Source: Ascidiella aspersa (lineage: Eukaryota). Taken from it: a stretch of 64,000 bases of DNA. The notes under the pieces are model-generated. The model did no database searches and had not been told where the DNA came from. It was given only the letters and a program-made list of their open reading frames with translations. Below, one piece after another: positions 1 to 64,000 of the stretch; within the stretch, counting starts at the first letter, position 1; each line of letters begins with the position of its first letter. The position numbers were made by a program, and so were the translations under genes. The DNA is taken from the NCBI GenBank assembly GCA_963924565.1, contig OZ004613.1, positions 4,278,001-4,342,000 on the forward strand, written 5' to 3'.

Positions 1-308
1 TCAAATAGCGTTCTTCGCATAACCGGGGCGCGTCCAACAAACATTAGGCTTGCACAAAACAACAAGGTTAATCTTTTGTCTTTTTTAAGTTTCTATTCAA
101 GTTTGGTTCTTATATTTTTTTCCCTATTCAAATGATATAACGTTTTGGAGATTTTATAGTAGCCGCTGCTAAATTCGTGTTTTTGCAAAATCAAAGCAGA
201 AATTCACAAGACCATGAAACTCAGTTATTTAATGCAACTGTACAAATAGAAAGAACGAAAAATAAAAAGTAAAACGTTTGAACCTCATGGGCTACTGGGC
301 CGAACTAA

Positions 309-3300
309 TTAGGAAGTGGCCACCGCGGCAATTTCAATTTCGTTGGAAGGTTTGGCCGAGTTGGCGGCAACGCGGTTCTTGCATCTGGCGCACAATTTGT
401 CAAAAACACTTGAGTAAAGCAAAGGGTTCATGGCGCTGTTAATGGGAAGCAAAATGCCGGCACTGACAATGTAAACGTCGTTTGAAAGTTTCACCCCGCC
501 CACGGCCAAGAAGCCGCAAATACACAAGGGAATCCAGCATAGAAAGTCGGTGATGAGCAAGCGAGAAATTCGCCTTTGTAAGTCGGTGTTGATCTGATGC
601 CATCTGCGTTTCGTCATTTTTTTGCTTTCGGAATAAATGACGACGTAAGAAGCGAGCATGAAAACGAACAGTACAAAGTTTACGGTTACGAGAAAAATCG
701 AGTATTCCCAAGACGAGTCGGTTACAGACGCGAAAAGTCTAGGCATGCAAACGCTGGTCTCGCCGTAATAACCGAACGTGCCGGAAATTGGCAGAGCGGG
801 AAAGGCGCTGTGTATGAGTTGCGTCACTTCGTGCCAAGTGGGCTTCGTCAGGTTTCTTTGAATCCTGCGAGCCAACTGGAACATTTGGCCGGTGGAAACT
901 TTGTCGGAACGAAAAAAACGCGACGAAAACCAAACGTGCGAAACAAAGTAACCCGAACGAAAATAAAACGTGGGAATGGCGGCCAGCAGAAAACTTAAAA
1001 CCCAGATAGCGATGCAAATCGAATAAACCTCTTTCAATTTAAGGGATCTGGCGTCGACCGGGTTTCGCAACGATTTGAGCCGAAACGCGGTCATTGCAGT
1101 CATTGTGAAGGCGCTGATTTGGGAGGCCGCCACCAGTATCACCCCCAGCCCGGAGCAAGTCGAACTGGTTCGCCAAGCAGCGTCAACACTGCAATAATCA
1201 CCCGAAAGCTGGAGGCCTTTGACGGCGATGCCGAGCAAGTAGCAGCCCATCATGAAATCTGCCGCCGAAAGGCTCATGATGAAGACGTTTGTGTTTTGCT
1301 TGAGCGCGGTTATATTGCGCTGCGAGGCGAGCATTTCTCGTAGAGTGGTCGCAAAGACCAAGAGGTTAAACACGCACGCTACCACTCCCATTACCCAAAA
1401 GCAAGCCCGAAAAAATACGTTTGCAATCATTTCCTTTTGGCTCGAGAATATCGAGCTGCGCTTGCTGACGTCCGGGCATTCGTCGCTCCCGTCCGAGCAC
1501 TGCTTGAAGCCGTCTTCTACAAACTTACTGGCGACCGAGATGGGCTTTTTGCTGCGACAGTAAAACCGCCCAGAGCAGCGAAGTTGGTCTTCGTCGGATG
1601 CGTCTTGGCAGTCGATTATTCCGTCACAAAGCTGAGTGACGTCGATGCTTGTGAGGTCGCCCTGTGAGCACGTGTAGCGTTTCGGGCAGAGCGCTGTCTC
1701 ATTTATGCCGCATACAAACGGTCCCGGTAGTTCAGGAGCTCCGAGACAAACCGGCCCATATCGAGATTTGACGAGCACACAGGTGTCAGTGCAGAATGCT
1801 GGGGGATTTTTGCAACCCGAACACTCGTCAGATAAATCCCAGCATTCAGGTCTTTCGTCGCATTTAGTTGCCGTCACCAACCGGCGGGTGTCGTTAAACG
1901 CCGAGTTGTAGCAAGTCATTGTTTCCCTATGTTCAGTTACAGTTACCAAATCACTGCAATATTTAACGTTGTTGTTGACTTGGCACGTACTACTCGTGTT
2001 GCACAACACTTTCTCGATGTCCAAGCAGTCAGTTTTATCGTGGCAATGCATTCGACCCGGGGGGCAATTGTGTCTAGCTTCGCCCAAGATGGCCTCGCAC
2101 ACAGTTTGGTCTCCGCACAAGCATTCGTCGGAAAGGTCGTAGCAGTCAGCCACGCCGTCGCAGACTTGCCCTTGCGAAATCACCAGTCGTTTGTCCAGGC
2201 ACAAAAAGCATTTCAACTCTCCCCCGACGAAGCAAAGGTCCGACTTGTCGGCGCACTGCGCAAAGTCATCGTAGAGATTGATCTGCGGCAAAACGCACAA
2301 ACCCGTGCTGCTCAATCCGGAGCACTTGAAGCCGAACTCGCTTTTCGAATCGCTGCATTCCGATGTGTAGCGATCGTTGCAGAACTGCCACAAGGGCTGA
2401 ACGGTCTCGGCGTTGCAGAAGTAGTGAGATTGGCAGGTGCCGCTTAGGACGCACAACCACTCGTCATCGCCCAAAACCAGGTGTTTCTGATCCGCCCAAT
2501 GGTCGATCATTTTACAGCAGTTGTAGTGCTGGAAAGATAGCAGCGTGTTCTTACTGCTGTCATCCGAGCAGCGAAATATGCCCGGACCGTTTCGCACGCA
2601 CGCCTCGTCTTGCCCGCCCAGGCAGTCCTTATTTCCGTCGCCTAGCTGGTTATCCTTTATGCATTGTTCTTGATCCGCGCTGCCACTGAAAGTCGGGCAC
2701 TCGAGCTCGGCGTATTTGCAAGTCGTGCAGTTGGACTCGTCGCTGCGGTCGCTGCAGTGCTTGTGCCCGTCGCAAACCCACGCCCGTGAAATGCACTTGC
2801 TCCCGTCCTTGCACAGCCACTGGTCTTTGCGGCACGAAGACACGCAGTTCCACTCGTCGCTGTTATCAACGCAAGAAGCTCGCCCGTCGCAGAGCGAAGT
2901 TGTGTTGAGGCATTTACTGCCGTCCTTGCACCGCCATTCGCTTTCAAGGCACGATCCGACGCAGTCCAGCTCGTCGCTTCTATCGTCGCAGTTCGCCGCG
3001 CCGTTACACACAAGCGTCTGCAGTATGCACCGGCTTCCGTCGCCGCACAGCCACGAGTTGTTTTTGCAACTTGTGCAGTTCAACTCGTCGCTGTAGTCGA
3101 CGCAGTAAGCGCGTCCGTCGCACAACCAGTTCGTTCCGATGCAAGTGTCGCCAGTCGCGCACTTCCAACGCCGATCGTCGCACTTTGCCGAACAGTTCGC
3201 CTCGTCGCTTTTATCGTCGCAGTCTTCCCTTCCGTTACAGTGCAGATTGAGGTCGATGCATTCGCTCCTGTCCTTGCAAAGCCACTGGTCTGCGCCGCAA

Positions 3301-3836
3301 GTGGTCACGCAGTTCAGCTCGTCGCTGGCGTCGTCGCAGTCGCTCGCATTGTCGCAAACGGAGCCCTTCGTGATGCACCGGCCGCCATCGTTACAGAGCC
3401 ACTGCCCGTCCGGACATGACGTTTTGCAGTAGCTCTCGTCACTTCCGTCGTTGCAGTCGTTTCGTCCGGCGCAAACCCAGCTCTTCGGGATGCACTTTGC
3501 TCCGTCCTTGCACAGCCACTCGTCGTCCCGACACGATTTGACGCAGTCCAGCTCGTCGCTGTTGTCCTGGCAGTCCTTGCGCCCGTCGCAGAGCCATTGA
3601 CGCGGGATGCAGCGGCTTCGATCCCCGCACATCCACGCTCCGGCTCTACACTGGTGGCAGTTAGTCTCGTCCTCCCCGTCGGCGCAGTCCCAGCTTCCGT
3701 CGCAGACGTGCCCCTCCGGCAGGCAGCCCTCGCGCCGATTCCACATGCCGTTGCTGCACTCTAGCGGACACTGTGACGTCACCTCTGGGCAGCAGCGCAG
3801 CGCCGCGAGAAGAACAAGCAGCGACGCGATTTTCAT
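309..3836 (-). CDS. Intronless LDL-receptor class A (LDLa) repeat-containing rhodopsin-family GPCR (GRL101/LGR-RXFP-like 7TM, no leucine-rich repeats), 1175 aa
   Basis: Signal peptide MKIASLLVLLAAL. About 10 tandem LDLa modules (CDGxxDCxDxSDExxC) plus ~5 divergent ones in a Cys-rich stalk. Seven hydrophobic segments carry LGR-type motifs: SLSAADFMMGCYL (TM2), WRTSSTC (ECL1), SVCMP (ECL2), TDFLCWIP (TM6), LPINSAMNPLLY (TM7). Single uninterrupted ORF; candidate ATTAAA on the minus strand at 228-233. Confidence 0.93.
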   Translation of the reverse strand: MKIASLLVLLAALRCCPEVTSQCPLECSNGMWNRREGCLPEGHVCDGSWDCADGEDETNCHQCRAGAWMCGDRSRCIPRQWLCDGRKDCQDNSDELDCVKSCRDDEWLCKDGAKCIPKSWVCAGRNDCNDGSDESYCKTSCPDGQWLCNDGGRCITKGSVCDNASDCDDASDELNCVTTCGADQWLCKDRSECIDLNLHCNGREDCDDKSDEANCSAKCDDRRWKCATGDTCIGTNWLCDGRAYCVDYSDELNCTSCKNNSWLCGDGSRCILQTLVCNGAANCDDRSDELDCVGSCLESEWRCKDGSKCLNTTSLCDGRASCVDNSDEWNCVSSCRKDQWLCKDGSKCISRAWVCDGHKHCSDRSDESNCTTCKYAELECPTFSGSADQEQCIKDNQLGDGNKDCLGGQDEACVRNGPGIFRCSDDSSKNTLLSFQHYNCCKMIDHWADQKHLVLGDDEWLCVLSGTCQSHYFCNAETVQPLWQFCNDRYTSECSDSKSEFGFKCSGLSSTGLCVLPQINLYDDFAQCADKSDLCFVGGELKCFLCLDKRLVISQGQVCDGVADCYDLSDECLCGDQTVCEAILGEARHNCPPGRMHCHDKTDCLDIEKVLCNTSSTCQVNNNVKYCSDLVTVTEHRETMTCYNSAFNDTRRLVTATKCDERPECWDLSDECSGCKNPPAFCTDTCVLVKSRYGPVCLGAPELPGPFVCGINETALCPKRYTCSQGDLTSIDVTQLCDGIIDCQDASDEDQLRCSGRFYCRSKKPISVASKFVEDGFKQCSDGSDECPDVSKRSSIFSSQKEMIANVFFRACFWVMGVVACVFNLLVFATTLREMLASQRNITALKQNTNVFIMSLSAADFMMGCYLLGIAVKGLQLSGDYCSVDAAWRTSSTCSGLGVILVAASQISAFTMTAMTAFRLKSLRNPVDARSLKLKEVYSICIAIWVLSFLLAAIPTFYFRSGYFVSHVWFSSRFFRSDKVSTGQMFQLARRIQRNLTKPTWHEVTQLIHSAFPALPISGTFGYYGETSVCMPRLFASVTDSSWEYSIFLVTVNFVLFVFMLASYVVIYSESKKMTKRRWHQINTDLQRRISRLLITDFLCWIPLCICGFLAVGGVKLSNDVYIVSAGILLPINSAMNPLLYSSVFDKLCARCKNRVAANSAKPSNEIEIAAVATS

Positions 3837-4294
3837 GCTTGTATTACTCTATACCTATTTAATTACTATGTGGGGGAATATTTACGAATATTACAAAAAG
3901 ACAATTTATCTACATGAGTGTTTAACTTTTCAGAAAATACACAATCGTAGTTGTTCAGAAAAACAATAATGTACAAAAGATTAATTTGATGCACAATGAA
4001 TGTAAAAGCCTATATACGAAAGTTTTAAGGTGGCATTTATAAACGTTGAGAATGAATTTGGAATTGATGACTGTAGGTTATAGTTAAACGTAAATTGAAT
4101 TTTAAAGCCAATAGAGAAGTGAGTCGCATTTTGTGATCGTTTTAAATTGACGTGTTTTATCAATTGCTATCCATTGATACATGGGCTTTGATATTCATTC
4201 GACGTCCAACTATAACGTCCAGCCATTGCCTATGTAAAAGCACCTAAAAATAAAATGTACTCCACTACAACATACCAATAGACAGAAATCGTTC

Positions 4295-4555
4295 AATAAA
4301 GATAGACACACATATTTGTTCAACAACTGTGATCTAGCCCTTCTAACGCTGCCTTTTGACTATGATTACGGCTTACGTATCATTAGTACACCGATAGCCA
4401 TCGCAGACCAACTGAATCTTTCAATGATGCAAGCAAGGATATCTAGAAAACAACTAGCTTGTGGTGAGGTTTTAACTCACGACCTCCGGTACATAGTCCC
4501 ATAGGCTTAGAGAGGAGCATGTCGAAAAACAACAAATGACTTATTAGGACTTACG
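4295..4555 (-). mobile_element. Interspersed repeat with an internal tRNA-derived segment (copy 1)
   Basis: Collinear similarity with 42940-43215 (caactgtgatcta, gtacaccga, tcaatgatgc, actagc, gtgaggttt, aactcacgacctccggt). The minus strand reads as a tRNA T-arm/B-box remnant. Confidence 0.7.
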
Positions 4556-5706
4556 TCATTTTTAAATTTACAACACTAAAATTTTGCTATTTATTTAGGG
4601 GATTTCGCACACACACTTACATTAGTTGATATGTGGCAACGGTCCCCTTTAAAAAAATCTTCTGAACAAAACCAAGGCTTGAACTTAATTAAGTGTTTTT
4701 GGTTGAAATTTATCTTAAATTTCGCATATTAAACAATTTAATTGCTGTATATTGCGTTTGTGCTATTTTTTAGTTGAGTTGTATGATCATATTCTGAAAA
4801 ATCTACCATTTTTAATAGTTTACTGTTACGTCAATGACATGACTTGAAATGTGGCCCTCATATTGACTGGGACTTGACTTGGTTTTTCTTAAATGACTTG
4901 ACTCTGACTTAATTCATTTTAAGATGACTTGTTTACAACACTGTCTAAAACTCTTTATCATATCTTTGCTTCACCAGGGTCGGCATAAAAATGTTTAAAT
5001 ATGACATCATAAATTGACGTCTTAAAACGGGTATTTTTCGCTCAAATGAACATAAAATAGAAATAAAGTCTAAATACGAGAAAAAAGGTGTCAACGCGCT
5101 TTTGTTTTTACTGAACTCAGTTTATTAAACAAATTGTTGCATTCTGAAATAACATACGATTTAACTAGGGTTTCGTGGACCCAATAAAAACTAGGCTACG
5201 AACCCCGCCGTTTAATAACTCCTGCTTAGGCGGTAATTTGACTGCGTAAATGATACGTTGGTGCTGCGTCTGAGCAATTGCGAACCTCAGAGGAAAGACT
5301 GGCTTTGGCTAAAGGCAATTTGAGACGCTTGCGTGCTTAAGCGTAATTAGCGATATTTTAAGCGACTAATAGCTGGAATCTAACTGTGGCATTTTCTCAC
5401 GTGGACTTCTTATATCCGAAGGTGGCCATTAGAGCAAGTGCGTCCGGCTTATATTGCCACTTTGCCAATCTGAGCTTAAAACCAGTTACATAACACTTCA
5501 TAACGATTGACTGTAACCCTAACTGGTAAATTTTAGATCTTGAAGTCAATAATTGCTGTAATACTGGATAATTTTTGTTTATATGTTTATTGTTGCATAA
5601 GAACTAATTAAATGAGATAACTTTAAACTCTTACTGGTAAAATTAACATACTTTAATATTGGTAGAAATGCAAGATAGCTTTTTTGAGTTTTATGTATCT
5701 ACAAAA

Positions 5707-5920
5707 CCGTGCTGTAATGACTGAAGTAAATGATTTGACTTATTGCTCATAATCGTACGAGTTAAATTTTTTCATAGTTAAACGTTTTCCTTTCATGACA
5801 AGAAATAACTTGAAAGTTACTTTCTCTAGGTATGATTCGGACTGACACTTACTTTTTATTTATTCAAAAAAGACTTGACTGGGACTTAATCCATTTCAAA
5901 ATTACTTGTTTACAACACGG
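5707..5920. mobile_element. Non-autonomous hAT-like MITE, GACTT(G)-rich family
   Basis: Terminal inverted repeats (TIRs) ccgtgctgtaa / ttacaacacgg; perfect 8-bp TSD ctacaaaa (5699-5706, 5921-5928); internal gacttgact motifs. Related copies at ~4820-4943, 13687-13837, 15465-15707, 21506-22518, 32590-32720, 43670-44149, 51659-51990. Confidence 0.8.
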
Positions 5921-7124
5921 CTACAAAATCAGAAGCAGCTTTCGCTTAAACATCGGTTTTATTACGTTGTATAACTACTTTAACTGACAGAAACGTAGCT
6001 CGAGTGAAAAAATCTGATTTGTTTCTGATAACAAGAAATATTGCCAATATATATTGAGAAATCTGGCAGGTGACCTGACTGTTTACAAGCAAGTTTAATT
6101 CAAATGAGTGAAACCGCGCAGGCAAATTGCCCAAAAGCAGCATTTTCTTTAGTTATTATAACACCTTCCCAGTAAAGACTAACTGTAACATTTTATGTGA
6201 CGTCATAATCAGGAACTATTCTTTATTTTATTTTTTAGTCCTATGTTTGATATTTTGGCTAGAAATTCGCCGAACAGATACCGTTATTTTATTACAAAGA
6301 TGAATGAAGAAAGTTATAGACATGGCTGAGATTCCTTATTAAATACAATTGCAGCCTACCAAAGTGTGTTTACACTTCCGTTTTCACTTAGTCATCCCCT
6401 TTTGACACAAACATTTTTAAACACAAGTAGTTACCAATCTAGTGAAAACAAAAGAACGATTGAGCTAAAGTAATTGAATTATGTCTAAAATACCCCTATA
6501 TATTTCTCATTTTGACATAATTTTAACAATTTTTTTAACTTTTGTGACAATTGATGTTTAATAGTTAACTATCCTAACGAAATATAGCCCGGTTCAGGTT
6601 TTATAATGTATTTTCAGGCTGTAGGTCCGCCGAAATTCGCTTAATAATGAAAACCAAACACAGCATCTGGGTGACATGATATTACATTTACTGTGTACAA
6701 GCTCTCTCTAAAATGCAAAATACCACTTTAAAACACACATTCGTCCTGACCCAAATAGCGAAAATAATAAATTAAATCTGTGGTACCTAAAGTCGAATAT
6801 AGAACAAACTGGAATACAATGCAAATTTCCATTAGGGACATTCCCTAAAACCCGCTAGGAAACCTGTACAGCACCCTAAACATCGCAACATACAACCTCG
6901 AACACAAACTAGCCAAGAATATGTGTAAAGTATGGTATCTTAAACCAGATTTCGACTAAACCGATCTCTTTACTAAACCTACATAGAATCACCCAAAAAT
7001 GCAAATTACTACGTCAGAACACAACTTATTCTGAACAAAATCATTCCAGTTTCACTGTAATATTCGGTGCTTAAAGCTAAGTCATAGTACTTTCTGAATT
7101 AAATTAATTCCCGTAGCCAACACA

Positions 7125-7391
7125 CATAGGCGTAGCCAGGGAGGGCTGGGGGCCATAGCCCCCCCAAAATTTATAAACATTTTACTCTTAATAACTTGTT
7201 TTCTTTAGCATTTATGTTTTTGCTCTTTGACTGTTTTTTGAATATTGCGTTAACACCCAGTCAGTTGCTGCTCGAAACGGTTTGCTAGCATTGTTATTTG
7301 TTACGGCAGTTAGTACAATGACAAAAGCTAAACAAAAAATTCCAACTTTTTAGCCCCCCCAAAAAAAACTTTTCGGCTGGCTACGCCACTG
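7125..7391. mobile_element. hAT (Tip100-like) MITE
   Basis: TIRs cataggcgtagccag / ctggctacgccactg; perfect 8-bp TSD ccaacaca (7117-7124, 7392-7399); subterminal G/C runs. Confidence 0.85.
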
Positions 7392-8732
7392 CCAACACAG
7401 TATCCCATCGAAAATGTAAGAAATACCTCGAAAGACAAATCCGACCTGATCAAATTGCTCGAGTGTGTTTCAAGCGTGTTCTGGTGAACGAAGGTACGTT
7501 TGTCGTTTTGTGTTTGACAACAGCGCCTCGGGACAGAGCTGGAACTGATAAGAAGAAGTGAGATCAGCTAAAACGTTAAACGCCTAAACACGAAGATTAA
7601 AACTTTTTTTAAACAAACTACTTCACCTTAAGGTAATCGCGTTTCAAGGTTTTCAACCATTTAGCATTCTTAAAACAAACCCAACCATTTCGCTCCTTAA
7701 TAAATTCCTCAAAGGTCCGTTCAACACATTTTAGCTTTTTTGGAGTAAAATAAATGTTTTTTTATTTCTTGTCAAGGTTGTCTCGTATAATTTAAGAATT
7801 AAAAAAAAAATAACTTCGACAATTGCAAGGAAAGCGAATTTTATACAACTTGTGATTTGCGATTAAACTTAACCCTCTGTTAATATAAAAGCTTATTAGG
7901 ATACTCCTTTTCGGTGTTCTTACCAAAACCGAAATCTTCAATATAAAAAGAGGGACCTAACTGAATGACGGCATTTATCATATTGTATAACTTCGAACAA
8001 TTGTGTACGATCTTACATTACCGTACTGGGGATGTTATAAGCACTTAGCTGGTCGTTTATTTGACGTTGTTTTCCACAGTGAAGGCTACGATTCTGGTAA
8101 CTTTTCGTATACAATAGCGCTATCGTTCAGTAAGTATAAAACTAACTTTATATCGGTGTCATAAACAACTAAAAATTGTAATTATAAAAACGAGAGAAAA
8201 AACAATTACTTTCATGCCGTTTAACCAATATTACTGCACTAAGAATGAAACGATTTTGTTTATTTACATGGGCCTGATATCTATGGTGGAGATTTTAATT
8301 CAACCCTGTGTAGTATTTTAAAAATCAAAATCGAAATCGAAAATGCCGGGCGGCAGTAACCCCCCTTAAGGCCTCTATAAAGCTGAATAGCGGCCCTTTG
8401 TTGTAGTCGCATCATTAATAATTTCGCAATCTATTGTTGGTAGCATTGTCCTTCAGATCCCCGTGGTTTCGACGTACTCTATCAAAGGCGAGTAACAAAC
8501 ATTTCAATTTCATTTTTTTTTCGAATTATACGTAGGACCAATGTTTTATAGCCACTTTTGGGTGTTTAAGTGTTGATAAACACGTAACAGTATAGGTAAA
8601 AAGTCTAAAGTCATGGTCCGAAAACAATTTTCTTAACACTTTAATAGTTGTATAATTTGCATTCCAATAATCAAAAAACATATACAATCGAATGGCTGAT
8701 GTTACTTCTATTAGCAGTTAGAGGTAGTATAT

Positions 8733-9014
8733 CAGGGGTGTTTAAATGATTTCTGCCATGATCCGCCACAGCCAAACCTGACAACATGATGATCCACCAA
8801 ATACGAATAGTAAACATGTTGGTCACGCTTTAATTTTTATGATGCTTTATTTATGTAAATGTACTCTACAACATATTGAAAATTTTCGCACTTGCGTATA
8901 GTTAAAATAGTCAAAAAGTAAGTATTTTATTTTTTCAAGGCTACATTAGAAGATCCGCACAAAACGTTGAAAAGATCCGGAACCGGATCGCGATCAGCCA
9001 TTCGAGCATGACCG
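8733..9014. mobile_element. hAT (Charlie/Buster-like) MITE, degraded right TIR
   Basis: Starts caggggtg. Perfect 8-bp TSD tagtatat (8725-8732, 9015-9022); internal gatccgc motifs. Confidence 0.7.
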
Positions 9015-11009
9015 TAGTATATCATTGTTGTCCGAAATGATCTCCTTAAAATTTTCCAATGCCTACTAAGGATATATGCACCCACTGGTTAAGAACAACT
9101 GCTTAATAAACAATCAAGTAGCGTAAATGCCTCTTTGTCCATAATAATATATAGAACATCGTGGTCCGACTATTTTTTTTCGCAGACCTTCAGAAGCAGT
9201 CAGTTTTATATGGCGGGCCAATGTATAGCAAGGGAGAATTTTTAGGGGGCATAAAAAATCGTAAATCGTCAATAGTTACGTCATAATGTAATGTCATCAC
9301 AAGTTAAATTACGAAACATGCTGTTCTCGTGAGAAGTGGTGGACGCGTATGAAAACAAAAACTCGTCTAATTTGTTTTAGTTGGCAAAATGTTTACACGG
9401 ATTGTGTACATATTACTGTACCACTGTCCACTATGTTATTCCCCACTTATTAATTCCAGCACCAAAATCATGTAAAACGTTCGTGCAAAAAGGCATGCTT
9501 TGCGTTTATCTGGCTTTAAAAGTGGGATAGGTGCTAGTGCTACTCACGATTTATAGGCCATTTTGCAATACTGATTTGCGTTAATTGCCTGAACTAAATA
9601 ATTTGACCGAACTCGCATTTTGCATATAGAGTCCAAGTTTGCATGGCGCTTGGCAAATAATAAATTTGCAGGAGCGAAATAAAAATAAAGCAAATAGAGC
9701 AATGAGGGATTTCATTGTTGGCCGAAAAAAAATAGTTTGTTTGAATTTATCACTAACCAATACAAATGAAATCGCAGGCCACTAAAATAGTGCTATTTGT
9801 CCTGCGAGCCCGTAATTAGACCACACTGCTATACGGCAGAATGGCCACTTATGTTCATATATTTCTCCACTGCTGGCGCTCTTGAGCAAATTTCGTTACA
9901 AACGTAAATGGCCCTACAGGGAAGAACCCAATTACGTAAAATAAGCGGAAGTGCAGCGGGCACCTGTCTACTCACTAGTTTTACACTCGCGCTTAAACCT
10001 TTAAATTTGCGGTTTGTAAACCCAATCGCTTTGGAGTTTTACATATGTAGTTTTATTGCAAAACATAGTCCTCCTAGATGTTGAAAATGAATAAAAAGTT
10101 ATTCGAAACGTTCAAGATGATACCTACTTCTTTAAGGGCTTTGATATTTCTATTACGTCTTACTACAACCTCCAACCATTATGCTCCATAGTCCTCCTAG
10201 AAGCGCGATTTTGCCCTAATATTTAAATAAAAAGTATGGTAAAGTTAAAAAATAGACTTCAAGTGTTTTTAAAGGGTTATATTTTTTAATATACATACAA
10301 TATAGTATTATAACTAGGGATGAGAGTAGAATAATTTTAATTCCGAAAAGCGTGAAAGATTTTAAGAGATGACGTCACAAAGTTACTAACAGGACATCTA
10401 AAACAGTCACCTTCGGAAACCTAATGTTATCGTTTGCAATGATTCACAATCTTTGTAAATGGCCGTATTTGTCTAATTCTAAATAGAGGAATCAGGTGGA
10501 ACTGTATAAAGACAAATTGTATTGGGTTGTCGACAAGAATTAGGCCAACCGTGCTTCATCAGGTTAAAGTGTAAGTGAAAACAATTAAAATGCATGTAAA
10601 AGCACAAGCGCAAGTAAAAGGCTATAAGAATTAAACTTAAATGATTCACAAATAAGCGACAAAAAAAATAAGCGAACCAAAATCTTTGTTGAAATATATT
10701 GAAGGATATAGCGGAAATTGGAGTAAATAAGAAAAATTGCCTGGTAAAAAATAAGTTTACTAAATTACTACCTTTTTTACCGTAAAGCTGTTTTTGACCA
10801 TTTCGGTCTACTTTTACGACTGGATGATTCATCGGCAAAAAACGAAAAGGCGGCATCAATGCAATTTAATCAACTTCACGAAATTTTACTTGTCAGCATT
10901 TTTAGTTTTAATTGCGGAGTAGCACAAAGATAAAACGCCTTAAAATCTAATTTATTGTTTCGCACAAATTGTTCTTAACTGCCTATATGACGCAACACTT
11001 GAAAATGTA

Positions 11010-11940
11010 TAAATCTGTACAGCAAAGTAGGTAATCGACTTGAAAAATATTGTCTTTAGTTTAAAGTAAAATTCTAAAATCAACCCTATAATAAAGTTAA
11101 GTATTGCTAAATGTAAAACAGAATTAGTGCTTTTTATCGCTCAAAAAAGGTTGATCCAACCAACTTTAAAGTAATCACCAAGCAAAATGCTTTTCTGGAC
11201 AACATTTTATGAAAGACATGACAACTCATTATCACCCAAAGCAACAAGGGTTCTGAGTGTAATAATAATTAGATTAATTATTTAAAGACATCTCAAATTA
11301 TATTTGTTGGGGCGCATTCGCTAAATTAAAATGCAGAGAGAATCGCTCAAATTGTCTTGTCAGCTTGCAATTTAATAAAATCAGCTGCGTAGTAAAAGTG
11401 GCTAAACATCTCAATATATACCGGTAGTTAAAGTAAGTTATGTGAAATATTCAATGCATTTTTTACACCAATTTTTAACCCTTTCTACACCAACATATTT
11501 TTTTAAATACATTAAAAGATATAGCGGGATTTTGTGACTGCCTATGACTTAACACTTTAAAATATATAAAAATAAATACCTCACGCACACCTTTTTTAAT
11601 ATGTACTGTACAGCAACGTAAGTAATCGACTTGCAAAAGTTGTCTTTTAAAAGCTTAAAATAAAATAAGGTCATGCTATGTTTATGACAACTCTTCATCA
11701 CCCAACACAGGAAGGGTTCTCGATGTGTGATAATAATTATCAATTAATTATTTAAAGACATCTCAAATTATATTTGTTTTGGCGTATTTGCTAAATTAAA
11801 ATGCGGAGATATTTGCTTAAATTGTCTTGTCAGCTTGCATTTTAATAAAATCAGCTGAAAAGTGGCTAAAAATCTCAATAAATAGTTAAAGTTAAGTTAT
11901 GGGAAACATTTATTGCATTTTTGGCACCAATTTGCAACCC
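11010..11940. repeat. Imperfect direct tandem duplication (~11010-11480 and ~11600-11940)
   Basis: Shared collinear blocks, e.g. attaattatttaaagacatctcaaattatatttgtt and aaattgtcttgtcagcttgca...tttaataaaatcagctg. The second copy lacks ~130 bp. Confidence 0.9.
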
Positions 11941-13372
11941 CCATTCGTCAACCAATCAGATACGACTATTTTTGCCAGATATAGCTATGAAAACCTATTT
12001 TCCATAACAGTATATTGCTTAACCTTTTTAGTGTTATTACGCCATTTTACACATTCATGTTATCACTCAAAAAAATTCTTTTAAAGCAATTATGGCCTGC
12101 AATCAATTAATCAATGAACACTAAAATGGCCCCATAATTTGCCAAATAAAAAATTAAATATTAAAAACAAGTTGAAAGCTAAATACGTTCTTAAAGCTAA
12201 GATAGCATCTCGTCACATCAATTATAATTGAACTTAAATAAATCCGAAATGGTTTATCATAGTTTTATAATACAAATGTGTATATTATTTTCAAGTTATA
12301 AATAACTATACGCATAAATAAATAATTTTCTACAAATCTACCTTCGCAATTCACTCATCTACATATTATATACCTACATCATAAATAACTGTAGCGTCTA
12401 CTTCCGCACCCATATTACATATACATTTTACAACAGCGAACAACGCCGAACACGTACAAATCTCACCGAAGCGTTACGAAGTGACACTGTAATTAGAACA
12501 GTATATCCAGGCTAGTGATTGTTGGCACAATGAAAACAATCGCCGTAACAATGAACAACAATTACGACTGTTAAGATTACTATTACTAAGTAAGTTTTAC
12601 CAATGATAAACACCTGTCTTTCTGGAATGACGAAAAGCACTGAGACTTTTGCCATTCATTCGTGGGCTTATTGCATTACACTGCACTTTGATGACGTGTG
12701 TTATCCGATTTTGAATTTCACAGCATAATGTTGTTTGAGCTAAACGCTGATAAAACATCACGCGTCAATCGTTCTATATGCGCTTTAATTGCAATTTAAA
12801 AGTTTTTGCAATTACAATATTTTGGAAAATAACTTCTAGGAAAATTCAAAGTTGTAACGGTCGTAATTCAAACTTTCCTGAATGCGCTGTAATTTCCGTT
12901 TCTGTAGTATCTTATTACGCCTTTTGCTAAACAATCATTGTGTTCACAGTTACCAAACTGTTTCAAATTCTCGTATTGGCTTTGATTTAAACAAAAAAAA
13001 AAAAAAAACTGATTTTGCTGCGAATGACAAAGCATGTTCCCTGTAATAGCGGAGCTCGTTATTTAAATATTACCGAGAACAGTGGCTTGTCGTGACGGTA
13101 TCCCAGTCCCGGATATTTATAGCCACGCACTCTTTTGACAATGGATCGTTGGAAATATGGCGCAATTCCTGTTGTATGTATATAAACGATGTACACGTTA
13201 CAACAGCGAAACATGATGCACGTTAAAAGACAATGAAGGCATGCCATTACAAGAGTTAACCCTAAACTCACTTCCACCGGTAACCTTTTGAATTAATTAT
13301 TTTGTAGGGGCTAAAACAGGGGTTAGCCTTATAGGTACAAACTCGTGACCCCGGAGTACAATTAAACATTAG

Positions 13373-14543
13373 GTGATGCACGAACTTTCTCTATTCTGCT
13401 CGGAAGGTATACAGTGTCCGACTGTTCGTGTTTTACCTAATTACAGAAAATATCAAAATATACCAAAAGGCAGAGCACGGTTGAGGACATCAGGCTATTG
13501 GCCCGTGATAATGCAATTCTTGCACATCCATCCACTTCAACTTTTGCCGTTAGTGATCGTTTTGTTTAGTATCACGACCTCGCAATGACGCAATATGGCG
13601 ATTGTAGTGACACAGATATATGGCCATTGTAGTGACATAGAACTTTTGAAACTATATAAGCGACAGTACTTTAATTCCCAATTTAGACTGTTGCAATGAC
13701 TTAAGTCAATCTTAAGTATACTTAGGTTCCTGTTTGTAAATAACTTGACTTGACTCGACTTTAATCATTTAGAACAAATAACTTGATTTTACTTAAGTCT
13801 TTCAGTCATTTTAGAATGTTGTGTTTACAAACACTTCAAATTTAACGTGATAAACATAGTTGTATTACGCGCGCATTGTGTTTATGTACCCAATCAGTGA
13901 AGTATCTTTTCAAAGTGAAAGTTTTGTCAATTTAAACCAAATAAATGTGTTTTTTTCGCGCTTTTTGCGCTATTAGACTTTCCTGTAGTTCACAAATACT
14001 AAGCTACTGTATTTGTCCGCATATGATACGCACATAACATTGTGAGCAAATTGATGACAATCGTGGTCGTGGACACCCTGATATAGTGCATTGTGGTTCG
14101 CCGGTTGATAATCGCTTGGTGTAAATAAACCCTAGAATGCCATGACGTGTTATGCATCTACATAACGTAGTTTTAGTATTTCAATGGTAAACGTCACCAG
14201 ATGGTCCATAGTTGTTGAAAGAAGGGGCTATGATTCATTATATTTTTTGTATTTCATGTACCACATGGTAATAGCACTTTGAATAATTGTCTTATATGCT
14301 TTTAACTTTCGTCCAATTTCATTTAAAGTGAATTTGAAATCTGTATATTGCAGGTTGCGCTTCTCAACAATCATCTGCGATGTTGAACTGCTGGTGATAT
14401 ACAGAGAGGACTTTGACGCTATTGTGAGGAAACGGATCGTTAAACAGAGGGAAGAAGTTATCGAGTTCTGCAAAAACGCGATAACCATTTTGTGGTTCAT
14501 CGTTGATCCTTTGCTGCTGTGTTCGCATTGTAGCAACAAATAA
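13373..14543 (+). pseudogene. Decayed cyclic-nucleotide-binding-domain gene (CNBD2-like) fragments
   Basis: After acceptor tattgcag, 14354-14480 encodes LRFSTIICDVELLVIYREDFDAIVRKRIVKQREEVIEFCK, matching the CNBD R.STI.C...E.LV..REDF motif with a short deletion. 13447-13560 gives STVEDIRLLA/[frameshift]/VIMQFLHIHPLQLL. ~14190-14235 gives VNVTR and P*LLKEGA. The order matches CNBD2 as recalled from memory. Confidence 0.55.
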
Positions 14544-15720
14544 ACTTTTATCTTAGGTATGTCCGATAACATCAGGTTGGAACCGATGCAAAGTGGTAGT
14601 ATCGGTACTTTTCCGATACTATAGGGTTGTATCGGTGCTGATCCGATACCAAATTAACTTGAGGATCACAGCCATGTTCTGCTATCCAATGGAAAACTTC
14701 ACAACTTTAAAAAGGGTGAATTTCTGAGAAAATGTAACAATAACAAATCTAAAAACGTCAATTTTATAAATCTCACTATATAAGTTAAACAATTTTAAAT
14801 GTTTTATTTCTTCAATAGTAGGTCGATAAAACTCCCAACATGGCTTTATATCGGGCCTGCGATCACCTTACAATTCTCCTGTTATTTATCGAAAAAGTTT
14901 GATGACCCCTGAATTCTAAGGAGGCTACTCCGTGCAAAAGTTGCACAATGGAAATGTCAACAATATTCCGCCATTCGAAATTACAGAGAACGCCGCGCAT
15001 TCAACCCCGTTAAATCAACAGAGTGAGTTTGCGCAGAAATGGGAAAGCGGGAAAGCTGTAAAAAGTCATTAAAGAATGGTAACGACGCTTTACGATTCGG
15101 TTAAAGTGCGTTAACCTTCCGTTGGAAAAGTTCCGTACAAAAAGATAGCCGAACAATTTGCGATTCAGACCTGATTTTTGCCTTTAGTAGGTCGCACCTT
15201 TATCACAAGTCTGGCTCCAACTAATGGCGGTCAATATTCTAATATTTAGAAACCAAGTCGAATTTGAGAGAGCTTATATAGAGTTTTAAGTGGAGACGGA
15301 ATTAATGCCGATTTAAAGGTTAAATCTGTCACGTATAATGTAAACAAACTTCGAGTAACCAAAAGTAAGTTTAAACACAAAAATTTGATGTTTAAATGTT
15401 CGTGCAATTAAGATGACTTGTATAGAATAGATTGTGGCAGTAGAAGCAGCTTATACTGTTAGAAAATGTTGTAAACAAGTCATTTGGAAATGACAAAGTC
15501 TCAGTCAAGGCTTATAAAAAATGTCAAGTCAAGTTCCGGGCCAAGTCGTCAGTAGCCCAAGTCAAGTCACAGTCAAGTCTTTATAAAAGCAAGCCAACCT
15601 AAAGCCAAGTCATTGACATACAAATAAACTATATGCCTAAAATAGCGAAAGGGCTGCCGAGTCGGACTCAAGCTTTGGAACTCAATGGAGTTGGTTTGCA
15701 TTACTGAAGTAGGTCTAGGG

Positions 15721-16209
15721 CAGGGATGTCCAACCTGCGGCCCGCCTGATATTTACGTGCGGCCCACCACTAATTCTCACTTTCAGTAGCCTTTATTAAA
15801 AACAATTGTTTCGACCATCATCAAAACGTGAAGATCGCGCAGTATTTGATGTAGGCCTACTCTTGTGTTTTTTCTGGGACTATAATGGAGTCTAATGTCG
15901 CATTTCAATATCCGTCGAACATTTTGTGCACCCATCATTGCTAAGCAAGATGGGTGTTTTTCTAAATGTGTGTTTTTGCGGACCGTTTTAAGGAAATATG
16001 TCAGCCCAAACACGTGAAAACTCAAATTTTTGCATATTTGCGCATAAGTTCACTCTCGAAGAGCGGTTGTTTATAAGTTAGGTTGTTTTATGAGGTCCTA
16101 ATATGACGTAACTTATGACGTCACCCCTTTAATTTGAGAGGTTTTGCGGCCCATCGAAATTTTTAAAGTGGCAACGCGGCCCATTCTGCTAAAAGGTTGG
16201 ACATCCTTG
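15721..16209. mobile_element. hAT (Charlie/Buster-like) MITE
   Basis: TIRs cagggatgtccaacct / aggttggacatccttg; subterminal gcggccc repeats; TSD gtctaggg / gcctaggg (1 mismatch). Confidence 0.88.
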
Positions 16210-18320
16210 GCCTAGGGACTCCAGTAAAACTACTAGGGCGCAGCCGACGTGCGCACGCGCAGTACCGAATTTCGCGACTAAAAAGCTCGCAAAATGAAAA
16301 ATGATCCAACCATGTATTGTTGGTGGATGAATTATATGACAGCTCCGCACCAAGGTAGGTGTCTGGTTGGCACCCAAAACCCAGAGGGTTGTATGCCTGA
16401 AAATCCACCATATTTTTTCCGAAATCGAAAAAATCGCGCATTTAGCCGGAGCCGGACTCCGGGTATTTTTAACCGACTTCGCAGCCCTGAATATAGCGTT
16501 GTCAAGTGGCTTACCAAAACGTATACCAACCAGAAATAAGTTATTTTTAATTCGTCTGAATACAATCGAAGGTACTTTCCGTATGGCTTGGCAGTTATAT
16601 TTTAATTGACAGCTGTTTTTGTGTGGTGAAAACATATCTTACCTTGTCAATTTTAAAGTTCCGGTTATTGACCTTAATAAAGGGTTTCTGTTTTCCCTTA
16701 TATTTCAAAGTTAGAAAAGTATCAAAGAACTCCCAAAGACCCTTTTTAATATACCATATATTAGCGATGTTAGAACTGGGAAATTAAATGAAAATCAAAC
16801 TGGAAATACCCCTATTTTTTACGTTTAGCCAAGAAACTGCTTCCCTTTATATGAATCACTTATTGTAGAAACATTGTGCTTTAGAAATTTAGTTTAAAAA
16901 AGGGAATACAAAATATAAAGGTTGATTATAAATTCGGTTTTCCTGCAATCTTTCACAATGGACAAAAGTTTTGTTCCCTTTATCATTCCGCACATTCAAA
17001 AGAAAATGGAAGAAAGTAAGAAACTATAGGCCTACTTTCCATAAAAGCTAAATTTGAATTACAAAGACAGTTTATTCAGCCTGTCTTTTGTTCCCTAGAA
17101 TAGTAGGCTATTAAAGCTTCGATTATTTAATGACTGCATTGAAACTTGGAACCTATAGCCTTATTTTAACGATTAGTACTTTATTTAGACACAGTGTCGA
17201 AGTTCAACATTCCAACGTAACGTAAAGCAATTTAAACAGCCATAAAGTAACTTGTGCATGTACACAAAAGAAGAATAAAGTTATACATTTATTTATTGTC
17301 GTCTGCTATGGTAATTTTATATAACTTTATGGTCAAAATGTTTGCCTTTGCAAACAACATTGCGCTACCCCTCACTTTAACTGGACATCTAATAATATTT
17401 TATTTATATATTTGCAGAAGTGTCAAAATGGAATTTAGAAATGGTTATTTTCATCACAGCTCTAATGGCAGTTGGCCTAATTTTAACCCTGTAAGTTAAA
17501 TATTGTTGATGGTAGTTTCAATAAATTAAATGCACAATGTTAAAAAAAACTTTGTTTTGCCAATGAGTTGAAGCGACGCTAGAATTATGGGCTGTTGCTT
17601 TAGATTTAGACCACTCTATATTGCGATTAACGAAAAAAATTATAACTAAACCTATGCTTTTCCTCCAAATTCGCACAAAAATATTTTACTTCATGTTTAA
17701 AGAACGTTCGCCAATTCAATCTGCACCAATACCACCCTAGCATCGGACAAGTGCCGAAACTACAACTTTGTATCACGTATCGGCTCCGATCCGATATTAT
17801 CGGACAACTCTTATCTAACAGCTAGGGCCAGAAATTTTCCCTATCTTGTCGCTCAATCCTCATATATATTTTTAATCGTTAATAAAAAGACCTATGAAGA
17901 AGCGACAAAGAGGAAAGTTACAGGATTTTTTACCCCTGGAATTCATAGTTTTGTGGCAATCCTAGTGTTATTTCTTCCTAATAGCTTTCAATATGTGTGA
18001 AATAATAAAACAAATGAGTAATAGTTTCCGGAGCATATGGCAGAAAACACACTGGTCAGAGTCGTTTTTTCACCCTGACATTTATTCTCCTTAGGCTTTT
18101 CGAGAGAAGGCAAAAGCGACTACAAGCGGAAAAAGAGGCAATGGATGCTCGGATGGCGTAGGAGGAAATGAGGAGAGTGGGAGAAGATAGGAGAAAGGGG
18201 GAAAAAAACAATGACCAATTGTTTGCGAACAATTTATACACAGCCTGCAGTCTTATAGTAATTCGGCCCTTAGTGAAAAAAGTTTGGTGACTAGAAGCAT
18301 GATAAGAGATTTACCTAGAC

Positions 18321-18645
18321 CAGGGGTTCTTAAACTTTTTTTACCGCGGACCGCTGAAATTTTCTTTTAGCTCGCACGGACCACTGTAGGCAACTAAATT
18401 CAAAAGTGACGTCATAAATTGAGGTCACAGTACAAAGTTTGCTGATTTTGGTCCAAAAATGGGAAAGTGAAATGAAGTCTAAATACATTCAATTCAAACC
18501 AGTTTAGTTTTTATTTAAATTGTTGTTTTTTTATAAATTGATTACTTCACAAGTATACACTAATATTTCAATTGGGCCTTCATTTCTCCTAAAACTAGTT
18601 CACGGAACCCCAAGGGGTCCATGGACCCCAGTTTAAGAACCCCTG
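18321..18645. mobile_element. hAT (Charlie/Buster-like) MITE, family A
   Basis: 16-bp TIR caggggttcttaaact / agtttaagaacccctg; TSD acctagac / acttagac. Homologous to 21650-21975 and, more weakly, ~4975-5224. Confidence 0.9.
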
Positions 18646-20229
18646 ACTTAGACCGATATCTTTTATTTGAAGATTGGGTCTCGCCCTGCCAAGCAATTTG
18701 AACCTGGTATTGAATATGTTCATTCTACTCTTAGGCAAAATTAAACGGCTACTTTTGGCCAAAATTAAAGCATCAGCTTGTTTTTTTAAGCACCTACGTT
18801 TTTTGCACTTCTTTCTTGGTCGTTATTTTAAACATTGAAAACTTGCTAAAGAGCATTTGAAACTTGCTAAACTTGCGATGTCCAGTCCACCAGGGTTTCT
18901 CAACTAAGGCAGAGTTAGATCTCGATTGGTTTAGTTGGGTTGCCAACTTTAGTTTTCATATGGTTAGATTAATTGAGCTTGGTTCTCGGCTAATTCTTTT
19001 CAAAAATTTTAGAAAACTGCGGATCCAAATCGAAGTCATACCACTAATAAGTTGAAATTGATTAATTGTATTGCCGTATTAGTGTTCTGTTTACTAGCTT
19101 AAAAAAAACAGTGAAAATAATTCGATCAGCAAGGCTTCGCTGTAGTGCCTACGCTAAGTATTTTGAGTCACAGTGAAAAAAAGTGGAGAAACTTTGTTGT
19201 ATACTGACTAATAAACTCGGACGTTCAAAACCTCCAGTGAAAGAGGTTTTTAAAACACTTTAAATTAACTAAGTTTTTTGGTTGTTTTTCGACTTCAGGG
19301 TTTCAAAGAAACGTACATAACTGACCAATGAGCAAATATGTATCAAAAAGCCCCTAAAATATGCCTTCAAAGTGGCCGTTTTTGTTTTCCCTCCTTCTGT
19401 TTTGCGACACGTTTCCTTCTATTGTATTTATTTTGAGTTTTATGTAAATTTGCTTCGTTCCAATCTTTTTATAATTCCACGTTTTCCCAGCCGCCTTGGG
19501 ACGTTATTTATAATGCAATTGTTTGGTGCTAACAATACCATTTTTTGTGTGTGTTTTTTCTATATTTTTGTTTTATGTTTTGTGTATTAAGGTCTCGAAA
19601 GTCGACAATAATTGCAAAGTAAAAAACTAAAATATTTGACATTATAAAAAGCTATAAGCATGCAAAAAGATAAACTCCACCTTTTTTAATAAAAGTTTAA
19701 ACATTGAAGCCTTTCGTAAAACTTAAAAAAATTGGAGTTTGTAGGTCAGAACGTTTGCAAATGGCCGTATTTGTCTAACTCTAAATAGGGTAGTAAAAAA
19801 ACTAATCTGATTTCTCCTTTGACCTGACAAAGCATGCTTATGCGAAAGCTTGTCGAGAATACAATACAATTTGTTTTATATAGTGATACCTGATTACCCT
19901 GTATGTCAGAAGTTATTGACCCTTAAAGCTGCGTATTTATCCGTAAACATTTCGGCGAAGTTACTTCATTCAATGCTGGCAACCGCCATAAAATCGCTCA
20001 AACGGCGTTTGTTAACAGCTTGCAAACACTATCGGCCGCTTTGATATCCGCCATATGACGTAACAATGATGTGCGAAATGCCAACTGAAAGTTGATTTCC
20101 CCTCCGCGGCTTAAATACTGAGGTCGTTAGCCTTTTAACGACCCATTAAATACGAATGGGACTAATAAAAGCAACTTTTATGCCGGAATTTAAACTGTGA
20201 TAGCGACAATGTAAATTGACTTGTTATTT

Positions 20230-20460
20230 AAGGTTTTTAACCTTTTTTGTCTGTTTTACTTATTTTAACAAAGATGGATATCAGATTTACCCCTATATAT
20301 AAAATGGTGCCAATTTATTAAAAAACGAAGGTAACAGATTACATCAGTTGTATTCAATGCGACGGCTACCCTTGGTAACAAGTTGTTCAATGCCTGGCTA
20401 AGTAGTAGATAAACACAACGATAGCTCATTTACTTTACCCCCTACAACGAAGAAATTTAC
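20230..20460. mobile_element. Degenerate copy of the MITE at 46458-46808
   Basis: Shared ttaaccttttttgt...tttaacaaagatg.atatcagatttacccc...ttacatcagtt blocks. Confidence 0.75.
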
Positions 20461-21505
20461 GCCCTAGGCTGATTTAACGTGACCTTGCTTAGACTTTGGT
20501 TCTTATCGAAGTGACTTGACTTGGACTTAAGTTTCAACAAGGGTTGTTTACAACACTTGATCTGAGTGGGTGGCCGATTCACAAATCCCGTAAAATAACC
20601 TGAAAAGTTATAAGAAAAGGCCAAACGACGACGTTGGTCCTTTGATTTCAACCTTGTCGATTCAACGATTTTAAATGAACTCGCTTTTTAGCCGACAACA
20701 ATACACATTTTGCGACTTTGATGTGAAGTCTACTGTTCGGTTCAGAACAGGATTAGTCGATGGCGCCACTGTGCGTCTAGTAATCAGTATTGACCGACTA
20801 CAGCAGTGGTTCTTAACCTTTTATGGCTGGCGGCACCCCTCAGAAATAACAGATAGATTGCGGCACTTCTACAAGATTTTTCCGTATAGAATGTCACAAT
20901 AAACGGAACCGGAACACAGATCAATTCTACTCAACGTATAGGAAGTTTTAATTGGATTTATTCCACTCTAATCCTACACAAAAAGTTGTAAGAGTTTTTC
21001 AGTTTACCAAGTTCTGTACTTACTATATTCTTTATCATTGATGTACAACCAGAATCGCTTCTGTGTCACCATTCTGATTCATGTAGATTCTGTTATTCAA
21101 AAAAAAATCTGATGAAATGGGGTACATTTTAAAGCAGTTTGCCTAGAAAGCACTAAATCAGCCTTGATGCTGGTGTAGTAGAAAAAACACACCTGAAATG
21201 CCTTTTTTGGGGAACACAATGGTTGTTGTAGCTATTAAAGCATGTAACAAAATAGTTTGACAGTCTTAAAGCGGCCCTACAAACTTGATAGGCCTAAATA
21301 TGACACAAAACCAATAGATGTTGGGAGTGTTTAAGAAGAGATTACCTTGCGCTTTGCCACAAGCGTTCAAACTGGCCCAAGGAGTGTTTCACTTCCCACG
21401 ATACAAATTAAGCAAGCGTTAAGTTCCTTAACGTCGCTTGTCCCAAAGGTATTGCTGGTAAATTACTTGAATTAGGCGAACAGCACGCTAACGGTTGGAA
21501 ATTAC

Positions 21506-22518
21506 CAGTGCTATAATGACTTAAAAATCAATGACTTTGGCTTAAGTCAGTTTTTGTGGGTCGCGAACCAAAATAGGTTGGGTTGCCGATTGTAGTGGTT
21601 CACATGGTAAGGTTTGCTTGTATTGGGCCTGGACAAGATATATCTAATCCAGCGTTTCTTCAACTTTTTCTAACGCGGACGCCAAAACTTTGTTTTTGCC
21701 TCGCGTGGACCACTTTAGGCAAAACGGTTTCAAAAACGACGTCATAAATTTACGTCACAGTAAACTTCATAAGTTTGCTAACTTCGGTCCAAAAATTGGA
21801 AAGTGAAATGGAGTCCAAATAGTGCAGAACTGTTTTATTTAAAAAAAAACTCTTTTCTTCGATAAATTGATTACTTTTTAAATAATAAGTAATATTTCAA
21901 TTAGACCTTCACGGTCCCCTAAAAGTGGTTCACGGACCCCTAAGGGGTCCATGGACCCCAGTTTAAGAACCCCTGATCTAATCTTTGAGGAAAATGCGAG
22001 AGAAATAAGACAACTTAACGTATATTAATTAAATTCGAATTTATTAATACATTTGTCTTATATTGTGTTCACTAACGAAAAGTTTATTTAAAGAATTGGA
22101 AACCTTACTCTTACGTTTAGAATTTGGGTCGTTGCGTGGAAAATGACTTCAGTGCACTTTAGTGACTAAGTGACTAACTGAATTAATTTAGGTATTTTTG
22201 CTACATGACTTAACTTGGGGTATTTTGAACCAATGGCTTTACTTGGATTTTAGTTATTGTTTTAAATAACTTTAAATTATTTAGTTTAGCAAATAAGGTT
22301 CAAATTATGTGTTTTTAAAAATAGTTGAAGTCTGGGTTACTTGTCTCAATTTTGGCAAGTAAAACAATTGTATTGCTACATGTTTCGATTTGGGTATTTT
22401 TTAGTTGAGATGTTGCTCATATTCGGACGATTTTACTAATTTTAACATTTTGACGTTTTATTTTTATGTTATTATTCTGCCATCTAAGTCATTTTAAAAT
22501 AAATTGTTTACAACACTT
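21506..22518. mobile_element. GACTT-family hAT-like element containing a nested family-A MITE
   Basis: TIRs cagtgctataa / ttacaacactt; TSD gaaattac / aaaattac; GACTT motifs on both sides of the nested insert. Confidence 0.7.
21650..21975. mobile_element. hAT MITE family A (nested)
   Basis: Right TIR agtttaagaacccctg; degenerate left TIR cagcgtttcttcaact; perfect TSD atctaatc (21642-21649, 21976-21983). Confidence 0.88.
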
Positions 22519-23009
22519 AAAATTACATAACATAGAGACAGTTGGTTATGGCATTTTGCGATTCAATTTTAGTTTTGGTGAAACAGGGCTGCGAACAATA
22601 CATATAAACAAAAGAAGGGAATTTAAAAAAAAATTAACGTCAAAAAAAAATATCGTCTTTAACTAAAACTTGACAAAGGTTTTGACTTTTAAGTCGGTTT
22701 TACTAGGTTCGCTGGATTTAGGTTTAGGAACTTTTTAACCCCTTCACGTATAAAAGTAGCAATTCGCCTTGTCTATATACATTTGTATGTTCAGTAATGT
22801 GCGACTTGATAAGGGATTGTGTTGATTAGTTTTGACATTGGATATAGTTAGGAGCTACAATTCACAATAGATTTTCCTCAATTTGAATCATACATAGTCA
22901 CTCGCCACCTCAAAAACACGTGGAGACCTTGGTTTCAAAAGCCTGATGGAAAAAAGTTCGCAGATTTATATAATACTGCGGAAAGTAAATGAAGTTACAG
23001 TACCAGTTT

Positions 23010-23400
23010 AAATTCCGAATCAATCAAGCAAAAAATCACAAGCACGCGTATGCAAAGGATGCAATATGGCCGCAAGGGCAGTAATTTAATCGTTTCGCGC
23101 AAATTCGCGATCGATGCATTAATATGCAGCCCCAATGTGGTGGTAATGAAACGGAATTTAAGTGCTGCCAGTTAAGGGCCTACTCGAGGCCGACATTTAA
23201 TTAGAAAAATCAATCAAGCAATTAAGGAAACGCAGATTAATAGCACTTGTTTTGAAAGGAACGCATCGAAATTAATTTCGTTCTACAACGATTTAGGAAA
23301 ACAATGTGTTATACAACATCCTGCAATATTACTGAATTAAGGAGATATTAACTGCTGTAGCTATTTCAGGTGATGAATTGTTGTTCGATTGATTCATTTT
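23010..23400. promoter_or_regulatory. Candidate Rx upstream enhancer (Onecut/Pbx-type and TAAT sites)
   Basis: Identical 14-mer aatcaatcaagcaa at 23018 and 23208; gattgatt at 23387; atcgat and many TAAT/ATTA cores in repeat-free sequence ~4.4 kb upstream of the Rx ATG. Confidence 0.4.
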
Positions 23401-23458
23401 GCGACCAACTGATGTTTTCACATATACTTCCTACTAAAAATATCATCATTAACTATTA

Positions 23459-23757
23459 CAGCGCTTCTTAACCGGTGCGACATGAAACGTTGATAGGGCA
23501 AGTGGAAAAATATTTAAAAATATAAAACACATATGTTTTTCATAATTTTTTTTATATTTTTACTCTATCTTTCGGCTTAGCTCATTCATCTCATAGTTAT
23601 TTAAAGATAAACTAAAACTATACAAAGCAATAAAATTCAAACTTGCAACTAATTTAGGAGAAAACGGACTAACGAAAAAATGTAGAGTTCGCCTCGCTTG
23701 CCAGGTTTTTAGAAGTCTACAGGTGCGCCATGAGGTAAAAAAGATTAAGAAACACTG
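23459..23757. mobile_element. hAT (Charlie-like) MITE
   Basis: TIRs cagcgcttcttaacc / gattaagaaacactg; TSD aactatta / aactatag. Confidence 0.72.
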
Positions 23758-25524
23758 AACTATAGATTCAGCAGATTTCTGATATTTATCAATATATTTA
23801 TGTAATAAAAAAGTGAAGTGAGTCTTAAATTGAAATTGGTTTAAAAAAGTGGCTGGCCTGAAACGATAAATTGACCTTTCAAATTATTTTAAATTTGACT
23901 TTAATTAGCCAATATATTATAAATTGTCCTAATTGCGATCTCCAATGAAACATCGCCCCTGCCGCAATTCTCATATTTGTTAATTATATAGCCGGCCTAA
24001 AAAAAGCTATTTACCGAAATGAAAGATACCATTTACATCAATTTAATCGCAAAAGATTTGTTTAAAGACAAGTGTAACCTTGACCAGGAAAGAGCGAAGT
24101 AGGAACGAAGAGAATCCGTTTATCATCCAGTGATCCGAAATATTGCAGCGACATATTTGACTAAGTCCGATTAGAATAAGGTCCAACATATGCTCGAGTG
24201 TTGTAAGGGCTTCAATCCGGGAGGGACAAATTGCAATTAAAATAATTTGATCGACTCTCAAGCGGCAGGGGGTGCACAGCAAGCCCACGGGCTCGTTAAT
24301 TCTCGTAATTCGTATTAAGTGGGATTAGTAAAGGGGGGAGTATTGCGTTCGTTCATGTCCCGAGGGATTTGCTTATAGTGATCGACGGCTTGTATAACAA
24401 CGTTTGCCTTAACGAGTGAAAGCCCAAAATCGCTGCTCATAGAAACTAGCGATTAGGGGAGAATAAAGGAGGGGGTCAGAACGTTGCACAAGCAGTGCAT
24501 GCAATAGCGTTTTTTTATATTAAACTGCCAAGCATTTTACCACGATAATGCAGTATATTTTAACGAATTTGATGTATTTTTTATACCTGCTGTTAAGTAG
24601 CGTTAAGTTTGGTCGTGAATTACGCCACAAGTTTTTTTATATGAAAATCACTGTATTCTATTTAGAGTGTTAAAGTGTTAATATATAAATTATTTTTTAT
24701 CAGAGTACTGTTTTTTTAACACTTTAGAATGCCAATGAAATTGGTACTATTAGGAAAAACAAGAAGGAAAATACCAAAGGGTCCTAAATGACATAAAAGA
24801 GATCGTTAGTAACGCAAATTCATAATTTTGTAATTAAAAAACAAATATGTCATCTTTTGCGCTTTTTTTTACAAAAGGTATAGTGCTAAAGCAGGTTTAT
24901 ATTCAAGGTATAGACGTTTAATAGCGCTTTGTACTGGAAATTTCCTTTAATTAAGCTGAACTGTTTTTAGTATTGATACTTTTTTATTAATAACTTTACT
25001 ATGACATTTAATCTCTACAAGGGTTGTGGATATTTCAAAACATTTTAAAGCTTTATACTAATTAAACCAAAACATGGTATTGTACAAAACAGGGTATTAT
25101 TGTAAGAACTTTTGAGTTATTTGACGTAATTGGCCCATTTAAATACATCTTATAAGACACATATAAGAACACAAAAAAAATTATTTCGTACTTAACATGA
25201 CTAAAAAAGTAAAAATAATTAAATTTTGTTATAACTTTTTTTCTCACTTATCAAGCTTAAAAATACTTTCGAATAATATTCGAATAATATTCGAATAATA
25301 TTTTTAAACATTTGATTGTGTAGCATAGGTTTTAACACACCTCAAATTTTTTGCAAAAAGCGACATGAACCCCCCTCTATACCCCTCTATAAAACATGCC
25401 CTGGCAAAACCTCGTGAACTCGCCAGTGTAATTTGGCGATCAATTCGTGAAATCTCATAACGCGTCACGCATGAACGGGCGCGCTAACACGGCCGCTCGG
25501 GTTTTTGCGTGAGACGCACTTACG

Positions 25525-26150
25525 TCGTGCGTGAGGGAAAAACGGGCGACGCACACCACGCAAGAAAACGTCGAATCACTTTTGCGTCTGTTTTTGAATC
25601 AGTTGACAGCGCGGCAGTTGCGGAGGTGGTGGGTGTTTTGACAAGCGACAGAAAATTGGACGTTTGAAAAAACCCAGTATTTATTTGATTTTAAACAGGA
25701 AGAAAATTAAAAAATGTTAGAAAAGTGAAGCTAATTTTTTAAGAAAGTTAAAAAATAGTTTTATAATTTTTATCAGGTGGGATGGCAAAATGGTCAAAAT
25801 GTAAATATGTTTGTTAAATTAAAGAAAATTTAAACACAAATAAAATATTTTTAACAGAAGCAACATTGTAGTTTAAAAATCGATGTTATATTAGAAAATA
25901 AATTTGCGCTTTTTTGGAATTTGTATGTTGCCACTATAAAAGTATGTTTGGCGAGCCTGTTAAAGTCTTTTGGGTGCAAGTAGAACCTCAAAAAACAGAA
26001 CTTTAAAAAAAAAGTTGTGCGTGAGAAAAAAACGAAGACGCACTACACGTGAAAAATCGTCGAATTGCTTGGAAAGTTTTTTAATCAATTGACAGCCCGA
26101 AGTGTCTGAAGGTGGTACACTTTTGACAAGCGAAGAAAAAAATCGAGCGA
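25525..26150 (+). repeat. Diverged direct duplication of a ~135-bp GC-rich module (~25525-25662 and ~26018-26150) upstream of Rx
   Basis: Collinear gcgtgag..aaaa..gacgcac..cacg..cgtcgaat..aatca.ttgacagc..aggtggt..ttttgacaagcga.agaaaa in both copies. Confidence 0.8.
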
Positions 26151-27589
26151 CTAATGTGGATTTTAAAAGTTTTTAATTTTTTTTTACTTTATAAAATTTA
26201 AAACAATTCTGTGTGTGAGTTTGTTGTAAATTTTAGCTCTAAACGCCTAAGCATTATTCTTTAAACATTTTGTTTTCTAAAAGGACCAAAACGGCTTGAT
26301 TTTTAACAGGATAAACTTTTTTATTTTGCGAAATAAGTATGTTGAAAAACAATGATTTTAAACAAATGATCAAAATTAATTGCTGTTTTTTGTGTGTTTT
26401 ACCCAAAAAAACTTGTTTGAATAAAAATAATCGTAATTCAAAGTTAACCCTAAAAATGTTGGAATATAACACGGATCAGCAAGTTTGTGTTTTTTGCGCC
26501 GTGTTTTTGCGCGCCTAATAGAATTTTCCAAGTGCGGGCGATGATGAGCACTTTCGAAAGCTGAAATTACAGGCTTTCCACGAATCGCGAGATATTCCAA
26601 GCGGCGCGCGGTCTTTTGTGCTCGATTGCAACGTTTCAACAATCCATGGACTGATTAATGTCGTCCGGTGCCGACAATAAGACACAATCGCTTGCCCGCG
26701 GCGTTTTTAAGCGAGGAATTACACATAGTTTACTCTTGTAAGCCCCTGTGAGCGGCTAGCGTCAATAAGCTGCCAAAAGACGCAATTACATGCGTTTTTT
26801 GTTTGGTTGCTTTATTTGTGAGTTCAGTGTCGAAGCAAGGTTTTTTAGGTTCGAAGTCTTTTCGTGAGGTCGATTTTGCCAGGAAATTTGTTCAGGAAAA
26901 ACGTATAAGTAAAGGTTTCAAATTTAGGTAATTTATTAAACATGAAGGTGAAACACAATGCAATATTAAGTACTAATATTTTTTACTATCAAATCGTTTC
27001 CACATTTATACCATCTAACTTGTTAATTACGTCAATCGTAGAAAGTATGTATATTGCGAAGAATTCAGAATTACGTCAAGATTTTAGCATTAGCGCGCGA
27101 CGACAATATCTCAAAACTATTTTTTACTCATAATTTTATACTTTGTATTTTATACTTGAGAAAATAGGTTTTGTTCGCACTAGTCATTAATTAATTATTA
27201 AGCGTAAATATAAACGACCAGTGTAATGAAAAATATTACATCTGACAACTATCGCATTTGTATAGTACCAGCTTTAAACCAATCAAGCACATTTTTTACA
27301 TTGTGTTTTTCTAAATTGCCTTAATTGGAGAAACAATGTGTATTATCTAGAATGTCAACGGCTGTGCTAATGATTCGAAACGTTCAAAATGCTCCCTACT
27401 TCTATATGGGCTTTAATATTCTTATTAAGTCTAACTTTACATTGATCGACAAATCTTGTCAGACTTTCCAACGGAAAACCCTTTCAACCTTCCTTTATAG
27501 GATTAGGAATAAACCCGACTGAAAGAAACAGGTTTAGTGTTCAAAGGCTAGAAACCCAGCTAGAAAGCCAACTGCGCCCACAGAGCAAC

Positions 27590-30500
27590 ATGGACCATTG
27601 TGGCGGTGCAGAATCGTCTATGACGTCACAGAACCTTGTCGGACCCGCGCGGCCCGACGTGCCCGGGGTCCCGGCCAACTTGAAGCTCCCTGGCGCCGAT
27701 GCCACCACGACGAACAGCAGTGTTTCAAGTCCACCAGAAGACAACAAAAACAGCATCAAAAGTCTTGCTTTGAAGCTGGAGCAAGATCAACCCACAACTA
27801 ACAACACTGCTGGTAAGCCGCTATATTGTTTGCAATCGTTGCTATAATTTGATAATCTCTTCTTTCGTTAATAAATTGTAAGGATGGGCGCACTATGCAC
27901 GGATCTTTAATGTAGCTTGAATTTCAAAGTCAAAAAGGTCGAGTAAATCGACATTATCTTGATTAAGACGTTTCGATACGAACTTGGATTATCTTTAGCT
28001 AAGTATCGAAACGTCTTAATCAAGATAATGTCGATTTACTCGACGTTTTTGGGATTAAAAAAAAAAAAAAAGAGATTTAAAAAAAACATTTATATTATCC
28101 TCAATGTCAAAATAATCTGCGTATGAAAGGCGAATTTATTTTTCCACACGCCTTTATTCGGTGTGGTAGAGCGATGTTAGTCTAATTAAATCGCTTAGGT
28201 TCCCGCTAATACGTTAGAACAAAAATGGGCTGGTGTGTATTTTTAAAGTGTGAACCATTTAAACAACTTTTTCTTGAATTTGCTGAAACAAAGACTTGTT
28301 AAAAAAAATTGATGCATTAGATATTTGGGCTGATGTGGCTTTTAATTGGGAGCGTACGATGACCTACCGAAGGGGTTTAAAGGATTTTCTTATAAAGTAT
28401 TTACTTTCGCAGAATTAGTGACGTAGATCATGTTGTTTAGAGAACTGTTATAAACAGGAACTATAACCTTTGCTGCTGCTCAATATATAAAGAAGAAGTT
28501 TAGACAATTTGTATCTGCTTGGGATCTACAAAGTCCACCAACAAATACAGCATCCCTAGACTTATATAGGTCTGGAAAATAATTAGGAAATCACCTAAAC
28601 ATAGATTAATAGATCACACATAAACAAAACATATCTTTACTGTTTTAATGTCTTGAACAGAATACGGAGCTGACATGGCACACCGAGAGGGGATTCCCTC
28701 TTACCTGGGATCCGTCGGAAAGGGCCTGGCGCCCTTTGGCCAGCTGCCACCCCCTTTGTTCCGCGATATGCTCAGCAGCTATTTCGAGAAGATGTACGGA
28801 AGTTACAAGCGACCTGCAACCGTTGACGACCAGAACTCGCAGTCTGCGCAAAACCTGGCAGCAGCTATCACACAGCAAGAAGTAAAGCTACACCAAGGAC
28901 ACACTGAAGCTAATTATGAAACTCAAAGCGCCGCAAAATCGCTCCCAAAAGAGTTCGGGCAAAACTACAGCCTCACTGACCCAAGAAATGCCTTTGGAAA
29001 GGTTGGTAGCCAAGCTAACTTAAAGCAAGAAGTTACAGCATTGGAACAAGACGACCCTTCGCCTGCAAGCGCCGACTTTGAGAAAGCTGAAATGAGAAAA
29101 AACTCCGAAGACGGATCCGAATCCGAAGCTAGACGCCACTTTCACAAGCAGTTTATGGCGAAAGAAGAGGCCACGATCCCGAGGTCGCGGGTTCGAGTCC
29201 CGGATGAGGTGTCGCCATTCACTTTGGCAGCTTCAAGCGGTCTTAAGGCGAACGAAGAGAACTTTTTCCTCCCGTACGGATTCCAAGCCCCTCCGGTGAA
29301 AAGCGAAGAAGTTGAAGCGAGCAAGTTGTCGCCAATTGCGCAACCTTTTAAGACTAACAACCAGCAGATGCAAGAAAAGCAGGCTCCGGCTTCGCGGAAG
29401 CGCTCTAGATCTCCCTGTAGCCAACAGGACGCGTCTATAAGTTGGCAAAAGGCAAGACTTGAGTCGGAGTTCAACCACAACCACCAGCAACATCAGGATA
29501 TGGTTTCTCCGCCTGACATTCCAAGCGCTCTCAACCCAGGATTGCTTCTTGCAGTGATGCAACAAAACGAGGCTCTAATGACTGCGCAAGGATTGGATCC
29601 GAGCGCATTGGCAGCTGTAAGGCAGATCTACGCAGCTACTCTGGAGAACAGCACCTCCGCAAACTCCCAGCTCACCAAGTGGATGTTCCCGCCAGCCATG
29701 ATGATGCTGCATCAGCGCACGGAGGCAGAGCGCCCAATCACTCCCAAAGAAAAGTACCTGGATGACAATGAGAGCGCTGGAAGCAGCATCGAAGACCGTG
29801 ATCTCTCCATTGAGGGGGATTCCGGGGACGAAGAACCACCGAGGATGCTGCCGCGTCCCGATGAAGACCGGATGGTTAGATACGGCGAGAGCAGCACTAA
29901 AGTGCTCCAGATGTATAAGTTCCTCCACGATCAGAAGCAGCGAGCATCTACAAAAGAAGACGAAGAGATAGCGGGTTGCGTTTTCCCGAATCCACGACTT
30001 CTTCCCTTTCATAGAAATCAAGCGTGTCACGCCCAGGAGATGAAGAGCGCCTCTTCCTCTGTAGAGAAGGAGCTGCGAATCCTCCTGGAGAGCAGAAAGC
30101 AGCAGAACGCGGAGAGGATCCACCAGATACAGGAGATGAGCTATCAGCAAAATGAAGGACACGGTAAGAGACACAAGTCATTCATGCTCACTTCGATTAT
30201 AGAACTTGAATTTCACATGATTGGCATTTACTGTTTGACTAAGTTGCAAGATGTATGAGCAAAATGTCAACAGGAATACGATGAAATGAAGTCAACTAAC
30301 AAACAGTTCTCATTTATCGGTCGGTTAATATCATATTGTGAAAATTACAAGCATATTAATCCATTAAATATCTAGGCTTTTCTTGGCTTTAACAGGTTTT
30401 TGTATAACGTAATACTTTCTCAGATCAGTGACACATCTCATGCAGTTATTTCGGTCGTGTATACATTTCAGTACGCATTGGAACGTTAACATATATTGCC

Positions 30501-33500
30501 AAACAAAATGGTTGGAATAATTTAATAGCTGTGGCCTAATATTACGAACGTCGAGCAAGGAACGTTGGTTTTCGGCAAATTAAAAAAAAAAAAAAAACTT
30601 CGTCCCATACTTAATTAACCGAACCAGACAATCCAGAAATATAAGAATTCTGTAGTTGACAGGGCATCAGGTTGATGGTATCGATTGGTCAGGAGTCAAT
30701 ACACATTACACATGCTCATCTAAACGTTTATTTTTGTTCTAGGTTCAAACTTGTATCCCGAGGAACTCAAGCCTTACGCAAATGACGGCCATGATATGGC
30801 TTATCGATCTTTTCAAGGTATTGTAAAACAATAGTGTCAGAGCTTTTTATAACTATATTCACTCAAGAATTGCAAAGAATCGAGAGCGCATGGCATCCTT
30901 TAACGTTAAAGTTTAGGTATTGTTTTATTACTCTATCTTTTGAGCGGTTTAATTGGGTTTAATGTTATTCGGCTGATCTCTGGAACTTAAACAAACTCTA
31001 AAAGCACAAATTCACCTAATGAGAGTGTCTTGGTACGCAAGATTAAGCTCCCTGGTCGAAATTGTGAAAACGTAAAGTGACAAGTAAAATTGGGCGACAG
31101 AAGCATATGGTGTAAATAGTGAAAAACTTGGATAATTTTGCAAAACCAACAGTTTTAATTACACGCCAGAAGTAAAAATCAGCAGTTTACCTACCGGGTA
31201 CCACTTATATTTTAAAGTGGGTCGCACTTTCTGTCACTCTTTCAAAACTAAAAAGGGCGCCATTTTTTGTCCAGCAGCTGAAAAATCGCCCACCCTGTCG
31301 GATGAGGGCAAGAAGAAGCTACGAAGGAACCGGACTACGTTCACGACTTTCCAGCTCCACGAACTGGAGCGCGCCTTCGAGAGATCTCACTACCCTGACG
31401 TTTACAGCAGGGAGGAACTGGCTGGCAAGATCAGTCTCCCGGAAGTGCGTGTGCAGGTGAGAAGTTCTTACGTTCATGCTGTATTTCACTCTTTTGATGT
31501 GCTTAATTGATTCATACCTAACGGAACCAATAGAATAAGTTTGGGTACATGTGGGCCATATTCTTTTCGTTGGAGCTTCTTTTTTGCCTAACGAAAACTG
31601 AACAAGCTGATTAAAAGGCCCTCCTGAAACAAAATACGTCGAGACATTTGGTGAAGAAAAGCTTCACTAAGTGATGTTACGACAAATTGTAGGTTCCATG
31701 AAGATGGCGTTTTTACGATTGTTTAACCTAATTACTTATTTATCGCCGTTTTGCTGCGAAACAGGGTAACTTTACAACTTCTGTAGTATGACTGCAATCC
31801 CTGCAATATTCTGCTAATTGTGTTCTGGCATTTAATATGCAGACTGGCATAGTGTCTGTCGATTTTGTTAAGCTAAAAGAATATTGTCTATATGTCGCGG
31901 ACTTTTAAACAAATAAAACACAAAATTTCGTAAGTTTTAAAACTCTGAAAACCATCATTTACGAAAGCAGTGATTAAGATAAAAATTGATTAAAAACTAT
32001 ATTGACGTTTGGTAATTAAATGCTCTACAGACCATGTAATTAACCCCCGATTAGTGGAAAGTCAAGTGGTCGCGCGGCATATTTTCATCAGAATTATGCA
32101 CCAAAGACGTACGTAAACATTCCTTAGTCCTTGGAGTTAATCGGAAACTAAATGTCCTCGAAAAAAATCGCAGATTGAAAGGCTCAATCAAAAACCATGT
32201 TGTGGTGCGCATTAGAATGGGCGATTAAACTAGCAATCGCATTACTGGGTTGTCGTGACATGCAAACCGTACAAATGCACCTCAGCGACCGCGTTCCTCG
32301 CAATTGATTTGATTTAATGCACCCGATTTGGCTTGTAGTACGACTAACTTGCAACAGATGCGACGGTCGTGCAATGTGCATGTTTCGCCTTGATAACTAA
32401 TCTTTATTACTGTAACGCACGCTCTCCTTATATGAACGTGATTGTTGTAATGCTGAATGCTGGTGATCTTAATTTACTGCAAATCGATACAGCGTTTATA
32501 AGCCTGAGGTACAGCTTTTCCGTGTTTAAGGTTTACTATGGATATCTTGTAGGACCAAATAATCATTTAAAAACCCCAATTTTATCAATAAAGTCATTTG
32601 ACTCAATGATTGAAGTCAAATTATTCGTCCAAAAGACTTGATTCAAGTAAACTCACTTTTCCAAAACTAGTTAGGTCAAGTCCGGTCAGTTAAAAACAAT
32701 GCCTTAGTCATTACAACATTGTATATTGCGGCGCAGTTACTAATATTTTCGCGAAGTGGTTTACTGCAATGTGACCATCAGTGATACATAAACAAAGCTC
32801 CTTAACTATGAACAAGGTAGGAAAATATTTGTGGACTAAAAAAGAAGCTTACCTATAGAGAGAAATTGCCATTTTACAATTTGTGTACTGTGTAGCAAGA
32901 CTTAAGCCTTTTATCGAACTGTGGACGATTAACTATGAGATATTTTCTAAGGCTGTATTTTAACCCGTGGCCTAATATTTTCAAGAAGACTCGGACAACT
33001 AAATTTATTTTAGCTTTTTAAAATTAAATTAGAGTTAAATTAGAGCATTTAAGTTTTTCCAAATCAGATTAGAAATAAAATGAAGGCATTTGATTTTTCC
33101 AAATTAGATTAGAATTGCAGATTTCTTGAGAACTAAAAAACTATAGTTTATTCTTAAATTTACATTTAATTAAATTACAATCAATTTAGTTCAAGTTGCA
33201 ATTTATGCTCAGAATAAAATAGAATATTATTCTTATTCCCCGGTTTAAGCTGTTTCTAGGTTATTACATAAAAAAATTTGCTTTGTCATAAAATACCTAG
33301 ACTTTAAAGTTTGAGCTGTAAGTTTTAAAAGCAGCTCTAAATTCTTATCAGCGCGTAAATTATAAGTAATAATGGATTGACATTGTGGAGCTATTATTAG
33401 ATTTCTGCTTCCAATTTTCTAATTCTCTAAAATTTTAACAGTTAATGCCAAAGAAGGACTTGAAAACTATTTTATCTCAAAATATTCGATTCTATCTCAA

Positions 33501-36500
33501 ATAATAAAATAGCCTAGTTTAAAAAGTAAAAAAAAAGCCTAAATTATCATTTTAAATTAACAACCTTATGAAGGACATTGCGACAACAATTAATATCGGT
33601 CTAAAGACAGCGCAGAACAAAAAGTCGCCGAAAATCGTTCAAAAAATGGCCGAAAAAATTTGCGAAAACAATCAGAAGGCGATTTGGTGGCAAAGCGACA
33701 ACACACTTGCCTATCGCCAGATCAAACCCGCCGCTTCCGAAGTTTATTGGAAGCTGTCGTGAAAGAAAAGTAAGCCAAGCGGCTCATGTATACAGCAGGC
33801 GAGGCCAATGTCAAACAGGGATAGGTGATATTGTTGCAGGTCATAATTTGAAATGCATAATTAACGCGGTGGGGTGTTGAGCAAATCAGGGGGCGCCTAC
33901 CCAAGAAAAGGCAAATTTCAGTCGCTATTTCGCGGCGCTGGGGGCCACTTAACGGCGCATTGTTAATTCATAAAGGCACAAGTCGATCATAAACCGTCAC
34001 GGTGTAGGGTTTGAGGTGCACATAATTAAAGCTGCACGCGTTTATTGCTGCCTTTTTAACGCAACACAAACTCCTCAATACGGAATAGCGCGCTATGGGT
34101 TATAATTAATTTAACGCGCGGCTTTGGGCGTTTAACTGTAGCACAAGGGCGGCAATGATTTCATCAGCATCTGGGGCATTTCGCGCCGAGATTAGAGTCG
34201 CAAAATGCCAGCTGTCGTGCAAGCAGGCGCCCGGTTAAGTACTTAACAAGAAGGATTGCGCATTGCGCTTAACAGAGCGTTATGAATTAGTGATTGGCCG
34301 GCTCGTTATATCGACCAGGCGGATCTTGATTCGCCGAGAGATGCCGCCAAATTTCGCGCTGTCCAAACGTCGCAAGCGGCAATTATGTCGCCCGGGACTT
34401 TATACATTTTTCAAAGGCGAAGGGAAATGTACACACTTGCGAAAGGCGGTCGGGCTTGTCAAGATTCCCGGGCGATACCAAGCTCTAATGCTTGTGGGAA
34501 GGGAAAATTGAATTGAAAATTGCTGGAGATTGTTTATTGGATTTGGGTATGGTAGCGTCCTAGTTACCTTAAGTGCATTTTTCTGTAAAAATCATTACAA
34601 ATATATATGGGGAAAATATGAAATATCGCAACCAAAAAATTGGGAGTTGCGCAATTAGACCTCAGGAGTTTTTTTAATTTATAGGCAGAAACTCTTTATG
34701 TATCGTTAGTTTTCACCTGTACGTACACATTTATTTTCTTTTTTTTACAATTTCGAATTGCAAATATACAATAGGTTGCTCTTATAAGGAAGGGAATAAC
34801 CAATAGATCCCTTCTGAAGGTTCGTAAACATTTAAAAAGTGAATGCCAAAATTTTTTTAAACAAGCGAAAAGTATTTATTCGCTTGGTCAGTTTATTCAG
34901 GTGTAGTGTTACGTTACGAGCAACAATCTTTCAGAGAACTGCAGAAAGCGCGTCTCATATAATAGCCTTTTTGGTTTTAAACCATATTTACTGCAAATCC
35001 GTAGAAGTCTTTTTCTTCTTTATCAAGGTCTGGTGTCATTTAAGCTCCGCAAGCAATTTAAACGGAACATTATTGATGGGCGTTTTTCAATGTGTTAGGT
35101 TACGAACCACAATTTTCACAGAACCAAAGATGTCGCGTCACATAGGAACCGTTTTTTCCATACTTGATAAAGTTTTAATGCAATCTTTCTCTTCCTAATT
35201 AAGGTCTGCTTCCAGAATCGACGGGCAAAAAACGTTATTATTAGGATTTTTTTGAATTTTTTTTGTTTTGTTACAAGCAAGAACTTTCACAGTACCGAGG
35301 CTTTCCCATAGGCGCTGTTTCGTTCTTAAACCATATTCAATAAAAATTTAATGCAATCATTACCTACTTCATCAAAGTCTTGTTTAAGTCATTTAAAATT
35401 TGCAAGCAATGAAAACGGACCTGTTATTAATGGGATTATTTTCAATGTGGTAGATTACGAGCAACGAAGGCTTTTTCATGGGAGCTGTTTCTTTCTCAAT
35501 AATTACTGCTAATTTAATGCAATCTTTCTCCAATTTTTTATTAAGGTCTGGTTCCAGAATCGACGCGCAAAATGGCGTCGTCAGGAAAAAGTGGACTCCT
35601 CCAACCACGAGAAGGAATTGGTGCAGTGCAGACAGGCTATGTCACTCGGTGAGTGGTGACGTCATATACGATGACGTGACTTTGCTTAAGGCGCTTGGGT
35701 TTTTATTTTTATGCCAAACTTGTTTAAACGGAAATCAATCGCATTTTGATATTTAATGATTTGGATCAAACCAAAGAAAAAAATCTAATGTAACTAAAGG
35801 GATTCTGCAGTAATTTATAAAGCTTTTATATTACCAGGAAGCAAGCCAAAGCTGATTTTTGTGAAAAATCAACAACGTATAAAAGTCTGTAGTCAGCTTT
35901 TTCAAAGTTCAACATACTTTATACAACAAAATAGTACCAACGAGCTCTCACTGAAAACCCCAAAAGTTTTCCGAAATGTTCTACTGGTGCGAAAAAGGAG
36001 TTTCTTTTTGTCCAAAGGAATACGTTTTCCGGCGTTTTTCTCACACTTGCGCAATTCTTTTATTGAATTTATAACAAATTTATCGAATTCTCGCAGGTCC
36101 ATCAATTTCGACAAAGCTTTCTACGACAAATACAACAGGAGGGCGCCATCCGATCGAAATGCTGCCACATCTGGCATCGCCAAAAAGCGGAAACTCGCCG
36201 TCCGCGTTGTCCGCAGCTTCTCCGCAAAGCAGCACTTCAGCGCAGCATCCGTCTTTTTCCATTCCTTTCCTATCAGGAATGCTGTCAAGCGCTCAGGGCC
36301 ACAGCAGAGCTGAGCAGTTGAAGATGGCGCTTCCCGCGGGCTTAGCGACACCAGGCGGCAGTTATTTATCCAACGGATCGCCACCATACGGCGCTCGCCC
36401 CTTGGACTCGCATTTACCCTTATCGCTGCATTTGCTGGGCGCTTCGACTAGCAACGCACTATCAGCATATTTTAACAAGGACACAATTAACCCAGCTCCG

Positions 36501-36617
36501 CAAAACATGCCTGAAACTGATCAGAGAAGTTCAGTTAATCCGAAATTTGAAGAAACCGCAAAAGCATCTCTTCAATTTCCAACAACTAGCGAAAAGATTT
36601 CGCTGGTTACGCAGTGA
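27590..36617 (+). CDS. Rx: Retinal homeobox protein Rx/Rax, ~868 aa; join(27590..27812,28661..30163,30743..30817,31275..31456,35546..35648,36097..36617)
   Basis: Homeodomain [49 protein letters not shown]|[15 protein letters not shown] is a Q50 PRD-class Rx domain with the classical intron between Q46 and V47. All GT-AG junctions are phase-compatible (2607 nt). AATAAA at ~36786. A likely 5' UTR intron runs from donor 26928 to acceptor 27500. Confidence 0.93.
27931..28051. repeat. Perfect 42-bp inverted repeat (hairpin) with 23-nt loop in Rx intron 1
   Basis: 27938-27979 gtcgagtaaatcgacattatcttgattaagacgtttcgatac is the exact reverse complement of 28003-28044; extended by caaaaa/tttttg after one mismatch. 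Confidence 0.95.
34900..35575 (+). repeat. Four degenerate ~170-185 bp tandem units (A-B-A-B), each ending in a copy of the Rx exon-5 splice acceptor
   Basis: Recurring ttacga.caac-like motif (~34914, 35100, 35271, 35455) and acceptor-like aag-gtctg at 35025, 35201, 35373 (degenerate) and 35543 (the real exon). Confidence 0.85.
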
Positions 36618-37778
36618 CGTTGATTGGTCGTTTGTTATGTAACCCTAACACCATTGTGATTACTGTTTTCAATCGCACGTTTATAATTCCATATAATTTA
36701 TCTGAAATGTGGCGCGAACCTGTCAGCATGCAGTTGTTTTTTATTAGTTAGCCTGTGTCAAAAGTTTTTTTGAGTCTTTAGTTAAAATAAAAGTTTCTGC
36801 ATAAACAGACTAAACTAATTATTAAATTACTTTTTCGAATCATACAGTAGTTGTATAAAAATACCAAATCTCCCACATTAACTTATCATATAGGTTTAGG
36901 GATTTGATGCATCTTGGAATTCATTTTAAGAAGAGATTACTTGGCTTTGGATGAACTTTAAAACGTACGGAACAAACTTTAGTTACGTACTTATTTTGTA
37001 TTAAAGATAAAAGCGGACTTTGTAGGCTTCATGAAAACAAGTTTTGAAATATTGATGAATCTATTTGAAACTTTAACTTAAATCAAGAAGTGAATTAGAA
37101 GCCATTTTTTGTACCCAGCAGAGTAAAAAATTCATTCAAACACCACACAAACGCAAAATTTAAGTAGAAAGTTAATAGTAACTATTACTAGAAAGCCAAC
37201 AAAGACACTTTGTGTTGAATTATTTTTGAAAAATCAATCAATAACAGCATTATATGTAATTTTGATGTCCTTTTTGTATTAAAATGGCAACAAAAATTTT
37301 TTTTCGTAATGTGCAATATCAACGAAACATCCAAGATTTCCAAGATTTCAAAGATCATGTGTAATATAAACGACAGGCCGATATAAACCTCTGGTTTGTT
37401 CAAGGTTATCTAACAGCGGTTATTTTTTAAAAATCCAATAAATCAAGACAAATTTCGCTACTTCTCTTCACCACCATTTCTTTATATTATAGTTTGTAAG
37501 ATGGTTTACAAACCAACTATTTTAGTAAATAATTTATTTGGCTAATATATTTTCAAATTGTATAAGAAATATCTCACTTTCGAACGTATAAGTTGTATGC
37601 AGAAAGTCAAATTCCAAAAAATTGTGTTTGTTGAAAAAGTAACAAAATTGGGGAACCACCACGCTGAGATCATAGTAACGAAAAGCTTGGAAAAAAAATT
37701 AAAAAGCTTAAATTAGGTTTAGCGTTGCTAGTAAGACTTATCGTGTTTAAAACTGTTTAAAATTGGTGAAATAGAGGT

Positions 37779-38816
37779 ATGAGTGAAGATGAAACACCTA
37801 TTTTACCGCCATCACATCACATTAAGCTGGAATACTGCGAAACCCGGCCGAAATATAGAAGATGCAAAAAGAAACGTTCCGTTCGCGTTTTTACTGTCAA
37901 TTCTGAATCGAAATACCTGATTGTAACCGATGTACCGATTACGTGCTTGGAAAGTGACTTAATAAAGTTATTTGCGTCATTTGGGACCCTTAAACAAACT
38001 CGTGAGCTGCCGGATTACCCACAAGAGGAATTCATAAAGACCTTTTTAATAGAATTTCAAGATATTCAACGAGCAAAAACCGCAAAAAAGTTCACCGATG
38101 AAAAAAACTTTTACGGCGGTATGTTGCATGTTTGCTATGCCCCGGAATACGAAACTGTTAGTGACACGAGGGAAAAGATAAACCACAGACGCAGCACTGT
38201 AACAACGAGGGTTAAAATTCTGGAAAAGGAAGCAAGAATGACAAAAAGTAAACAGCCATCGGCCAATAAAAGTAATAAAAAGATTGAGGAAAAATGCAAA
38301 AGTTACAAAAAGAATGCAGAAACTTCTCATGATATGTTACAAGCTAATGAAGAAATGAACAACATTGGGCCTCAATTGCCTGGTAGTTCATCGACAATAT
38401 CAAATCAGGGCTTCCATCCCCAAATTCCATGCAACCAATTTGGGATTCCCCTGTTTTTACCCCCTCCACCACCCCCAGAATTTGTGCCATACAGAAATCG
38501 GTCTGTGAGTAAAGCAAACTCTCATAACGCTACAGAAAGCAATGTCCCTAAAAGAATTACCAACAAAAATCCACCTGGCTCAGTCAAAAAGACGCTTAAC
38601 AAGGAAAATCCAAAAATGAAAGTTCGAAGTGGTTATTTTTATCAAAGTGTTGCGCAATCAACCAAACAAACTGTTCCAAGAACTGACACAAACAATATAG
38701 CTGCAAACATAAAAAGCAATCCACTTGTTTCGTTTAAACCTCCGCCATTTATTCCGCGACATTTAAAGAAAACAGCAACAAACGAAAACACAAATTCTAA
38801 AAATCAAGTATCATGA
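37779..38816 (+). CDS. RBM48: RNA-binding motif protein 48 (minor spliceosome factor), intronless, 345 aa
   Basis: N-terminal HH..EYCETRPKYR, VRVFTVNSESKYLIV..VP, YPQEEF, FYGGMLHVCYAPEYETVSDTREK are the RBM48 RRM signature; low-complexity C-terminus; AATAAA at ~38865. Confidence 0.92.
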   Translation: MSEDETPILPPSHHIKLEYCETRPKYRRCKKKRSVRVFTVNSESKYLIVTDVPITCLESDLIKLFASFGTLKQTRELPDYPQEEFIKTFLIEFQDIQRAKTAKKFTDEKNFYGGMLHVCYAPEYETVSDTREKINHRRSTVTTRVKILEKEARMTKSKQPSANKSNKKIEEKCKSYKKNAETSHDMLQANEEMNNIGPQLPGSSSTISNQGFHPQIPCNQFGIPLFLPPPPPPEFVPYRNRSVSKANSHNATESNVPKRITNKNPPGSVKKTLNKENPKMKVRSGYFYQSVAQSTKQTVPRTDTNNIAANIKSNPLVSFKPPPFIPRHLKKTATNENTNSKNQVS

Positions 38817-39472
38817 AATTTGTACTTTAATATGAAACAATGTCTTGCCAGCATCAATATTCATAATAAACAGTCACTATTGTAAGCTGTAAAGTGCTTG
38901 GTTGTAATAACATGGCTGCTAGAATTTGCATCATAAAGTTACTTCCTAAATTTGCAAGACTGTATGTGACTTAGTATTGAAAAACAGTAAGCCCTACTCA
39001 CACTTTGCATGGCTGAATGCATTTCACAAGGACTTTTTCATTAAACAAATAGCTACGGCTTCAACTGAGAGTGCAACGCGGAGAACAAATTAAGTCCGAA
39101 CTTTTTAAGTTGGTATGTATGCAACTGTTTCATATTAATAGCTTTATTTGATGTGACCCAGTACCATGTATTTGCAGTTGTGGTTATAAACTGTTACTTT
39201 TGTTTCACAGTACGTGTTTATTAGCTCAGGTTATTAACCGTTTAAGTTATATAATGAATCATTTGAATGTTGATATGAATCTTTCTTTATTGATTGCTGT
39301 GAAATTTTTGTTCATTATTTTACCGTATTTGTTTTCGTGTGTGCAATAAGTTTAACAAACTTAAACCAGCTGCCTTTTAAAAGTGCTTCATACATTGGAC
39401 CATTCTAAGTTCTCATTTCCACTTAAGCCAGTGTAGGTCCAAGTAGCACAGAGCACTCTTGTAGGATCAATA

Positions 39473-42400
39473 ATGGCTAAAAAGGGTGGCAAGAAAAAGG
39501 GTAAAGGAGGGGGCAAGGGGGGAAAGAAGAGTGGAAAAAGAGAAGATGAAATGACTCTCAAGGAGGCAATCATGGCATTCCAGTAAGCAATATATAATAG
39601 GACAGATTTCAAGTGGATAAACCAGTGTTTCCGAACCACTTAAAAACTGTTTGTTCCTAGTCCTTATCATTTATTTATTTGAAAAGAAATAGCCTGTAGT
39701 TTTAAAGCTTGGTGAAAAGTTCAATGGTGGTATGGGTGTGATTTTTTGGAGGGTTGCAATGTGTTGGTGACCCTGGCCTAAATTAAAACAAGGATTCACA
39801 ATTTTATTGAACAAATGGTATACGATGATTTTAAGACTGTTTATGAAAACAGGCATAAAACATAAAATCATTTCTTAAAACTAATGCAGAAGTAAATAGT
39901 TTGCCTGATGAACAGGCGTGAATAATTTTTGTACAAAATAATAAGATGTATAAAATGTCAAAAATAGTAGTTAATATTGTCATTATGATTGAACAGTAAT
40001 TTTACTCCCTTAAAAACACAAAAACTTAAATTACTCCAATCCCAACAGAATCCAAGTAAAAGAAAAGTCTTCGGAAGAACTTCAGTTTGAAATAAAAGGA
40101 CTTCAGGAAAAAAACAAGCGATATCAGGAGAGGGTAAAGTGACAATATAAATATATTAGTTCTGAAATATTTGATGTCAATATAAAAATTATTAACATGC
40201 CTAAGTATTTGTTGACTTCAAAACTGCTTTTACTGTCCTTTATGAACCTTTTATCCTTGAAGTCAAGCTTCTTATTGACAAATACTCAAAAGTATAACCC
40301 AGCCTAGAGAAAATACAGTATATGTATATTATTATTCAATGTTTTTGTAAACAATTTTACCATCTGTATTATTCCATTTCGCTTGGGTCATCATTTCACT
40401 AAATTTTTGTCAATTAAAAAATAGCATAATTTAAAAAAAACTTCTGGCTAACGTATCTCTGAAAATCTTGTATCTTTTTAATGCACTTTATGTAATCAAA
40501 TTAAATATGGTTGTAATTTATTTAAATATGTGGATGTTATTACATTTTTATGGATTTTACTTATTCAGAAATATCAATAGTCAAAAACTAGATTTTATCA
40601 AAATCAAGGCCTTTTGAGACTCTAAAGTCAACACAATTGCACCATGCCTAATTTTTTTCTCTTTATGTTAACCTAAATGAAAGTCTGTGTATTTATTAAA
40701 ACTTAGCTGTTATATGGTTTTTAAAAATCATAACCAACATGAAATTAACTTTTTTTTTTCCTGCGATGAAGGAAACTGGTATTTTTAATCAGATTCAATA
40801 TCAATAACAACAAGCAAATCGTAGTCAGAATATTAAAGTACTTTACAGAGGTAGGTATCATTTTAAAAGTTTGGAATATCTCATGTATATTTTCAACATT
40901 TATTTTTTATTTATTCATTCTTCATGATGTTGAAAATGAAAAAAAGATGTTGAAACGTTTAAAATGCTACCTACTTCTGTACAGCAGGTTTGATATTCTT
41001 ACCAGGTCAAGTACAGCCTCATAACATTATGCTTCAAAAAGCAAACCGTTCAGTTCAATCAATAAACCTTTTTTTCGCTCTCGACAGAACACAAGACTAA
41101 AGGACGAGCAGTTTATCCACATTAAGACGCTTCTCCGACAAGCGAAGGAACAGGAACAGGAGTTGGAACAGAAGGAGGTTTACAACAGCGAACACGTCGA
41201 GCAAGCGCTCAAGGAAAAGTGGACGGCTGGAAGACTCGAGGAACAAAGACTTGATGGTGAGTAGGGTTGTCCAATACTTCACTCTTTATTCCGATACCGA
41301 TACCCAACATTTTTGACAAAAAGTTTCCCGATACAGATAGCCGATATTTTGACATACTTTAAGAAACAAGGATGTTCGATACTTTGTTAGGTAAATACAG
41401 GGATACTTTTTTACTTCTTTTATGAATTTATTTAACTACATTTTTAATTTAAAACTTCACTCTTCGAAGGCAGTTGACAATGCATGAACATCGCTTCAAA
41501 GCGTAACTTTTTTATTACCAATACCCAGACAGAACTTGATTATTTTGGGCGGCACAACATACATTTGGTGTCTTAATGCGGTGCGTTTCAAATGTCATGA
41601 GAGAGATTTCGTGACTATTTTGTTAAAATCTGTTAACTGTTATGATAGAAACGTATTCTACAAAATACCGATACCCGACATTTTTGACAAAAAGTATTGC
41701 GATCCGATCCAATATGCTGACATATTTTAGTAAATAGTATTGTCCGATGCCATTTTGTTTGGATACCCAACATTTTTGACAAAAAGTATTGGAACGGATC
41801 ACGATACCCAGTATTTTGACATATTCTACTAAGTAGGGATGCCCGTTAGTTGATATTATATTGGGACAACGATACCCAATATTTTGAACAAAAGATATCG
41901 CAATTCGATCTGACATCAAATGACAACATTGATATGGTCAAACAAACAAAATACATAAAATTTAAACATTCAGAGGTTATTGCACCAAAATTATATATAG
42001 TGTTCAGATAATCTACTAATTTTGAAGTAAATTTAGCTTTCAAGTTAAAATTTTTTGCTTGGATCAAGGCATAAATTCCTATAATTATTTGGTTTTGGAT
42101 TGGCACCGATACCATCCTAGTATGTAGCTATACAACCATTTGGTATCATGCATCAACTCTAATTTGATATTATCGACAACCCTAATGGAAAGCTTGCCGG
42201 TGTATAATGAACTGTTTTTATACCTATTAACTAACTATTTGTGATTTAATTGCTCCGCGTTAAGTTAAAAATTTGCACTACTGTGCGTATTACGTTTAAA
42301 TCAATAAGTGTTATTATGACTGAAGTGGATGACTGGCTAAACTTAAAGTGCACTTGGGTCATGGTTTTTTTAACGACTTGACTTGGAGAAAGTCCTTTTT

Positions 42401-45400
42401 TGCTACTAATTGTGTGAAATAACTTTGGGAAACTTAGAACAGTGAATTTAATATGGTTTTCCATATGATGTACAAATATATTTATAAGTATGTGTGCACT
42501 TAAACACCAGGTGTATTCATTGATTAATGTGATTTTTTTACCAGGGATTTTAATATAATCTGGTGTAAAATTCTGAATTTCAAACAGTTTTCATTCGCTA
42601 ATATGCTTGAACTGGGACATGGATTTTATCATGATAATGATGTGCATAAAAAAAGTTACTAAATAACAAAAACACAGGACTATCTTTATGATTTAAAACA
42701 CTCATACATATGTGACCAAAATCATTTTTATACCATTGATAAAACATAATATATTAATATTTTTTTAATTAAATAAAGAACTGAGGTTGAAAATAGCAGC
42801 AACTGACGAGCAATACGACAAACTTAGGAATGAGGTGGAGTTTTGGAAAAGTTACAGTGCCTCTGGGTCTGCAGAACACAAGACACAGGTAAGCTTCCTA
42901 ATTTACTTAAATAAATACAGAATATTACGCTTTGAAATTAATAAAAGATACACACACATATGTGTTCACCAACTGTGATCTAACCCCTGGGAAGCTGCTT
43001 TTTGACCAGCGATTACAGCTTATGTATCACAGTACACCGAAAGCCACGCAGACTCGTCAAATCTGTCGATCAATGATGCTAGCAAGGCATGCTGAAGAAA
43101 ACTAGCCTGCAGTGAGGTTTGAACTCACGACCTCCGGTCAAGCCGGGACTATAACTGAGCTACACAGGTTTAGAGGGGAGCACGCCGAGAAACAACATTG
43201 ACTTTGATATTTACTTTGTTTTCTAACAAGAGGCTTACCTTAACGTTACTCAACGTTTTATACAAAATAATTGTGGTTTAAGTTAATGCCAGAGCGGTAA
43301 ATAAAGTTAATGAACTGGCCAATGGCTACAGGGCTCGCAAATCCGCTAATCAAAATCAGTATTTTGTAATTGATTTTCGTGCAAGCAATGCTAGGGTTAA
43401 ATCGAACATGGCAAATGTTTTTTTTTTATTTTAGATTCACTTGCTTGAAGGCGAGCTTGAAGATATGCAGCAGAACTTTGATGACATGTGTGGTAAGCTT
43501 CGAACATTTACTCTGTCGGATTACTGCTTTATTAGTTCATATGGGTAATAAATATGTGTAGTTGAAGTTAATTCGAAATAGGCCTGGAGGTGTTAGAGTT
43601 ATCTGACCTTAACCAGTAGTCTTCCCACTACGACAATCATTGGTTTCCAGAAATAAATTTGAACTAAATTAGTCAATGACTTGAGTGCACTTTAGGTCAC
43701 TGTTGTCTAATAACTTGACTTAAGTCGTTCTGGTAAAATGACTTGACTTGACCTACGACTTTTGGATAAATGACTTGACTTAAGTCTTTCGGACAAATGA
43801 CTTGACCTACGTCTTTTGAACGAATGTCTTGACTTGGACTTAAGTCAATTTAAAATAAGATATTTACATTTAACATTTTATTATAAAATTAGGCTATTTA
43901 TCTCGTGATTTACAAAAAAAACGATAGGATCGTAAATTTTTGTTTTTTGTTATTTTTTAGTTAAATTAATTGGTGGTAACCGGACGAGTTTACCAAGTTT
44001 AATGATTGGTCGTTTTAATTTATTAATCAATGATTTGATTTGGAGACAACTTGCTCTGATAATGACCGACTTTAAGTGGGACTTAACTTGTTATTTTTTG
44101 CAAAGGGACTTGACTTTTAAGTCATTTAAAAGGCTTGCTTACAGCACTGTTAAAAACCCTAAACATTCACAAACTTTCAGCTCACTTAAAGCGCCAGTTG
44201 GACGCAGCCAAACTGGAGGTGAAAACTCACACGGACCGGTGCATGGCTGAGCAGAAGCACTTGGCTTCCGAGAAAGCGATGGGCCACCTCGACCCAGTCA
44301 GTGTGCAGGAAGTACACGAGAACGAGTGGCTTAAAAACGAGGCCGAAGTGCACAGGTGAGCTGTGCATTGTTCGCCGTAGTGACGTAATAAAATGAACTC
44401 ATTGTCGCAATGATGACGTCACAAGTAAAAACAAGTGTCACTGATTTTTAAGTTGACCTGTACAACCGTGCTTTAAAGTTGGCCAACTTAAAATGCAATT
44501 TGTCAACAAGTCATTTGTATAAACTTTTCAGCCCAGTTGTCTAAAATGCTGACGAAATAAGTTTGCCTATTGTCCGTGGTTATGACGTACCAAGGAAAGT
44601 AAGTGTGCAACTAAGTTAAAAAGTCATCTCAATTTTCCAATGTGCTGTAAAACTGTGCTTATTTTCCACAGTAACGACATTATAATTGAACTTATTATCG
44701 TATTGACGTAACAACTGAGCTTACTGCATGAGTAGCTCACGTAAGAAAGTAAAATAAAAAATGTGCTAGGTCTGAGTTCAAAACCTCATGCAGTGCTCGA
44801 AATATCATTAAAGCACTGAAAGCTGAAACCACTACATTTCGATCTCTGTGACCAGGAAACCTATGCAAACCAGATGGAACATATCCGACGTAAAAAACAT
44901 ATTTAGGGTTTTGCGAACAGTAACCACCTTTGGTAATAATTTTGGTAAATACTCATTTTTGGTAATAATTTTACATTAATAATTGAAATTTAGAGATAGA
45001 ATTTTTCCAGCAGGCAACAATAGATAAAAATCTCTCTTTTGATGTAAACGAAGTTACATACCGACGTTTCGGCAGCATATACCAGCTGACCAAGCTTGTT
45101 TTTAGATACACTTTGTGGTAAATATAGTTAGCTCCACCAGGCAACATTTACAAATAGTTAAAAATCGCTCTTTCGGGTGTAAGCGAACTTATTGAATGGT
45201 AGCCGCAACATCTGTTTGCTGATCCTATGCTGCAACAATCTTACATGTGAAAATATGTTAAAGGGCCGAAGGAAAGCTCCTTCGAGTGAAGTTGCAAGAG
45301 TTGGAAAAGGAAAACTTGGAAATTATCGGGGAATTGCTGGATTGTAGACAGGAAGACCTCAAAATATCTAGGTAAGTGGTTTGGTACGCACTAGGTTTGC

Positions 45401-48198
45401 CCGATACCTAATGTTTCATTCCGTTAGGGATTACCGGATATTCTGGACAAAGCGTATCGCGATTTGATCCGATCCGATTCCAAATTACGTCATTATTATT
45501 TTTATTGTAAAGCGATCAAAACTAATGAAATCGAACTAAATGAAATCGAAAACGTATGAAATCAGTAATGAAATCGCAACGTTAAAATGTATTTTTTTAC
45601 GGTTGTTATGCCGAAATTCATTTTAGTGTTTAGAATCTTAGTTACCTCCAGTTGTTGAACCTTTTAACGTAAAATCGCTTCGTTGGACCGACAATAAGGT
45701 TCTCGCACTTATTTCTACAATATTTAGCGGTGGACACATATTCCAACGGGCGTGAGTTCGACTCTCACTTAAGCACTGTTGCAGAGTGCGTTGTCCGACG
45801 CCTATACCTGACTGACTTTAACGATTGGCTGATGGCTGCATAGTTTTATGGCGACACGTTCTTTAAATATGTATCTGACTCCAAAGGAGCAGAGCTCTAA
45901 CTACACTTTTTCTTCACTCAGTTGATATTGCTCGTTAAGTATATACTCACAAATCTCGCTATACACGATAACGTAAAGCAGTGATTCAAGCCGCTAGTCC
46001 ACTGGTTCTCAACCCTTTTTCGTTCGTGGCCCGTTTTCGTTGCACAACAATTTCTGTGGCTCATTAAAATTATGGCAAAAAACAACTATGAAATAGGTTT
46101 AGAACAAAAAACAGCAGAACATATTTCAAAACAGAATATTTATTCAACCGTGCATTAGTGGGCTGCTGAACAATAAATTTACATTTCTTTTCAATTCTTG
46201 CCCCAACCATTATTCTTGTAAAATTAAGTATCGTGACACGAATGAAACTAAATTCTTCCAACAATCTAGCTTTTTTAATTTTTTTTTTAAATGTTCCATC
46301 ATGCCCACTGGTTGAAAAGCCCTGCGCTAATATAAAGCCAAGTCTCGTATTGGAGCGTAATGCTGGTCACACGTCAGTGGACACAGGTCACGTGCATTAT
46401 GACGACAAACTGGGCAACTCAGTGGGTTAATACTAGGCAATGATACTTAATCTACACCAGGGGTTCTTAACCTTTTTTGTATGTTTTACCTTTTTAACAA
46501 AGATGAATATCAGATTTACCCCCAATATATAAAGTGGTGCTCTTTTATTACAAAAACGAAAGTAACAAATTACATCAGTTATGTTCAGTGCGACGCATTC
46601 CCTTGCTTTTTGGCAACGAGTTTTTAATGTCTGGTAAAGTAGTAGGTAATGCACAACAAATATCAGAAACAAGTCGGTTTCGTGCTTCAGATTTTAATAG
46701 TAAGCAATGCAGTGAAGCCGCTTCGCATAGGTTATATTCAGGGCTTGAATACCTATCCTTGGATTTACCCCCTAAAACGAGGAATTTACCCCAGGTTAAG
46801 AAGGGCTGATTTACACTACTCGCCATTTATTTCCAGAAACTTCTACATGACTCAGTTTCGCGAGGACGACCAACTGACCGACGATAAGTTGTCCGACATG
46901 GACATGAAGCAGATGTCCATCTACAGGGGAGCGGCAAGTCCGGAATCTTCACAAATGAGAGGTTAGCAGTGGCCGATATTATCGTATCGAAGGAAACTAA
47001 TACGATATTAATACGATATTATCCTAATAATAAGCAAGAGTAGGTTTTTAAACTATGTGGTGTGTAGCCACTTAATCATATTGTTTTGGAAAAGCGATTT
47101 TAAAATCATTGAAATTTAGTTTTTCAAGTAAAATGATGTATATATAAATTATATATTTTAGTTTTTTGTACATGTCTTGTTTTTCTTCACTCAGCGATTG
47201 AGGATCGTCCCAGGAGCGCGATGCAGTCTGCGGTGGAGGATCGTGTCTTCTCCATCATGGAAGCTCACAACGAGGAGGATGAAGATTATGAAGAAGATGA
47301 GGATGGAGGGGAAGATGAAATCGACATCCAGAAGGACATGGTGAGACGGGACGATGTATAATGTGACATCACAGTGATATGTATGACGTCATATGGTATG
47401 AGTAACATCACAGTGGTATGTGCAACATCACAGTGGTAAGTATGACATCACAGTGATATACTATATATTGTATCACTGGATATGTTTTCCATACACGTTG
47501 AGATGACGTCACATTAATCCCGTTCATCTATTTGTGTTGCTTTTTGTATTTTAGTTTAAACCAATTTCCACACATTTCTTTAACCTACATTTGTCCTTTT
47601 TTTTTCCAAAAAAAGCAATTCTTAATGAGTATAAATAATAGTTATTGTTACAAACATATATTTTGAACTCCGTCAATCGTCCAATATTATTTATTTTGCA
47701 TTTAAGAGAATTGCAATCCGTTTAGTGTTTTTATAATACTTAAACAGGGTGCAAATAAAACCGAAAAGTTAGCCTCAATCTACAAAGTAAAAACGCCTTA
47801 CTTCCCAATCACGCCACTTTAATTAGGTATGCAAAAATGGCCATTGCTGCTGTAAGTGTCTTTTCAAACCTCTTAACCACCAACTGCAGCCTCCCACAAA
47901 CGAAAAACAAACTTCTCATGGACGGTATATAAATTTTTCCTTTTGCTTCTAGGAATACCTCCACTTGGGGCCGCTCGAGATCAAATTATTATGCGTGGTT
48001 GGGGAGCAGAAACCGATTCATCCGATCGATGCGCGATTGCAAATCGTCGACGGGAGCAAGCCTGACGTCACAGTAACGAGGCCAAAGTGGCCAGTGGAAC
48101 CGCCGATGATGAGGGCCGCCCTGGAATGCTCCCCCTCCGATGTGAAGCTGCCATCTAGTGGCGGTACCCCGGGAAGTAGTGACGTCATGGTGGCTTGA
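39473..48198 (+). CDS. CCDC83: Coiled-coil domain-containing protein 83, ~443 aa; join(39473..39582,40049..40133,41088..41256,42779..42888,43435..43492,44181..44355,45264..45371,46837..46961,47195..47340,47953..48198)
   Basis: The spliced product contains EAIMAFQIQVKEK, KNKRYQERNTRLKDEQFIHIKTLL, VEQALKEKW, ENEWLKNEAEVHR, ELEKENLEIIGELLDCR..DLKISR and YLHLGPLEIKLL, matching vertebrate CCDC83 motifs as recalled. All GT-AG junctions are phase-compatible (1332 nt). Confidence 0.88.
41262..42184. mobile_element. hAT-like element with TAGGG TIRs and ccgatac(c) subterminal repeats in CCDC83 intron 3
   Basis: TIRs tagggttgtc / gacaacccta; TSD atggtgag / atggaaag; internal tandem ccgatacccaacatttttgacaaaaag units. 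Related fragments at ~14565-14760, 17740-17812, 45392-45480, 49740-49890, 62040-62110. Confidence 0.8.
42940..43215 (-). mobile_element. Interspersed repeat with an internal tRNA-derived segment (copy 2)
   Basis: The minus strand of 43101-43168 reads cctgtgTAGCTCAGT...ggaggtcgtGAGTTCAAACCtcactgcaggc (A box, B box, acceptor-like stem); homologous to 4295-4555. Confidence 0.75.
43670..44149. mobile_element. GACTT-family element in CCDC83 intron 5
   Basis: Dense aaatgacttgactt repeats ending in ttacagcactg, 31 bp before the exon-6 acceptor. Confidence 0.75.
46000..46324. mobile_element. hAT (Charlie-like) MITE
   Basis: TIRs cactggttctcaacc / ggttgaaaagccctg; TSD cgctagtc / cgctaata. Confidence 0.6.
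46458..46808. mobile_element. hAT (Charlie-like) MITE
   Basis: TIRs caggggttcttaacct / aggttaagaagggctg; TSD atctacac / atttacac; second copy near 20230. Confidence 0.85.
47361..47460 (+). repeat. ~20-bp minisatellite (tgacatcacagtg...) at the start of CCDC83 intron 9
   Basis: acatcacagtg occurs four times at multiples of ~20 bp, with a TGACGTCA variant unit at 47384. Confidence 0.85.
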
Positions 48199-49216
48199 TT
48201 ATATTGTTTTCTGTGATTTTTGGTGAATTTTAGGATTTTTGTGTATTTTTTTCATTAGGTGGCGCTGTGTTGTAGTTGTCGTTTTTTTTCTTTTTGTTGC
48301 AGAGAAAATATATTTTTTGGTGGCCGCTGATTCTTATCGACTCATATGGTTAATTTGTGGATTATTTGGGTCTAAAGATATGTCAATTTTTTTGTATGTT
48401 TGCGATTAGGCAGAAATAAACACGCTATAGGTCTACTTAACACTTGCTGTACCTTTTGATAGAAATTTTTTGTTTTTGCGAGGCATAACGCTGTATCTTG
48501 TTTTTTTTCACTCATTTTGTTTAAAAAAACATATATCTTTCCGTAGTGGCCGATAAAAACACTAATAATTCTTCTCTTCATAATATTTTAATTTTTTTAT
48601 AAAAGAGCAGATTTACTATTCCGTGTAATGCCTGCTTACATTCCAAGCTTTGCATATTTGTTTAAAGCACATATTTCGTAGACAATATACTTATCATCGC
48701 TTTACGTTACTTATACTGATATTAACTGTGACAGCGTCATACATTCTTAACATTTTATGCAGACCATGGACATAAATGTGTGCATTGGGACGGTTCAGAA
48801 ATCCTTTATCTACAAAAGGGTATATTTGTCATCAGTACGACTCAAATTGCATTTGAACTTCATTGTTTATAACTTCCAAGTTTCTTTTATCTTTCCAAAA
48901 AATTAGGAAACGTTTTCGAACCGTCCTTATGTTATTCACGCGTTATATCTTAATATCTTTAATGACCGCCGTCCGTTATATTTTTCTACCGTCCAGCTTT
49001 AATTATCACCAACTGTGAATTGCTTTCAAATATGTAATAAAAAAACTTGCACCAAAAACGCTTGATTTCTTGCCGCTTGCTCAAAAAATCTCGCTGTCCG
49101 ATAGTTTGAAGTGATTTTATGACGATGGTAAAACAAGAAATACAAACTAAAGTGTAATCGTATTGAGTATTTAGGCCGAAATTTGGTTTTGCGAAAACCT
49201 ATTTATTTTCGATATT

Positions 49217-50274
49217 TTATGTAACATTGTCCAAGACATTTTCCTTCCTAGAAAACCATACGTTAAGTTTGCCGACCCCTGGCCTAAACCAGTTACGTTT
49301 TTTTAACCCATACGTGTCCCATGTGCTTTTGTAACCACATTTTATCCTTATCTCTATACTCGTCGCACTGTTTGCCACCTTAATTACACTTAACACGTCT
49401 CGGCACCAATTAAGCGCCCGTATCGAAATACACGAACCAACTTGTTCGTGGGAACCGCATAAGCCTTGGTCAGCTGTGATCTGCCGATAACGCGCGTCTA
49501 ATTGGGACCCGTCGGCTCCAAATAGCATCAACTTTGTGTAGTTTGTCGTCTGCACGTAACTGCCAGATGTTGCCTTGCACACAACACTTAAACCGGTGCC
49601 TTTTTTGCTGTACCAACACTTGGTGGTTCCCAACAGTTTTACTGGTAGCTGATATTTTCCAGAAAAAGCGGCCGTCCAATGTGATGACGTCATTATTATG
49701 GTCCAAAAAGCATAAACTATCAAATTGTAAAGTTTCGTGGCAACTTTTTATATTTCTTTGAATTTTAGTGTCATATTTTCTGAGAAATTCACCTTTTGAA
49801 AGTAGAAATATTTTTGTCCCACCACCAAAACAAAATTTAAATTCACAATTTATTTTGGTGTCGGGTTGGCACCGATACCAACCGAATTTTGCGCATTTAC
49901 CGATTCTATTACCCAGCATTCAGATATGGCCTTTGACCAATATTAAAGACATTTTGACTTAGCGGCAACATTATTATACATATTGGCTTCGCAATTATTT
50001 TGTTTCACTAGTTTAACCACAGTTTATGCTTTTAAGAAAAAAGAAAAAAATATAGCGGCAGCCCTTGTGGTATTTCTACTTACTATTATGGCACAGAAAA
50101 ACACACAGGTGCAAAACGTAGGAAAATATGTCTTGATTGTTTTTTCGCAGTCGAAACGCATAAAAACGTTGCTACAAGCGAGCTATACCAATTGAGCAAA
50201 AATTAGACTTAAAAAATCCAAAATATTTCGCAGCACCGCTGTGTCAAAATGTCTTTACTTTTGACAAAAGTCAT
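49217..50274 (-). CDS. Probable orphan secreted Cys-containing protein, ~171 aa; complement(join(49217..49716,50259..50274))
   Basis: A 500-nt open frame with higher GC than its flanks starts at acceptor tttgatag. An upstream micro-exon ATGACTTTTGTCAAAA|gtaaag is phase-compatible and gives MTFVKIYAFWTIIMTSSHWTAAFS (signal-peptide-like). The mature part has 6 Cys. No family recognised. Confidence 0.55.
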
Positions 50275-52329
50275 GGCCGTCCGGCACCAAACAATGTAAT
50301 TACTATAATACAATAGGCAGTATTGATCAAGTTGTGTAGCAAATTAATACTTTTTTAGAAGGAAAAATTGTCATTGGCACCAAAATCTTAGGTGCCTACA
50401 TTCCATTGTAAATTAATGATTAAGAAATATGATTTAAGAAGTTTACCCGTTGATTGGTTAGGCGATGACTAGTTTGTTTATGCCTTCGCACAAGAGCATA
50501 TCGACAGCCTAAACGGATTATTTCGGGCCAGACTGCACGAAAAAAGTACATATTTTTGAACCCGACAATTTCGCTACTGGTTTTATGTAAAATGATGTTA
50601 TTAAACTTTTAATGCTCAATTAATTACCTATTTTAAATGGTTTGTTTGCATTTAAGTTGTTGGCATGTCTAGGCGTGAACCACAAACAACCTACTGGTAT
50701 TGACCAAGCACAGTGTATAGTTAACGAAGTTTCTTAACAGGAAGTAATAAATCATAGAAACCAAACACACCTCGTCAAGCCTTAGTGTACAGGCGTTGGA
50801 GTTTTTTCCCTAGCATGTACTGAGATTTTAAAATTATACAAAACGTCAGAAAAAAAACGTTGATCATGTTATTGATGCGGTGCTTAACAGCAAATAAGCT
50901 CTATTAAAATACAAGCAAATAATTTGGTAAAATAAGCAAGTTCAACTAAAGTTATAATTAATGAAAGCTAAGTCAAAACTTGAAGTGAACACATTTACCT
51001 CAAAACTGTAAAGTCAATTCAATTCAAGTCGTCATTTAAAAACAATTACTTAAGCGTACTCAACTCAAGCCATTTTCATTCAAAACTTAAGACCTTCGAA
51101 ACTGATAGAAAAGCAACTTTTAATCGACATTGACATCGAAAGGCTAGTCAATTCCCGCACCTTGGAAAACGTTGAACAATCAAATCGTTGGACTTCGTCC
51201 GAGTCTTTGTTTAACTAACGTTTATGCGGAAAACGCTTAGCGTCCACTGGGTTGACATTGGATTGGTTTAAGTACAAAACCGTTACGACCTTGCTAAAGA
51301 GAATGTTTGAAACCGCAGCTGAATGGAAAAGTTTGCACGCCGGGTAACAAAAAGTGCTCACGCACTGATGATTTTCGTGACAAGGTTGGCGGTTGGCGAT
51401 ATTAATAGTGCGAACTTTGTAAAAAAAAGGATTTATTTAAGCCTTTAAGGTTTATTTTGTCCGTCACAGTTTTTTGTCTACTATCATAGACAACGGAATA
51501 AAAATCACCAGCATATCTTTCATAACTACACTTTCCTAAATGCTGTAAGTTTGTAAACATTTTAAACTTAACGTACAAAAATAATTTGTTGATCATTTTA
51601 AAATTGTTGGGAAATCACTAAAACATGCTTTTCATATTGGCACATTGTCATTGCGCTGCAGAGTTGCAATGACTTGAGTCACTGTTTTCAAATAACTTTA
51701 CTTTCGTTAAGGCTTTTACTTGACCTGACTTAGATCTTTCGGACAAATGACTCGGGTTAAAATAAAATGCTTTCATTAGGCTTTTTTAATTAGGTTATAT
51801 ATCTTACTTTTTATAAATAAAAGATTGGGCTTGCTATATGTTGCGTTTTTGTTATTTGTTAGATGACGTATTGCTCGCGTAATCTAGCTAGTTTACCAAT
51901 TTCAGTAGTTTAGCGTTGAATTTCTATGAAAAGGACTTGACAATGGCTTGACTTAGGTCATTTCAATGGCTTGGTTAAAATTTACTTGTATATACTTACA
52001 TGTAATTCAGCCTCGCGTCTAGCAGTGGTATTTTCCTTTTTTACCTTGTTTACCCGCATGCCTGACCCTTCCCGTACAAACATATTCAGGCAGTGAATGC
52101 AAACAAACAGTAAACACCATGACCTGCACCTTGGCTACACATCCGGTAAAAGAGATCGTTAAATTATGGTTCCTGGGCCTTCTATGGAGGTTGAAGTGGT
52201 TTAATGCAATTTTTTGTGTGGAAGGTCGTGCAATCTTAATGGCTCGTTTTTCATTTTTTCATCAAAATTAAAAAAAGTGAAATTTGAGATGATTTGATGT
52301 TTTCCCCTATAGTTTGCACAGCACATTCT

Positions 52330-53425
52330 CAAAAGAAATGATTTTTTTGCCTGACATAATTTAATTAGTTTGTAGGAAAGTTGGTACTAACGTTTTTTGA
52401 TTTGAGTGCTGGTTGATAAAAATATTTGCGTGGAGCACATAGCCTTGTAAGTTAGCTCGGTTGATATCTTTTTAGCTTTCGCAGCGTTACAAACAAATCA
52501 TTTTAAAGCGACTTTAGTCCTCATCAAGTCTTTGAAAAAAAACAAGTCATTAGGTAAAAAATTATCCTATTATCCGGTGAAAATAGAGATCGATCCATTT
52601 GTGGTTTCTGGACTATATGAAAGAACAAAATTGTGTCATGAATTTTGTTTTGCTGTGCAAATTTGAACAGCTTAATAATGATTGCCCTTAAAATTGTAAG
52701 CGATTCTTAGTTTGTTTCGATAGCTTGCACAGCAGATTATAATAAAGCAAGAAATGACGTTTTTGCCGAGTTTATCTTATAATGCAGTTAGTTTTCAATC
52801 TTATAGTGTAATTCGTTGCAAAAAGTTGTTGCTTTTTAACGTCTTATTTTTTACTTTTTACGAACAGTTTTGAGTGCTGGCTGATTTCGCTTAAAACGAA
52901 ATATATAACTTAAGTTTAACTCTTATTTTTTTTTAATTTTTCCGATTTAAGTCATTTGTCCCAAAGACTTAAGTCAAGTCTTTTAAAATCACTGACATAA
53001 GTGCACGAAATTTAAGACTTCGTCAGTACAACACTCTATTTTAAACTAGAAATGGAACTTTTGCCGAGTTTGTATTATAATGCAATTAGTTGCAGAAAAT
53101 AATTATTTTTTTGTGTCTTATTTTTTGATTTTTTACAAACAATTTTGGGTGTGAGTTGAATGTGCTTAAAACGAAATATATAAGCTTAAATTTAACTGAT
53201 ATGTTATTAGTTTTTCAGAGTTAAGTCATTTAAAAACAGTGACCAAGTTCACGAGAGTCAAGACATTGACCAAAGTTTTTGCAGCACTGTATTTCAGACA
53301 AAAAAATAACGCGAAGCCGAATAAGAATAACTTTACAAATAATTTTGAGTGTGGCTTGATTTTTGTTAAAACGGAATATACAACCATAAGTTAGCTCAAC
53401 AGATATTTTTTCAGTTTTCAGACTA
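52330..53425 (+). repeat. Four degenerate tandem units of ~200-450 bp
   Basis: Recurring tttgagtg(ct)gg.tgat..ttaaaacg.aatata..aag.ttaa/ag.. at ~52401, 52869, 53143, 53343, mostly preceded by agaaatg..ttttgcc. Confidence 0.8.
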
Positions 53426-53920
53426 GAAAATTACCGGCAGCCGAATGACCCTGTACAGCAGGCGGTCATCTCGTGCGAGTTGCGAGTGTATTATCGCTGC
53501 GGGCAAACAGAACGAACGGCGCTCAGCTCGGGAAACAACAGCCCATGCCAAACCGACCGTTCCCTCCATAAAATTATGACTTAAACGCGTCTGGCCTTTT
53601 GTTTGTTCTTGTCAGGCGACGCACGTTTGTTCAGCAAACTGAAGCGTCGCGAACGGAGCCTTAGAACAAGATAAGGATGTTTTGCGCGCCAGTTTTTTGT
53701 AGCAACAGGACTAATATACGTCCTTCTATTGCAGGGGGATCCTTAGTACTCTTTTGGAACTTTTTTGTAAGTTTGAAACTCCACACGACTAGGTATTTTT
53801 AATATAATAATAAACTGAACAGCAATTCTAAAAACCTGACAATTCTTTTTTGTTAGGTTTGTAAACGATTTTGACTTGAAATAACTGTGATAGATTTTGA
53901 CCTAACGTGTGAATTTTGAC

Positions 53921-53969
53921 AACATTTTGACTCCTTCGCCTAATGCAACATTTTGACTCCTTCGCCTAA
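53921..53969 (+). repeat. Perfect short tandem duplication
   Basis: aacattttgactccttcgcctaa occurs twice with a 26-bp period. Confidence 0.9.
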
Positions 53970-56336
53970 AATCTAAATGCGTAACAAATTGTCTGAACGT
54001 TTAATAAACCCTTTCTTACTTTTTGTTGTTTCTGCATGATCTTTTATATTTCTTGCAAGTCTTAATATTCCTAATTTCGATTAAACAACAATTAAAATAT
54101 GCAAAAAGTTGCCACTACAAAAAACTTTGATTTCGGCTTGGCGGTTTCGTCTTTTAACAGGAATTTAGCAAAAATGCATCAAAATTTAGCAGTTCGTTTG
54201 TTGTATAGAAACCAGTAAGAGGATGTCATATAAATTTGTTCTCCTTTGAAGTGATTTGAAATTATTATCCCCACTTTAAACGGTCTTCTCATAAAAGGTT
54301 TTTCTTTTCGCTTTTATATATAATAAGTAATAACCTACAAATCCAACAATATTGAATTTAATTTAATATTTTGCGATTGTTTTAACTTTCAAAACGATTT
54401 AGACAAAAATTAGCTGTAAAAATCAATGTAATAATGGGCAGTCTGAACGAAAATAAACAGTTTTGGAGTCTACCAGTGTTTCACAAAATAGAATGACAAA
54501 TAGTCAAAGAAGTGTTTTTGGGATCTCACCAAACTATTTTCGTTTAGTTTTACACAAGTTACCAAAAATAAACGATGAACGTATCGGGTAAATGAAGGAC
54601 ATATCATAACAAAAATAATGGTTTGGCCGTATGTGGTTCTGCTTTAGCCACTTATAACGATACCCACCCCAAGCATATATAGTTACAGGCACTTCAATTA
54701 ATTTACACACTTTAACAAGCTTAACGATGTTTTTAGGGCATAATGACAAGAAAGCAAATAACGACATGGCTTTATTTGCAATGTGGCTAATTTACTTTTT
54801 TCTTTAGCCTAATGTCCCGCAGTTCCAATGGCGAATCATTCTAGGGCTCGTTACTAAATTTCAAACACACGAGGCAAAAATGGCAATGTCGTAAATTTAA
54901 AAGCAACTTCCAACAAGAAAAAGTGCAGACTAATAATGGTTTAGCAATATGATGTCCCTTTATTTAATGTACAGTCATACCCAATCCCAAACACATATAG
55001 TTTGGGTGAAGCCACAATTTTTTTAAGATTACGTTACAAAATCAAGTCATACCGTGCCGTGACAAAGTTGTATCTAAACGCGACGCCACACAGAAGTAAA
55101 AAACAACGCACATTTTGTTGTTGTTGAATTTTGAGGTTGGAGGGGTGTCACAAAAAATACAAAACCTACAATACAAAGATGTTATCGATTTCGAAAAGCT
55201 GCTTTGAATGATTTAAGTTACCAAACTTTTATTATGAGAGTGAAAAATAAGTTACCGCACGCCACCTTTGAACTAAAATAATCTTTTATGGGCAAGGACA
55301 TACGAAAAAAATTTTTTTTTTCAGTTACGTATTTTTAAATTACGCAAAAGTTGAGGTTTAAGGGGGCATGGACATGTGCCCCCCCTAGATCCGCACCTGG
55401 TTAACGGCATGTTGCTTAATATCAAACACGTTAACAAGGTGCTGGCAGTTAGCAGCAGTCTTATCACTTGTCTTGCGTCACCTTCCCAACCCTTTCCCGG
55501 GCGACCTTATATTGAACCAAGGCAAACACACGGAACAATATACACAGGCTACATGTTGCCATCGACGTGGGTCGGCTGGTGGGCTCGATGCCGTGGAAAA
55601 GGTAACACTTGTTGGCCTTATACACGTGCCTGGAAGCCTATAAAAGCCGGCCTAGGACACGTTTCACCATTTAAGGGTCTTTTGTTTGACGAGCAAGGCG
55701 CTTAAATGCTCGGCTCTGGGTAAATGTGAAGGTGAATCTCCTGCCAGTGTTTCTTTCGCTTGAACGTGGCGATAAAACAGCCGGGCGGTAATTTTCCGAA
55801 GCTGATTTCATTCAGATCTCTTTGTCATTCGCGCTATAGCAACCAACAAAAGTAAAGGTGGGTATGAGTTCTTAATAGAGTATAAGTTGAATTGTATGTT
55901 TTTTATTGGGATTTGGCAAATTTGCGAATGCCAAATGCATAGGAGGAGTGTATGATGTAATGTAATGCCACTTTAGTTGACTTTTATTATACGTGATACT
56001 GAAAATAAGTATCTGTATTTGGAATGTATTGTTGCTATGTTTAATATCGTACATATATCTCGTCCTGCACCCATGTTTGTAATGTAACTAATTGCAGTAG
56101 GGAATTATTTATAGTTTAAAATTGACAAGAAAAACTGAAACGTTAAACGTACAAATTTCGCACACAACTAGTCGGTCTCTGATTCAAGTAGTTTTTCATC
56201 ATTCTGAACCGCTATAGAAAGTGTTAAGGTCTCCCAACCATAGTTAACAACCTGGCATATTGAGTCATTCAGAACCATCATGTTACAACTTGCTTCAAAA
56301 CTTTCTAACGACCCCCAGCTGGCTCGCTGACCCCTG

Positions 56337-56363
56337 TGACCTTGACTGTGAGTTTCAAGGTCA
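56337..56363. promoter_or_regulatory. Inverted pair of perfect ERR/NR5A-type sites
   Basis: TGACCTTGA-ctgtgagtt-TCAAGGTCA; a third perfect site at 59059-59067. Confidence 0.45.
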
Positions 56364-57708
56364 TTGTGGCGTAAAAACATCCATATAAATGCAAATTACC
56401 AAAACGCACGCTGCAAAATGGCGATTTCAATAGTGAGAGTGTCAACAGAATAAGTATTCACGGTGAAATGAAACTTGAATTGGATCCCATAGGGACAATT
56501 CATTTTAGCCTCCAGTGTCTGGCCTTGCGCTGTACGTGGCTGATTCAATGTCTCAGCACACATGTAAAACACGTGGTGTGAGCTGTGTGAATGCGCCCCT
56601 CGCCGGGTATGACTGTGCACTTCTCAATTCTTCAAAGCAACCTTATTCCGCGTAATAGGGACGCCTCGATTTCAAGGGCTATTTTGTATCATTATGGATT
56701 TTGCATATAGTTTTCAAAATACCACTAAGCAACGTTGGGAGTCAAATACTACTCCACGTTTTTTATTATATGTAACACTGCCCAGCAAACCGAGGTGGGT
56801 GATTACGCAATCGATAAAATAGAAATTTTACAGCTCTAATTTTTTTCGACATCTCCATTATGTTGACACTTGACACAACACACGTGTGGCAATAAATAAA
56901 GAATCGATTTGAGTACAGCATTAGTTTTCTACGCAGACCATGGCTTCGGTAATTGTAAAAGGTTTAAATACTAGTATATCGGTTTATTAAATACTTTAGC
57001 CTTGGCATGTTTTAAACCTATATTATTTTAATTGACTATAGTTCAAATAGCCCTTTAGGAAACTTAACTGCTTATACTGGCCTGCTCTTAAATGGCCAGT
57101 AATGCTGTCTGCTAATTTAGGGCAAAAAATAAAACACGCAGATTGTTTTTAAATCAACAGCCTTAATGATATTCTTGGTAAATGGGTTAAAAAAGTACTG
57201 AAGAGATAAATACCGCGCGTTTATAAGTTGTAAGTTGTTCTATGACGTAACAGGTTCGTTTGCACGTTGCTCCATAAACAAGGCACCTTCAAGTTGAAGT
57301 GTAATGTCTATGGAAGCAGTGGGGAACAGAGCATCTTCATCACGATCATAGAATACTCACATACTATGCCTTGTCAGGGATAGAAATCTTACAAACTATG
57401 AAAGATATTACTCATTATTCGTTCATAGAAAGACTTGCGTGTTTTGTAAGTTGGCACAATTTTTACAAATTACTACTCATTTTTGCAGTTCCTGGAAAGT
57501 GTTTCGCAACCATCATAACTATAGCCAAAGGTTGCCATTTCGTTTTGCTGTGCATGAGATTAATCGTACAACAGCATTCGACTTAATTTTCGAGATAAAA
57601 TAGTACCACATCGTTCTCACTTTTTTGTAGTGCTTGGGCAGTATTAAAATATTGCTTGAAACAAGTTCGCGACTAACTGATAAATGCATGGTTATGATAG
57701 AATAACAT

Positions 57709-57987
57709 AACTTATTCTCGAACTGTGTACCGCGGCATAGCCTACTAGTGTGCCTCGAGATGCTTTTACAAATAAGAAAACAAACTATTTGTTTTTCAAC
57801 TTGAAAAACAGCCGAGCATGTGTGTACTATACATGAGATGATAACATAATGTTATTTTCTTACTATACTTTGCTGTGTATAGTTAAGGTGATTGTTAGGC
57901 CAAAATTGAATGTTTTGTGAAAATTGTACCGCCAATTTGTTTCGATTTTCTAGTGTACCACACAGTAACAAAGTTTGAGAATACCTG
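57709..57987. mobile_element. Degraded hAT MITE
   Basis: Ends ..ttattctcgaact / agtttgagaatacctg; TSD aataacat / tataacat; gtgtacc/gtgtgcc subterminal motifs. Confidence 0.6.
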
Positions 57988-60900
57988 TATAACATACATG
58001 GATATGGGCGGACGACATGCGTTAAAATATTAGAAATATGTCCAAACTCGTAAGCTAAATCATGCCAAACATTTCTTGCTTAAAGATTTCCAAACGTTTT
58101 TAGAAAAGGGTGGGCTCTGTCAATATCCGGTCATCCAGTTTCTATTGCATGGGCGGGCCGTTAACTGGCGACACCTGGGCAAATACCAAGACGACTTTAC
58201 GCAAATAATTTGATTTTGTGGACGACATGTTTTCTCCTTATATTTTTCGCAAAACCAACATGTTGCATACGAGCCAAGAGTGCCAAGGTGAGATTTTAGC
58301 TTAGCCTACCTAAAATGATTTTATAGAGTGTGAATTAAAAGCGTAACCTACTGTTTAATGAGGACCTTAAACAGGTTAATATCATCCCCCAAAGTTGCAG
58401 TGCTATGATGGATCCACCCAAAACGTTTACAGTGATCCAAAAAAGATATTAACGTACAAATTAATTAACCTTCACTTATGGGACTCACCTAAGACTAACA
58501 CTGTGTGAATCAGCGTTGGACTCTATTTATCGATTGTTTTTAACACTTAAACACAAGGTGTTGGCTAACGCGGACCTTAAAATGTTATTGATGCTTAAAT
58601 AACCGTTATTTTAGTGTCGCTGGTTTCACTATATTAAAGCGGCCTTCAAAGAATTAAATTTACCGTTTTTAAAGTGTTTGAAAAACAGAGGAAATTTGCA
58701 TTGACAGCTTCCTTCATTAAAACCAGCCAAGGGTGAAAACGCAATGTAAATAGGTCGGAAATAGATACGCGGCTAAATTGAAATCGATTTTGCAACGCCA
58801 ACAACACGCGATAGCGAATTCTAACATAGAAAGGTTAAAATTGTAGCCAATCGTTTTGAAGTGGTCAGCCAAGCATAGGGAGTCAAATAAGGTTTATTTC
58901 GACTTGGAAAACTGACGGGTCCTTTCAGTTCCCAGATGGTCTTGTTAATCATTCACAAAGGCTTGGTTATAAGCCCTCGCCCAAATTCGTTATGTATTTG
59001 AAGGGGCCCTTTTTTGATTACTTAACGATACGAACGCGCATTGAAGGCGGCCTGACAATGACCTTGAAAGCAGGGTTTGAAAAAGGGAGAAAATTCTGCC
59101 GAATCATATTTCAGCTATTAGCGTTTTTCAAACCATGGTAAGGTTTTTTTAAAAGATTTTCTTCGTAAGATCTTATGTGAAACACGGGTAATAATTGGTA
59201 TAGCTTACGCATACGCTATATACGCATACGTAGCATTAAAACAAAATTCCATACGCATTAGGATAAAACAGGCAGGATTTATTTGTATTACACCTAAAAC
59301 ATTTCCAATAATATGTTGCAGGAACCTTTAATTTTTACCCACAGCCCGCGTTTTTCTTGCGTAGAAAATTCTCGTTGAAAAATTCGGCATAAAACGCTAA
59401 AAATACAGCTGTAAACAAAAACAAGCATGCTAGACTTGAATGCACATTATTCATGATTCATTTGACAACTGATAAGTGTTTGTATACCACCTTGCATATA
59501 AAATTTGCACGATGTTTTAGCGTAACTGTCTTTTGCTGAAATGTTGCGCAATTACATTATAGTTTCTTTTGTTCCGAAAACTGAAAAACATGTTTGAGAA
59601 CCGCTTGATTCGGCCTTATATGTTTCGGTCTTAAAGGCGTAAAGAAACCTATCTCCGTTTGTCTTATTAACTTATTTTGTCCCAGACTTTGCGATGAACA
59701 ACTTTCACTTTAACGCGATGTAGATAAGCAGACACAAGAAGAAGGGAATTGGTACAAGACAGCAGGAATATGATCTGCCTTTATTACCAGACCTACATGT
59801 AACCAGACAACCAGCAACCATGCACAAGTGAACTTTAGTCACCAGCTAACCAACAAATGCCAGCAAGCAACAGTCAGAAAACCGCGATGTAAGGTTTTTT
59901 CTGTAAAAGTCTTACTAGAATTTCGTAAAATTGTAAACATAATTATGTTCATCATTCTATTTCCTTTAGCTCCGGGGCAATTTTTTAAATAGTGAAAAAA
60001 ATAACCTAAATAAAGGTAATATTTATCCATATTAACCCTCAAATCGTCGCGTTTTTATGTCCTATATGTGAATTAAATGTTGGCCAAAACACAGGCGTAA
60101 AATCGTCAAACAGAGCATTTAGAAAAGTAAAAAAAAACGTTTAAAGTGTAACGTTGGACAAATACTGGAAAAACAAACGTTCGACAAATGTTGAAAATAA
60201 ATGACAAGCAAACAAATTTGGGTGAGTAACTTAAGTACGTTGGTGCGCTAATGCAACCGGCCAGTTTATTCCAGAGCTGCGTAATATATTCTCATTCTGG
60301 TTTCACAAGATTCAAGATTCAATTTATTTTTGTGCATCCTTGCAAGCATTGAAAAGAAACAAGCATACAGAATAACACAAGTAGATCGAAAAGGACCTTG
60401 TCGAGCTGCCCACAAAACGACTGCTTCTAAACCTTTTAAAGTACTGTTTTTCACACCGAGCTCCTAAAACACATTTATTGTCACAGCCTTCGGGGGCTTT
60501 GTAAAATGATCACTGTCAAGCCAAAAACTCACAATAAATTCTGTTTTCTTGCTGCAAAACATAAATTATTTGTCAAAGCGTTGAGGAGCGACCTCATGCG
60601 GAACTATTTTTAAATGTTTTTTTTCCACCGTAAGACACTCGTGAGCAAAGTGTTTGCGTTGTGTTTGTTTTAACTTCACGATAGCACAAGTAAAGAAAGC
60701 GGAAAAAACCGCCGAACACGTTTATAGAAGGACTTGGTTTAAAGATGGCCACTAATTATGTAAAGATGCACAACTTCCCAAATGCAAGGTATCGTTTTAG
60801 TGATTGAGAGGGCTGTAGTTAATGGTAAGTAGGGCTGGCTCTTAAGACGAGAGTCGACGGCTGCCAAAATCTCTTACAGTAAAGGCCGACGCCAAAGAAC

Positions 60901-62399
60901 AAGCCGCCAAAGTAGAATCAATCACAAAACGCCCAAAACCTCCGTTCAGTTACCGGTCACACCTCAGTGGACACTGGTTATGGGTAAAGTGACAAGTGAC
61001 GTCAAATTGTTTAATAATGCTTGATAAATGTTTCAATGTTGTTTTAGGAAACGCCAGTCAGACATGCTTAACTCTTTGGGGGAATAAAAACTTCTGTTAT
61101 CTGTGTTATCCTATTAAGTTAGAACGAATAACAAATCAACGGACTCAGTGCTACAAGCATCAGTAATATGCCTTACGACTTTCATGCCCGAAGAAGGTAA
61201 ATTAAAGGAATACCAACACAATGCCACGCGGTTTAGGAAAAAAACAGCGTATTGCTAGTGCACAACATAATCAGGAATTTGACTATATAACCATTTTGTT
61301 ATTTATCTTAATAACCACCTTGCCCTTTATTATATTAAATAGACATTAAATGGAATGTGTTAAACTTCTTTATAAAATTAATATTTTTATTGATGGCTTT
61401 GCTAGTGGAACTCTTTATACAACGCAATTTGTTATTCTATTTCCTATAGTAAAATCTGTGTTTATCAAGGCATATATTATACTTAAAATCATCTTTTAAA
61501 CTTGAAGTTCACTTACCGAAACGGCGAACTCAGGTTTTTACTTGCATCCATCCCAAGGTTGACCATATATCCATAAATCGTGGCCTGAACCAGAACAGAA
61601 GTTTATTGCTTGACTTGACTGCTGATAATTCACTGTGCAACTTGCAGATCTTTAAGCGTTGTTTGATTTCTAAAGCAAAGTTACTACGATTTGCAATCAA
61701 GAAAAATCTGGTGCAAAACACGCCTAGGGGATAAAAACTCACAGCAGATCCTAATAATTGCGTTTAAAAACGCTTGTAATTATAAACTTAAATTAAGTTT
61801 AAAAAAACGAGAAACACCCATTTTACAAAAAAATGGTGTTCTAGTAATATCTTTGGTAAATTGTGGGCAATGCATATGCAAGTAATACTATACTGGTTAT
61901 GTTTCCAGTAGGCCAAAATAAAAAACGCAGTTAAATTCAACTAGGAAAATTGTTAATTGATTTACAAAACTTATACTCATCATAACTCTCTGTTACCTAA
62001 TTCTGCCCGATAACAACATATCGGAGACGGAACTCGCTCTCAAGTGGTGGCATTTATATTTGACCGATACTATGGTGATATCGGTGCCGAAACGATACCA
62101 AAATTAATTAAGGATTTTAGGCCCCAATTTGCGACCCGAAGCGGCGATATAATCTTGAAACACAGAAGAATAGCAACTGACTGTTGAAAAACCCAAGTTT
62201 GGCCTGACAATCTGCAAATAGGATTTAAACGTTGAAAAATTTCATCTGTTTTGCTTGTTTTAAAATAGCAATGACGTCATTCAGTATTTGAATCGGACCG
62301 CGGTAGTTTTCGTTCAAAATATCGGGTATCGCTACAGGAATAAAATATCAAGTTAAAGACACCCCATACCGTATAGTGTTAAGACCAGTCACATAATAA

Positions 62400-62674
62400 A
62401 ATCAAATACTCAGTAATTTGTACGACGGAATACGATATAAACTCTACGTAATAAGACCTAAACCAGATGGAATGAGATATAAATGGCCTGAATAACAGCT
62501 CATACAATACAGGGAGCAGTATTGGGCGGTTAGGCGCAAAATGACGGGCATTGACTTTAGGGAGCCAGGGTTAGGGGGTAAGCAAGGACCCATAGGTCTT
62601 ATTCTAACTAGATTAGGTCTTATTGCGTAGAGGTCATATCTTATTTCGTCGTACAAATTACTGCGTATTTGATT
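62400..62674. mobile_element. Foldback/MITE-like element with 61-bp inverted arms
   Basis: 62400-62460 and 62614-62674 are reverse complements at 55/61 positions; the spacer contains ttaggg-like G tracts. Confidence 0.75.
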
Positions 62675-63458
62675 TGTATTTAGGCCTAATTTGTTTCGGT
62701 CTTATTGTGTTTCATTCCGACGTTGATGCTGTTCTTATTTCGGGCGTATTGTCGGAGCCACTTCAAAGCTGTTTAAGTAATAATGATGTCGTTAAATCAT
62801 CAATATTCGTCAAATAGTGTAAATTCCCAGTGTCCAACATTTGCAAAACCTAATAAAATTTTCTTGTTGACAATCATTTCTATTAAGGCCTTGATAGAAC
62901 TGTTTTTTATTTATTTATTTCATCGTTAAAGTGCAACCGTTTTTTCTTAAAGATTAATCATTAATATGATAAAACAGGCGCTGATTTTGTTTGCTTCACC
63001 GCAAGATATATCCAAAAGCCCTTGTTAAAAGTCATTTACATCCAACAAGAAGCTAATATATGTCATGTTAGTATTTGGATAAGTTTGTATTTGTGAATTT
63101 TATTTTGTAAATTTGTGCAAACGTTTTTACGAACTGTGATTTATTGTTATAATTAAATATCTGTGTTCAATACTAAAACTTTAAATATTAAAGAGGAAGA
63201 AAAACCAGTGGAACTCAAATACAACAATGCGACTGGTTTTAATCAACGAAAAAATCCGGTAAATATTTGTGATCTTAAATGCTGCTAAGCTTGGAAACAC
63301 AGCTAACGCCGCTTTAAACAACAAACTGTCAATGGGAAGAACATAATTGAGACGAAAACACATTTACAGTTAGCAGTCAATGTTAGGTTTATAACAGGAA
63401 CAAAACACAGATTACCCCCAAATAAAATACTTGTAGAAATCGTGAAAAATCTTTGTGA

Positions 63459-63545
63459 AGTGACGTCACAAAGTTACGTCATAACGTGACGTCACAAAGT
63501 AAAGTCAAAGTGTGACGTAACGAAGTTACATTTTAACGTGGGTCA
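63459..63545. repeat. Cluster of TGACGTCA/TTACGTCA motifs
   Basis: gtgacgtcacaaagt twice (63460, 63486), plus ttacgtca and tgacgtaa within ~70 bp. Confidence 0.8.
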
Positions 63546-64000
63546 TAATTTAATAACCTAAAGAACACCACACAGTTCGTCTTTTTTGTTACTGTTTTAG
63601 GTTGGAGAGGTGTTACTTTTAACAAATGATAACACGAAGTTACATTTTAACATTCCGCGGAAAGCGAAGCAAAGTACCTTCAATCGTTTTAGTTGACAAT
63701 TGTTGTTTGTTTTCGAGGGTGCACGATGAGAAGCCTTTTGGCTAAAGGCATTTTACAAAAAAAGGTTAGACACAATATAAACTTGGTATAGATTCGCCCG
63801 AAATGCCAGCAAGTTTTGCATTTGCGTGGTTAAAACAGGCAGGTTGGGTTGGGCATGGCCCCCACCTGAATCCCCCTTCTAACGACGTGCATCCATATAA
63901 CGTAAGCTCAGCGTTGTAACAGTGAAATATGTTGGCAGGAGCAAATAAACACAAACAGAAATGACAGTGGATGGAAGACAAGCAGTTACGTTAAACAACA

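Follow-up and report, generated by a model that had tools for sequence, protein, structure and literature searches.

The window analyzed here, 64,000 nucleotides of the Ascidiella aspersa contig OZ004613.1 (positions 4,278,001 to 4,342,000, forward strand), contains a homeobox gene on its plus strand. Its six predicted exons have GT-AG borders and join into one open frame of 868 amino acid residues. The exons are as follows.

27590..27812, plus strand: Rx coding exon 1, with a GT donor; the joined frame is open and aligns to Ciona Rx; putative start codon ATG at 27590
28661..30163, plus strand: Rx exon 2, internal, 1,503 nt, AG/GT borders, matching Clavelina and Ciona Rx proteins
30743..30817, plus strand: predicted Rx exon 3, 75 nt, AG/GT borders, frame kept, weakly conserved
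31275..31456, plus strand: Rx exon 4, encoding homeodomain residues 1–46; donor GT at 31457; Pfam Homeodomain, E 8e-14
35546..35648, plus strand: Rx exon 5, 103 nt, encoding homeodomain helix 3 (Pfam Homeodomain positions 46–57); donor gtgagt from 35649
36097..36617, plus strand: Rx exon 6, coding part to TGA; the frame runs on from exon 5; about 2 RNA reads in run X7

Among 120 proteins fetched, the best full-length match of the 868-residue protein was Ciona Prx1/Rx (E 3e-64), with 34% identity over 644 aligned positions, and the homeodomain differed from that of Ciona at one of its 60 residues. The named matches of exon 4 were mostly Rx proteins. The first 15 residues of exon 5 were identical in both aligned Ciona proteins, and the FSIPFL motif of exon 6 was common to both. 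Exon 2 alone matched three proteins among 1.84 billion representatives, one from Clavelina, one from Ciona, and one unnamed; a near-length protein search with this exon gave no match among 8,000 candidates. The protein is of the same long ascidian type as Ciona Prx1/Rx (P0003, 825 residues) and Clavelina Rx (P0121, 914 residues). The homeodomain carries R18-A19, V43, and Q50, and an intron falls between its residues 46 and 47, with exon 4 ending at Q46 and exon 5 beginning at V47. Val43, Arg18-Ala19, Q50, and an intron between homeodomain positions 46 and 47 are given as Rx features in the accessible part of PMC2938728. The homeodomain features, the intron position, and the best full-length match to a named Rx together identify the gene as an ascidian Rx gene of the PRD class.

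A pattern search at the usual places matched neither the octapeptide nor the C-terminal OAR domain, which are usual, although not universal, in Rx/Rax proteins. An OAR was likewise absent from the Pfam results for the two Ciona proteins, and the missing elements look like an ascidian trait rather than an argument against orthology. The OAR motif is otherwise C-terminal in Rx proteins and is absent from the C-terminus here; exon 1 encodes a loosely OAR-like SIKSLALK at 27749–27781, which may be a coincidence. At the exon 4 acceptor, a tandem CAGCAG (31272–31277) permits a shift of one residue.

Exon 4 ends at 31456 in phase 0 and is followed by intron 4, which is 4,089 nt (about 4.1 kb) long. 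Within this intron, a GC-richer stretch at 33600–34500 contains several TAATTA/TTAATT motifs and had few differences among those listed between samples; it is possibly an intronic enhancer. Two intronless frames were observed elsewhere in the window. One (312–3848, minus strand) has 1,179 residues; it encodes a rhodopsin-family 7TM domain preceded by 12 LDL-receptor class A repeats and resembles the GRL101/RXFP-type receptors. The other (37770–38813, plus strand; 348 codons, weak RRM match) lies about 1.2 kb downstream of Rx and is taken by us to be RBM48-like.

Tandem array at the intron 4/exon 5 boundary

Four units of about 175 nt (34868–35572) repeat the end of intron 4 and the first 27 nt of exon 5. 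Arranged head to tail, each comprises about 150 nt of intron end, an acceptor site, and about 27 nt of exon start. Only 27 of the 103 nt of exon 5 were copied, and the last copy runs directly into the remainder of the gene. The units and the features discussed below are as follows.

34868..35056, plus strand: unit 1, with acceptor 35028, a decayed copy of the exon start, and two extra AGs at −25 and −22
35057..35230, plus strand: unit 2, with a copy of the intron end, acceptor 35204, and a 27-nt exon copy
35204..35311, plus strand: hypothetical read-through frame of unit 2, 35 codons and TAG at 35309–35311
35231..35409, plus strand: unit 3, with acceptor AG changed to AA; contains AATAAA
35339..35344, plus strand: AATAAA hexamer, within the decayed branch-region copy of unit 3, at background frequency
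35410..35545, plus strand: intron part of unit 4, with the authentic acceptor and CTAAT at −34; no further AG occurs within 60 nt

The alignment of 34907–35230 with 35264–35572 gave 228 matches and 65 mismatches with a score of 219, whereas the best score among 300 shuffles was 46. This result confirmed the four-unit repeat of the intron 4 end and exon 5 start claimed in the original prediction. The units proposed there also stood, but the array begins at about 34868, some 30 nt upstream of the 34900 that had been given. Tandem Repeats Finder did not detect the array, the units of which differ pairwise at 17–33% of aligned sites. In the four-way alignment, 22 of 29 informative columns paired unit 1 with unit 3 and unit 2 with unit 4, which points to duplication of a unit followed by duplication of a dimer. 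In this history, one unit of about 175 nt would have doubled, the upstream exon copy would have decayed, and the resulting dimer of about 350 nt would then have doubled. An early impression of a mosaic unit history was dropped because these columns fit the dimer model.

Among 118 adjacent-window pairs, three scored above 100, including noncoding duplications at 11.2–12.0 kb and 52.8–53.5 kb. These two (11161–12027 and 52750–53457) have periods of about 450 nt and 275 nt, respectively, with copies about 80% identical, and the latter includes a partial third copy. Both resemble the array in size, and local tandem duplication is thus common in the window.

Since exon 4 ends in phase 0, the acceptors of units 1 and 2 are in frame with it. 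From acceptor 35028, unit 1 reads VWCHLSS and onward to a TAA ending at 35198. In the exon copy of unit 2, the W48 codon TGG is changed to TGC at 35209 and a silent change is found at 35224; 26 of the 35 codons of its frame are intron sequence of unit 3. The in-frame W48C reading with its stop at 35309–35311 was reproduced, and the coordinates predicted for the unit 1 and 2 acceptors, frames, and stops, the AATAAA, the true exon, and the donor gtgagt at 35649 were all correct. The sole AG remaining in unit 3 lies one base downstream of the lost one (35376–35377) and is out of frame.

The pyrimidine tract of unit 2 (14/16) equals that of the true acceptor (13/16), and in the first 3.4 kb of intron 4, 13 pyrimidines are reached by just two further AGs. 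In local folding, the unit 2 tract was predicted to be less accessible than that of unit 4 (0.01 vs. 0.11 unpaired), a difference too weak to count. Unit 2 has TTAAT at −26 and another AG at −33. CTAAT at −34 is present in unit 4 alone among the units, and a branch-like motif is missing within 60 nt in 3/4 of the other acceptors of the gene. It had been argued that only the last copy has a strong donor. No donor scoring at least 7/9 was found between 35028 and 35648. The argument is incomplete, as the upstream acceptors can use the donor at 35649. The candidate donors AG|GTCTGC (35204) and AAC|GTTATT (35234) matched 6/9 consensus positions vs. 7/9 for 35649; one real donor of the Rx gene also scores 6/9. 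Mutually exclusive duplicated exons were considered and ruled out by the 27 of 103 nt copied and the lack of an own donor of at least 7/9.

Variation among samples and divergence of the copies

The region 31200–36899 was compared in 4 of 11 runs. One 10,569-nt contig of run X2 covered 31200–34904 and 34906–36899 collinearly, with the four units in order, and raw DNA reads of run X6 covered 30 of 30 bins. The array is present in the genome of more than one sample. Mis-assembly, named in the original prediction as a refuting case, was excluded by the collinear contig and the raw reads; together with the 17–33% divergence of the units, they leave an assembly artefact with next to no probability. 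Run X4, which carries another organism label, was considered as a sister species and rejected: it gave short pieces of low depth, several with 0–2 differences.

Unit 1 showed a 2-nt deletion at 35091 in X2 and in four of four X6 reads, by which the frame from acceptor 35028 is shifted, and an 18-nt deletion in X2 that was found in none of five X6 reads. In the frame of unit 2, one Asn-to-Pro change and a pair of silent changes were among the differences listed for X2/X6, and none of the 12 of 47 indel rows listed placed an indel there. Position 35209, that of the W48C change, does not appear among the 40 of 358 substitution rows listed. The window differed from X2 by at least 16 substitutions in 338 nt of the units vs. 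61 in 3,705 nt upstream (Fisher p=0.0005); exon 4 and intron sequence that may be under constraint form part of the upstream stretch. Gap arithmetic gave one 1-nt insertion in X2 somewhere between 34906 and 36899. At the 5′ edge of unit 1 (34904/34906), runs X2 and X6 carried 60 extra bases absent from the window; four X6 reads contained them.

In RNA run X7, of which about 6% (7.8 million records) was used, depth was zero on exon 4, the units, and exon 5. The 149 reads placed fell nearly all on an intronic repeat. This element of intron 4 (32987–33116) is dispersed and of high copy number, contains a 40-nt tandem unit, and had DNA depth about 200 times background; it was nearly the sole site of RNA reads.

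Units 2 and 4 differed at 23 of 124 aligned sites in their intron parts. With the rate taken from these parts, and an unconstrained copy compared with a constrained exon, 3.5 differences would be expected in the 27-nt exon copy of unit 2 under neutrality; two were observed (P(≤2)=0.32), a count that fits neutral decay. Over their final 57 aligned bases, units 2 and 4 showed five differences vs. 6.6–9.8 expected (P 0.07–0.36); with one difference fewer, as in X2/X6, P was 0.03–0.22. In the corresponding block of units 1 and 3, 18 of 59 sites differed. These values give a slight hint, not significant in most calibrations, that the 3′ block of unit 2 is somewhat better preserved than expected, explicable either by constraint or by gene conversion from unit 4. 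Signs of decay were observed in the other upstream copies: unit 3 lost its AG, and unit 1 gained two upstream AGs and, in X2/X6, a frameshift. A stop-free run of 26 codons, like that in the unit 2 tail, arises from 16% of random starts in intron 4.

Choice of acceptor and fate of the upstream copies

We consider it most probable, at roughly 0.78, that the array is a real and old duplication of the intron 4/exon 5 boundary, the three upstream copies of which are probably neutral remnants and are probably removed together with intron 4 during splicing. Judged from conservation, acceptor 35546 must carry the main product, since exons 5 and 6 keep the Ciona Rx motifs in one open 868-residue frame. 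Exon definition would be expected because intron 4 is 4.1 kb long; introns longer than 200 nt, 76–82% of Ciona introns, tend toward this mode in the part of PMC2397502 consulted. It would pair acceptor 35546 with donor 35649 across the 103-nt exon. The upstream copies sharing this donor would need exons of 445 nt (unit 2) or 621 nt (unit 1), and unit 1 would be further disfavored by its two interfering AGs, CTAAT at −34 being kept by unit 4 only. The original prediction had offered, as one option, decoys that are skipped by exon definition. Presumed skipping of the copies, and a neutral duplication, named there as a refuting case, fit the data best; a function as decoys found no evidence. Against skipping stand the unit 2 tract, which equals the true one, the weakness of the branch-like motif as a discriminator, and the 1,503-nt exon 2, a long internal exon that the Rx gene tolerates. 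In globin minigenes with duplicated sites, the proximal copy was used in some of the studies mentioned in the available text of PMC1557585.

Unit 2 may instead be a working minor acceptor that uses donor 35649, so that a 445-nt exon with a premature stop would be made and its decay would lower the Rx dose, either as noise or as regulated unproductive splicing. This alternative, which we regard as unlikely, draws on the intact AG, strong tract, and TTAAT of unit 2, on the splicing of long internal exons in this gene, and on the slightly low divergence of the unit 2 3′ block. The low divergence, however, is mostly not significant and is equally explained by gene conversion, and polymorphism within the units is raised. 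A premature stop well before the last junction is a likely substrate of decay. Under the neutral reading, any leakage to 35204 would place a stop 337 nt upstream of the last junction, and the product would likely be degraded or an inert protein, W48C being one random change in a pseudo-exon fragment.

A stronger version appears improbable to us: that a young duplication provided 35204 as a second working acceptor that is regulated in photoreceptor lineages, giving a W48C product truncated in helix 3, or decay, as a newborn dosage switch. Ciona needs Rx for photoreceptors and expresses it in tailbuds and larvae, according to the portion of PMC8450388 available. If the use of unit 2 were regulated, a new isoform switch would be arising in a photoreceptor gene.

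The original prediction had emphasized an alternative terminal exon, in which unit 2 with a poly(A) site near 35360 would yield a 696-residue W48C Rx acting as a dominant negative or a dosage buffer. This we consider very improbable. The frame is open from exon 4, ends at a stop, and has AATAAA 28 nt after it, and W48 was invariant in all 37 proteins encoding VxF after the junction among the 129 fetched. The product would differ at homeodomain position 48 and, since only 27 nt of the exon were copied, would also lose homeodomain residues 56–60 and the last 198 residues. Such a truncated isoform would be expected to lose DNA binding. However, the hexamer is at chance level: six AATAAA occur in the 4,089-nt intron, the window background is 1.5 per kb, and one would occur by chance within the 234 nt that follow the unit 2 stop in about 30% of cases. 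The 26-codon tail is unit 3 intron sequence with no Pfam match above the cut-off, and it carries the Asn-to-Pro change in X2/X6. We take W261 of Pou1f1 to be homeodomain position 48. Loss of function is the effect described for the mouse Pou1f1 W261C allele in the accessible text of PMC9795478, and a W48C Rx protein would thus be more likely inert than dominant. W48 is not mentioned in the part of PMC11006913 available, and neither a truncated ascidian Rx isoform nor a boundary array was reported in the literature searched, outside of which most subscription journals lie. The dominant-negative or dosage-buffering proposal found no positive support, given a chance-level hexamer, a neutral-like copy, and a unit 1 frame that is lost elsewhere.

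Least probable among the splicing alternatives is a nascent intron gain or recursive splicing, in which the unit 2 acceptor would be used and a new donor (35204 or 35234) would then excise the remaining sequence before 35546. AG|GT is found in every intact copy, and introns were gained from like architecture in potato RdRp (PMC4974935) and in an ATP2A2 minigene (PMC3265369), as far as the available parts of these reports go. The candidate donors nevertheless score below that at 35649, AG|GT is merely the Gln-Val junction of the homeobox, and a 30-nt micro-exon would insert 10 residues into helix 3.

As a neutral duplication, the array is most likely one more boundary duplication of little consequence. 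It is also a trap for gene prediction and for short-read mapping, because reads extending less than 6 nt past the junction cannot separate 35204 from 35546. At the same time, it is a natural substrate for the choice of a chordate spliceosome among similar acceptors of graded age.

Comparison with known boundary duplications

Three known systems resemble the Rx array, each described here from the portions of the cited reports available. In the ATP2A1/ATP2A2 model of intron birth, as in Rx, tandem copies each carry AG|GT (PMC3265369). There, exonic sequence was duplicated and an intron was created, whereas in Rx the copy is mostly intronic and the intron only grew.

The duplicated unit in potato RdRp consists, as in Rx, of the 3′ end of an intron and the start of the next exon (PMC4974935). 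There, the copied exon contained a cryptic GTAAG donor from which a new intron arose, supported by 106 junction reads (PMC4974935); the 27-nt copy of Rx is without a strong donor.

In the minisatellite of human F7 intron 7, a tandem repeat over an exon-intron boundary likewise multiplies a splice site; use is confined to the copy next to the complete exon, the duplicated donors having been shown experimentally to be silent (PMC1557585). The F7 repeat multiplies a donor in near-identical 37-bp units, whereas the Rx array multiplies acceptors in diverged units of about 175 nt, which are presumed silent. The Rx array is likely a neutral boundary duplication, with human F7 and potato RdRp as its precedents.
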